64,000 bases of DNA from Amphiscolops sp. MND2022 (GCA_964187785.1 OZ076416.1:12090001-12154000); one strand, 5' to 3'; positions 1-64,000 are shown, numbered from the stretch's first letter. Program-made: numbers and translations. Notes: generated by a model from the sequence alone, not told the origin.

Positions 1-1
1 C

Positions 2-3000
2 GATACGGAAAGTTGTGAAGCTTACATCAGCCGGACTGTTGAACTACTGGCCAGCGTCGAGTCTACTGCTACAAACCCAAATAATGAGTTTTCTGATGAG
101 GCCAAAGCCAGTACAAGTTACCCGCTTGCAATCACTCCCGGGTTGAAAGAACTACTCCCCAATGAAGAAATGCCTGAAGGTGTCCCCAGAGTCGTGTTTT
201 TGGATAAGCCTGACGACAAAATCATCCCTACTGTAACAACCTCTGAGGGACAGAATGAACTAGTTATCCCTGACCGCGGTGTAGTAGTCACTCCCACTGC
301 TAGTACAGTTGTTCAACAGGAACAAACGGAGGAAGAAACAGCTGGAAGTATTTCAAATGATGAACAGCAGTCCAACCAGGTTCCCATGGACTACCGGTCC
401 CAAACTGATGAAGATACGTGTTTTGGAATGGAAACTGACACCGGTTCACTGGCGCGATCTACTCTCGCCCAAGCCCTATATCGCCCTGCTGAGGTCCAAA
501 ACATCACCTGTCCTGGAGGCTCTAGCAGTGAGTCTGTACCGTCAGAGGTACGTAAGGATCCTGGCCCAAACCTTTTGTCTGCTACTAGTAGGGTCATAAT
601 AAAACAGTGTTTTACTGAGACAAATCCAATCTGTCATGATCCTGGACATCCTGTCCTTGCGCTCAATCAAGAACAGATTACTAGCATCCTCAGGATCGTT
701 GCTGACGAAAGCGCAAAGGCTTCATTTGAGATGTTAAACAGTGTCGTTCAGCGGGCAAGTAAGCTGAATTTGGGCAGTAACACCAAATCTATGGCTCATC
801 GTTCCACTCATTCTGTCTCTGGGATAGATACTGACACGGATGTCGGTAGTGTGTCTGCTATTACATTTGACCCTCATAGGGACAATTCGAGCACCGGAGT
901 CACAAGCGAAGCAGAATCCCATCCAGACTTCCAGTCAAGCGTTACCTTACCTACGCCGCCTACGGTCGGGGATGCCGGTCTCGTAGACCCTGGGTCTAGA
1001 ACAGATTCACCAGCCATTTCTAGTCCTGGCACACAAACTCTTGCTGCTGTAAGAAAAGAAGCGATAAACGAGCAAAGGCAAACAGGTAAAAGGGTGACTG
1101 CTCGAATCAAGACTAGCGGACAAGGACGACCCAGGAGAAGAGTTGGTAGAGTCATGAAGGAGGAGTATTTCGAGTCTATGCCGTGGACCAGAGTTTTCGT
1201 TTCTGGTCAGGTTGACCCTAGATGGAACAAACACAAGATTTACTGTCAGATTTGCAAATGTAACGTTTCCATCCGAGCCAAGGGTCCTAAAGAGATCTTG
1301 CGACATTATGCTACTGAACGATATCTCCGAAAGGATCAGCGTTGGAGGTATGAATACCTCACGATTGAAGACCTCATGACCAAACGGCTGCGGTATCAAG
1401 TTAGAGGAAGGGATGGCAAAGTTCTCTCAAATTACCAATTGCAATTAGAACTACCCCATTTCATTGAGAGCGAATTGGTTGACATTGGCACTAAGCTGCC
1501 ATTCTATGATGACGCTATGGCTGGTAGAGACTATATGACCTCTTCTCCTCAAAACCGTGCCAGGATACAGATATCTGTGCTTGGGCATTTCCTTCCTTTG
1601 TCTGGGGACATCCAGGTCCTACGAGCGTCATGGCAACATATCGGGACAGTAGTCAACAATCAGGCAATCTTCAGTGACATAGACTGGGGTACTGCCAGGC
1701 ATTCAGTGAGTAATCTTCTGTTTTAACTTGGTTCTTTGCCTTTATACGAATGTAGTTTTCTGACTTTGACCAGATAGGCCGTCAATTGTAATCTTTTTCG
1801 CTACTACTTAGCGTTTTCTCACTATCTTTTACTCATTAAAGGTTTTGTTATAGGTGTTGTTTCATCACTTGTTTCAACAAATCATCACTATCCTTGGTAA
1901 CGAGATCCTCGCCGCAGGGCAGTATTCAGTAGAGTTTGAACCACAAGGGGTATTCTCACTACTCCATGTCCGATTTTGGAAAACTAACAGGCTGTGCCGC
2001 GTCTACTTGCTGAGGACTGGTAGGATCCATGGACAGACTTCCGCTGAGCTGCAACTAGTGGCTACACTCCTCGCTGCGATTTCCACTGAAGCTGATCTGG
2101 TCTGTTGTTCCGGTGCCACCCACAATCTTGTTCAGTTGCTAGATCGAGCGCCCTTTAGTCGACATGGTGTCCAACGACCAACGTTGTTCAATGAAATCAC
2201 CATCAAGAAACTGATGCATAAAGACAGTTACAGCGTGTTTGGACGAATTGATTTCTTTTCCGTCTTACAATACTTAGTCATTTGTCTTAGCGGCACCTTG
2301 CAGATGGAATGGACTTTGTTTACTCCAGAACTAACCAAGGTTAGACCTTTGGGATGTTCTCCTTTTATCAGCCTCAGTCCCTACCCTGCTTCAATGTAGT
2401 TTGCTTTCTAGGCAATTAAATCTGGCAAACTCGATGTGTCTGCAATTCCTTCGTTGTGCCAAGAGTTGATGGCCCACTGGAAATCAGTGACGGGATTTTT
2501 GTCCACTCACGCTGCTCAACAACAGATGCAGGGGGTCAGAAACCAGGTAGGTCGCGATTCTTCTTGTATACTCAGGGTCGATATTAGGCGTTCCTACTGC
2601 AGCTTTGTTTTCTTTCAGCCCCAAAACTTCAAGTGGTCTGTGATCCATGATGAATTTTTCCCTTGCCGACTTGAGCTTTCCGGAAAATTGGTGCGCGATT
2701 GTGAGTACTTTCATATAAATTTTTATTCGTAGAATTCTCTATTGGGACTGAGTAATTTGATATGGTATTTGGTATGGAATTTATCTGGTTTTCTTGCATC
2801 ACCCTATGAGTGTCCGAAGTTGCACTAGGTTTGATCATGTGATTGTACTGTGTGCTTAGCGCGTCTTCTGATCTCATAATGTCCTAATTTCCTGTTTCAG
2901 ATACTACCAACTTTTCTCTTAGTCTGAGTGGACGTCGAGACAGGGCTTTCTACTCCTTCCGGCAGCTCTGTTTGTACCTCCGTAAGTTGGCCAAACGCGT

Positions 3001-4045
3001 CGTCTTGCCTTCCGCTCTCCCAGAAGAGGATGAACTGGCCGAGATTTTGGATCTGGACGTTACGAAAGCACCAGCCTTGAGTGTGACTGTTTTCCTCAAT
3101 CGTATGAAGTTTGGTTCTAAATTGGACCAAGCTTATAAACTGAAGGCTGAACTAGAGCAACGTGACCAAAAAGGAGAAAAGACAAGTATTGCCGAGCTTA
3201 AGGAAAAGGCGAAAGAAGATTTCGGGAGATTAGCCAGAAGCTACACTACTCATTTGTTCAAAGAGACTCTAAGCCACTTCAACTTTACCACTAACATAGC
3301 TCAAGGATCGGGCAGCTTTGACCTTGAGATCATGTTGAAATCCCCTTTGACTTTGGCTACCCGGTGCTATAACAATTTGTTTACTACATTCAGACTGCGC
3401 AATTATTTCACCCTCGACCAGGAGTCTCAAGCCCAAGAGGAATATGTGTCCTTCATTGATGAAATGCGGCTGAAGTTCGCTGAGTTCGACCAACCTACAT
3501 TGTTAGTTCCTGATACGATTGATTTCCTTATGGAACAAACTACTCTAGCCACCCGTCCTCTTCTGTTGCAGAGTTTCAAGTTGGCCTGCCTTTGTTTGGA
3601 TGAGCAGTTTCGTCCTTTGACTCCAGTCAAGTTTAGTTCAATTAACACTGAAGATCCCACTAGTAAGTTGGTTGACGTCATCCTGCCGGTTCAGTCTTTC
3701 TTTAAGCATGTAGTCAATTCTATTGAGTCTGCTACTTCTGACGCTTCCATTTCCGAGTTCCTTGAATTGGAATCTTCCTTTGGTCGGAGTGCTTTAAGCG
3801 ACTCGTACAATCCGTGGACAGGAATGGACAATTTCGGAAGGACTACAATTCTGTCGAAGTTGGACCCTGGTAGCAAATTCAGGAGTGCAGCCGGAAAGGA
3901 AGGGGTCACTAGTTCTATCACCGTCCAGCAGTCTCCTAGTACTTTGCAATATTCCAAGAAGAATGTTCGTCCGACTACTCTGCTCTCTGACTCTGAAGTT
4001 TCCCAGGCTGCTAAAAGCCTACGCCAGTGCGGCAGTAAATACTAA
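2..4045 (+). CDS. Spliced gene (exons <2-1705, 1854-2339, 2412-2700, 2901-4045; at least 1207 aa): disordered N-terminus, C2H2/BED-like zinc finger, degenerate hAT-transposase-like body
   Basis: The frame is open from base 2. Three GT-AG introns join the ORF-track segments in frame: 1706-1853 (CA|GTGAGT...TTATAG|, phase 0), 2340-2411 (AAG|GTTAGA...TTTCTAG|, phase 0) and 2701-2900 (T|GTGAGT...CTAAT...TTTCAG|, phase 1). Zinc finger CQIC-x16-H-x5-(Y). YSVEFE...LHVRFW resembles the hAT FSL-x-x-DE...VRY region. Confidence 0.8.
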
Positions 4046-4194
4046 TTGTATATAGTGTACATATGTACACTTCTAAACTTTTGACTTTGTTGTAGTTTTT
4101 TGTATTTTTGTTTGTCTTTCATTATTGTATTTGTGTTGTAGTTGAGTCTAAAGTCAGATTGGTCTCAGAGTCAAAATAGTAAATGGGGACCAGC

Positions 4195-4200
4195 AATAAA
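4195..4200 (+). terminator. Putative polyadenylation signal of the antisense cargo gene
   Basis: AATAAA about 150 nt after the cargo stop codon, following a T-rich 3' UTR, and 9 nt from the pol stop codon on the other strand. Confidence 0.45.
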
Positions 4201-4209
4201 TGTATCTGG

Positions 4210-4929
4210 CTAATATCTGTATTCATCAGTGAAGTTGGGGATGGGGTTAGGTCGTAAGTTGTATTTTCCTCCCCTAGGGCTTTCAGTTTCTACAATCATA
4301 TCATCATTTTCACTTTCTAATACTGCGGGCACGATAGTATCGCTCCCCCCTGAAGAAGTTTTATCATCATGGAAAGATTGAGCATCATCTTCTTGTGATA
4401 TGGGGTTGGGAAAAATTTCGTCAGTCATCGTACGTCCAGTGGACCGAAGGTCCACAACTGTTAAAATTTGGTCAGGCTGTTCTACAGCTTCACTGGCATC
4501 ATTACTTTTAGTAGTTCGTTCATTGTTTTGATCGTAGGTCTCAGTACGATGATCAGCCTGTAGGTCGCCAAAATTGGTTTCCCATGTGATAACGTATAGA
4601 TCATCTTGAGAAATAACAATTTCTTCATCCGGCTGTAAGTTGCCTTCGGGTCGTTCGTCACGTAACGGGACGTTGGGTTCATATTTTCGGAGGCGAATGC
4701 GATGTAAAATTAGTGTTTTGTTAGAGTTGAGTTTGCGCATAATATAGTTTTCGTTAGGCAGAACTTGTTCGATGACATAGGGGCCTATCCATCTAAATTC
4801 TCTAAATGGGATTTTTGATCCTTGATGATCAGCTATAGGTTGCAGTATAAAACAATAATCATTTTGCTTTAAAGGCGAGGCTTTAGTTTTCCGGTCGTAA
4901 TATTCCTTATATTTAAAGTAGGATTGCAT
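4210..4929 (-). pseudogene. Integrase C-terminal region (GPY/F module), separated from the rest of pol by a frameshift in an A10 run near 4935
   Basis: WIGPYVIEQV is a GPY/F motif. TKKNIMQSYFKYKEYYDRK continues the upstream pol frame if one A is removed. Confidence 0.85.
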
Positions 4930-7540
4930 GATGTTTTTTTTTCGTATTATCTAGTAAAATTTGCGTTCGTCGTTGAAATTCTCCTGCAAAATCAGTCGTT
5001 GGTAAGATGGTAGGATTTGGATTGAGTCCTAATTTGTGATCGAGAATGTTGTATGGTATTCTGCCATGAAAAATCCTTGAAGGCTCACAGCCCAATGTCG
5101 AATGGTATGATGTATTGTAGTTTAGTACCGCTAAGGGTAAATATTTATGCCACTGACGTCTATACTCCCCTGAGGCCATTTTGAGATTTGTTTTGAGACT
5201 TGCATGAGTTCTCTCCAATTTCCCTATGGTCTGCGGGTGTTTTGTTGTCGCACAACGAATCTGAGTTCCCAGTATCTGCGCAATTTCAGCTACCAACTTC
5301 GAAGTGAATGCAGATCCTTTGTCGGTTATCAAAGTTGTCGGTAAAAAGGTGTGTTTGGTCATTATGTCAATAATAACCTTGGCCGTATTTGCTGCTGATG
5401 CGTCAGTGACCGGGTAGGCAAAAAGATATCGTGAGAAGACGTCCATAGCGGTAATAATATTCTCGTATCCGCCACTTGGCGGGAGGTTCGGTAAGAGGTC
5501 TATTTGCATTGCGTCTTCTGGACCTAAGGTCCATTCCGGTAGATTTTGTAGCTCAGGAGTTATCAATTCATTGCTGATTCTCTTGTCTTTAATGCATGTT
5601 TCGCATCCATTTACCCATTTGCGGACTAGTTTTGCTATCCCTGGGTAGTAATATTTACATCGTTTTTCTTGGAGCATCTTGGCAAAGCCTGGATGTCGAT
5701 TTGCCTTTCCGTGGAGTGGTTCGAGTAGTTCATTCACTAGGTGTTTAGGAAAGAGTATTTGATTGTATTTGACGTTTCCTGTTTCATCATAATATTGTCT
5801 GGTGATGATGTCGTTCTGATTGGACAGGCGGTCCAACTGACGTATGCAGTGTTGGTATCTAATATCTTGTATGAGAATTGTTTCAGAGTACTCTTCTTTT
5901 TGTAATTTGAGTTTACGTTGCTGTAAGATGACGTCGCTATTTTGTTCTATGGCTACAGTGTTGATGTTAGTCAATTTTTGGCAGATTGAAAGTCTTTGCG
6001 CGATGCTGTGATGGATGCTAAATTTTTCAAACGATATATCTGGTGACTGATGGGAGGGGTTTTCTCTTGCCAGTTGCTTTCGTTGCCAGATTTGTTCTTC
6101 AGTTTCATTGTCATCGTCAGTGTAGTATATTTGTTCTTCCTCGGCGACACCATCTGATTGGACATGGCGTTCAATTGGTGTTGTTGGTATATCTTCACGA
6201 ATTCTAATGATCAGCTTCTCTTTAGGAGAGATTTCCAGGGGGGACAGGTAGTCCGCGGCTGTGTTGTTCTTGCCAGGAATGTGGGCAATAGTGAAATTGA
6301 ATTGTATAACATAGTCACACGCGTTCCATAAGGATGGTGGAATGATTTTTGTTTGAAAAAATCTTGTGACTGACTTATTGTCCGTTAGTATGATCACCGG
6401 CTTTGGAGTCCCCCAGAAAATGTGTCCAAATTCTTTGAATGCAAAGAAAATTGCTAGGAATTCTCTGGCGTAAATGGACATCTTGAGTTGTGCGGGACTG
6501 AAAGTCTTGGAGCCGTAGGCAACCGGTGCGTATGCCTTCCTTGTTGATGTAAATTTCTCAAGCGGATCGTCCTCGATGAGAACTGCGTATCCGGCTGCCG
6601 TAAAGCTCGCATCAGTCATCAAGGCGATTTGCTTGTTGGGCAGAGGTTGTTTAAGTGCTAGTTCACAACATCGATCGAGTGCTTTGTTAATTTCGGAGAA
6701 TTTGTCCAATAGGTCCGGGGTTACCATGACCTTCTCGTCTTTAGTGAGCAATTTGAAAAATGGTGTTAGTCTTTCGGATAATCTCGGACTGTAATTTCGA
6801 TAATAATTTAAGAATCCCAGGTAGCGCTGTAATGCCTTCTTTGATTTCGTGAATTTTGTTTTTTCCAGGAAATTTTGGACTCGTGGTCGTTGTGGACGTA
6901 CGCCGTCCGGAGTGATGGTTCGACCCAGGAAGTCGATTTCCGTTGCTCCGAAATGGCACTTGTGCGTAGTGAGCTTCAAGCCGGCATGTCTAATGCATTG
7001 GAAAGTGGCCCGGAGATTTTTGATAAGTTGTTCTGCATCATTGGCGGCAATGCCAATATCATCGACGTATTGCGCGCATTGATCGGCTTTAATGACTTTG
7101 TCGAGGTATTCTCGCATGAAGCTGGAAAAGGCTGACAATGCACCGCTGGGGCCTTGGGCTAATCTGCGGTAGGCGAAAGTTCTGCTAACGAAATTGAACG
7201 CCAACATCTCAATGGACCGTTGGTCTGCCATTGGCAGGCAATGGTATGCTTGTGAACAGTCTAGTTTGCAAAAGAGTTTTTTGCCTGCCATGTGTTGAGC
7301 TGCATCACTTAGCGTACTGACAGGATGATTATTGTTGATATAGTCATCCGAAATGAGGTTGTTTGTTTTCCGAAGGTCGACTAATAATCGCAATTTACCA
7401 TTTGGTTTCTTTTGTGCAAAAATGGGACTGGCATATTTGGAGAATGGGAGTGTTGTGATGGTTCCATAGCGTTGTAGTAAAGCGAGTTCAACGAGGATGT
7501 CTTCCTTGAGGTTGATAGGTGTTGGTAAGCTTTGGCTATA
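4913..7540 (-). pseudogene. pol: pol: reverse transcriptase, RNase H, integrase zinc finger and DDE core
   Basis: KLDCSQAYH, QYVDD (RT catalytic), MTDAS and TDNK (RNase H), H-x6-H...CETC, DLLP...MDVFSRY, TDKGSAF and GKLERTH (integrase). The frame extends to about 7540 (YSQSLPTPINLKEDILVELALLQRYG); a 1-nt deletion separates it from the protease ORF. Confidence 0.95.
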
Positions 7541-8994
7541 GGCCGGGAATCGTCTTTCGGCGTAAGTTTAACCGTAAATTCCTCAATGCGTGTAATTTCA
7601 TGCGGTTGGAGCATTGAGTCTGTCCAGTCAAAGTTAGTCAGGAATCGTCGTTTGGACTCAGGGTCGTCCTGAGGATTTGATTTTTCAAGTTCCTGGAGGT
7701 TGAGTAGTTCCTCCAAAATGCGTTTTTGAATAGGCGTATGTTGTTGTGGGTCCCCTGGGTCTTCGGGAGTTGGGAACCAGTAATTATCTGGGAAATTATC
7801 TGGTTTAGAAGATTTAATCAAGCTGCTGACATAGATAGCAGCATTTTCAGGATCGTCCTGTAAGAGGTGCCATGTGGTCACTGGGTCAATGGGTTTAACG
7901 TATTTCATCTGCGCTGGAGTCATGACAGAGAAATTGGCGATGTGCGAACCTCTCTTGAGGGTATAAGGGTGGTCAGTGAAATTATTCAGAGGAATTTCAA
8001 CTTGACCTGCGGTCAGTGTGACCAATGCCGCACAAAAGGCGACGTCACCATCCTCAGTGAGTGCTTTACTCGGTTGAAGGTTACCAGTTACCGTGGTATC
8101 ATCATACATCTGGGATGTCAGTGAGATTATTTGTCTATCATTAGGGGGAATTGTAATATCCTCCTGAGTACATATAGGCTCCATGACGTTGGTGTACTTG
8201 TGATCCTCCGTTTTTAATTGCATGGAGAAAAACGGGAAATTTAGGACTCCCTGACGCATGTCCAGGATGGTATTGTTTCGTTGTAAGAACGAAAGGCCAA
8301 TCAATGGACTTGTGAGTTTTTCCATGACAATGAAGATTTCGTGAAATTCTATGTCGCCGACCTCAAACTTCAATTCGACAGTGCTCTTTGGAGTCTCTAG
8401 CTGCCCATTGGCTACCATTATTTGGAAATTTGGTGCTGGGCCCTCTTTGACAATTGACTGAGGGGCTAATAATCGGATTTTACGTAGATCAGATTCGGGG
8501 ATTGCGCTAGATAGGGCTCCCGTGTCTACAAGGCCATCTAATGTAAGTTCGCCAAAATCCATTGGAAAATAGAGCATTCGTCGTTTGTATTTGAGTCCCA
8601 GATTGGTAGTCAGCGGCACATAGTCTGGTTCGCCTAGTCTGGTGACCAGTGTATTTACGAATTGCGCCTCAACGGCCGTCGTCAAAGAGACCTGTTGGTC
8701 GAAATTTTTTAACGGATTGTCCTGGCGAAGTGGTGCTGGCAAGGCACAGGGATTGGGTTTTGTTTGCCAGGGATCAACTGACGCATTGGTCAAGGTTCCA
8801 TTGAGAACCTCGTCTATGGCGAGGCAATCAGGTTCGATTTCTAGCGGGGATTTGTTGAAGTTGGTATAAAAATATAGATGATGTGGATTGTAGAGGTGAT
8901 CATCCCAGTAGGGGTCAGTGCCGTAATCCGGGTCTGGATAATAGGGATTATAGTCTAGTATCTCCGGTAGAGGAATGATGGAGTATGAAGCGAG
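7541..8994 (-). pseudogene. pol N-terminus: aspartic protease followed by a degenerate dUTPase-like domain
   Basis: LVDTGALSSAI is a retropepsin D-T-G motif. Downstream ITIPPNDRQII...GQVEIPLNNFTDHPYTLKRGSHIANF resembles the dUTPase fold. The frame is open from about 8994. Confidence 0.85.
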
Positions 8995-9181
8995 TCAAGT
9001 CCGTTGGACCTAAGGTCCGAAGTACAAAATTGAGTAGGGGTGACTCTCATTTGCTGCTGCCAGTCAGCCGATGAGATGCCCCTAAGTGTTGAATAATATT
9101 CAGTGTAGAATATAGTAGCAGGGTCAGAAATTATATACTGTCTGACACGTAGTTTTTCATTAAATTGGAGTCGTGGCAAAT

Positions 9182-10888
9182 CTAGTTTTTTGGGTTTTTT
9201 AAAATAGAAGAAAGTTGCTTGTTGTTGGTATCATGTGAGTTGGTGGGCGCATCATCTTGTTTTGCGTCCTCCAATATGAGGTTTTTGGGCTTGAGGTGGG
9301 CTCCAGCGCCTTTCCAACATCGTTCCGCCGGGTGGTTTGTTTTGTCGCAAGTTGGACATTTTGGATATTCTTTTTTGTTATCCTGTCCGTCGTTGCGTCT
9401 TTGTTCCTCTTTTCGTTTGAGTTTTCGGCAGTCATCTTTGACGTGGCCAGGTTTTTTGCAGTAGTTGCAGGTGACATTGGGATCAATGCCGGAAATAAGG
9501 AGGCCAGTTCCCGGTCGTGTCGCTGTAGGGGCAGTAGACATTGTAGGTACAGTAATGTCGTCACCTGCCTCAAGTCCGTTGAGTTCTAGTTCGCGTTCCA
9601 AATGGGTAACGATCTCTTCAAATGAGGCGTTCTCAAGCCGTGCCATATTTACCGATCTCTTGAGTTTGGGGGGCAGTTTGGCGTATAAAAGGCTGTCGAT
9701 CATTGCTTGGGCATTTTCGTCAAACGCTTTTTCTGCTCCCTGGTTGAGTTCCTCAAGGAAATCTGGAAGTTTCATAGTGTTGGGGTCGAACACTAGTTTA
9801 TGCCATTTGTGTTTGGCAGTGGCTTGAGATTCCGGCCTGACGTACTTTCGTCGGAAGACCGCAAGGACGTCTTCCAGTGTCTGTCTATTGGCGGAGTTGA
9901 TATTACGAAAGGTTTGTAGTGCATTTTTACGTAAGAGGGAATGGAAGTGGTTAATCTTCATTGTTTCAGTCATTTCTGGTTGCATTTTTGTCATTGTATG
10001 AAAAAGATCTTCAAAAAGTTCAAATTTTTTAGATTTCCCGTCAAAGGTCAGTGTAGTTGTGCTGACAGGTCGTACCATGAGTGTTTGTGGGGTTTGCTTA
10101 TTGTTCATACCCGTTAAAACGTCAGCAAGGCGTGTGAGAGGGTCTCTAGCCGGGTTGGGACCAATAGCCTCCTGGTTTTGGGGTGACGTAGTAGGAGACA
10201 TAGGATCTACGGGGCCTTGGATTTGCGGGTTATCTCGGGACTGTGTGGGTCGTCCAGTGAGAAACTCAGGAACCATACGAGGGGTAGGGTTGGCTCCTGT
10301 CACCATGTCGTGATCATCCCTACGGTCCAATGAGCTTATTGAGCTGTCTCTAGAACGGGGAGAATTGTTTAAGTCTGACTGTACTCTATTTTGGGTATTC
10401 CCCCAAGCACTTTGGTGCTTTTTGCCTTCGGTGTTCCTGCTTAGTCTACTGGACCTTGAGTCCACATTTGTCCCTATCCCGCTATTTTGTCCTGACAATG
10501 AATTTTGGATTGAAGGAAGGATTGAATCATGAATTGCAGAATTAATAGACTCTGTGATTTGTGTGTCCAAATTCCTTTTCAGTTCATCCATTTTCCTATT
10601 CATTTGATAAGATATTTCCTCAGAAATGAGCCTATTGGTTTCCATAGTCATTTCACATCTATTTCTATCTTCTGAAGCTGATAGCGTCCTAAAATCCTCA
10701 CAATTTCTGACCATGTCGGTCCTTGTCCCATTAGACCTTGAGTCCACTTCTACATTTTCATTCAGATCGACGTCTGATTGATTTTCCGGGTAATTTCCCA
10801 ACATGACATTCATATTTTCAAGATCAGACATTACGTCTGATTGCCTTGACCGCTTTTCCCTTGCTTTTTGCATTCTTGTGGAAGGCAT
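9182..10888 (-). CDS. gag: Gag (568 aa) with two CX2CX4HX4C zinc knuckles
   Basis: Intact ORF with CNYCKKPGHVKDDC and CPTCDKTNHPAERC, located immediately upstream of pol. Confidence 0.92.
   Translation of the reverse strand: MPSTRMQKAREKRSRQSDVMSDLENMNVMLGNYPENQSDVDLNENVEVDSRSNGTRTDMVRNCEDFRTLSASEDRNRCEMTMETNRLISEEISYQMNRKMDELKRNLDTQITESINSAIHDSILPSIQNSLSGQNSGIGTNVDSRSSRLSRNTEGKKHQSAWGNTQNRVQSDLNNSPRSRDSSISSLDRRDDHDMVTGANPTPRMVPEFLTGRPTQSRDNPQIQGPVDPMSPTTSPQNQEAIGPNPARDPLTRLADVLTGMNNKQTPQTLMVRPVSTTTLTFDGKSKKFELFEDLFHTMTKMQPEMTETMKINHFHSLLRKNALQTFRNINSANRQTLEDVLAVFRRKYVRPESQATAKHKWHKLVFDPNTMKLPDFLEELNQGAEKAFDENAQAMIDSLLYAKLPPKLKRSVNMARLENASFEEIVTHLERELELNGLEAGDDITVPTMSTAPTATRPGTGLLISGIDPNVTCNYCKKPGHVKDDCRKLKRKEEQRRNDGQDNKKEYPKCPTCDKTNHPAERCWKGAGAHLKPKNLILEDAKQDDAPTNSHDTNNKQLSSILKNPKN
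9185..9200 (-). promoter_or_regulatory. Tandem -1 ribosomal frameshift slippery heptamers at the gag/pol junction
   Basis: TTA AAA AAC CCA AAA AAC TAG contains two A_AAA_AAC heptamers in the gag frame just before the stop. The -1 frame continues open (KLDLPRLQF...) to 8955. Confidence 0.7.
10294..10305 (-). promoter_or_regulatory. Primer binding site (TGGTGACAGGAG), tRNA-Leu-like, lying inside the gag ORF
   Basis: It follows the LTR terminus ...CACGACA directly. It matches 11 of the first 12 nt of the complement of the vertebrate-type tRNA-Leu(CAG) 3' end (TGGTGTCAGGAG), recalled from memory. Confidence 0.65.
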
Positions 10889-11894
10889 TTAAAATATTCA
10901 AGTCCAAACATTATTCTATTGTTTGCAAACAGTATTTCTATCAACAGAACTGAAAACAACAGATGAACAAAAATATTATTGGGAGAAAACAAACACGAAA
11001 CACGATTGGATTCCAAGTTTGGAAATGATTGAGAAACTGGAATTAATCACAATTGAAGTTGTAGTCTGTGTGTAGTATTTGAGAGAGATTGCCCCTGGGA
11101 CTTGCGATCCCTAAACATATAGTTGTGAAAGCATGACACGCAAAATTGCTGTTGTCACCTTACCAAAAATAGCAACTTCGCCCTAACGTCACAATGATGT
11201 TATGTGAGTAATTCTAAAATTAGCACCTATCTGCGGGCAAGTAGTGTCAAGTTCTAAAAATAGCATCGGGTAATAAACCAGTGGCCTAATAGTGCATCAA
11301 AGGACTAAATGGGGGGGGGGGTAAGGCGGTGAGCCTTTCATCTGAGATTTCATGTCGTTCCAAACTATTCTATTTTCATGGTAGCAAGCAACGCGTACAT
11401 GTAACGGACTGGTGGTCCAAAACAACTAAGCTGGACTAAATAGAAAATAACACACTGCAACGTGATTGGCTAGTTATCTAATGTACCACGCGTCTAAATT
11501 GACTAACGCTGAGTACAATTTGAACGCGTTTCCAGTTTACTGTACTGTTGCATCATCATTTACATTTCCATTACTAATCTAATTTCCAACTTTGTGGTTT
11601 ACATGACAAAGTATACAAATGAATATATAATCAGACTAAAATAGCATGTATTGTTAGGTTTAGGATAGTAATTGAACTATATGTCAACTGTAGGCAAGTA
11701 GACCTGTGGTCCATAATTTAATAAATCGTTGACTAAAGTAACTTATAAGTACAGTACATTCATAAGAGTTGTTTTAAGTAGACTAGCAGTTTCTGTGTAC
11801 TAAAGCGGCAATACTCCGGTAGGAAGATACATTTCACTAGCTTCATTTGGGGTGACTTGGTAGTTGTTTCCATCGCAGGCGACAGCCTGCGACA
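10306..11894 (-). repeat. 5' LTR (1589 bp), termini TGTCG...CGACA
   Basis: 5-bp inverted termini, followed by a TGG PBS. Both ends coincide with the ends of the homologous solo LTR at 58189-59586. Confidence 0.8.
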
Positions 11895-12033
11895 CAATAC
11901 AATACTGAACAACCCTGATTGTTACTATTAATTCAATGATGATTTCACTTGACCGCTTAACTGGGGGGTGGGGGTTAAATCGGTTAGGGGGTACTAACAT
12001 AACAGAAAAAAGCCCTGGTTCTGTCGTGTGCAG

Positions 12034-12214
12034 GCAGACCCAGAGACAAGCACGACGAGCAGCTGCATTTTCTCGTGACCAACTTCGGCTGGAACGTCGT
12101 CTCGCTCAAGAGCATGACCTTCCCCCTATTGGACGAGAAGTTCCTTTGCATCCACGACGATGACGTCATGCTCCACTCGGACGGGTCCATGCACGACCAC
12201 AACAGTCGCTTCAG
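12034..12214 (+). CDS. Isolated internal coding exon of an unidentified gene (RPRDKHDEQLHFLVTNFGWNVVSLKSMTFPLLDEKFLCIHDDDVMLHSDGSMHDHNSRF)
   Basis: Perfect TACTAAC branch point at 11992-11998, GTGTGCAG| acceptor and AG|GTCAGT donor. The frame is open; the segment is 56% GC with 51 of 59 codons ending in G/C, in AT-rich surroundings. Confidence 0.6.
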
Positions 12215-13620
12215 GTCAGTCGCTAACCATCTTGCTCATGATCTTCTCATCGCTAATTTATTCTTTTCGCGTGAGAGAAGAATGCTCAGAGATCAAATTG
12301 GGAAAAAAAGCGGGAAAAACATTGTCATTTTGATTTCGTTTGTTGCACTTTACCGTAGAAGAGACGGCTGGTTTTTTGAAAACTGTAGTCATGTCTCGAA
12401 TTTACTTTCAGTAAGTAAAGTTTTAACTTTTTTTGGGTAATCGAATTAATAAGAAAGTTATCTCTTCAGCAAAACTCTTCATCGAAAAATAATGCATTTT
12501 TAAACAGTTCAACGCTAGCTTGACATAAAAGGTTCCTCAGCTACTTCTCTCATGAAAAAGTCTAGGGTTAAGCCTAGGTTTTTAACAAGTTCTTTAACTT
12601 CAACAAGTTTTTTCACCCAAATTAGATTTCGTCAGAATGATAATTGAGTTCAAATTGAAAGATCGTTTCTAGAATTTTTTTGTTAAAATTTTCGAGTGAG
12701 GCTATATCGAATTTTAAAAAATGTTTTATAGGTTGCAGGGAAATTTTAAATTTTTTTTACAGCACCTTGAAATGCTGCCATCATTTTTCAAGTTGCCTGG
12801 TAATTTTGCAAAATTTTCCAGGCATGATCCCTGAAGTTTCCATGTTTAAAAAAATAGCCGGCATTTTTTGAAGGTCCTGTAAAACTCCGCGGTTTTCGAA
12901 TCTGAGCAGAGAAGCCAACTTGAGCGGACCTGTAGAAACCAAAAACTATTACACTGTGTCAGCGAATGCTTGAAATCGTCAGTGTTTGTTGTTCTATCTT
13001 TCCCTAAATTGCGTTTTTCTTTTTTTAAAGTTTGAATTGACATAATGATTATTGTTTTTCCCAAAGAAATTTGTTTTTAACACAAAATATGGACAAAAAA
13101 TATATAAACCTAGTTCTAAAAATCAACTTTTAACCTGAATCTTGAGATCAAATGAAATTGGTTTTGGATGTCAAGTTTTGTGTTTAGTGTATTTTTGTTG
13201 CAGACTGCACGAGACACGTGATAAACACATCACCCTAGAGAGTTACGTGGCGAGTGAGCACCACATTGGCTTCGATTCCAGAGGCGAACTTATCCCCCCA
13301 GGCAGAGATCATCAGAAATCTGATTAATCAAAATGATATGCCACAAATCACCGATTATGTTAAAAATTTTTCAAGTACATTCTCGCTGCCACTTGGCCTA
13401 GTTGTTAACGCGGATTTCTCGTCCTGGTGGAGACTGAGGTCTGACAAGCAGGGGTATGTGGGTTCGAGTCTCGCACTAAAGCAAAAAAAATATGTTTGCA
13501 AAAGTATATTTTTTCGGCACTATGTGACTTTTTTCACATTTTTTACAAAAACAAATTTCCTTCCTCGATTTTCAGCAAAGCGTTTTGCGAGCATAGATGG
13601 CCACTTTGAAAGACCAATAA

Positions 13621-14957
13621 AGGGCATATACAGTGTAGGACGCTTATAAGTTGCAAAAAAGACAATCAAAAATGAATCCCAAATCCACCACGCTTTCATC
13701 GTCTTGGTTCATCATAATGGGTTAATTCCAAAAACAGATTATCAATTAACACAAACACGTCCAAATTAAACATATGCTGATATCAAGATAATGGCGAACT
13801 ATAACAAGCCGGGACCGGCCCAAGTCGGCACCCCGCTCAAGTTTCCTAAATATGCAAAAAAAACACTATTTTAAACTTTCATCAATTTCTCAGTACCAAA
13901 AAATACCCCACGGGATGCGCATTTTATTTGGAAAACGTCTCAGCTCGCAAAACTACTTTTTCTTGAGCCGAAATCAGTTTAGTTTTCAGCACTATGCGAC
14001 TTAACGAAGTAAAATAAACCTTTTCTGATTTTCTTTTCACAGTTTTTGGCCTTTTGAGTTCTTTTTGTAACAGAAAATAGTTTCCCAAGTCTTCAGGGTG
14101 ACCTCATTGTTACTTTTTGATGCTGTGGAACTGATAAGTTTTCTGGATGATTGATTGTCTTTTTAGTCGGCGTTTTCGAAGAAAATCCCGACTCTTACAG
14201 TGGCTAGTTTTTTTCGTCAGTTCAACGCGTAACGTCCACTTTTTGTGCATTAAGGCAATTAATGTACATTTACCAGTTTTTACCATATGTACTTAGTACT
14301 TCATTTTCAACGCATCCAAAGCGTCTAACATGAGATAAAAAGCGTCCCCCTTTTACATTTTTCGGCACTATTCGACTTACCGGAAGCTTCGAAAAAAAAT
14401 TCAAAAAAAATTCTGAAATTTTTTTCTCAATTTTGAGTTTTTTGAGAGCTTTTGTTGTCTCCAGTTGTAGAAAAAGTCGTTTTCGAGTCTTTTTGAGCCT
14501 TATATATGGCGCCGACTTGGGCCGTTCCCGGTTTGTTTTCCTAAACTTTCATTTGGACAAATGGTACCACCCTGACTTTCATAACTGATTTCGGCTTGAG
14601 AAAAAGTTGTTTTGCGAGCTGAGACGTTTTCCAAAAAAAATGCGTGTCCCTTGGGGTCTTTTTCGGGACTGAGAAATTGATCGACAGCGAGAAATTGATG
14701 AAAGTTTAAAAAAGTATTTTTTTGCATATTTAGGGAACTTAGCGGAGTGCCGACTTGGGCCGGTCCCGGCTTGTTATAGTTCGCCATTATCTTGATTTCA
14801 GCATATGTTTAATTTGGACGTGTTTGTGTTATTTGATTATCTGTTTTTAGAATTAACCCATTATGATGAACCAAGACGATGAAAGCGTGGTGAATTCGGG
14901 ATTCATTTTTGATTGTAGTTTTTGCAACTTATTAGCGTCCTACACTGTGTATGCCCT
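13621..14957. repeat. Long inverted repeat (arms about 13621-13980 and 14582-14957) with a spacer of about 600 bp
   Basis: AGGGCATATACAGTGTAGGACGC... is the reverse complement of ...GCGTCCTACACTGTGTATGCCCT. Similarity continues for about 360 bp with scattered mismatches. Confidence 0.9.
14161..14539 (+). mobile_element. Helentron-like non-autonomous element (HINE/DINE-1 type)
   Basis: 5' TTTT-AGTCGGCG with internal inverted partner CCCGACT; core TTCGGCACT motif; 3' GCGCCGACT subTIR, GC hairpin and TTGTT end; T-rich flanks with no TSD. Confidence 0.7.
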
Positions 14958-15825
14958 GTATTTGTCTTTTCTTGAGAGTCGATTCAATGTATACCCATCG
15001 ATGATTTTTGAAAATTCATGGAAAAACATTCATGTTTAATGGATGTTTCTCAGTATTGCATTCATGTTGCATGGTATGGCCCATTGCGTGGCAAGCCATG
15101 AATCATGGATAAATTATGGATGGAAGGAAATCCATCACTGGCCAAATGGGGAATATTTTTTGCTTGAATTCTCGATAAGCAAATGCAAACAAACTTTTGA
15201 GATTTTAAGCAACTAATCTTTTTCAAAGGAGTGAAATTAAAATATAAAGAGCCGTTTGCGAAAAAGCCGTTTGCGTTAGTCGGCAGAATATCATATGTTA
15301 GCGGATGTAACAGTAGCTGGGATTCAGCTGTACATGTTATCGAATTTTGCGCTGGATCAAATATTTTTATGCTGGCAGAAGCAGAGGGAAGACCGAAGGG
15401 GTTTCTTCGGCACTACGCCACCTTTTTGATGATTTTAACTGATGGGCCCCTTTTGATTTTTAGCAGAAACCACGCGTTTTGCGAGCATAGTGTGCCCCGT
15501 AGCGTTTTTCGACACTATGCGACTTATCCTTGATTTTTCTGAATTTTTTTTGAGAAAAACCGTTTTTCGAGGTTTAATTGTGACATCTTTTTTTGTCCTG
15601 TGGGACTGATAAAAATTATCGCAATAATTGTGGAAAAACGTATGGAGCTTTTAGAAACATTTCTTTTGGTCAAAGGATGCTCCCTTTGCTTGTTGAAAAG
15701 TTTTCGGCTCAGAAAAAGCGTTTTTCAAACTTAAAGGTTCCCTTTCGAGTTTGTCGGCAGTATAAACTTAGTTTTCCTAAAAACAAAAGTTCGATTCGGG
15801 GAAAATTTCGAAAAATTCAATACAT

Positions 15826-16337
15826 GAAAACTCAACACAAAGTAAAAAACAGAAAACTAAACACAAGAAAACTCAACACAGAAAACACTAAACAAATTTA
15901 ATTAATTTTAGTTAACACCTCAATTGAGTTAATTTTCCGAAATCTAACTAATTGTTAAATCCGTATTATTTCCGTTTACACTTGGTCACAGTTGCGACTC
16001 AATTCAAAGACATAAAAAAACGTATAATTTCTTTTACACCTAGTCATGATTGCAACTTTTTCCTATATTAAACTGTTTTTCACGTTGAAACGTTGTTTAC
16101 ATTGGCCCAAACAATGAAACAAAACGATAGAAAAAGTTTAACCGCAAACACAGATATTTTAGAAGAGTTGCGTCAAATACATAAATTATGAGCAATACGA
16201 ACAAGGAATATAGATGTATTATATATACCACGATTAGTAAATGCTGAAAATGTGTTGAGTTTTCTGTGTTGAGTTTTCGTGTGTTGAGTTTTCTTGTGTT
16301 GAGTTTTCTGTGTTGAGTTTTCTTGTGTTGAACTTTC
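15826..16337. repeat. Two inverted arrays of a 14-15-bp unit (GAAAACTCAACACA at 15826-15895; six TGTGTTGAGTTTTC units at 16251-16337)
   Basis: The tandem units can be read directly, and the two arrays are reverse complements of each other. Confidence 0.85.
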
Positions 16338-16629
16338 TGGTAATCTTCCATTCTTTTTCGAAAATTGGATTTTTTGATGCTTCGAGCTAGAGAAAAACGG
16401 TCCTATGGGTATCCTTTCGGGTCTTTCATGGCACTGTAAGTTTGATGAAAACTGTCAAAAGTGTCTTTTTGGTTATTTAATACACTTTACATTGTTTGAA
16501 GTTTGAGCACCGACTTGGGCCTTTCCCGGCTTGTTTGAGAACACTGTAACCTTTCCCATTTTTCTATGGTCTTCGATGATCCTTGATCACTCGCAGACGA
16601 GGTCCCGGACAAGGAAGCCTGTTCGCAGT

Positions 16630-16840
16630 TCCGTGTCAAAGTGGTCAGTGAAGTCAAACTCCCTAAAGACGGTCAAAGCACCGCGGGTCAAGCTTGGGAT
16701 GTCATGCGATGAGGTCAAGAGGTCATATTCATTTGACCTCAAAGCAAGGGTCAATTTGAGGACCCTTGTGAAACATGATAACTGTGGTTGTTCCCGGTTG
16801 CTAGTGAAACTGCCACCTGTCAAAACCCAGCAGGTCAAAA
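16630..16840. promoter_or_regulatory. Cluster of nuclear-receptor-like half-sites including a perfect DR2 (AGGTCA-AG-AGGTCA, 16712-16725)
   Basis: About ten NNGTCA hexamers in about 210 bp, including AGGTCA x3, GGGTCA x2 and TGACCT x1. Function is inferred. Confidence 0.35.
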
Positions 16841-19800
16841 TACCAGTTAGTCACTTTGAGCCCTAGTGGAATTTCAAAAACACTGTTTCAATTAGACAGA
16901 AAACAATTTCAGATAGCAGGTTATGGTAGTTAACTTTTTGGCACCAATTGGTTCAAAAATTCAAGTCATGAGTCACATAGACATGAGGATATTCGCAAGA
17001 TTCAGAACTGATTAGTGAATACTTTAACGCTACTAAAACTTCCTTGCTTCAGGAAAAACTCAGGGCTCAATCCAAAGCAGAACCTTGTAACTTCGCGAGC
17101 CCAGGAACCCTCGATGAGACTAGAAGAAATCACTGAGCAAAAAACGGAAACTTCTGTTCAATTGTTTTATTCACTTCCAAACTAGAAATTCAAACTTATG
17201 TTTGCAAATTTATTACTGTACTGAACTCGTTTCATACAATCCGAATCTTCTTGTGGTCAGTTTGATGCTATTACCTGCTCATAGAATTAGGACAAACAGT
17301 GAAGAACGAATACGGTCAGCAACAATATATATATGTCCTAATTACAGTTGCTTGTTAGTGTATCTCGAAAAACGTAGTAATAAAAAAGTAATATTCACTT
17401 CTGCTTTCTGACTGTATTCAACTGTAGAATGATTCTTCTGTAGCTTATCGAATTACCAAGGAATTTTTGAACTCGAACCATAACAAATTGTTTGCAGACG
17501 TCCAAAACGTCTGTCATTTTTCATTTGAAGTACCAGGAACATATGGACAGTCTGAAGAAGTATGAAAAAGATAATCATTTTACAGATGCGTTCCCCGGAA
17601 AACGGCATCTGAAAAATTTTTAAATATGCCCAAACAAGGTTTATAGAAAACTACGATAACGTTCTGACTGCCATTCAACTGATAAAACGGAACTGTTCTT
17701 TATGCCGTTGCCTGATCCTTCTTGCTTCTTTGACCAACTTGCAGGAACTTTCTTTCAGAAGGAACGGCTATCTGTTCAATTAGGTCTTAGTTGATAGCTG
17801 TCTCGGGGTACTCGACCCCAGGCTCTCTTAGATAGGCAATTTTTCGATCCCATCCCTTTTTTGACTTGCCTCGCTTCTTGTTGTCTGTAGTCCTGTTGTA
17901 CGCCTAAACACTGCGACTGACCGCACCGAGCAAAATGTTTCCACTCAAGACCCCCAAAAGGGTTGCTTGTCTCACGTTTATGGCTCTTACGGTGAGCTTT
18001 TATTCTCGCTACTACGAGGAGCGATTAAAGAACGTTTTGCTAGATCTTAGACACACTACGCCTGACAATGCCATTTCAAGAAAATTGTTCTGATTGCTTT
18101 ATATACCTAAAAGAGCTGATCGTTTGTTTGTTTGATCGTTTTGCAGTGCAATGCTACCCTTTGAGTCACAACATAACTAAACCGGAATCACAGTAGCTAC
18201 TAAGCAGCTGTAAATGACATTTAGGTTTCCATTTTATTTTTTAGCGTTCTGAAAATGATATCATCGTTGGTCCAATTTTTACTCTGATCAGCGGATACGC
18301 AAACTAAAACTTTTTCAATCACGAGATATGCAAAGAACTTGGTTGCATAACATCAGCTCTTCCATCAAGTTTCTGGTTTGATCACACCTTCAAGTTGGTT
18401 CCAGTATTCCAGTTATTCAATCGAAGGAACTTGTTCTCATATTTATTATTCATCGTTTTCACAATTCCGCTTCTAAACTAGTTAACTGATGTATGCAATT
18501 GTATGCTGAAATTGACCCTACATAGCAAATTTTCAAGTGACAGAAATTGCATTTCTTCAGAAACGCCGTGACACTGACAATGTTCCGGCTGAATTTAAGA
18601 ACGTTTAGCAATAAGAACTGTAGAGATTTGTTGCATTGTGAAAACCCCTTAAGAATTGCACGTTGCGGTCCCACCTTAACGAAAATCTACTCAGTCCGAT
18701 TTTAAAAAAAGTTTCACTAGCCCAAAAAAGGCATATATATGAAATTTCTAAAACATATCAGCCGTAATTTTTACATTGGTTGTATGATTCGGCCTTTCTC
18801 CTTTCGAGGCGAAATGTCATAATACTAAATTAACGAAATTTGTTTGTGATGAAATAAAATAGACGTTCAACATTAAGCATCATGAAAGTTGGTTTTAAAA
18901 GTTTTAGTTAATTTCACTGGTTTTCTCAATCTCTCTTTGCATTGTTCAAGTGATGCAACCATGCACCCATGTTTACAGGCCATGGCTTTCCATCCATGAT
19001 TCATGCATGCTTGGTGGATTCGCTATGCCGAGAATCATTGATTCCATAGTAAGAATGATCATGGATGAAAAGCCATGACGTCATGGATAACCATGTGTGA
19101 AATGTCATGACGTCATGGATGATCATGGATAAAAACGAACAAAGACGGCTCGATTTTCATTTGTTTTTGTAAGTGACGATCTTAAACACCACTAAAATAG
19201 AGAATGATTGAATTGAAAATAGTAGTTCTACGTCTAAAACTAAGGCGATATTTCAACTATTACATCAAACTTTGTTTTACCTACCGCTATAAACATAACG
19301 GTATGAACGAATTTAACGGTATTTAAAACGGCATGAATCTGATTTAACAAAATGACTTCAAAATTCTTTTTGAAAGTTCCTCAGATTTTCTATTTTGATA
19401 TGTTCTCATATTTTTGCGTGAAAGTTTCTTGGACACAAAATTCGGTTCATTCGAACTCTCCTCATTTGTGTTTGTTGGACAAACTTGTACCTTTCTGCCA
19501 TGGATCTTCATGGATGGATCATGGTTGATGAAGCAATGGATTCGTGTGGTTGAAAGCACCTTGCCTTTCCTTTAATTTGGTAAAAGCGATGTTCTCAACC
19601 ACTCAAAAAGAATTAGTGAATTGATTCTCACAGACCATTGTTTCATACAATGACAATTTGAATCTGATTCAACAAAATTACATTCGAAACAGTTTTTGAA
19701 CGTTTCGTAGATTCCATACTTTGGTGTTTCCCCATATTTGCGTAGAAAACACTTCTGCAAATGATACCCGTTCTGTTTGAACGCTCGTGATTAGTTTTTT

Positions 19801-19947
19801 TAGTTGAAATGAATGAATTATAACTCTTGTTAAAAGCTTCCATGGTTCACAAAACATGTAGCTTTCTGTGATACATGAATCATGGCTTCTCATCAGAGCC
19901 ATGATCATGGATGATTAGCTCTGATTCGAATGAAAAATTGAAAATTA

Positions 19948-20104
19948 CCATGAATGGTTAGCCATGATTAGAATGTAACGCAAAAATTGCCATGGATGAC
20001 TAACCATGATTTGAATGTAATTAAATCGACCATGGATGACTAGCTATTTCGATTGTAATGAAGGTCACCATGGATGATTTGTCATGATTCGAATGTAATG
20101 TCAC
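19948..20104. repeat. Minisatellite of 4 x about 40-bp units beginning CCATG(G/A)ATG, part of a CATG-rich repeat family
   Basis: Units start at 19948, 19990, 20030 and 20068. Related CATGGATGA-rich tracts occur at about 15070-15150, 18960-19140, 19490-19540 and 35880-35940. Confidence 0.75.
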
Positions 20105-20788
20105 GAGAAAGCAATGCTCATTGATGAAAAGCCGAGAATGGGCCGTGAAGGTCAACCTCGGAGAACAACCTCCAGAATGACAATGTGTGATCCTTTTCAA
20201 AACCGGTGCCTTTGGCACTTCCACATTTTATAATGGCCCTTTTTTCTTTTGGGGGGTTGCGTGCCTGACGGCAGTAGTATTTGAATCATAATCATCCATT
20301 CATGTGCCGACTTGAGAGTATATTATCAATATATAGTACTGTGATTTAGAAATCAACACCCTATGTGCTGAGCGTCATTGTCAACCAATTGAAAATGTTT
20401 ATCTGCTTCCAATTTCAGTTTTAATTGGTGAATTAAGCAAATTTCAGGTGCAAAAACTTCTTTAGTTGTATTCCCAATTGTAAGGAAATTCTCGAATGAT
20501 TGATTCCATTGCCTTGAATGCGGCGCTTGTAACATCGGCATTCGAAATGAAATAGTGAACGCAGTTTTTCAAGAAGAAAACTTTAAATGTTAATATTGAA
20601 TCGTGTGAAGTGAAGAGATGTTAGGTTTGACGGTAATATTTGTAACACAAGACGGCCGCTGACCAGCGAGATATTTCCCGCCTGAAACTGTTCTACAACG
20701 ACATTAATTTGAGGCTCAAGAGTAGCCAATGCACTATAAAAAAGAAAGGAAGTACGAAGCAAAGAAATCTTTGATTCATATTAGCTCA

Positions 20789-21115
20789 TTTTAGTCGGCG
20801 CATTTTCCTTTGAAGAAAAACGCCCGACTCTTACAGTGACCTTTTTTCAGACCACAGACCTGTCACTGAAAGTTCCACTTTTACAGAACCTACTAAAACT
20901 ACTAAAGCCAAGTCCGGCCAGCGGAAACTTAGTGCAAAGGGCCCCCTTTCATAGTTTACCTTTTTAACGTAACTTACAAAATCGTCCCCCCTCATACATT
21001 TTTCAGCACTATGCGACATTTTGCACTGGGAAAGTGGTAAAAGTTTGGAAATCAAGTCCTTTGCATATTTAGGAAACTTGAGCGTTGCCAAGTCTTGGGT
21101 CGGACCTTGCTTATT
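20789..21115 (+). mobile_element. Helentron-like HINE copy
   Basis: 5' TTTTAGTCGGCGC...CCCGACTCTTACAGTGAC and core TTCAGCACTATGCGAC; divergent 3' end. Confidence 0.65.
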
Positions 21116-21939
21116 ATATTTATGCACATAATGATACCGGAAATGTCAAAAGTTTTGATAATTTTGAAGTTTTTGGCAAAATTGGGGTCAGTTTGAGAAG
21201 CTAACAAGAAACAACAGATGTCGCTCCTGAAAAACCTACTGGATATCTAATTTAGTTGAAGTTGATTATTTACGAAGTAGCTCGAACAAATTGCATAGAG
21301 AAAGCCCAAAAATTTTTTTATTTTTGACTCATTCTGAAGTTTTTCCTACAAGAGAAACTGCAAAATATTTTTCCTTTGGAGAGCGAACCGCATTGCCAGT
21401 GATTTTGCTCGAAGCTTATTGAATAAAAATCATATAAGGTTGAATTTTTTAAAACCTTTTTGAGCAAAGTTTATTGAACTTTTGCAAGAAAATTTGTCCG
21501 TTTTGAAACACCATCGGTTGCTACATGTTTCAATCTTGATACTATCAATTTTCTCATTTACGGAACAAACTAAGGGGGTTCGAAGCTAAGAAAAGTTGAA
21601 ATTTTTGAGATCTTTGTTGTCAAATTCGCAGAACTTTATCTCCTAAATTGCGTTTTGATTACCCTTTTGTTCCAAATTCTGATCACTCGAAGTTCTCATC
21701 GCCAAGTGTTTTCTTGAGTTGAACAAAATTGTGATTCGTATGTTAAAAACGTGCTTTTTGTCGTTTTTCAGTTTTGGGTTGTTTTTGAGGCCAATTCGTT
21801 TTTGACTGTTTTGAATATTCTGACAACAAAACTTTCAATAAAAGCACACATAAAATCATCGATGTCAATTTGAGATACTTTTTCTTCGGGAAACTGAAAT
21901 TATCGTTTCCGAAAAGCCCACTGGACAACAAATTTGTTT

Positions 21940-22420
21940 CTTCTTGAACGTTTCAAAGTTCGTAATCCACGAAGTTGATAGAAAATTTGATAAAATTTGC
22001 ATGAAAACATTGATACTCGGGAAATTTTGGGCCTCGCTATTTTTGGGGTCTTTTTCTCATTGGAAATTGCAATTATCTCTTCATAAAAGACTACTGAACA
22101 GCAAATTTTTACCTTGTTGAACGTTTTCGACATTGTAATCCACGAATTTTATCGAATATTTGACAAACGTTGCATAAAACATTCAACTTCAGGAAATTTT
22201 CGAATTTTTCAAGTTTTTGGGTTCATGTTGATCATACCCAAAAAAGTCCATAAATCTCTACAAATACATATCGCACGGAGCTAAAATTATGTGAGTTGAA
22301 CCTTATGGGTGACACTCTTTAATTTGAATATGCATTTGGAACATGGCAAAATTTGTTTTTAAAAAATGAGGAAACGCGGCCGACAAATATTTTCCTTTCC
22401 CATATGGAATTTGGGCGGAA
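21940..22420 (-). repeat. Dispersed repeat carrying at least 2 units of a 175-bp satellite; inverted homolog of 53305-54430
   Basis: GTGAGTTGAACCTTATGGGTGACACTC is the reverse complement of GGAGTTACCCATAGAGTTCAACTCAC. AATCCACGAA anchors recur about 173 bp apart. Confidence 0.7.
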
Positions 22421-23000
22421 AATAATGAGTCATCGTTTCTGAAATGAGATTAGAATCTTGGGTCCAGTAGGTTTGGGGAGTTAATTGAATATATATTTCG
22501 TCAAAAAAAGTTTCGGTAAAATAGTCAAAGATCTGAACAAAAAACACTCGAATTTTGATCAACGTTAGCTAATTCTAACATTTACATTTTTATCATCAGT
22601 TTTTTCTAAAGCACCGATGTAAACTAGGTGGAATTCTAAGAATCTTTTATTCCTGATGTTTTTCACATTTTTCAACCGGCTTCGAGAAAATCGAGCCATA
22701 AAATTTCTCATCACAGCACTGTATTCATCAGTCTTTTGAAGTACTATCATTTACTATTTGGCAGCCGTAAAAACATGTAAAACCTTGAAACTTTTTCAAA
22801 TAAGGTTGCCTTTGTTTTTTGATGAAAACTCCTCTCCAACAATAATAGCTCAATGTTTTTCTCTATCTGTTCGAAACGAATCGAAACGAACTCGGCGCCT
22901 TGATAGTGGTTTTTTGTACTTTTTCCAATCCGTTCGAAATGATCATGAACCAGAGCCGCATGTGCGGTAAAGGAGTCGGCTTAGGTCTTTTTCCTTCTGA

Positions 23001-23345
23001 AGTCGAAAAATGGCCCTTTTTTGACCATTTTTGGGCTAATTTTGGCTATGTTTCTCACATCCCAGCCATACGATTTTGATGCCATTGCACATATAGGACT
23101 CTAATGTGGTGTAGAAGAACTGTAGAAAATTTCGTTCAAATCGTATGGACAGTTTTTGAGAAAATCGAAAAAAGTCGAAAAATGGCTGTTTTTCGGCCAT
23201 TTTTGGGCTAATTTTGGCTATGTTTCTCACATCCCAGCCATACGATTTTGATGCCATTGCGCACGCAGGGGCCCCTTTGGGTGTAGAATGACTGTGCAAA
23301 ATTTTATAAAAATTGTATGGACAGTTTTTGAGAAATTTGAAATTT
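23001..23345. repeat. Tandem repeat, 2 x 172 bp
   Basis: CCATTTTTGGGCTAATTTTGGCTATGTTTCTCACATCCCAGCCATACGATTTTGATGCCATTGC occurs at 23025 and 23197. Confidence 0.9.
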
Positions 23346-24072
23346 TCATGAAAAGGTCGGGAGAAAAAAAACAACACGATTGCATAAGTAGTCGAAAATT
23401 TTTTCCGACTCCTAAAAATTCAACTAACTGGCAAAAAGATTCAAGGGGTTCCTTTTAACATTTCAATAGCGGTATTCGATTTAAAAATCATATGGGGTTT
23501 AGGCACTGTGCGACCTCTTTCGGAATTTTTTCCATTTACAAAAGGGTCGCTTTCATGGTTTCTCGATGTTTTCAGTTCAAAAAAGTTCCTTAAACTCAGA
23601 GGTTCCTTCCTGGTTTGAGTTTTTTTTTAAAAAAAACAGTTCTTTCACGTTCTGAAGTACTCCCATTTTCTGAGCCTCTAGCAGGGCGCCAAGCAATGCC
23701 ATTTTCGTATTGTTCACAATTTGTTGTTGGGAGCAATTTTACATCAAAGTTTTCCCGCTTAAAAGGTGGATTTTCACGAAAAATAAAAAACGACTTCGGA
23801 TTTAAGCTAACTGCATAATATGAAGCAGTTCCAAAACAAAACAATACAAGCAAATAGTCTGAATCGGTCTACATAGGAACAAATTCAAGCAGAAAGAAAA
23901 AAGTACTTTATGTAATAAGTTTATTATCGTAAAATTGCTTTTCTGTACAAATAACAAATGATTGCACATAAAAATAGAAAATTTGTAAATGTTCATTAAC
24001 TACACCTGGCGAGAACTTGGAATGATGATAAAATTATAACTCAGTTTTTTCATTATAATTTCTTAATTAGTT

Positions 24073-25430
24073 CTAAACTAATCCAGAGAGTGATTTGAAA
24101 AGCTGAAGGTTCGGGTAGGAAAAGTTTGCCTGAGAGGCGTTTGGTTGATTTGCGCTGATTGTCGGAGTTGACGAGGAGAAAGGAGAGATAGATATGTTCT
24201 GATTGGTTGAAAACAAGGAAGCGTTCTGATTGGCTGAGCCGGGTGGAGAGAGAAGGCTATTAGCGGTCGTTGACCCGAATGATGACGTCAGCGGTGATCT
24301 GAAGAAAGGGTTGTTCAGCTGCTGCTGGAAAGAGGTGGCAATTCCAGGGTTTCCAGAATGTTGGTGGAAGTTCATGCCTGGAAGCATGTTTGACATCAGA
24401 CTGGCACTTCCCAAGGGTCCCCCAGTTAGGGATACACCTGTTCCGGCAGGGTTTGGGGCGACTCCTACATTCGAAGTTGAGGAATTATGGCCACCGGGGG
24501 TGGAAAAAAGCGGCGACATGGTACTGAAACCGGAACCCAGGTGAAAACTTGGGTGAGGATGTGGGTGATGATGATGATGAGGTGCCCCAGGTAAGGATGC
24601 TCCCCCCGCCATGGATCCCATGTAAAGGGAGTGGCTATTCAACAAGGCAGCGTTTACGTTAGGCGGAGGTACAGTTCCCGCGCTAATGCTACCTGCCATT
24701 TCCATCCCCGTTTTTATCTGTCTTTTTAGCTTGTTTCTCCTATTTTGGAACCAAATTTTGATCTGTTGCTCTGAAAGACCCAGATCTCTGGCTAATGTTG
24801 ACCTCTCCGAACTGGAAAGGTATCGCTTCAGGTCAAACATTGTTTCCAACTGACCCACTTGGGTGCGGGAAAATACAGTCCTGGTTTTCTTTTTCCTGAC
24901 CCCTGATCCATCTTCTTCGTATTCTTCTTCGTCTTCCAAATCTTCTTCGTTGCTGTTATCTTCATCAGAAGAAAGTCGCCCATGGTCGCTTCTTCCACAA
25001 TCAACTTCAACTTCTATTTCTTCCGTTTCTTCCTCTGTAAAATCCTTTCCCTCTCTTTTCCCATTACTTTTCATTCCGTTTTTCCCGCCATTCCTCAATT
25101 GTCCATACTTATCCAATGAAAACAAAGTATCACCGCCTTCAAGTATCTCCTTTTTTGGACTGGTTTCGTCAAAAACGTTCACCCCTTTTTCCGAGGAGAG
25201 GGTTAAGCTAGCTGTGGTAGCGGCAGTAACGGCAGTTGTGAATGACATTCGAACTGATTCCGGCAGCTCCGCGATAATGTTCAAGGGCAAACTGCTGACA
25301 GGTATTAGCAGGTTGTTGAAATTCGAAGTTGTGTTTGTTGTGATGGTGGTTTTCTCAAAGTCTTTCAGTCTCTCGAATTCAGAATCGGCTGATTTTGGAC
25401 GGCTGTTGTTCGCGTTTGAAAGGGCGTCTA
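24073..25430 (-). CDS. Hmx: Hmx/Nkx5 homeobox gene, exon 2 (homeodomain 24897-24718)
   Basis: [60 protein letters not shown] has the Hmx-diagnostic [11 protein letters not shown]...FD.KRYLSS. Acceptor TTTTTCCATTTCAG| at 25431, phase 1. Confidence 0.9.
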
Positions 25431-26146
25431 CTGAAATGGAAAAATAACGAAGAGTTTGATAAAGTTTCAAGTTGGTTTTTCAATTTTAGCGAAAACAATT
25501 CTCGGCAATAGTCAGTTCTACCTTATAAGTATAAAATCTGTTTCGCATTTTTTCGAGTTTATAAATCAACTATGGATCTAGTAGTACATGGTCTTCATTT
25601 TTTTCAATAAAAAAACATCCTTGCAAGATTTTTTGAAACAGATTCCTACAGTCCGATTATCATACTTTGTTCGTTACAAACTAATCATGAACTGCAACTT
25701 CTATTTAACCGTACTGAAAACTGATCATCTTACTAGCTGACTCAATGGTTCATCATTTCCACAAACTTTTTGACCCATTTGAACAATATTGATTTTTTAA
25801 AACTTAAAACTAGGTTGAGTGTTTGAACTGACTATATTTGAACACTCTGAGCGTAAGTAACACTGTGAGAGCTCAACTAAATTTTCAAGCTATACTAACA
25901 TTCTTAGCTTTCAGGTCTAGATTTTTTTCATGAATTTTTGAATTAAATGAGGACGATTCAATTGAGGACGATTTATTGTATAGATTGGCAATTTATCAGA
26001 TTTAAAACTGTAAAAACTTTTTCAGAAATTTAGTCTAGAAGAAAACAATTGATAAAAGTTTTTTAACAATCTCCATCAATTTTTCCCAAGTTAATCAGCA
26101 CTTAATGAATTAAATTGAAAAAAAATAAGCTAAAAGTGATTTTTAC

Positions 26147-26528
26147 CTGATAAAGGTTCAGCAACAGAGGCAAATTGTTTCATTTCGGATTTGATTTTGG
26201 TATTGTTCTTTTTCCCTTCAGGAGTCCTATGTTGTTCTATTCTGCTTCTTTCAATCTTTTCCACAGTGTCTGCATTTTCTTTTGTTCCCGGGGAAGCCTG
26301 TTTCTGTTTTTCAACCAACGTTTCTTGTTGACCTCTGTTTTGCTCGGTGTTTGCGGCCAAAAGATTCGAAATTGAGAAGGACGATGAAAACTTTTTGGGT
26401 CCGCGTGAAGAATTCTTGTTGACCATGGCAAGAGAGTCGGAAGTTGATGAACAAACACCGGAGCTGCTCTTTTTCCGACTTCCGGTCGTGCTTTCCTCCA
26501 GGTCTGAACAAGTTTTTTCGCTCTTCAT
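26147..26528 (-). CDS. Hmx: Hmx exon 1 containing the eh1 (Groucho-binding) motif FSISNLL at 26358-26378
   Basis: ATG at 26528 with an in-frame stop upstream. Donor TCAG|GTAAAA at 26146 is phase 1 and splices in frame to exon 2 (PLS-V-DALSN), giving 579 aa. eh1 is typical of NK-class N-termini. Confidence 0.8.
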
Positions 26529-27539
26529 ATTTGGTTTTCTCCTTTTTCAATCAGTTCTTTTTCAACAGGTGTGAAATTTCAATTGCGATGTTGAAAAATT
26601 GTTCAACTTCAATTTTGACACTTTCTTGGAGATTTCTTGCTCTCCTTGCGTTTTCAGGTGTTTAAAAGTTAAAGTTGGTATCTGAAGATAATCCAATGCA
26701 GACGAATGATGAGACTTTTTGATAACTTTATTGAATTATTGGAATGTTTGTATATAAATTACAAAGATTTGTATATTTATATACTTCTCCGGTAATCTAC
26801 TCAGTCTATACTGCTTCGGACCAGCGCTGGCGTTTTTTGTGGTCGTCTGGGTACGAAATGAAAGTGAGTTATTGAGTTTCTGTGATCTGAAACTTCTGAA
26901 GTCTTCGTTTATTTGGCTCTCATTGCTCGCTCTGGCTCGGTTTTTGCTGATTAAGATGCCAAATATTCGTCTACTTGTGTCTGGCCAAACTGGGTGCTCG
27001 CCACTGGATTCTTTTGTCTGGATCTTGAAGTCTCTGAAACTTCTGAAACCTCTGGCGTCCAACGAAAATCTGGTGCGGAGAAAAATCGAGGCGACGGTCG
27101 GTTTGGATTTTCTTCTGGTTTGATTTGGTAATGCAAAAATTGGTGATAAAAATTAGCAAAAGTCGACGATCCGGAGATGCGATAGTAAAACGAGTTTTGG
27201 TTTGAGATGAGTTTTTGAGTGGCTGAGAAATGCAATTAGCTGGAGCTAATAGCGCCAGTCGAATGAAGGTTTAGAGCCAGAGGTCTTCTTTAAAAGCGGT
27301 AAAAGTATAAAAAGATAAAAAATATTTTAGTTATTCTAGTTATTTTAACTGTGGCTAAAATTGAGTTATTGTGCCTATTGAGTTGTTTTAGCAGCTGTTT
27401 ATTTAACAAACAACAAGAGCTTTAGACTAGAAAGTCAAGCAGCTATCCAATGGGCTTGAAGAGTCTTGATTAAGCAATAAAATTGGTTAAAAGCTCATTT
27501 CAAATCTAATCATATCTAATCATAACAAATGAGAGACTA

Positions 27540-28080
27540 GTTAAGAAGAGTAGTTAAATTCTAATCGCCATCGTCGCGCCACAACAGTAGCCAGTGTTCT
27601 TTCTCTCTCTGGCTCTTTCTCTGGCTATCACTGGCTCGAGTCTAGTCCACTTCTAGCCAGCCATTGGCGGCCGGCCGACACAGGCCAGCAAAGCGCGCTG
27701 CCAGCTAATTAGAACCAGAGCCGCAGCCGGATCATTTTGTGGCGACACTCTCAAAGTCTGGACTGCCAAATTTACCGTCGCCCGGCTGTTGTGGGTCCAT
27801 AACACCTGGCAACAGGTAAACCAGGGGTGATCATTTGATTGGGGGGGGGGTTGGATTTGTTGAGATTTGTCTGGTGAGCTTACCCGGGCTATTGTGAACC
27901 AAATGAGCAGGGCCGGCATAAATTGCTGGGTGAGTTTTGGCGTTGCAACTTTGCACCAGACCCGTTTTTGGTGGCTGTCAAATTTGGATTCTTGCAGCCG
28001 GAGAAAAGCATTAGAACAATTCCGGGACCTATGGCGCCATTTCCGCAATCCCAAATTGCCTAATTGGTTTATCTGTTTAT
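27540..28080. promoter_or_regulatory. Putative Hmx promoter/proximal enhancer island
   Basis: GC-elevated tract with no recognised TE, 1.0-1.5 kb upstream of the ATG, containing CT/GA repeats, CCAAT-like boxes and TAATTA/TAATTG sites. Function is inferred. Confidence 0.4.
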
Positions 28081-29174
28081 AACTAATGCCACTCTGTAAC
28101 TACAATTAAAAGACTACAATACACTACAGTAGTGTACATTTCAATTTAATCAAAATATGTATTCGGTATTCGCATACAATAAAGTTTCACTTTTTATTAG
28201 AGTTTTCTATTTTTCTGCTATAGTGGTTTTAATTCTTCAGAAGCATCTCTGGCTTCATCTGGCTGCGAGTTCCAGTCTTTTAGTCTGGAACACGGTGATT
28301 AATAGCCGTCTGATCCGGATTGACTGAAACAAGATCACCAAATGTCTTTATCATCAGAAATGGCTGAAAAGAGCCAATTAATGCATTTTATAATTAACCA
28401 TTTGGTTAATAATTTCATTATAACTCAATTCTTCGTCTCCATGATTCTTATATGTTAACTGTAATTCACAGTTCGACCTGAACTTTTGCCAAAACAGATT
28501 AAAGCAACAAAAAATAAATGTTTACGTGCTCCAATGAAAATGTTATATTGCTATTAAAGTTTGGGCTTAAGCGTTGGGCTTAATAATTATGAAATTCCAA
28601 TGATTTGTTGAGAAAAAACTTCGAAGTTGTTTTTCAAAATTCTTTACCCAAAAATATCCCAAAATCCCCGGGACGTTTTCTTATAATCACAGTACTGTAT
28701 TAAGTGACCCGCAAAAAACGGTAAACATGAAAATTTCTCAATTTTGACAACGAAAACATTTGTCGACAAGATTCATTTTGTCACTTGTCGATTATTCAGA
28801 ACTACAGCCGTTTCGACGAAGACATTCCAGAATCACTCTTCGTTTTGTTTACCGCATTCTGATGTTTTGTTTATCCATATTTGGTTCTGCACTCGAGCAA
28901 AAAATTATACATGTACGGTTTTTTGCGGGTCACCAAATAACATTTTTGCGTAGAAAGTCCGTAATGCATTTTTTTGTGTTTGCACGGTGTAAATATTATA
29001 ATTACAACCTGCTGGTTGTTTACCAAAAACACTTCCGGCAACTGAAGTAATGAAATTCACACCATCCAAATTTGGTAAACTCTTTTCTTTGTTTCGCTAA
29101 AGTGAAGTTTTCTTCGAAATTGTTACCTACGTATATGTGGATCTTCGCTAAATAAAAGGATGCTTCGTTAAAAC

Positions 29175-29294
29175 CTGATTTTGAATCGTTAAAATTTTGA
29201 AGCTTCCACTAAATTTTGAAGCAACGTGCTATGGTCAATTTTCGTTTTTTAAAATTTTAGTGGAAGCTTCAAAATTTTAACGATTCAAAATCAG
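29175..29294. repeat. Perfect 39-bp inverted repeat with a 42-bp spacer
   Basis: CTGATTTTGAATCGTTAAAATTTTGAAGCTTCCACTAAA (29175-29213) and its exact reverse complement (29256-29294). Confidence 0.95.
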
Positions 29295-29555
29295 CTTTTT
29301 CGTATACTGTACACAGTATATGTTGTAAGATTATCATACATGATACAGTTTGCTTCGTTTTGAACGTTTTTCACAAAAAAAAAAACGAAAATAAAACAAT
29401 TCAAAATCAGCTTTTCTGTACAGCATATGTTATCTGAATATCATACATGATATCAAATTTGCTCGTTTTTGAACGTTTTTCACAAAAAAAAAACGAAAAT
29501 AAAACAATTCAAAATCAGCTTTTCCGTACTGCATATGTTATCAGAATATCATACA
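29283..29555. repeat. Tandem repeat of about 110-bp units; the third unit is split by a MITE
   Basis: ATTCAAAATCAGC occurs at 29283, 29399 and 29506. The unit resumes after 30018. Confidence 0.8.
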
Positions 29556-30018
29556 CAGGGACTCCGACAAAAAATAATTTTTATGGAAATAATGGCCACA
29601 AATTATTTATTTTTCATCACGAAAATGAAAATTATTCATTCTCAGATAGAATTTAGGGAAATAATTTATTACACAAACTTAAAATAATTTAAGATAATTT
29701 TGACGCCAACAGTAGTAGAAAGCAAACGAAAAGCGTGATCAAACTTTTTCATTTGTCAAGCAAATAACACACTCAAGACACGACATCACACCAATGCACT
29801 TGGAAGCTGAACTCTTATCAATCACAAAAAATTCTGGGATGTCGAATTGATTTCGTGCATAATGTAATTTGAGTTTTGCTATTCAAATTGTTTCGGAAAT
29901 TTACCATTATTTATTTTTTTTCAGAAAGTTAGAGAATTAATTTATTTTTTGCGAAGTATTGGGGAAATTATTGATAGCTTCACGTCCATTAAATGCCATT
30001 ATTTTTACGGAGTCCCTG
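29556..30018. mobile_element. hAT-type MITE (463 bp)
   Basis: 11-bp TIR CAGGGACTCCG/CGGAGTCCCTG; 8-bp TSD ATCATACA/GTCATACA (7 of 8 match). Confidence 0.85.
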
Positions 30019-31796
30019 GTCATACATGATATCAAATTTACTTGTTTTTGATTTTTTTCCAGAAAAAAACGCAAAGAATACATGGCGACTGAAACCCTGG
30101 GACAAGCCGTAAATTTTGGGCGCAATAATTGTTTGTCTGCGGTTTGATGTCATTAATGCCATTCACTGATTGATGAACAAATCAAATATATCGATTATCG
30201 ATTCAAATGCAACATTATTCCATGATAATTATTGCGACACGCTACCGGCTAGTCTACCGCCTCCCTCGGTTGAATTATTTATAACTAAAATAGTTATAAC
30301 AACAATTGAAATGGAATAAAGCATGTTCACGTTCAGTAGACACGGTGCAATTAAGCATTGCGCAATCACATTAGCAATGTGCAATTAACAGAAGCTCCGT
30401 CCAAGTGACGACGGATTAGAAAGTTGAAACAATGGATGTGAAATGGACAGGCGCCGGAATTTGACAGGATGGGAGAGAAATCCAATGGAAAATAGGGGGG
30501 ATAGTTTAGACTGTGGAATAACCCGACCCACAATTTTAGATCGGCAGTCTCCCAAATAATCGGTAGCTAATTTACTTTGGCGACACTGGCAATTGTTTGG
30601 CCAATAAAACCTCGCCTATCAGGCAGACATGTTATCGTTTAAATAGTGACAATGCGGGTTATATTATACAGGGGGGTTTGGCTTTTCAATTTCAAATCGA
30701 GATCATAAAAACTCAAAACGCTCCTATAAGTCTACAGGACGACTAAATTGAAAATTCAACTATTTTATATAAAAGAAAATTCAACTATTTTATATGAAAT
30801 TGTAACAAAATTGCTCATTTTTTGAATTTTGAAAGAAAATATATTGAAAAATCATTCACAGTCAGCCAATTAGGTCTCAAACGATCGAAGCGTCGGCCCA
30901 ATTTGAAAATTGGCTCCAGACACTAATCTATAATTTGTACCTGGGGCTGTTTACAATTATTTACCGCCAGTTGATCAGACAAGCGATTGTCAATTGCCGC
31001 CACAAAAGCGCCCATTGCGAAATTTGATCCCATTGAAATGACGGCATTTAATGCAATTGAAATTGGATCAAAATGTATTTCATAATTTCCCTCCTTTTGC
31101 GTATTACGCCATGAAAACATGAACCGTCAGTCAATTGATATACTTGGATATTTTGTAGAATTGTTTCAATAAAATGAGAACACGGGAGATTAGAACCTTG
31201 CCGAGCAGATTTTTTAAAAGAACGATAGAAATTCGTGAAAAACTATATGAAATTTTAAAAGGTTTCAATATTTTTGTTTCCATGATTTTCATTTCCATCA
31301 TCGTGTCTTGAATTATCGAATATTAAACATACCCTGCTTGCCAATGGCGACATTTTGAGTCTGCAAGAGTAGAAACCTAAAGCAAGATCCTGCCCTCGAC
31401 ATTTAGAATTTTTCAAAATCTTATACCTGGTTTCTATTGGAAACCTCATAGAACTGACTACACCACGTTTTTGCTAACTAACAATATCGATAGTCACAAT
31501 AATCATCGATTGTACACCGTTCAGCAAATGATTCTGGTTTTCCGATTGAGTTAAAAAAAACGATATGGTGTCAAAAAAACTTGAATGCTCATAACGAGCA
31601 CTGTATATAGACTGCCCATTTTTCAACTTTCGAATACGAGTTTTGTTTTCAAACGGTTTAACAAACAGAAAAATAGCATTTTTTTCCAAATACGAAACTT
31701 TTTTCAGCTTGCACCTTCAATGTCATAATCAGTTCAGAACCAGTCCACAAGGGAGTTCTCATACAGTTGCCGGAAATACCGACAGGGTGGTATAGA

Positions 31797-32136
31797 CACA
31801 AGACGGGAACGTCCCAAGTCGGCGCCATATCTAAGGCTCAAAGATAACAAAAGGACTTCAAAATGTCAAAGTATTGGTGAATTGAGGACCCTTTTATGAA
31901 AAAAAATTGAAAAAAAAGTCTCACAATGCCGAAAAAACTGAAAGGGGGACCCTTTGGCCTCGTTGAGTTTCTTAGATGATTTAAAAATACTACTCCGTAA
32001 GCTAAGTAAGAATTGTAAGAAATTTTAAAATTGTAAGAAAAGTGGACCACTCAGAGTGAGATTGTCAACTGAAACAAAACTACTCACTGTAATAGTCGGG
32101 CTTTTTTCCTTAAGGGAAAAGGCGCCGGCTAAAAAC
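31797..32136 (-). mobile_element. Helentron-like HINE copy
   Basis: ACAAGACGGGAACGTCCCAAGTCGGCGCC at the left end and GTCGGG...GGCGCCGGCTAAAAA at the right end, matching the family termini in reverse. Confidence 0.7.
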
Positions 32137-33202
32137 AAAAGGGGCAAGATGATAAAGGTAAAGCACACCTGTAGAATTTTGTAAAATAGCTTTAACAACA
32201 AGTCAAATTGTACCAGATTTCTGCCTCAACAAACGGCCAAATTGCTCTAGTACTACTCAATTGAACCAAAAGGAACCAGTAACGAGACAAGAACCTGTCT
32301 GAACATCCGCAAAAATTTATGAAGTTCGTAAAAAATTCGAAGAACGCGGGTGGAAGAGTGACTAAAAACTCACGAATCTTTATAAAATCTACTACTTTCA
32401 CTTTTTGGGGATTGTCTCTTTGCTCTTTGGCTATTCGGAAAAGTGTATGAACTCATAAAAGATTTAATGTCACAGAGTTACTATAAAACTGTCAAATAAA
32501 TAATACGGCTAATACTTGAAATGGGGAGGTCACATCCACGAATTTTAGAATGGATAATATTTGAAGAGACAACGCCAAATAAAAACAAACAATTGCACAC
32601 CAAGAAATAAACAAAGTTCAGCAAGATAGCTATCCAGGAGGATAAGTTGAGCGATTTTGTTGAAATTCGTTTGGTTCAAATAACTCGCTGAAATTATCTA
32701 ACGGTTCTTAGAGTCAGAGCAAAAGAGCAAGCAAAAGAGCTGACTGCTTTTCTGGTGGACCCGGTCCACGTTAGGAATCTACGCACGCATGAGATCCGCC
32801 AACCTCTTCAGTCCCGACTTACACATAAACTCCTACCGATAAGGTCCCTTGACCCCGCGTAAAGTCTAACATGCGTCTCACGGCCTTAAAGCGAGTCTCA
32901 AATGAAAGTGGCGAAGACTTGAATTTCGCTTTTTACTTAGGAGGAATTAAATGTGCCAGATTTTGACCCGGAATCACATCTAGAGTTTGACAAGTCCCAG
33001 ACTTTTCCCCGTGAATAAAGTAAATCTGCAATCTCTAGTCCCGGAGTCAAAGACTCTATGGATGGTAGCAAAGAAGCAAACCGTTCTCTACACTTTAACT
33101 CTGGATAACACACACTCTTTCGGACAATAGTTTGGAACATTAGTCATTCTTTTCTTGGGTTTTTATCGCGACATTAGTCTTTGGTCAACCAGTCGCTAAA
33201 TA

Positions 33203-34206
33203 CCCGGGTTGACCCTCTTACTAGCATCTTGGCTGTCTTGGCAAGATCTTGCCAAATTCTTACTACATCTTGGCAACCATGGATCCCATGGCAAGATTCT
33301 TATTAAGATCTTACAAAGATAATACTTATTCCAAGATCGTATCTTATCACGATGGACAAAATTTTAAGATCATAAAAAAACACTATATCTTCGGTACAAT
33401 CAGCCGAGACTCAATCTAAAGGCTCATTTCACCCAACAACGACTATTTCTACTCGTTTTCATAATCAAAATGCTTAAACCTGCTGAAAAAATTTTGCATG
33501 CAAAAATGCGTGAAAAATTACGATAACGTATTCTTGCTTCCGAAATTTTGACGAGAATCCTAATAAGTCCTCACCTGTTTAAGACTGAGAAATGCGAATG
33601 TACCAACTGAAAGGTCATTTCAAGGGCCTTCCAAAACTTGTAATGTATCACTGCTGACGATTCCAGAGACGGAGAAATATGCTCTCAAACGTCCAGACCC
33701 ACTATCGGAAAGTTACAAAGGGAAGACCTTAAAATCCGGAAATTTTTGTAAAAACCATATTTCCAGCTTTCTTTGAGCCTGTTTCAGCAGCCTTATTACT
33801 GCTAGAATTGGCGGTCATTGCAATAATTTGGGTAACGTTTCAGCTCGAAGCTTTTCTGATTCCGTTGTTGGCGAAAGTTTTGCAATTGAAAGAACAGATT
33901 AACCAGCCTTCCTAAATAAATATCTCTTCAACCAAATTTCATATATTGCTAACAGAAATTTTAATGTCTAACAATATAAATCTGCAGAAATGTTGATTTT
34001 TGTTGACTTCCTTTCAGATTTTTTCTTTCCAAATAGGATTTTACAATAAAAGTTTTCTTGGAAACAAGGCTCTCTTGATAAGATCTTACCATGGCATCTT
34101 ACAATTCTTGGCATTATCTTGTCACGATCTTAGCTAAGATTTTTCCAAGATCTTGGCCAGATCTTGCCAAGATTTTACTAAGATATCCATGGAGGGTCGA
34201 CCCTGG
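33203..34206. mobile_element. Non-autonomous TIR element flanked by TA, with subterminal CAAGATCTTG palindrome arrays
   Basis: TIR CCCGGGTTGACCCTC vs CCAGGGTCGACCCTC (13 of 15 match), TA on both sides, and dense GCAAGATCTTGCC motifs near both ends. Superfamily not assigned. Confidence 0.7.
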
Positions 34207-34528
34207 TAAGAGAGCGAAAGAATTCCTAGTTTGGCACGGATGTTTACTGCGACTTTCTGTTTTGAGATTTTTGCCGGAGCTTCAGTCACGTGTTTCTGTC
34301 AATCAAGGATTCTTGTTCTACTTCGTTTTCAATAAAAACTTAGTGGAATTCAAATGATTCAAATTAAAGCTATTCGGTTACTATTATTTAGTATTTAGAA
34401 TTTAGTCGGTTTTTAATTGATAAGTTCATTCGGTAGGTGTGTCGGCTTCTTCATTGGTCGCGCACACATGAACACTACCATTTCAGCGATTAAGTTATAG
34501 TTTCCATCTATAATAGCAACGCTACGAT

Positions 34529-34865
34529 CAGAGAGGAACCAAGCACGTCATTAAATGTTGCCGGGCCGGGCGGGCTTATAACCGGCCTTTTTCAAGCTTA
34601 AACTTTTCGGGCCAGGTATAACAATTCGGAAAATAAATTGAAAATTTATACATTAATCTTTTATTCGCTCAAAGTTAACGAAATTTGAATCAAGATTGTC
34701 TTATTCGCACAGTTCGTAGAGCCATTTAATTTCGGGTATCAAATTCGTTTTCGTGCAGTTTCGTCGGGTATTAAAAATGTTCAATAATATCGGGTCGTGT
34801 TAGGATCTTTGAAACGGGCTCGGGCCGTGCTTCGGGTAGAACATCATGACCCGGTTCCAACTCTG
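34529..34865. mobile_element. hAT-type MITE (337 bp)
   Basis: Termini CAGAG(A/TT)GGAACC, 8-bp TSD GCTACGAT/ACTACGAT, and CGGGC-rich subterminal motifs. Confidence 0.7.
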
Positions 34866-35429
34866 ACTACGATATTGATACAGATGATCGTCAAAAAATG
34901 AGGCGTGGTTTCAAACTTTCAGTTACTGATTGTGCCTAGTATGAATGTAAAAATCATTTGCAAAAATCATCCGCTGGAGATGCTTCTTCGAGACATCAAA
35001 CGTGGAGACATTTCCGCAGATTATGTTGGAAGTTTTTCGTCTGTCGTTTGTTCTGGAAATCATGTCTCCAAAATTTGCCATGTTGGAAGTTTTTGGCATG
35101 AACTAGTTTTCAGATCTTAAGAGCTTTTAGAAAGATTTCACATTGTGACTGCAAGGCGTCTGTTTTCTCCGCTAATGTCATGTTGTATCAGTACACTATT
35201 ACCCAACGTTCCACTGTCAAAAAACCAATGTCATGAAACTCGTCGTTTCTTTGATGCTATGTCAAATTCATGCCAGTTTTCCACCGTAATCAAAAATCAT
35301 TTCACGCACGTTTTGGTCTTTGGATTTCATCAATGGTGCCCCATAGGTATTAATTAGATTCAAAAACTATAAGCAATTTTTTCTATTCATTTTTTTTCAA
35401 AATTAATCAAAACAAAACCACTTTGTTGT

Positions 35430-38400
35430 CTCATCGCCTACTGGGATTTTAAATTAGTCAAGTCAGCTCAAGCAAATTCGCGGTCGGTGATTCTTTTGAT
35501 TGCTATCAATTAAAAAATATTGAATCTTCTTTCGAATTTTATGACTTCTTGATTCAACATAAAAGAATACTTTTATTGTCTCAAATTAATCAAATTGCGC
35601 TCCAATTGAGTTAAGCACTCAAGTGAGAAAAACTTCGATCTAATATTTTTCAAGGGTATGTTTTTAGGGCGATGCATTATTTCACTGAAACGAGAGAATG
35701 TATTGTTTCATGACTTAGTTTTGCATTTGATTTCTATTCTATTTTTCAGCATTTTTTGCAAAAATTGAATTGGAACCGAAACAAAAAATGCAAATCTTCA
35801 TTCACGAAGTTCGCTTATTGTTCTGCTAACTTCATTCTTCCCGAAGCTTGGTACACGAATGGACACAGCTCTCCGCACATGGATTCTCATGACCGATCAT
35901 CCATGATTCATCCATGATTCATCCATGATTCATGCAACATCCAATGACCAAGAAACACAATTTATGGAACAAAAGGTACTTCGAAGTAAATTGATTTTCA
36001 CCGATTCACGGTAATGATTACATTCTCAGCTCTCTGGGTTCTTCGCATTGACCGTTTGAGGATCCGGGCTCTGGCAACGCCAGCAAGAAACCCGCTGGCT
36101 GGTGAATACAGTTTCTGGTTTCGGATATCATTTTTCTCGGTTCCAGTTGTATTCTGTTAAAAATACAAACTTTTATTTTGCTTTCACAGTTTCAATACTT
36201 TTAGGGACGAAAGTATTTTGTACAAGGTTTGCTGTGTTCTATTTTGACTTGGTTCTAAAATTAGGAATTATTTCTAATTCCCTATTTTTACCAATGGATC
36301 GATTGTATCAAACCTAAACCAATGATTCTCTCGAAACCTAATTTACCATACATAATGTATATAAACATGTATAAGCATAAATAGAATCACTATGCAGTTT
36401 TGTTGGCCTTGGTCACTTTAGTTTAATTGTCTTTTGACTGACAGTGAACCGAATACTTTGAGACTCTAGATTACATCGTATAACATTCCTCCCTCCGGTG
36501 TTTCTTCAAGGCTTTTGACTGTCCTGGCATTGGACGTTTTTTCATCTCGAAATCCGGTGGTCTCGGTTGGCAACCCAGTCGATTTCCTCTGTTAAATCTG
36601 ATTGGACGTTCACCGTCGGTATGAAGTTTCAGCTTATCTTCGGGACTGGATCAGTTTATATCTGTTCTTTTCGGAAATATCTGAGGTTTTCATTTCGAAG
36701 TCGCTTCCTTATTTCCCCTTCCTAATTTCTCAGGTTCGGATTATGTTCTCCGGGCACCGTTTGGTATTATTTTCAATTTTCCATTCAGTATATCCCTCAA
36801 CCGTTCATTCCACTGAAGGTACTTTCTGTCCACAGGAAGTACCTACTCAGGAACGTCCCTACGCAGGAAAGGACTACTCTTCGGTGTTATCTTGTCTCGG
36901 ATGTGAGGGGCGCTTTCGTTCTTCGTGTCGCTCGAATTTTCCTTTTGGGGTTGTATTATCATTTTTAGTCGGCGCTTCATGAAGTGAAACGCGACTATTA
37001 TAGTGACTCTTTTTTTTTTCTATCCACACGAACTGACCAAAATAGTTCTTAAACGTTCTACAAAATATTATGGTGTCAAATAGCACCATTTGGCCTAGCG
37101 AACTGGACCAAAATGGTTTCACCTGTTTTTCCGCGTAACATATCATACCGGGCGAGACCAAAGAGTCCCCCCTTTCAATTTTTTTTTCGGCACTGCGAGA
37201 CATTTTTTTCGGATTTTTTTTTCGAAATTTTTTTTCCTCAAAGGGTCCCCCCTGCATTTTTTTTGATGTTTTGCGACAGAATGGATGTTGGAAAATCCCA
37301 AAGGGTTCCTCCTTTCAGTTTTTTTCGGCATTGTGAGATTTTCTCCCGAAAATAAAAAAAAATTTTTTCTTCAATTTTTTCATGTTTTGCGACAGAATGG
37401 ATGTTGAAAAACCTCAAACCCCCTTTCAGTTTTTCGGCATTGTGAGACGTTAGCGCGCCACTCGGTCCATTTTTTTAGTATGTATTTTTTTCAAAAACAA
37501 AATTTTCGAAAAATTTTCGAGTTTCGACTACTGTAAACGAATACTTGACACTTGGAAGTCTTTTTGCTATTTTTGAGCCTTGAATATGGCGCCGACTTGG
37601 GCCGGTCCCGGCTTGTTTATCTTTTTCTTCGGCTCGTTTTTGCCACTACCAAATAATTGGATACGTCGCCTTCTCCATCTCTGGTCACATTTATTGGGAT
37701 CATTGACTCATCGCCTACTGGGATTTTAAATTAGTCAAGTCAGCTCAAGCAAATTCGCGGTCGGTGATTCTTTTGATTGCTATCAATTAAAAAATATTGA
37801 ATCTTCTTTCGAATTTTATGACTTCTTGATTCAACATAAAAGAATACTTTTATTGTCTCAAATTAATCAAATTGCGCTCCAATTGAGTTAAGCACTCAAG
37901 TGAGAAAAACTTCGATCTAATATTTTTCAAGGGTATGTTTTTAGGGCGATGCATTATTTCACTGAAACGAGAGAATGTATTGTTTCATGACTTAGTTTTG
38001 CATTTGATTTCTATTCTATTTTTCAGCATTTTTTGCAAAAATTGAATTGGAACCGAAACAAAAAATGCAAATCTTCATTCACGAAGTTCGCTTATTGTTC
38101 TGCTAACTTCATTCTTCCCGAAGCTTGGTACACGAATGGACACAGCTCTCCGCACATGGATTCTCATGACCGATCATCCATGATTCATCCATGATTCATC
38201 CATGATTCATGCAACATCCAATGACCAAGAAACACAATTTATGGAACAAAAGGTACTTCGAAGTAAATTGATTTTCACCGATTCACGGTAATGATTACAT
38301 TCTCAGCTCTCTGGGTTCTTCGCATTGACCGTTTGAGGATCCGGGCTCTGGCAACGCCAGCAAGAAACCCGCTGGCTGGTGAATACAGTTTCTGGTTTCG

Positions 38401-39981
38401 GATATCATTTTTCTCGGTTCCAGTTGTATTCTGTTAAAAATACAAACTTTTATTTTGCTTTCACAGTTTCAATACTTTTAGGGACGAAAGTATTTTGTAC
38501 AAGGTTTGCTGTGTTCTATTTTGACTTGGTTCTAAAATTAGGAATTATTTCTAATTCCCTATTTTTACCAATGGATCGATTGTATCAAACCTAAACCAAT
38601 GATTCTCTCGAAACCTAATTTACCATACATAATGTATATAAACATGTATAAGCATAAATAGAATCACTATGCAGTTTTGTTGGCCTTGGTCACTTTAGTT
38701 TAATTGTCTTTTGACTGACAGTGAACCGAATACTTTGAGACTCTAGATTACATCGTATAACATTCCTCTCTCCGGTGTTTCTTCAAGGCTTTTGACTGTC
38801 CTGGCATTGGACGTTTTTTCATCTCGAAATCCGGTGGTCTCGGTTGGCAACCCAGTCGATTTCCTCTGTTAAATCTGATTGGACGTTCACCGTCGGTATG
38901 AAGTTTCAGCTTATCTTCGGGACTGGATCAGTTTGTATCTGTTCTTTTCGGAAATATCTGAGGTTTTCATTTCGAAGTCGCTTCCTTATTTCCCCTTCCT
39001 AATTTCTCAGGTTCGGATTATGTTCTCCGGGCACCGTTTGGTATTATTTTCAATTTTCCATTCAGTATATCCCTCAACCGTTCATTCCACTGAAGGTACT
39101 TTCTGTCCACAGGAAGTACCTACTGAGGAACGTCCCTACGCAGGAAAGGACTACTCTTCGGTGTTATCTTGTCTCGGATGTGAGGGGCGCTTTCGTTCTT
39201 CGTGTCGCTCGAATTTTCCTTTTGGGGTTGTATTATCATTTTTAGTCGGCGCTTCATGAAGTGAAACGCGACTATTATAGTGACTCTTTTTTTTCTATCC
39301 ACACGAACTGACCAAAATAGTTCTTAAACGTTCTACAAAATATTATGGTGTCAAATAGCACCATTTGGCCTAGCGAACTGGACCAAAATGGTTTCACCTG
39401 TTTTTCCGCGTAACATATCATACCGGGCGAGACCAAAGAGTCCCCCCTTTCAATTTTTTTTTCGGCACTGCGAGACATTTTTTTTCGGATTTTTTTTTCG
39501 AAATTTTTTTCCTCAAAGGGTCCCCCCTGCATTTTTTTTGATGTTTTGCGACAGAATGGATGTTGGAAAATCCCAAAGGGTTCCTCCTTTCAGTTTTTTT
39601 CGGCATTGTGAGATTTTCTCCCGAAAATAAAAAAAATTTTTTTCTTCAATTTTTTCATGTTTTGCGACAGAATGGATGTTGAAAAACCTCAAACCCCCTT
39701 TCAGTTTTTCGGCATTGTGAGACGTTAGCGCACCACTCGGTCCATTTTTTTAGTATGTATTTTTTTCAAAAACAAAATTTTCGAAAAATTTTCGAGTTTC
39801 GACTACTGTAAACGAATACTTGACACTTGGAAGTCTTTTTGCTATTTTTGAGCCTTGAATATGGCGCCGACTTGGGCCGGTCCCGGCTTGTTTATCTTTT
39901 TCTTCGGCTCGTTTTTGCCACTACCAAATAATTGGATACGTCGCCTTCTCCATCTCTGGTCACATTTATTGGGATCATTGA
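35430..39981. repeat. Near-identical tandem duplication, 2 x about 2.28 kb (35430-37706 and 37707-39981)
   Basis: The offset is 2277 bp. About 4 substitutions and a few homopolymer length differences were seen by eye. Confidence 0.97.
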
Positions 39982-40800
39982 CCTTTTCGCAGCAGATGCT
40001 AGGCAACCTACACAGTTGTTCCTTCTATCTTCAATATCTTGTTTGATTTTTGGCAACCACAAAAGTTTTGCGTGGTTGTTCTGGATGCCATCTTGAATGT
40101 TCCGGCATGACCAAAGTGTGAAGTGTCTAAATGTTGCTTTTAGAAAGGTTTTCAGAATACGCTCCGGATTATGATTTTATCGTTGGATGTCGGCTCCAAT
40201 CTCCTTGATAGTCCGTCGAAAATACCAAAAGCCAAACTGATCAGTTCCGCACCGGTTGTTGACATCGCAATCTATGTTTTGAGATCTAGCATGAATTCCA
40301 TCTCAGGTTTTTCGATTGATTCTTCGGGAACTTTTTTCTTCAACTATGGCTCTCATTATTTTGTATATTTGGAAGTAATTATCTGACTTCTCGTCCATGT
40401 ATAGTTTTTTAAATCAACATTTGGGAAGTTGTCTCCGGTGATGATGTGGCTTTCTCCTGATTCCGTTCGGCATTTCCTCTGTTTGTTGTTCTGCTTGTCT
40501 GCCTTGTTGAACTTCATCGTCGGAGACTGCGGTTGACTGGTAACCCCAATCGAGTTGCGCGGTGTAGCAGCTCAGTATCATTATACGCGGTTTCGGTTCT
40601 ACTCCTTTTATTTGGTATGGACGGCACCCAGATTGTCCCTTGTGCGTTCTAACCATATTTCCGTCTCATCGTTCCGGGACGGGCTATCTCCCATCTTCTT
40701 CCTACCAGCCATGATGTCTCCGGGCTCTTTTATTCGCTGCGAATATTTTCCCATGGTTCGACAGTTGTACCTCAGTAGAAATAATCTCGGTCCATTTCAT
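36155..40800 (-). mobile_element. Degenerate Ty3/gypsy relic: putative 3' LTR 36155-36485 (duplicated at 38432-38762), PPT and integrase fragments
   Basis: On the minus strand PPT GGAGGGAGGAA directly precedes TGTTATA...TTAACA. Integrase zinc-finger remnants HFGHAGTFKM...WLPKIKQDIE...CVGCLAS lie near 39990-40130. Confidence 0.65.
36962..37618 (+). mobile_element. Helentron-like HINE inserted in the gypsy relic (duplicated at about 39240-39894)
   Basis: 5' TTTTTAGTCGGCGC; three TTCGGCA(C/T)TG core repeats; 3' GGCGCCGACTTGGGCCGGTCCCGGCTTGTTT. Confidence 0.75.
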
Positions 40801-41844
40801 TCTTGAAACTAAGTAATGGTAATTCACCTACTTGAATTTTATCGCGTTTGATTATTTGTGGATCGTAATGCGGACTGGATTCCCTTTGATCGTTTATTTC
40901 GTTCACGCTTCGGTTTTTCTGGAACGTTTCGTTTTATCCTGATTGACTAATTAAATTATGTTCGCGTGTGTCTACGTTGTTCGGTGCGCTTCGTGATTGC
41001 AACGCAAAGACTCTTCCGTGTTTCAAATTTAATTCGTCTTTTCTTCACTGTAAACGTTTTCTGTTGTATCGAGCCTTACCGGAATTCGATTGAGAAAATC
41101 AGTGAAATTGAAATTGCTGCCGTAATGTGTAACAATATTGACATAAGCTAACCGATCGACTTATCTGGTGAGTCTGGTACTGCTTTACCTGCTACATAAT
41201 GTCAATTGATTAGTGGTTCTAAGGCTTAGTGGTCGGGATCTAGAAACACGTTTTTCTCGTATAAATGGAATCGGACCTGTTTGAACCCCCAAACAACTGC
41301 TAGTGCGCCACTGAGAAAACCTTATTTTGAAACGAAAACTAATACTTTTGAAAAATATCACAATGGAGAAAAATGCGAAAACGGGGGACCGTTTGGGCTT
41401 TATGACCTATTAACCTCTAAACCGATTAACCTGTGTAAAAAAAGTGGTACATACAAGGCAGGGGTGTTCAATGTTTTATTCGAATATTATTATTGGCTAA
41501 AAATGAATTATTTTATTCTCAGGGTGGAAAAAAATGAATTTCTACTTTTTTTTGCCAAAATAACTATTTTTATATTAAATACTTGATATAATTATGCAAT
41601 TATATATTTAAATATTTTTAATATAATTATGATATTATAAAAACGGATATCAGCAAAAACTTAAATTATGCTCTGAACATCACCAACAGACTAATATTTT
41701 TTGTTAACCATCAAAACAAACGCGACTCAAAGTTCATTGAGCTGAGTTTTTGGCGGTGGTTCTCCCATGACACATTGTGTTTTGGTAAAAAGTTCCGCAT
41801 TTTTAGAATTTGATAGTATCCAAGATGTTAAATTAAACGCTCTT

Positions 41845-44800
41845 TGTGACAGAGTATTGAAACGAGCATTAAATTTGAAACCAACACCTGTTAAAATTGC
41901 TAAAATGAATTACATGACATAAATTTAGTTGCTGTTGCCTTTGAATTGAGATACAGTTCGTAAATCATTTTATTTCCATTCTTTCGATTCTTTCTACTTT
42001 GCCTCGCAGTAGTCTATAACATGGCGCTGCGAAAAACGTCTACTGCGTCGGTGCAAAAAGAGAACCCTTCGTTGCTTCCCGGTCTGCCGCATTTCTGGTC
42101 AAACAATACAAGGTCCACGTAAATGAAATGGGAGAGATGATTTGACCTGTTTGCCGTAAAAATCAAAGCAAAATATTCAAAATCAATAGAAGAGCTGACA
42201 AGAAACTCAGATGCGGACAATCTCAGAATAAAGGCATTAATTGGGGATATGGCAGAAGAAGCGGCGGAGAAAAACTCGTAACTTGGCTATTCCTGTCGGT
42301 GGGAGAACCCGGAAGGAAGATGTTAAAAGACAAACATCCGGGGCTATCAGTCTGAACATTGGGAGTTCAGGACATGATGGAGAGATGTAGAAAGAAACTG
42401 CTTTCAAGTTGCTTGTAACTGAACACTAGACAAGCACAAGTTTCTGTCCAGAGAACAACAAAGTAACGAGTCTCTACAACAATTCTGGCACGCACTTAGC
42501 GGGTTGGCTTGGAGATCTGAATTGAGCAAAATCACCCAAACGTTGGTGCATGACGTGTTGATTTTAAGTATGAACAACAAAAACGTCCAGGAGAAGTTAT
42601 GTTTTGAGCCCTACAATGACCCTCAATAAACTATTTCCTACGAAGAAAGCGTCAAGAGACAAACGACCATCTAGGATAGGAGTGGCAGAAAGTTCCAAAG
42701 TGGCAATCAGGAGCGAACCGGTAAGTGCGGTGGAAAGGGTCATCAAAAGCGAAGGCTTTCGTTGCAGAGTAGGAAACTTCGCAACAGACGACATAAAGAA
42801 ATTCTCGGCCAATAATTATAATGTGAAATTATTAGATGTGAAATCTGAGACATCATTGGCCATCTCCAAAAGTGCTGTAACCAAAAATTTCCCGGGAGGA
42901 AGAAGCAGATGAAGCAGAGAATGCAGAACAGACGGAGAGGAATGTCGAGAGTGAATTACGTATCGGAAGAATCAGACGAATGGGATGTCGACACAATAGT
43001 TTTGCAGGTGAATGAAGCAGGAGCAAAACCATTCATGATAGAAGGTCTGATGTGTGAAAACATTTTCCCAGCCATCATTGATACTGGTTTTTCCTGTTTC
43101 TATTTTTGCAGTGGATGAGCTAGAACGCATCATCGGAAAACAATGGGTTGTCGTGAGAGAGGTGATCGGTGATGAAAGATACGTGGACTTTAATGGACGC
43201 CCTTTACCGCTCTTGCGATTAATTTTCGTTAGCGTCCTAGTGGTAAAACGAGAATGTCAAAGGCAAGAGTGCTTGTCGCGAAGAAAGGAGCGAAATCAAT
43301 TGTCGGCCGTTATTGGCTTACAGCGCTGAAATACGAAATTGAACAGCCAATGATACAAGGTGAGAATACAGTAAATAGCATTTCCTGCGAAAGCGTAGAA
43401 GTCCCGACGAATGGCAATTTGTTGAAGAGTTTCCAAATTTGTTCAAAAGGCGCAGTAGAGTAAACAATTACAATTAAAAATTGAGGCGAAAGACGGTACT
43501 CGAGCCACTCAGCCGAAATGACGTAGAATACCACTACAACTGCAAGAACAAGTAGATACAGAATTACAAAATCTACAGGAGCAAGGACATATTGAAAAAG
43601 TGAATACCATAGAAGACGATGTTTTTATACAACCGGTAATATTATCTGTAAAGAAAGATTGTTCTGTAAAAGTAGCACTAGATGCACGAGCGCTCAATAA
43701 CTCGATTGCGAATGATAAGTATCAAATGCCATATTTAGACAATTTATTGGACATGATCGCAGAAAACATCGACGGAAAAAAGGACAATTATCGTATTCTT
43801 CGGTCGATATGAAGTATGCTCATGGACAAGTGCCATTAGACGAAAGTACTGCTAAACATTGTAGTTTTCAAATTATCGGCGGAAAATCAACAGGTACTCA
43901 TCGATTCAAAACCGGACCTTACGGACCATCAATAATACCGACAGAATTTCAGAAACTAATGAATATAACCATGTTATTATGGACTTATATTTGTGTATAT
44001 AGAGGATATTTTAATTGTTACAAAGGGTGAAAAAAGTGTACATATGCAAGGAGTTTGGGAGGTAATGAAAGTGTTAGATAGCGCGAATTTGCAAATGAGA
44101 GCAGACAAAAGTAAAATAGCTTGAACAAAAATAGAATGGTTGGGATATGAGTTGTCGGGGGAAAGCTTGCACCAGTAAATGGCAAAGTGCAAGGAATTAC
44201 CGAAAGACTGCGACCAGGTAATTTAAGAGAGTTGAGATCATTCCAGGGAGCCCTTTACCAACTAAACAAAATTGTAGCTGAATTAGCTGATTTTTGTGCA
44301 ACATTTATATCAATATTGAAGAGAGAAGCTGAGTGGGAATGAACTCGAGGACCAAAGGCGGCATTTTTGAAAACTAACCAAGAAGTTTAAAAAATAACGG
44401 AAATGGCATATTTTAAAAGATAAGAAATTGCGAATCATCTGCGATGCGAGCAAACAAGGATTAGAGGCTGCCCTTCAGCAGCAGCAACATAACCGAGATT
44501 GGAAGCAGGTGTCATTTGCGACTAGATTTTTAACGAACTTCGAATCCAAGTGTTCGAATAACGGATTGGAATTATTAGCTGTTTGGGCGATCGAAGGAAG
44601 TTTGGGCGATCGAACACTTTAAAAGTTACGTTTACGGCGTGAAATTTCAAGTATTTTCAGATGATAAAGCGTTGGTGTCGGTGCTGAAACCAAACAGGAG
44701 TAACAAAACAATCTCTAGCGTTTGAAACGGTGGGTGGATTGGTTATTGCCATTCGAATTTGAAGTCACTCATGCACCAGGAAGAGTACTAGGTTTTGCGG

Positions 44801-47717
44801 ATTACTTGTCAAGACACCCTAGTGAAAAAATTGATGCTGCTTCAGAAATTGAGACAACTCCTTTGGAGAAGCCAAAAGCAATGAATCTGCCGCGCGCGCC
44901 TGATTCGATATTGAGAGTGGAAAGCATGCAAGACGTGCAACAAGCGGAGAAAGCAAAAGAACGAAAAGGTAATCAGCCAATCAAATCGCAGGAAAGGTAC
45001 GTGTGGTCGAACAAACGGAAACTCAGTGCGGTACAAAATCTAACCGAAGCAAGCGTGCAAAGAAATCGCAAAACCATGCTGAATAATGCTCCCGAAGGTA
45101 TTGACAAAACCAATGACCCATTCCTTCCCGCGAATTATGAAGCTGATAAAATGCTTCAAAAAGTCATTCAACTAGTAAAAACAAAAGATGGGACATGAAT
45201 CTATCGGTTGTCTGCGCCCTGGCGCAAAAAATTCAATTCCTTCAGCGTCGATAGCTGCAAAGTCTTGTATAAGGATGAACAGCTAAAGATCCCTATTAAT
45301 TTACGCGCCTCAATTATGAGTTTGATTCACTATGGACATTCTGGCAGAGATATCATGCTCCGGTATTTCCCCGATATCTGGTGGCCCAAAATACACCATG
45401 AAGTAGTCACGACGGCGAAATGTTGCGACCAGTGCAACCTGGCATGTAAAAATATTAAACCTTTACTAAAACAAAAGCAATTTGGGCAAACTCCAAAATC
45501 GGAAAACCCGAACGACGAAATAGCATTAGATTTCGCGGGTCCCTTTCAAAATGCGGAAAAAGATATCTGTTAGTAGCCGTAGACAATTTTACTGGGAGGC
45601 CCGACGCCCTATTTTTACAGAAACTATCAACCAAGGAAGTAATCGAATTTTAAAAAAATACATATCAGAGTATGGTATACCGAAACAAGACAGATCCGAT
45701 CCAGGCACAGTGTTTACTACCGAAAAGTTTGAAACCAATTTTGTCGCCAATTTCAAATAAAACGTGTAACCAGCCCAGTGCGCGAATACCGGGTAAATGG
45801 CAAATGCGAGCGATTGATCCAAGCCATAAATGAACGACTAAGGACGAATAGGAACATTGTTTGAAAAGAGACAAATTAGGCCTATCAGAAATACTATACG
45901 CCATAAGAAAGGGAAAAACAGCGGACGGGAAATTGCAATTTCAGAACTTGTACGGTCGAAAACCGAACACGGTAAAAAGTAACATAGTAGACAAAATTAA
46001 GGGAGTTTCAGAAGTAGAACCAGGTGTGAAATTAAGCATGTCAGATTTCGAAGAGGAAATCGCTTCGGCAATCCTGGTGAGGGAGAGGACCAAAGGGTCC
46101 AAACTAGAAAGTCAATTTAAAAAGAAGGCCGGATAGGTGATCAAGAAGACCGCCCATACTATCACTTTCCACCCGAAACACGAAAAAAAAGGAGATGATC
46201 TACTCAAAACTGGACGTGGCTAAGGCAAAGCAAGAGAAGAAGAGCCGACAAAACCCGAAACTCCAAACAGAGGAGGAAGCTGGTCCCTCCACACAAAGGG
46301 AAGTAAAGGTAGAATCGTCGGAAGACGAAACTTACGACGTAACTGAGGAAACTTGAGACGACGAATCAACCCCCACAAATACCACCACTACGGAGAACGT
46401 CGAGTCAAAAAACGAAACAGAAAACGATGGAAGGAAGAAGAGGAGTCGAGGCCTGAGGCAGTTGAGGCAGAAAGGGAGGAATTGGGAGTTCCTCAGGAAG
46501 TGTCTACCAACATGGAAGAAGCAATCCACTTAGAAGAGGTAATTCCTGAAAAAAGACAGAAGCTAGGGAAGAAGAAGGCCGTGAAAGCACCGGTGACATG
46601 GACCCCCGGAAAGGGAAACGCGTCGAAGACGACCAACGGAACGATAAGGGATCGAGGTGGTCATGCAAGTAGACCATGAAGAAAATAGCAAAAAGATGTG
46701 AAAGAAATCAGCTGACACACAATAACCGTCAAACATTAGAAATCATCAGTATCTGGAACTGAAGAAACATTGAACGTAATTTTGTTCAATATGGTACAGT
46801 TGATTTAGTCATGTAATCCGAAATAAATACATTAAAACATTGAGTGACATTATTTATTACCATGTAGCAATTAACCCAGGTGTTATATAACAAGACGAGA
46901 ACGTCCAAAGTCGGCGCCATATCTAAGGCTCAAAAAGCGCAAAATATTTTTTTTTGAAAAAATTGAAATTTTTGATTTTTTTCCTTTCAAAAAAAGTCGC
47001 TTAGTGCCAAAAATTGTAAAGGGGAGCCCTTTTGGATTTATTAACATACATTCCGTTGCAAAATATCAAAATCCTCGAAGGGCGGACCCTTTGAGGACAA
47101 TAAAATACTTTCGAAAAAACGTCGCACAGTGCCGAAAAAAGTCCAAAGGGGAGACACTTGAGGCACGTCCGGTATTGTAGGTAACGTTAAAAAGGTAAAA
47201 AATGAAAGAGGGTCCCTTTGGAGACAAAAACAATTATCCGAAAAAAAGTCGCACAGTGCCGAAAAAAATCCAAAGGGGGACCCTTTGGGCACGTCTGGTG
47301 CTGTATGTTTCCTTGAAAAAGTAAAAAATGAAAGGGGGGACCATTTGGACTAAGTTTTCAAGTTTGCCTGGGCCGGACTTGGCCTTAGTTGGTGTTTCAG
47401 GATTGTTTCTAAAAAGTAGACCGATCAGAGTGAGGATTGTAATTGAAGAAAAAAAAGGTCACTGCTATAGTCGGGCATTTTTCCTTAAAAGGATAAAGCG
47501 CTGACTAAAAACGGGGTGTGTTACAGAGTATTGAAAAGAGCAATAAAGTGGACTTTGAATTAATGCTAGTAGTTACCAACACCTGTCAAAAATGCTAGAA
47601 TGAATTACATGACATAAATTTAGTTGCTGTTGCCTTTGAATCGAGATACAATTCGTGATACATTATTATCTCCTTTTTTGCCATTCTTCTTACTTTGCCT
47701 CTCAGTAGTCTATAACA
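41845..47717 (+). mobile_element. Old full-length Ty3/gypsy element with short LTRs (41845-42021 and 47519-47717), heavily mutated gag-pol
   Basis: The LTR pair is alignable (TGT(G/T)ACAGAGTATTGAAA...GTAGTCTATAACA). PBS TGGCGCTGCG at 42022; PPT-like AAAAACGGGG; TSD CTCTT/CTTTT. Remnants: DTG (43080), ALDARALN...DKYQMP, YIED (dead YxDD), CDASKQG, ADYLSRHP and HYGHSG...CDQC. Confidence 0.9.
46889..47511 (-). mobile_element. Helentron-like HINE inserted next to the PPT of the gypsy element
   Basis: ACAAGACGAGAACGTCCAAAGTCGGCGCC at the left end, GTCGGG...GCGCTGACTAAAAA at the right end, and two GTCGCACAGTGCCGAA core repeats. Confidence 0.75.
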
Positions 47718-49839
47718 CTTTTAGTTTTAGTTATCTCAAGAATAAATATTTTTAACAGGTCTAAAAATAATCATTTTCATTCATTTGAGTGTAATAATAA
47801 ATTATCTTATTTATTAAAATTGTTTTTATCCATAATTATTTTTTGAACATACGCCTGATATTAACAGAAAAGATCATCTCAAATTTTCGACAATTGAGCA
47901 ATTTGTTTGGGTATGTGGTACCCCCAAAATGTTGAGATCATTGTCTGAAATAGCGGAGGCTTACAATTAGAGGTCACAATTGTGTTGATACAAAACACAA
48001 TGTGGTTGCGGGCATACAAAAGAACGCAAGTTTCAAGAGAAGCGAACTTTGTGAAAAGATTGTTTATTTAGAATCAGCAAACTTTTGTTGAAAAATGCGA
48101 AGAACTAATTGTTCATTGGAGTGGAATCGGAGCATCACTCAAGAACGACAAAATTGACGAAGAATAGAAAAGACAACTTTCAAGAGATGCTTGATTAATT
48201 GGCGGCTAATACAAGCCTTATCTCACAATTTGATAATAAAAACAACTTAAACTACTCGTACACAAAAGCACAATCTATACACATCATCTTATAGAATGAT
48301 TAGATTCGAAACTCTTGTTTGGAAACTTTTAGAGGGACTTCGGTTCAAATTAGCTGTAATTAGATGCTGTGCTGGTTATTTAACTTCGATCAATCAAGTT
48401 TTAGTTATGAAAATTACTGCTGTGAGCAAAGTTATGAAAAGTGGTTAAGCGTCAGAAAGTCCGGCGTTTATAATTATTTACAGAAACATTTCTTCACTCA
48501 GAAAATAACAACCAACAATCTAGAATTAATTTTTTCAGCAATTTTTCATGCTTTCGCGAACGCATGCGAACAAGATGATATCAGCCAATCAGAGATCAGC
48601 AAGTGATAGCTGCAATTTGATTGGCTGCTGAGACAAGACAAGAGTTGAATGAACATACTGCATTTGAAAAATGTTTGAACCGAGTTTAAAATCCGACTTC
48701 TTTTTTTGGGTGCTCGGGAGCGCAAAACGTGGCGCCAAAAATCTGGCCATTTGTCTAAATTGGCCAATTTGAATTGCTACCAATTTCTTGACTGTAATTT
48801 CTTTTGTTTAATTTAAATTTTTTGAGGCTGCGTTGAAATTAGCAACGCGTGTAATTACACGTCTCAATGATACATTATAAGCTGAGTGCAGTATAATTAA
48901 CTAGTCAACCAACATTCTAGTAAGTCGCCAGCGAAAGTCTGGCTAACTCTGGATGTCCGGTGCCAGCGCCTGGGGGCTACAAGACTACAAGACTGTACTG
49001 TCAGAAGACAAGCTAGTTTGAAGTTTAATTGCCAGCCAAAACAATCCAACCAAAAAAACGAAGACATACACGCATTTGGTACTATTTGGTATACTTTTTA
49101 GTATTCAAAACAGTGCATTTATAATATCAGTGATGCCTTTAACGACCATTTAATTATAACTTGGCGCTGTTTGATGATAAGATAATTAGTACCTACCTGT
49201 GCGCCCTGCCGTCTAAATGTCGCCTTTTGCTTCGAGTTGTTATTTCTGCTGAAATTGTTTCACATAATTGAATTGTTGAATTATCATCGATTTTAATCGG
49301 CGCCGACTAATTTATTTTCATTATTTTTTTATAATGCATCGAAGCGCGCGTCACCGACCGCCTATAACGCAGTAAAATAAAAATCATTATAGTTCTTATA
49401 TAAACAAAACACCAGAACATTAAAACTTTGTAGATATATTGAATGTAATGTTGGTATATTGAGCTCAAAGTTGCTTAAAGTAAACTCTAAAACACGAGTG
49501 AAAGAATTACAGAATTAACATTTTTTATAACTCAATGAAAATTACTTGAAGCCTCGGGCGAAACGATTTAAGTGATCGTAATCATTGCTAGTGTACTACA
49601 CAAACAAGTCATAACAACAAAATTAACCCGAGGGTATAGAAGAACGTTTAAAAATCAATTAAAGTGAAAAACCATTACAAGATGCTGTTTTAGATGAAGC
49701 CAAAACATCACATCTCATTATGTCACAGAAACACAGAAAGTCAAGCAACCGAAAAATATTTGACCAAAAATTCAAAAGTCACAGAATCATGAAAACATTT
49801 CTTCTGAAAAAAGCTTATTTTGCATTTCTGGTTGAAGCT

Positions 49840-50460
49840 TAGATATCTTCGCTTGTCAACTAGAATCGTTTTTAGGTTTAAAAAATAAGATATCGGGAAA
49901 ATATTGGATCTCTTTGACTGTTTCCTTCCCTTTTGACTTGTTACACTATGCCCCTTTTTTCTGTCTTTTCAGAATGTCCCCCGTGTATTCGTTTTCAATT
50001 GTAAATGCTCAAGGCTATTCTGTCGATCAATTGATCTCTTCATATATATCGACACTTTCTATTGGCTCTTGTTATCGAAATCCCCCCTCAGCCAATCAGA
50101 AGCGTTGACACTTCATACATGTACCGTATTTAAATGTGCTTCATTTTGTCCTCCACTTGCGGTGTATTTATAAGCGTCTCACTTTGTCCTCCCTTTTTGC
50201 TATGGGGGGAATAGTGGAAGAGATCCAAAAATCTAATTTTTACCCAAGTTTACAGGTCATGTCTCCCCAGCAATGATTCATGGTACCCCAGTGAAAAATC
50301 TCTTGGAACTTGTGACAAAAATCTTACATATTGGCAAGATTCTTATCAAGAGCGCCAGGAATATGTACGATCTTGCAAGATCTTGCCAAGAATTCAATAG
50401 AAAAACTGACTAAAGTGAATGAAAACAAATAAAAACCGACGTAACTTCGGCTTGATCAGC
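49840..50460 (+). repeat. Dispersed repeat, homologous to about 61255-61910
   Basis: Both copies run from AGATATCTTCGCTTGTCAACTA to AAAAACCGACG...AACTTCGGCTT and include CAAGATCTTGCCAAG motifs. Confidence 0.85.
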
Positions 50461-51073
50461 GCACCTATTATGCCGCAGCTGGTCCCTCTACCAACCAAGC
50501 TATCACGTTTTGAACTTGAATACGTTGTGTTGTCCTATATTTCATACTTCAAAGAATGATAAAGTAGCTGGTAGTGCAAACAATAGCGAAGAACTTGTGG
50601 ACAATATTGTAGTTTGTTTTACAAGTGATTCTTTTTTTTGACACTCTTGCTAAGACTCCCTATCGATATTCCTATCAAGAATATCAAGAGGTTTTTGTGA
50701 CGGAAGAATAACCAAGATCTTGTCAAGGCTTTCAACAGTGAACGGGAGTATGTAGGAATATCCAAGATTTTGGATAAAGTTTCAAGTTATTTTGCACTGG
50801 GACCCCACACAGAGAATCTTTCCATGGATGATAATCCACGATTCCATGGCTAATAATGGATAACACCCCACAAATTTAACTATGAAAGGGCCTAAAGGTT
50901 AAAGTATTTAGGTTATAGAGATGCTCTTAAACACCACTAAGACAGAAAATTGCTGAACGAAAAAAATAGTTCAACATCTGTGTGATAGGGCTCGAAGAAT
51001 TGAGAAAAGAGCAACAACAAAACTTTAAGTACACTGATTATTGGAAACTGTCATTTGACTGACATAAATGATG

Positions 51074-51258
51074 TGTTGTAGTATATTTATCAATCGTACC
51101 GGTGACTTCATACACCATTTTGCTTGAAGCCACATCACTTCGCCACATGGTCTAGTCAGAATAGAATCTTGCTTCCGTCCTTTTTTTTACAGAAAGGGAA
51201 GTAATATTCTACTCAACATTAATTACAACATTTACTTACACTATAACATGGCGCTGCG
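51074..51258 (+). mobile_element. Short LTR (about 175 bp) plus PBS remnant
   Basis: TGTTGTAG...CTATAACA (7 of 8 inverted) followed by TGGCGCTGCG, the same LTR-end/PBS junction as at 42015-42031. Confidence 0.55.
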
Positions 51259-51581
51259 TGTCGAACCCACAGAGGGAACAACCCCAGCCAGGCGTCTGGA
51301 AACCATAATAGAGAAAACAATTATTGGCCATTATTGGAACTCCATTACCGGCGTAAAGCATAAGTTGCTATTTCCAATATGGATCGAAAAATGTAGTCAT
51401 TATGTAAGTATAAAGTAAATATTTAGCCTTTTTTCATGTAATTTATTACAATGGATGTTTGAAACTCACAGTGGCTCCTACCTCACGATCACACACGATT
51501 TAAAACTGCACAAGGCTTTGTGGTAACGACAAAGTTTGCGCGCTCTATTTTACTAGCTTTGATAAAGACCTGAATAATTAT

Positions 51582-52920
51582 CAGGGATAGGATTAAAATG
51601 TAGTTACATAAGACATGTGTCAATACACTTTTTCTCACAATTTTGAGTTCATACAGGTTAAACCTGCAATGTACATTTTCACAAGACAATGTGCAGCGAA
51701 GAGACAATTTTAGTTTGTTTACTTAGTAAACAAATATTAAATCAGTCACGAGACTGCTTTCTCTTCGTAGTGTTTGCTATAATACAATAACATTGCTTAT
51801 CATCTCACTTTCTTAATTTGTTTTCAATCCAAATGGTTCGACCTAAGCAAACGCCAACCGAAGCCATTTCAAAGCTTGAAGGTGGTCGCAAGGTTTGGGA
51901 ATTCATTCCCACAATTGAGAAGCTTCGTTGTAAGCCATGTGGGTTTATGATTAACTTTGATCGACGAGTTAAAACACGGGCAGAAGATCATATTAAGACT
52001 GAAAAACACCGCAATCATGTCCAGTTATCTCAGCGACAAACGGATATGGATTCGGTGCCTGACAAAAAGAACGAATTTTTTGCAGACTTAACAAAAGCTC
52101 TTGTAAAGTCAAATATTCCCCTCAACAAAGTCGAAAACCCCAATTTAAAATCATTTCTGGAAAAATGCACGAAGAAGGAGCTTCCATCGGAATCCACTCT
52201 TCGAAAAACATACTTGGAAGACGAAGGTTAAGAATGTTTTCAGGATATTATTCTGCGGGCTCATGGTAAAGATATTTATTTAATTATTGATGAGTGCACA
52301 GATGTACTTGGGCGTTATGTTCTTGCGGTTTTGGTTGGTGTTTTGGACATGCAAAACGAATCCAAACCAGTCCTGTTTGAAGTGGTGGAAATTGAGAGAG
52401 CAACAAGCGTCGCAATCAATGTTGTAAAATTAAGTAATATATTCGTTACAGTGCTGTTTATTACCCTACCCAAAAGTAATCCCCCATTCAAAGAATTCAA
52501 ATAAACTTATAATTTAGGAATGAAGCAAACCCATATTCAATTTTTTTAACCCTGGTTACTTTTAGTCAAGTTGTGAACAACGTGATGGGTCAACTTTACA
52601 ATGTTGTTATCGATTACGATCGTTTGAAGTATCTGATTACTGACGCAGCCCGATGTGATATGCAACTTCAAGTTTGCCCCGATTGTTAGCGTGGACGTGG
52701 AAAGGTGTTTTTCGCAGCTCACTTAGATTCTTAGTCCACAAAGACAACGACTACTTATAAATAACTTAAAACACTTTATGATATTTATGTGGAAAGACGC
52801 TGAATAAACATTTCAATTTTGTTTTCGAAAGTACATTTTAAAGGACATTTTTTTACTCAGAATAAGTACAACTAAAAGACGTTTTTTGCTATTTTTAAGT
52901 ACATTAAAATCCTATCTCTG
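51582..52920 (+). mobile_element. Internally deleted hAT DNA transposon (1339 bp)
   Basis: TIRs CAGGGATAGGATTAAAATGTA / CAGAGATAGGATTTTAATGTA and a perfect 8-bp TSD ATAATTAT on both sides. Confidence 0.95.
51833..52807 (+). pseudogene. hAT transposase pseudogene of the CGGBP1-like type
   Basis: CKPC-x16-H-x5-H finger, NIPLNKVENP...LPSESTLRKTYL, in-frame TAA at 52229, then IIDECTD, LITDAA and C-terminal APIVSVDVERCFS. The central region is deleted. Confidence 0.9.
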
Positions 52921-53519
52921 ATAATTATAAGTGCAAATGCAATCGCGCGAGGGCCTGTTCATACAGCAGAAAATGAAAGTTCATTCACATTGAACAGACT
53001 TCAAACTATTAGCTTTTAGTGCTGTTACAGCCAATATGTATGGAACTTGATTCATTTGAAGAGGTTACCATATTTGTTGTATGGCTCGGTGATTAGCTTT
53101 CTTCGCCAAGTAGCAACATTGAGGCATGACCAAATGGCGCGTCGCTCTGCTTCGCTTCGCTCCTGCAATTAGGTTACATGGGTGTATTTGAACATAACTG
53201 ACTACGTTATAATAATAATTCGGACAAAATTGGACACGCGTTCTCAGCTTAGTATTATCATTGTTGCTCCCATAGGCAGGGGATGTTAAATTTTGAATAT
53301 TTTCGTTTTACGCCCATATTCCATATGGGAGAGGAAAATATTTAAATCAAACGGTTTTTTTTTACAAAATTTGTCAAGCACCAAATTTATATTCAACTTT
53401 AAGGGAGTTACCCATAGAGTTCAACTCACATAAATTTAGCTTCGTGCGATTTGTAATTTTGAAGATTTCTGGTCTTTTTTAGTTGATCCCAAGGACCCCA
53501 GAATGACCCAACAATGGAG

Positions 53520-54430
53520 CCAAAAATATTTAAAACTGCAAAAAATTCCAATTGCATTTTTTGTCACTTTTTTGATAGATATCGTCGATTAGAATGTTAA
53601 AATGGTTCCAAAAGGCAGGAATTCATTGACCAGTAGTCGTTTATGGAGATACGAATGCGGTTGTGTTGGAAAGAGAAAGACCCAAAGATGACAAAAAACC
53701 AAAAATTTCCTTGATTTTTAACGTTTTTGTGCAACTTTGTCATATTTTCGATAGACTTCGTGAATTAGAATCCTGAAAATGCTCAACATGGCACGAATTC
53801 GTTGCCCAGTAGGCTTCTCCGAAGAGATAGTTGCTGTTTTCTGAATGATAATGTCTCACATTGACACCGAAAATGACAAAAATTCCAAACAATTTAAATT
53901 TTTCAAGATTTTATGCATTTTTTCCACATTTTTGACAGACTTCGTGGATTGGAACGTTGAAAAGGTCAACATGGAAGAAATTTGTTCTCCAGTCGGCTTT
54001 TCGGACGAGTTTTTTCAGTTTTCTTAGTGAAAATGGCTCAAATTAACACCGAAAAATTTAAAAACCCAATATTTTTCAGTTTTCAGTTTTTATGCGATTT
54101 TGTTTCGACAGACTTCGTGGAACGGAATGTTTCGAAGGATTATCGACAAGGAAAAAGTTGGTTGTCCAGTAGTCTTTCATGAACAGATAATTGAATTGTT
54201 TTGAATGAAAAGGTCTCAAATTGACATCGAAAAAGACAAAAATCCCAAAATTTTCAAAAATTTTATCTTTTTTTTCCACATTTTCGGCAGACTTTGTCAA
54301 CTGGAACGTTAAACAGGGTCAACAAGGAACAAATGTGCTGGCCAGTATGCTTATAAAAGAGATAAAAGCAGTTTTTCAAACAAAAACTGTCCGGAATTGA
54401 CATCGGAAAAGACAAACTTTCGAAAATTTT
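53520..54430 (+). repeat. Diverged satellite array, 5 units of about 173-184 bp
   Basis: AGA(C/T)(T/A)T(C/T)GT anchors at about 53577, 53753, 53937, 54110 and 54289, each followed by related GGAACGTT...CCAGTAG...TTGACA(C/T)CG blocks. Confidence 0.8.
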
Positions 54431-56429
54431 CCTTTTTTCGCTATTTTTGTTCAACTTTTGTCTAAATATTGATAGTTTTCATGGACTAGAATGGTGAAAA
54501 CGCCTACGGCATAGGCGAAAGTGTTGTTTCCGTGAGCTTTCGTTGCGAGATAAGTTCATTTTGTATAAGAAAAATGCCTCAAAATGACCCTGAGGTGTCA
54601 AAACGTTTTTGTCGTTTTTGATGCATTTTGTGTACATCTTCCGATGAGATTTTGTTCTAAAGTCCAACACAATCCACTCAACAACGAAAAAACGAGCTTT
54701 GAATTGCATTTTTTGGAGAAAACGTTGCAGCATTTTGCTTCAAAGAACAATTCAGAATCACTCCAAAGCAGTCGAAAAAATTCAACGTCTTCGTTTTTCT
54801 ACAACTTGTGTTTTTTTTAATCGTTTTGGAGACCAAATGTTGACAAACGTTCAACAAAGACTGAATTCATCCTCAGGTAGGCTTTTGAAGGAATGTTTGC
54901 AGACTTCTGCTGGAAAATGCCTCAAAATTGTCGAAAACTTTGAATTTTTTGTCGATTTCCCACATTTTCAGTGAGTTTTTCTTTGAGTATGGAACATTTC
55001 CGTAAAATAAAAGCAACGAAAAGCTCCTGATAATAAAATTAGGTCCGAAGCACGTTTTTCTTAAAAAAACCTTTTATATTGTCGAAGGTTTCCTCAGAAT
55101 GACCCAAATATTGGAAAAATTTCCAAGAGCTTTCACAATTTCAGGCAGTTTCTGTACAACGTTTCAGCTACTTTCTTGCATAAAATGGTTTAAAAAACTC
55201 AACAAATCCGGTATCTCCGGCGTGCAATTTGGGGGAAATAACAGCATTTTTGTTGGAAATAGCTTAAAAACACCCAAAAGTCCGTGATACAACAAAAAAG
55301 CACGTTGTGTGACAAACTAATCCCAAGTTTTATTCAAACCACGAAAGTTTTTGAAAGATAGAACTTCCAATTACCTGAGCGTTAAAACAATAAGTTATTC
55401 AAAATGAAAATGGGAAAGAATGGGACGAAGTTCATCGAGTTTACAACAAAATTGTCAAAGTTCCCGAACTTTCTTTATTTTCGATAACATAGTCCCAATT
55501 TTTGATCCTTTCCGAAAACATACTTCAATCAAAAAGACCATAGGCTCAGGATTGAAGTGTGTAGCTACCGGCAGTGTTTCGAAGAGATATCAGACAAATT
55601 TATTTGCCCAAGGTGTAAAAACTTCGCTTGAAAACCTAAATTTTGACGTCTTTCATCCCATTTTTAGTATTCGAAAACCTCCAACCAAAATCACTAGATA
55701 TGGGGAAACCTTCCAAAGGAAGATGTTTCGAGCTACTTCGTGGATCCGAAAGGTGTAAACATTCTACAACAGCTACACTCGGCGTCTCCTAGGCCTAACT
55801 GTGAAGAGACATCTGAAGATTCATGTTCGAAAAGTTCCTCAAATTGATTCCAAAGTGGTCAAATCTTTTTCCATTTTTTAACACTTCTTGTTAAACTATG
55901 TGCAATAATATAACAAACCCGGATCGCTGAACTTTACTAACGTTAATTTTACAGAATACCCAGTTTCAAGCGTTTACCATTTTCTCAGTGCCAAAAAATA
56001 CCTCAAGAAATACGCCTGAGACTAGGAAACCACTTTTGCCCAACAGGAATCACAAAAAAAACGTGTTTATTCTGGTAAAATTCTTTCTTGGTGAAACGCG
56101 TTTAAGCTCGCAAAACTACCTGTCTCAAGTCAAGCCGAAATTAGCATTGATAGCAAGGGGTACTCTTTGACCAAATGAAAGTTTCGGAAAGAATCACAGA
56201 GTCGAAAAACACGGAAAACCTTTTTCTTTTACAGAAATCCTCAATAAGTAACAATTGCAAAGAATGTTTTCCGAGAATCATGTTCAAAATCTTATTGAAA
56301 TTCTCTTTTCTCGGTGAGTCGCATAGTTAGTGGCAAAAAACGAAAAAAGGCCAGCTTTCGAAGAATTTATAAAATAGGAAGAAGTGTTTCAGAGACGATC
56401 AAGAAGGGTTTCAGATGTGAAGGATTGCT

Positions 56430-57220
56430 TAGACCACAACATTTGAAAGAGTGAGAACCAGTCGAGTTAACGTGTATGAAATGCAGTAAAAAGGGGCAAT
56501 TTTTGAAGTGCTGCCAAACGATAATCAAATCTATTGAGACCTCGAAAGTGAAGAAACGGAAGGTTTTTTCTTCGAAAAGTGCCAAAAGATGAAGAGTACG
56601 TTAACTTCAACAAAAAAAAACATGACTGACTGGAAAACATATATAGCCACTTAGAAGCCTGAGAAAGTAAGCTGCCGAAGGCAAAGATAAGTCAGAAAGG
56701 GAACAAAAACGTTGATTCGACAAGATTGCCTCAACGACTCCAATTGCAAGTTCGTCTCACCCAAACAGAAAGACGGTAATCACGCTATGAAATAACCAAA
56801 CAAGGCTGGCAACCAAATAAACTAAGCAAATCATGTGAAGTGGAAAAATAAAATAACACAGTCCCAAAAAAAGAATGAGCAAAATAAAATCAAATTGAAG
56901 AGGTAGTTTAAAGAGTTCTTTGAGCGACAAAGAAAATTTGTTGGACATGAAATAAAAATTGAATTTGAACAAAACGCAAAATTAATTGAGGAATTGAGCA
57001 GAAGAGTGCCCACACAATTGCTGGAGCGGTACCAGAAAAAATGAAGAGATTATCAGAAGAATGACATATAGAACGCGTTACCGAATTCACAGATGGAGGG
57101 TTCATCCAACTAGTGGCGATCACAGTGAAAAGTGAAAAGAGACCGAAAAGCGCACTAGACCCACGTGCACCAAATAATGAATTTGTGAACGATAAATACC
57201 AAATGTTTCATAATTACCGC
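56430..57220 (+). pseudogene. Fragmented Ty3/gypsy gag/RT relic
   Basis: A degenerate knuckle CMKCSKKGQF lies near 56475. FIQLVAITVKSEKRPKSALDPRAPNNEFVNDKYQM (about 57100-57205) aligns with FIQPVILSVKKDCSVKVALDARALNNSIANDKYQM at 43620. Confidence 0.65.
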
Positions 57221-58188
57221 TCAACTATGCCATGCACGTGCACTAAAAAATGAAGTAGTGAAAGATAAATACCGAATGGCAAAGTTAGAACTTTTGATTA
57301 ATATGGAAGCGGAACAACTTGATAATCAGGAGAAAAGACCAACATTGTACACGCTGCTCAGAATGCTCGAAGCCAACAGAAGAAGTGAAGAAACAAATGC
57401 CAGTAACGCGCGACCTGGCATATACAAGCGAAGCAACAATCGATAACGAAATGGCAGAAAGTGAGGTAGTGAAGATTAACGTGAACACAGGAGAACCACA
57501 AGAAACAGCCAATCAGACGCAAGTATACAAAGAAGAGCAACCAACGAAAAAACGACAAGAAGCTGCAATGAGAACAATATAACAAAAAGTAAGAGAATCC
57601 CAACTACGACAAAAAACAATTGCAAAAGAAAGGACCATAAAAAAGACGACTACCACAAGTAGAAGAAGAATCTGCAACAGAAGCTGAACCAGAAATCGAC
57701 CAAGAAGCCAGCGGAAGGAGGACACAAAAAAAGTGGTAAACCAGAAAGGAAATAAGTGGAAAAACCCTTAACAACGAAAAAAAAACAAAACAAACGAACT
57801 CAAACGTCGAAGAAACCGTGGCAGAGAGAAACCCGAATTATAGGACAACAACGTTATGGTGTGTCACCTATCACTATCAAGTGTATAAAAGTAAAACTGC
57901 GAAAAATTGGCAAACCCCCAAACTTTGGCAATAAACTTCAAACAGACATTGCAACTGAAAATGCACGTATAGCACAAAACACTTTTTTGCAGTAAACTTT
58001 TTACAAGGAGTGTTTTTCTGTAGAGGTATAAATCAAAAGATCACGGTTATATGGTACTTAGTATTGTATTCAGAGTGGGGGATGTAGCAGAGCGTTTGAG
58101 CCGCCCCTGTTTTTATCAACCTCACCATTGTGCGAAAGTATCCTAACTGGTTGTTGCTAACCTACAGCTCAAAGTAAAAACTATTTCC

Positions 58189-59586
58189 TGTCGCGATATT
58201 TTGTTCGCTGCTATAAGAGTCTACAGAACCCTGGCGAGACATTTGTCCGCAGTTTTCCTGCGTATAACACGTTTTGGGGCGATTCTCGGGTATTTTCGGG
58301 TATTTTCGGGTATTTTCAGCATCGGGATTCCGTTGTACCCCACTGGACCTTCGGTCCACCGCGGTGTTATTAGCCGCCTTTGGGCCTTCGTGTAGCCCGT
58401 TGGACTCTCGGCCCACCACGGTGAAGTTAGTCCTCCCCTGCGTATCTAACGTGTTTTGGATGGAAGGGAGTACTTTCTCAGTTATTGCTGTCGTAATAGC
58501 ATCCTGAATCTGAGAATTCAAGCTTGATTTAATCTCATTGAGTTTTCTAGGCATCTGGTTGGAGATCTCTTCACTAATCATTCTAGTTGTCTCAATAGTC
58601 ATTCCACTATTCTCTCTACTATTTGTATTAAGTAATGACCTAAAGTTCTCTCCAATTAAGTTAAAACTTTGCTGAGGTCTGATGGACCCTGAGTCCAAGT
58701 TCAATTCACTTCCACTATGGTCATTCCTTTCTTCATCTCTAGAGTAACTTCCCAACATAATATCTACATGTTCAACACATTGTGAAAACAACGGTATAAA
58801 TGAACACAGCGTCAGGTGATATTTGGAAAATAGAGATTTTCTCGTAACAGTAGCAACTGGTTTGTAATCGAGATATTTCAAAAAGATCTCTTGAACCGTC
58901 CATTCCTTCTATTTATAGTTTGAGAGGGATGACGGACAAACTTCTGCGTCTCACTTTACTAATTATAGAAGTAAATACTAAAATTAGCACTCATTTGGAC
59001 TTGTTTCATAATATCAGTCGGTTAAGCCGAGAAAATAATATGTAGCAACATTTCATGTTCATAACTAAGACTAATTCACAACTTTTCATGTTAATTAAAT
59101 GTGGAAATACATGTGAGCACCATAATTAAGCGTAGTGGACCGTAGGTCCGCACGGCCTCTTTCTAATACTGTGCTGGCAGCGTTACGTACAATTTCTACC
59201 GCGGCAGACGTTCAGTCCGCGGAGCTGCAGCAAATAACTGCAATTTGATTGGTCAATAGGTCTAGCGATGAGTGTACATTTGATTAAAGAATGAGTTCAT
59301 TGGAACTCGTTTCCTTTCGTATTGTGTATATGTACTCATTGTCTTTGCATTAATTTACTGCAAATTTAAATTACGTAATAGTACTACAGCAATTTTCCAG
59401 TTTAACAGGCACAGATTGCGAACTAATTATAACATATTTCATTTTAGTAAAATTATTGTTTGTTGTGGCTGATCGGACTGTGCGTCTTATAGGTCTAAAT
59501 TGGTAAAACTCCGGGAGGGGGATTTGTATTATCCCCTTCCAATAGGATCTGTTAGTAATTGCCGTCACAGGCGGCAGCCTGCGACA
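58189..59586 (-). mobile_element. Solo LTR (1398 bp) related to the 10306-11894 LTR, containing a gag N-terminal ORF
   Basis: Termini TGTCG...CGACA; flanks TTTCC/TTACC (5-bp TSD with one mismatch). The ORF 58162-58881 aligns with the Gag N-terminus (MLGSY...FRSL...MTIETTRMISEEIS...LPSIQN), and homology stops exactly at CGACA. Confidence 0.85.
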
Positions 59587-59699
59587 TTACCATATGGTCT
59601 GAAGTTAAATTACAGCTGTATGCTAAAACTCCAAATCTTTTTTCAATCGAGTTATCAACAGCAACAACAGGATCTTTAGAGTTGGTACAAAATCATTAG

Positions 59700-59785
59700 A
59701 AGCAAAAGGGTCCCCTTTGAATTTTTGGTGCTGTGAGACCTAATCACCGGCGGGGCGCCGACTTGGGCCGGTCCCGACTTGTTTG
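59700..59785 (+). mobile_element. 3' fragment of a HINE
   Basis: GGCGCCGACTTGGGCCGGTCCCGACTTGTTT matches the family 3' terminus. Confidence 0.55.
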
Positions 59786-62700
59786 TATTTCTTTTGAATT
59801 TTTGAATGAATCACACGTTTTTGATTTCAAATTTTTCAAATCTTAAAATTCTACCGAACGTTTCGAATTTGACAATATAATTGTTCTCGATTAAGAAGCA
59901 AATTGTTATGATTTGAGCTTGTTTCAAGTTGTTAAGTTTCAAAATCGTCTCTTAATACATGTATTTTTGAAAAGCCTTCTTTTACAGCTTTTTTCTAAGA
60001 TTCTAGAATGATTCCCAATTCAAAACATATTAGTCGCTTCGATGAGTTCAGGGGGTCTATTGATCATGAAATCAAAAGCGAGAAAAGTTGATCAAGCGTG
60101 AGAGAAACCTCAAATTTTGAATCAAAGCTGGTAAAAATTGGCATATTCCTGAATTAAACATATTTGTATTTAGATAGAAATCGAAGGAAGTTTTACATGA
60201 ACTGTTTTTCGAAAATCACTGAGCTTGCAAACTCGAATTACTACCGAAAAGATTTCTTTCTAGGATAGCCTGTCGTCATATTTTACTGTAACTTCGAAAT
60301 GACTACACAACAGCATCATCTGCACTGCGAAGCATGGTATCAAAATGACAACAAAAATAAATAACAGTAAACTAATTAGTATATAACTAAAGTTAATTGA
60401 CAGTTTATTTGCCGTCATTGCTACTTCCCAGTCTCCACAACTTCCCGCGGAACATCCATCAGTTTCAAAGTAAATCAAGAAAAACATAGCTTCGGCAATT
60501 CTCGACGTTTCGCGGAATTGCTGTTTTCTAGACGAGTGTCTTTACACTTTTTGACTCCAAACAAACAAAAGATAAGTCATTCAGTGCTCCCATCAGCACA
60601 GTTTCTCGAAAACCAACCAAATAACCGTTCAATTTCGAGGTCAGATTTCTATTGAATCAGTTCTCGAAGCCTGGATTTTTAAATTTTTTACCTCCTATTC
60701 GCAGCTTTGACAGACCCCGCACTACCTCAAGAGTGGCAACCCTGCTTTTCGAATGGGGAAGGTTGGAATGATGTCTAGATTTTAAACCGTAGTTGCTTGT
60801 TTAAAATTGGTTTAAAGTGGACCATCTAATGAGAGATTTTTCATCTATCTCATCAGAAGGGAACAGATTTCACTGTGAGAATTGGCACTTTCAAAACCCT
60901 CGTTGGAAGTGCTCGAAAGGTTTACATGCTTTTGTAGGTGGCAAGGCTGATTTAGGTTTTCGTGAGTTTCATTCAATCGAAGTTTTCATTCTATAGTCTG
61001 ATTGAATTGAATGTATTTCCATTTAAAATAAAAAATGACAATTTAAAAATAGACAAATGACTATTTAAAATATCAATGACACATTTTTGTTTGCATTAGC
61101 CGTGTGATTCGCCGTTGGACCTTTTGATTTTTGTTGCTGTGACATTTGAAATGTAGAATTATCTTTTCATTTCAGACCCTGTCAACGTGGTCCTTTCCTG
61201 CACTTGTAGATGCCTGATCGAGTTGGGAGTCAGTCCTTAGTTGCAACAGCTCTAGCTGAGATATCTTCGCTTGTCAACTATAGCCGTCCTTATCTTAAAA
61301 GATAGGAGATGTTTCAAAAATATTGGATCTTTGTCACAATGTCCTCCCCTTTTGACTCGTTACACTATGTCCCCTTTTTTGTGTCCTTTCACTATGTCCC
61401 CTGTATTCGTTTTCATGTGCAACTCCCCCAGTCTATTCTCTCAATCAATCGATCTCTTCTTATATGTCGACACTTTTTATTAGCTCTCATTATCAAAATC
61501 CCCAGTCAGTCAATCAGAAGCGTTGATACTTCATGCATGTATCGTATATAAAAGTGTTTCACTTTGTCCTCCACTTGCGATGTATTTATAAGCGTTTCGC
61601 TTTGTCATCCATTTTTGGTATTTGTGGCATAGTGGAAGAGATCCAAAAATAATTTTTCATCCAAGTTTACAAGTCATGGCTCCCCAGCAATGAGTTATGG
61701 TACTCCAGTGAGAAAACTCGTGGAATTTTTGATAAGAATCTTACATTTTCGGGGAACCCTTGGGAATAATATTGGCAAGATTTTTATCAAGAGCGCCAAG
61801 AATATATACGATCTTGCAAGATCTTGCCAAGGATTCGATAGAAAAACTGACTAAAGTGAAGGAAAACAAAGAAAAACCGACGCTAACTTCGGCTTAATTA
61901 GCGTACCTTTCTTTGCGCCGGTTTTATTTTCAGTGACAAATAGTTTTTTTTGCAATTCAAGATCAATTGTATTTCATGTTTTTTTTCATCGAGTTTTTAC
62001 TCAGCTTACTACAATTGCTAGAGAAGTAAACTTTGAAAGGTCTCAAATCAGCCTTTTCAGCATTTTTTCACTGAATTTGTTGTAAAATTTGCTTTCATTT
62101 TTCTAAAAAATTTTCTATGCTGAAGCTATATATATATATTTTTTTCAATTTGCATTGATCTGATAAGCGGATTTTGCACTTTGGATGAAAATTTTACAAA
62201 TTTTTCCAATGCATTCTTTCAGTATTTTCTTTGTTTGTCAAAAATTTAGAATGCATGCATGTATGCAACATGGATAATTTTCCGGCAGGTTTGACTAGGA
62301 ACGTCAACAAAGTCCACGTTTGTTTTGGCTAAATATAGTTTGTTCTTGACATTCGTGTTTTTCTAAAATTTTTCTTCGTTTTAAAAAGGTTAATTTGATG
62401 AATTTTTCACTTTGTTTTGTTGGCGCGTTTCGAAGAAACGATCCGACTAAGTTTCTACACTCTTCGGATCTTTGACGTTTTATTCGGAGTAATGTGCGTG
62501 CTACAAGGAAGAGGCATAGCTTCGAGAATCTTTCATTTTATCCGAATTTTTGACGTTGAATCCGACGTGAGTTTTCTTTTATGACGGTGGAGCCGGAGAT
62601 TCAAAATCTTGCGCAATATCCGAGTATTCGAGGTTATATCCGAAGTAAATTGCGGTTACTACAGAGCAGGCAGAAACTCTTATGTTGTTATCTATTACTA

Positions 62701-64000
62701 TGTTTCTTTTCCTCCCAAAGTCAAAATAGGCTCCCAATAATCCAGTTTTCGACTTTTCATCACAAGTAAATACCGTTTTTTAAAGCAGACGCGGAGATTC
62801 AAAAATATTGAGCTATATCCAAAGTTTAGACGTTATATCCGAAGTATATCGCATTTCACTGAGGAAATGGCGGAGGTTTGAATCGTGTCCGTTTCAGTGC
62901 TTCGTTTTCCTCCAAAGTCGAAAGAAAAGCACACTATATCTGAAGTTTTGACCTTGTATTTCAAGTAATTGATATTTCTGGTGAGAATAAACGTTAAAGC
63001 GCCGTTTTGGCCAAAAAGGGCCATCCTTTGTGTTTTGTCGGTACTGTGAAATTGAGAATCTATTGAAAAGAGAATCCTTGACGCTTTGAAGTACTTTCGC
63101 TCATTTTGAGGCATAAGCGTGACCCCTTCCGGCTTTTGTAGTTACGCTTGCTACATTTGAACTTTTGAAATTCGTTTTTCTACTTACTTTAAAGTAGTTT
63201 CGAATGTGATTTTGACCAGATGCGTCGACAATTAGTCACCCTAATTCTTTAGTTATTCTTCCTACCCCTTGAGTAACACTTAAAAACCACCAAATTCACA
63301 CTTGACTGTGTTAATTACTGTAAGACGTTTCCCTTGCCAGAATAGAAAAAAGACGATTCTTTTTCACTGGGATAGGATTCCGCCTTTTTGAAGTTCACCT
63401 CAATTTGATCACTTAAGACGAATCCGTTTTCCCAAATTTTCATCAGATAATGCTTCAGAAATGCATAAATATTCGAGCAAACATGAATGATTGAACGCTA
63501 GTTATCGATATTTAGGCATTTGGTTCCTTAAGTGTTAAACATTTGGTTTTTTTCTGATGTATCTTCCTCAAAATGAAGACGATGGATTTTCCAAACTCTA
63601 TTCCTCTAATTTGCAATTCTTGAGCTAGTGTCGTCAGAGTTTGTGATAGTTCGTCATTGTGAGAACTTTTTTCAGATTCAAAACATCCAGCAGAATTCGA
63701 AGTTCAAATTAACTAATTCAAAAACGCGTTCGCTTCGAAAACCATTAGCCTAGTTTTTTTCACAATGCTTTGGTTTAAAATATCCAAATAATGAAATCTA
63801 CTTTGCTGGTATGCCATGAATTTCTTTTAATATTTCCCAATTTGCACTAAATACTGAAAGAGGTGTTTCATGATAATTCATCGCAATCGACTCAAATCTG
63901 CAACTAATTTTCAAAATATAAGGTCAAAATATTGAATAATTTTCAACAAGACGATAAATTGCGTCCAACTGTGAACACAAATTTCTGCAGTCTAAAACTA

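Follow-up and report, generated by a model that had tools for sequence, protein, structure and literature searches.

The first 4045 nucleotides of the window, the 64,000-nucleotide stretch of DNA analysed here, are probably most of an accessory gene belonging to a clade of Ty3/gypsy elements of about 16 kb, in which it forms an antisense, spliced, selected and exchangeable cassette. This gene, referred to here as the cargo, runs on the plus strand, opposite to gag-pol, in the interval that separates pol from the 3' LTR, and comprises five exons, four GT-AG introns and about 1248 codons. A conserved five-exon gene opposite gag-pol in a Gypsy element is unusual outside plants and retroviruses.

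Accessory genes form the divide between complex retroviruses and simple retroelements. The cargo is informative in this respect, being large, interrupted by four introns, strongly selected, represented by candidate copies in the thousands, accompanied by a second 3' ORF and exchanged as a cassette. It offers a tractable system for asking what such genes do, how an intron-bearing gene passes through reverse transcription and whether genes can be recruited between classes of mobile elements.

A complete Ty3/gypsy element encloses the antisense gene

Reading of the LTRs and the TSD places positions 1-4045 inside a complete minus-strand Ty3/gypsy element of 15,676 bp (15.7 kb; Table 1). The first-pass annotation had placed an antisense gene in such an element and had called for a leftward extension to locate a matching 3' LTR and the TSD; both were found, and together they enclose the gene. 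The LTR pair, the TSD and the far-upstream region were read for the window copy alone. The element has the two TG..CA-ended LTRs and the short TSD of Ty3/gypsy elements, and the minus-strand order of its Pfam domains, gag, protease, RT, RNase H and integrase, is that of Ty3/gypsy (Metaviridae). Its pol region consists of two ORFs that overlap at 4913-4929, the open frame of gag extends across the putative PBS into the 5' LTR, and the protease ORF contains a weak dUTPase-like stretch that falls below the Pfam cut-off (E=0.0024). As a candidate polypurine tract (PPT), only a short GGGGA run precedes the 3' LTR. An Rfam search of the window returned no match. We also observed a second 3' ORF in the sense orientation (ORFx), which overlaps the putative PPT and the beginning of U3.

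Table 1. Features of the element and of the cargo gene. Positions are those of the window unless prefixed by C8.
Feature	Position	Strand	Remarks
5' LTR	10306..11894	-	1589 nt, TG..CA; 97.7% match to left partner over 1586 bp (blastn, from 10305-11890)
PBS	10290..10305	-	TGGTGACAGGAGCCAA; abuts 5' LTR; PBS-like, read from sequence
gag ORF	9182..10888	-	DUF1759 and CCHC knuckle (zf-CCHC); ORF list, Pfam
Protease ORF	7381..8793	-	Pfam gag-asp_proteas, 33.5 bits
pol: RT, RNase H, integrase (H2C2, rve, C-terminal part)	4210..7393	-	Pfam over threshold: RVT_1, RT_RNaseH, RT_RNaseH_2, Integrase_H2C2, rve
3' LTR	C8:12086219-12087801		1583 nt, TG..CA; 2.2 kb left of window
TSD CAATA	11895..11899		5 bp; other copy C8:12086214-12086218; flanks read
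Exon 1, part within window	1..1705	+	Coding frame from base 2; donor GTGAGT at end; upstream extension in 21 copies
Domain A (SRxIIKQCF...FEMLNS), N-terminal	587..748	+	Columns kept across six lineages down to 40% identity
Basic stretch RPRRRVGR	1127..1150	+	Just upstream of finger; conserved in alignments A1 and A4; putative NLS-like stretch
C2H2, BED-like zinc finger	1244..1324	+	Family C-x2-C-x16-H-x5-H; window copy CQIC-x16-H-x5-Y
Intron 1	1706..1853	+	148 nt, GTGAGT..AG, phase 0
Exon 2	1854..2339	+	162 codons; most conserved piece
Intron 2	2340..2411	+	72 nt, GTTAGA..AG, phase 0
Exon 3	2412..2546	+	45 codons; kept in 28 copies
Intron 3	2547..2618	+	72 nt, GTAGGT..AG; in frame in window copy only
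Exon 4	2619..2700	+	27 codons + 1 nt; motif PQNFEWSV[IV]HDEFF; 43-96% identity in 35/35 copies tested
Intron 4	2701..2900	+	200 nt, GTGAGT..AG, phase 1
Exon 5 (last)	2901..4045	+	380 codons and stop TAA at 4043-4045; 32 homologous ORFs
Spacer	4046..4209		164 nt between cargo stop and pol stop (4210-4212), tail to tail
AATAAA	4195..4200	+	Candidate polyadenylation signal (motif scan; putative function), 150 nt past cargo stop

Gene structure and its conservation

The first-pass annotation had joined four plus-strand ORF pieces into a frame of at least 1207 codons through three introns. Its pieces (568, 162, 96.3 and 380.7 codons), splice sites and phases all stand, but the gene has four introns, the one at 2547-2618 having been overlooked. 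The tail-to-tail arrangement with pol, given there as 165 bp between the gene end and the pol stop, is likewise borne out (Table 1), and the finger that it described was located in exon 1. The start ATG of the cargo lies left of the window, at window position -193 (C8:12089807).

Intron positions are conserved across copies, and intron lengths are variable and not divisible by three. Intron 1 measures 132-173 nt elsewhere, is not frame-preserving and retains GT..AG in most copies; in one copy (L018) it contains a stop. Intron 2 (68-80 nt elsewhere) has GT..AG in most copies, including lineages only 32-42% identical, and intron 4 (64-213 nt elsewhere) is likewise bounded by GT..AG. Intron 3, also GT..AG, is absent from two distant lineages (L037 and L038) and elsewhere measures 66-76 nt, usually 73, so that its retention would shift the frame. 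Upstream of the gene, a block of about 130 nt situated 40-170 nt before the ATG, at window positions -362 to -235, is nearly invariant despite the saturation of synonymous sites, and the context of the ATG is conserved as well; comparison of the far-upstream region with that of L014 by tblastx gave no match.

By its sequence the window copy is non-functional: its finger deviates from the family at the last ligand position, and a premature stop occupies positions -10 to -8, where the frame stays open, for 57-80 codons, in 19 of 21 other copies. A search of public sequencing runs found the sequence in four runs and in no RNA run; aligned to L001:1-6000, the four consist of short, DNA-like unitigs, in which none of the predicted introns is bridged by a GT-AG joint. 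The transcription, splicing, TSS and polyA site of the cargo are predictions.

Whether the cargo always lies beside this pol across the genome was a question raised by the first-pass annotation, and the answer was uniform. All 38 further copies examined, from the window genome and two other ENA assemblies and including lineages only 32-45% identical, have the cargo tail to tail with pol. Copies are numerous, with at least 16 near-full ones at 88-95% identity plus diverged sets on many chromosomes; a first look yielded 8062 candidates, many with open exon-1 frames of 684-765 aa, and about 1 in 35 sampled copies passes a crude test for all exons being open. Among the homologues examined there was no host paralogue outside an element, each adjoining a gypsy pol. 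Every one of the 798 database clusters found is an unnamed ORF fragment, and gene finders will score cargo exons as thousands of orphan ORFs.

Purifying selection and exchange of the module

Comparison of copies by NG86, a check that had also been proposed at the outset, gave pN values of 0.07-0.39 against pS values of 0.63-0.90 over the cargo exons, with synonymous sites saturated. Against diverged copies within the genome, pN was 0.07-0.13 for exon 2 and 0.11-0.19 for exon 5, with pS again saturated. These codon comparisons show that purifying selection has acted on the cargo over a span sufficient for synonymous sites to reach saturation.

The history of the cargo differs from that of its carrier. 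In the same element pairs pol is 90-98% identical whereas the cargo is 65-75% identical (several elements; type-B copies), a discrepancy from which exchange of the accessory module by recombination follows. Between the window copy and type-B copies the spacer at 4046-4209 is 85% identical and the exons are 68-74% identical, while most of the sequence of introns 1 and 4 cannot be aligned (only 7% of intron 4 can). On these alignments the mosaic breakpoint lies in the spacer between pol and cargo or just left of it. Near-identical gag-pol regions appear to bear anciently diverged cargo alleles, and the module behaves as an exchangeable cassette.

Predicted layout of the protein

The inferred protein begins with a disordered acidic N-terminus, followed by domain A, an NLS-like stretch, the finger, an alpha/beta domain and, at the C-terminus, a helical domain. 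Domain A has no Pfam match. In an alignment of six full-length copies both Cys residues and the first His of the finger are invariant, and they are at least 90% conserved across 40 members, 14 of which give a sub-threshold Pfam match to zf-C2H2_ZN292. Exon 2 carries the motifs [FY]S[VIL]EFE, VCxSG and SVFGR[IV]DFF (alignments A2 and A5), and its AF2 secondary structure is predicted to run b1-b2-b3-a1-b4-a2 (pLDDT 50); exon 5 is predicted to be all-helical (pLDDT 47). Near-invariant acidic and His residues include EFE in exon 2, the Asp of FGRIDFF and HDE in exon 4. Of the positions at which catalytic residues of an RNase-H-like core are expected, the first is Glu, and the second, after b4, is Ser or Asn in all lineages.

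Evolutionary source of the cargo

The first-pass annotation derived the cargo from a hAT transposase. Nothing that confirms this derivation came from Pfam, from PDB profile searches, from hhalign or from the AF2 models, which were of low confidence, and a hAT transposase is one possible evolutionary source. Capture of a hAT DNA-transposase gene, with its BED finger, RNase-H-like core and helical C-terminus, followed by loss of catalysis and retention as a DNA-binding factor, has in our estimation slightly less than an even chance of being the correct account. The spacing of the finger fits the BED/C2H2 type, and the predicted strand order of exon 2 is RNase-H-like, with Argonaute PIWI, EndoV and retroviral integrases among its weak top Foldseek rows. 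By eye, [FY]S[VIL]EFE resembles a strand of DUF4371-type hATs, F-S-I-x-x-D-E-T-x-D. For the stretch that begins at the finger and runs through the rest of exon 1, nearly every ESM-Atlas feature neighbour belongs to a hAT N-terminal family (DUF659, DBD_Tnp_Hermes, FAM200-ZBED5_RNase-like/DUF4371, ZBED1_RNase-like and zf-BED), although their scores of 0.82-0.86 lie below the trust line of 0.9. In hhalign the finger was also paired with that of the window's own degraded DUF659-type hAT; it was the only part aligned, and not significantly, at P ~0.03 (range 0.03-0.7), against a profile of seven sequences, the homologues of that degraded fragment being too few for a good one.

Most of the remaining tests argue against hAT capture. 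Pfam searches of every exon and of about 50 family members gave no match beyond the sub-threshold C2H2 finger (E up to 10 on single exons and on 40 exon-1 homologues). At E up to 1-10, zf-BED, DUF659, DUF4371 and Dimer_Tnp_hAT were without a match in the approximately 50 sequences, zf-BED matching 0 of 40 members, and DUF4371 gave nothing in the genome at E<=0.001. The first-pass annotation had seen no C-terminal hAT signature; the dimerisation domain PF05699 has no Pfam match in the last exons of five lineages, and none of its best 150 genomic matches falls within a cargo copy. That annotation had also proposed a comparison of the spliced protein with hAT structures, Hermes in particular. PDB-sequence profile searches matched no chain, Hermes included, and when exon 2 and the last exon were each modelled alone with AF2, five fold searches returned nothing above noise (Foldseek against PDB and against AFDB, an Atlas shape search, and VIA-align in a wide and a second look). 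Atlas features provided no usable match for exon 2 and only weak helical (CATCHR-like) leads for the last exon. The D, D, E triad of the hAT RNase-H-like core is absent from all lineages, given the residues described above, although the strand order is compatible with such a core. A repeat scan of window 1-16000 found no inverted repeat around the gene, whose left end lies beyond the scan.

Set beside hAT transposases and their domesticated relatives (ZBED, FAM200/ZBED5, GTF2IRD2, DUF659/DUF4371), the cargo shares an N-terminal C-x2-C...H-x5-H finger, a predicted RNase-H-like order of strands and a C-terminal part predicted to be helical, but it has no detectable sequence or profile similarity, no dimerisation domain and no canonical second Asp, and its carrier is a retrotransposon rather than a TIR-bounded element.

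Another source is possible, if short of probable: a single transduction of a host zinc-finger gene, or a transposase lineage that is either another one or extinct, with a finger that is hAT-like by convergence. The uniformly negative profile and structure tests for hAT are in keeping with such a source, as are a last exon and a domain A that have no detectable relatives and a multi-intron structure typical of an antisense-captured host gene. It is harder to reconcile with the lack of a host paralogue, all homologues examined lying beside gypsy pol and the database relatives being unnamed ORF fragments, or with Atlas neighbours that are consistently of hAT type and not generic zinc-finger proteins.

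Proposed expression and function

The cargo would be transcribed from an internal promoter of its own, for which the nearly invariant block upstream of the ATG is the candidate; the transcript would then be spliced and could be polyadenylated at the AATAAA at 4195. That introns antisense to the genomic RNA persist through reverse transcription is established retroelement logic. Those of the cargo would persist because they are antisense in the genomic RNA and therefore invisible to the spliceosome, which they would escape to be copied by reverse transcription.

For the protein, a nuclear, non-enzymatic, nucleic-acid-binding accessory role seems most likely, in view of its predicted domain layout and by analogy with retroviral accessory genes and plant antisense ORFs (aORFs); such a factor might regulate transcription, silencing or integration of the element. 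Beyond the finger, Pfam and PDB profile searches gave no family, fold or structure match in support of DNA binding. An enzyme, namely a nuclease or recombinase acting through the conserved E, D and H residues and supplying the element with a second DNA-level activity, is improbable. Near-invariant acidic and His residues do occur in the alpha/beta region (the EFE strand, the Asp of SVFGRIDFF and HDE of exon 4), and purifying selection is strongest on exon 2, but the second catalytic Asp is replaced in all lineages and no nuclease family was matched. Chance adjacency, whether of a host gene to a gypsy insertion or of ORF pieces that are not one gene, was rejected outright, as the gene lies within the LTRs and TSD, the arrangement recurs in every one of the 38 copies, which come from many chromosomes and two other assemblies, the splice sites are conserved, and amino acids are kept while synonymous sites are saturated.

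Relation to known antisense and accessory genes

Conserved antisense genes in LTR retrotransposons have been described mainly in plants, and their function is unknown (PMC7264820, PMC11963269). The plant Ty3/gypsy aORF-3R (Retand/Tat, maize Grande gene23 and rice RIRE2) occupies, in antisense orientation, the region that separates pol from the 3' LTR; such aORFs are ancient, are shared by most if not all copies of a lineage and have been proposed to have a nuclear, regulatory role, and Grande gene23 has its own upstream promoter (PMC7264820, PMC11963269). Neither review mentions introns in these genes (PMC7264820, PMC11963269). The cargo resembles the Retand/Grande aORF in this orientation and location and in being lineage-wide (38/38). 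It differs in having no TRP28 (PF04195) or other Pfam domain, in its much larger size (~1248 aa), in its four spliceosomal introns, in residing in a non-plant genome and in the accompanying sense 3' ORF.

HTLV-1 HBZ and HTLV-2 APH-2 are minus-strand proviral genes located 3' of pol, spliced and with nuclear products, that occur together with sense accessory genes at the 3' end; the transcript of HBZ, which encodes a small bZIP protein, starts in the 3' LTR. Like HBZ and APH-2, the cargo is protein-coding, antisense to its carrier and 3' of pol, with predicted splicing and a neighbouring sense 3' ORF. Unlike HBZ, it has a candidate internal promoter and an ATG about 2 kb from the LTR, and it encodes a zinc-finger protein of ~1250 aa in which no bZIP domain was found. 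The antisense genes of complex retroviruses (HBZ and APH-2) are cited in PMC11963269.

A fuller picture, which we offer tentatively, is that of a large, diversified 'complex' Ty3/gypsy clade in a non-plant genome, in which a spliced antisense gene, perhaps a DNA-transposase relic with an internal promoter, and a nef-like sense ORF over the PPT and U3 may be shuffled between gag-pol backbones in the manner of retroviral env. As with retroviral or errantiviral env and nef-type 3' genes, a 3' accessory module is swapped by recombination while gag-pol remains similar; in contrast to those systems, neither transmembrane nor fusion-protein features were observed, and what is swapped is mainly the antisense gene. 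HIV nef extends over the PPT into U3, and ORFx has the same kind of overlap, with the putative PPT and the beginning of U3.

An antisense gene inside a Ty3/gypsy element

In the window (G000:C8:12090001-12154000), Pfam recognises a Ty3/gypsy gag-pol on the minus strand, and the plus-strand cargo gene lies wholly within this element, between the pol stop and the 3' LTR. A repeat scan found no second copy of the putative LTR within window 1-16000; window 10305-11890 pairs with sequence 2.2 kb beyond the window's left edge (97.7% over 1586 bp), on the side where the first-pass annotation had predicted the 3' LTR. The element, 15,676 bp in total, is flanked at both ends by a 5-bp target-site duplication, CAATA. 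A PBS-like sequence (TGGTGACAGGAGCCAA) abuts the 5' LTR, and the two LTRs of this copy diverge by 2.3%.

Three further observations concern the element and its immediate flank. The gag open frame, whose LTR part is window 10306-10888 (minus strand), begins ~1 kb within the 5' LTR and passes through the PBS. A weak dUTPase-like match (PF00692, E=0.0024, below the cut-off) falls between protease and RT, at residues 207-291 of the minus-strand ORF at window 7381-8793. Two nested inverted-repeat pairs, with arms ~0.6-0.9 kb apart, lie a short way to the right of the element and may represent a foldback or TIR element.

Features of the element, its antisense cargo and its right flank (window positions unless prefixed C8 or L013; negative positions lie left of the window)
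Feature	Position	Strand	Remarks
3' LTR	C8:12086219-12087801		TG..CA; ends read from sequence
ORFx, 289 codons	C8:12087710-12088576 (L013:4710-5576)	- (element sense)	between cargo 5' end and 3' LTR
Noncoding block, ~130 nt	-362..-235 (C8:12089638-12089765)		40-170 nt upstream of cargo ATG
Conserved domain A	587-748	+	exon-1 alignments
Basic stretch	1127-1150	+	exon-1 alignments
Conserved C-x2-C-x16-H-x5-H finger	1244-1324	+	exon-1 alignments
Intron 1	1706-1853	+	GTGAGT..AG, phase 0; read from sequence
Intron 2	2340-2411	+	phase 0; read from sequence
Intron 3	2547-2618	+	GTAGGT..AG; 72 nt without a stop in window copy
Intron 4 (last)	2701-2900	+	GTGAGT..AG, phase 1; read from sequence
Integrase C-terminus	4210-4929	-	Pfam
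RT, RNase H, integrase H2C2, rve	4913-7393	-	Pfam
Aspartic protease	7381-8793	-	Pfam
gag, DUF1759 + CCHC knuckle	9182-10888	-	Pfam
5' LTR	10306-11894		TG..CA; ends read from sequence
Inverted-repeat pair	13609-13837 and 14741-14969		229 nt at 94%
Inverted-repeat pair	13881-13979 and 14583-14681		99 nt at 90%

Five-exon model of the cargo

The four plus-strand ORF pieces that the first-pass annotation had listed are present, and its three introns are borne out by splice sites and phases; a fourth, intron 3, had been missed. Intron 3 measures 66-76 nt in other copies, most commonly 73, so that its retention would shift the frame, and similarity drops out over its length in diverged copies. L037 (12668-12883) and L038 (3743-3958), the two most distant lineages, lack the intron, their exons 3 and 4 being contiguous; it was therefore gained or lost inside the element clade.

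The exon-1 frame runs on leftward past the window edge. In 19 of 21 other copies it is open for 57-80 further codons, up to a conserved M-D-F-F-S-G-S context, and the cargo ATG lies at window -193 (C8:12089807). The resulting model has five exons (633+162+45+408 = 1248 codons) and ends in TAA at 4043-4045. The close tail-to-tail packing of cargo and pol described earlier stands, with 164 nt between the two stops and an AATAAA at 4195 within them. In the window copy, exon 1 is interrupted by a premature stop at -10..-8 and the finger deviates from the family pattern at the last ligand; exons 2-5 remain open. A crude test found all five coding pieces open in about 1 of 35 sampled copies.

Linkage and selection across copies

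At least 16 near-full copies of the 4.1-kb stretch occur in the genome (88-95% identity), and more diverged copy sets match it exon by exon only. Searching the Amphiscolops genome at the protein level with a distant exon 1 returned 8062 first-look candidates, with many open exon-1 frames of 684-765 aa among them. From this genome we sampled nine near and 18 diverged copies, to which we added nine loci from ERZ25074608 and two from ERZ1742291, both other ENA assemblies. Every one places the cargo tail to tail with a gypsy integrase and RT, or with an integrase C-terminus at a contig end, as expected if it always accompanies this pol. The ERZ1742291 lineage is just 31-39% identical to anything in the Amphiscolops genome, and the family thus extends beyond one assembly. 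Partial duplications in tandem are seen at L023/L024 (C8:18.88 Mb) and at L036: a second cargo copy (exons 2-5) comes after a truncated pol, in units ~4.5 kb apart, an arrangement that resembles recombinant or tandem arrays of elements.

Most copies retain GT..AG, and the exons keep register although intron lengths are non-frame-preserving (132-173 nt for intron 1, 68-80 nt for intron 2 and 64-213 nt for intron 4). Against eight type-B copies, a set with strongly diverged cargo, exons are 68-74% identical, with 42% of intron 1 and 7% of intron 4 alignable. Nei-Gojobori comparison of the window exons with nine diverged copies gave pN of 0.07-0.39 and saturated pS of 0.63-0.90, a pattern of substitution from which we conclude that the cargo protein is under purifying selection. 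A search of public sequencing runs turned up no RNA run for the cargo; the four runs that contain its sequence look like DNA unitigs and show no joints where the introns are predicted.

A modular 3' accessory region

Within the same element pairs, the divergence of pol is far below that of the cargo: between the window element and the copy L029, pS is 0.07-0.13 in PR and RT-INT, and the cargo is saturated. When the window element was compared in a 400-nt sliding window with L029, L032, L028, L022, L025 and L018, identity was 90-98% from 4201 to 8800 and fell abruptly to 65-75% left of ~4100. Identity in the 164-nt spacer still reaches 85%. L015 and L016 diverge uniformly from the window element. 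Similar pol beside diverged cargo in the same pairs argues that the accessory region was exchanged between backbones, which would most simply have occurred by template switching between co-packaged RNAs. Together with the breakpoint at the pol/cargo spacer, this indicates that the 3' accessory region recombines as a module.

The noncoding block upstream of the cargo is nearly invariant among lineages with saturated synonymous sites, and it contains CCAAT-like and ACTTCC (ETS-like) motifs. We infer that it comprises the cargo promoter and 5' UTR; lying between the cargo and ORFx, it may serve as an internal promoter and perhaps act in both directions. ORFx crosses the PPT and extends 91 nt into the 3' LTR (U3), a position similar to that of retroviral nef; six lineages conserve it (28-74% identity), and Pfam gives no match. 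The element therefore carries an antisense gene predicted to be spliced and a 3' sense ORF in addition to gag and pol.

A spliced antisense gene is known from deltaretroviruses in HBZ, but this one is LTR-driven and encodes a bZIP protein. In the plant elements Retand, Grande and RIRE2, the interval from pol to the 3' LTR contains conserved antisense ORFs, of which Grande gene23 is equipped with a promoter of its own. Nuclear localisation is described for some of these proteins and a regulatory function has been proposed, with introns unmentioned in either paper (PMC7264820, PMC11963269). Retand proteins differ from the cargo in having TRP28. No description of a comparable gene in a non-plant Ty3/gypsy element was found in the limited literature covered.

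Protein features and possible hAT ancestry

Alignments of the full exon 1 of six lineages and of 40 homologues define a variable, acidic, Ser-rich N-terminus, domain A, an S/T/P-rich linker, the basic stretch and the finger, followed by ~120 conserved residues terminating in F-S-D-x-[DN]-W. Conservation is highest in exon 2, where the motifs [FY]S[VIL]EFE, VCxSG and SVFGR[IV]DFF occur; exon 4 contains PQNFEWSV[IV]HDEFF, and AF2 predicts only helices for the last exon (pLDDT 47). Of the 798 clusters (50% identity) that an exon-1 profile matches, the best 150 are all fragments of at most 734 aa, and none of ten clusters looked up had a name or an NCBI/UniRef record. The last exon matches 32 ENA ORFs, all unnamed. 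The spliced gene model appears to be absent from public protein sets.

The first-pass annotation had read the cargo as a hAT-transposase gene captured by a gypsy element. Its setting within the element, introns and selection are supported by the results presented here; the hAT derivation fares less well. Pfam searches with every exon from all lineages gave nothing except a sub-threshold C2H2 finger, and a profile search matched no PDB chain. DUF4371 has no match anywhere in the genome, and none of the best 150 Dimer_Tnp_hAT matches in the genome falls in the cargo. With the degraded hAT at window 51791-52686, whose finger had been likened to that of the cargo, and with a 7-sequence DUF659-type profile, hhalign aligned only the finger, without significance (P about 0.03). 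On the positive side, almost all language-model neighbours of the region between the finger and the exon-1 end belong to hAT N-terminal families (0.82-0.86, where the tool itself treats scores <0.9 as leads only). The AF2 model of exon 2 (pLDDT 50) has the RNase-H-like order b1-b2-b3-a1-b4-a2, and the second catalytic Asp position is S or N in all lineages; fold searches with this model and that of the last exon stayed within noise. We regard hAT ancestry as possible, though slightly less likely than not.

The plus-strand fragment at window 51791-52686 is itself a degraded DUF659-type hAT transposase spread across three frames, with a finger and the strands I-I-D-E-C-T-D and L-I-T-D-A-A. Copies nearly identical to it are present at other places in the same assemblies, and its sole named relative is an aphid DUF659 protein.
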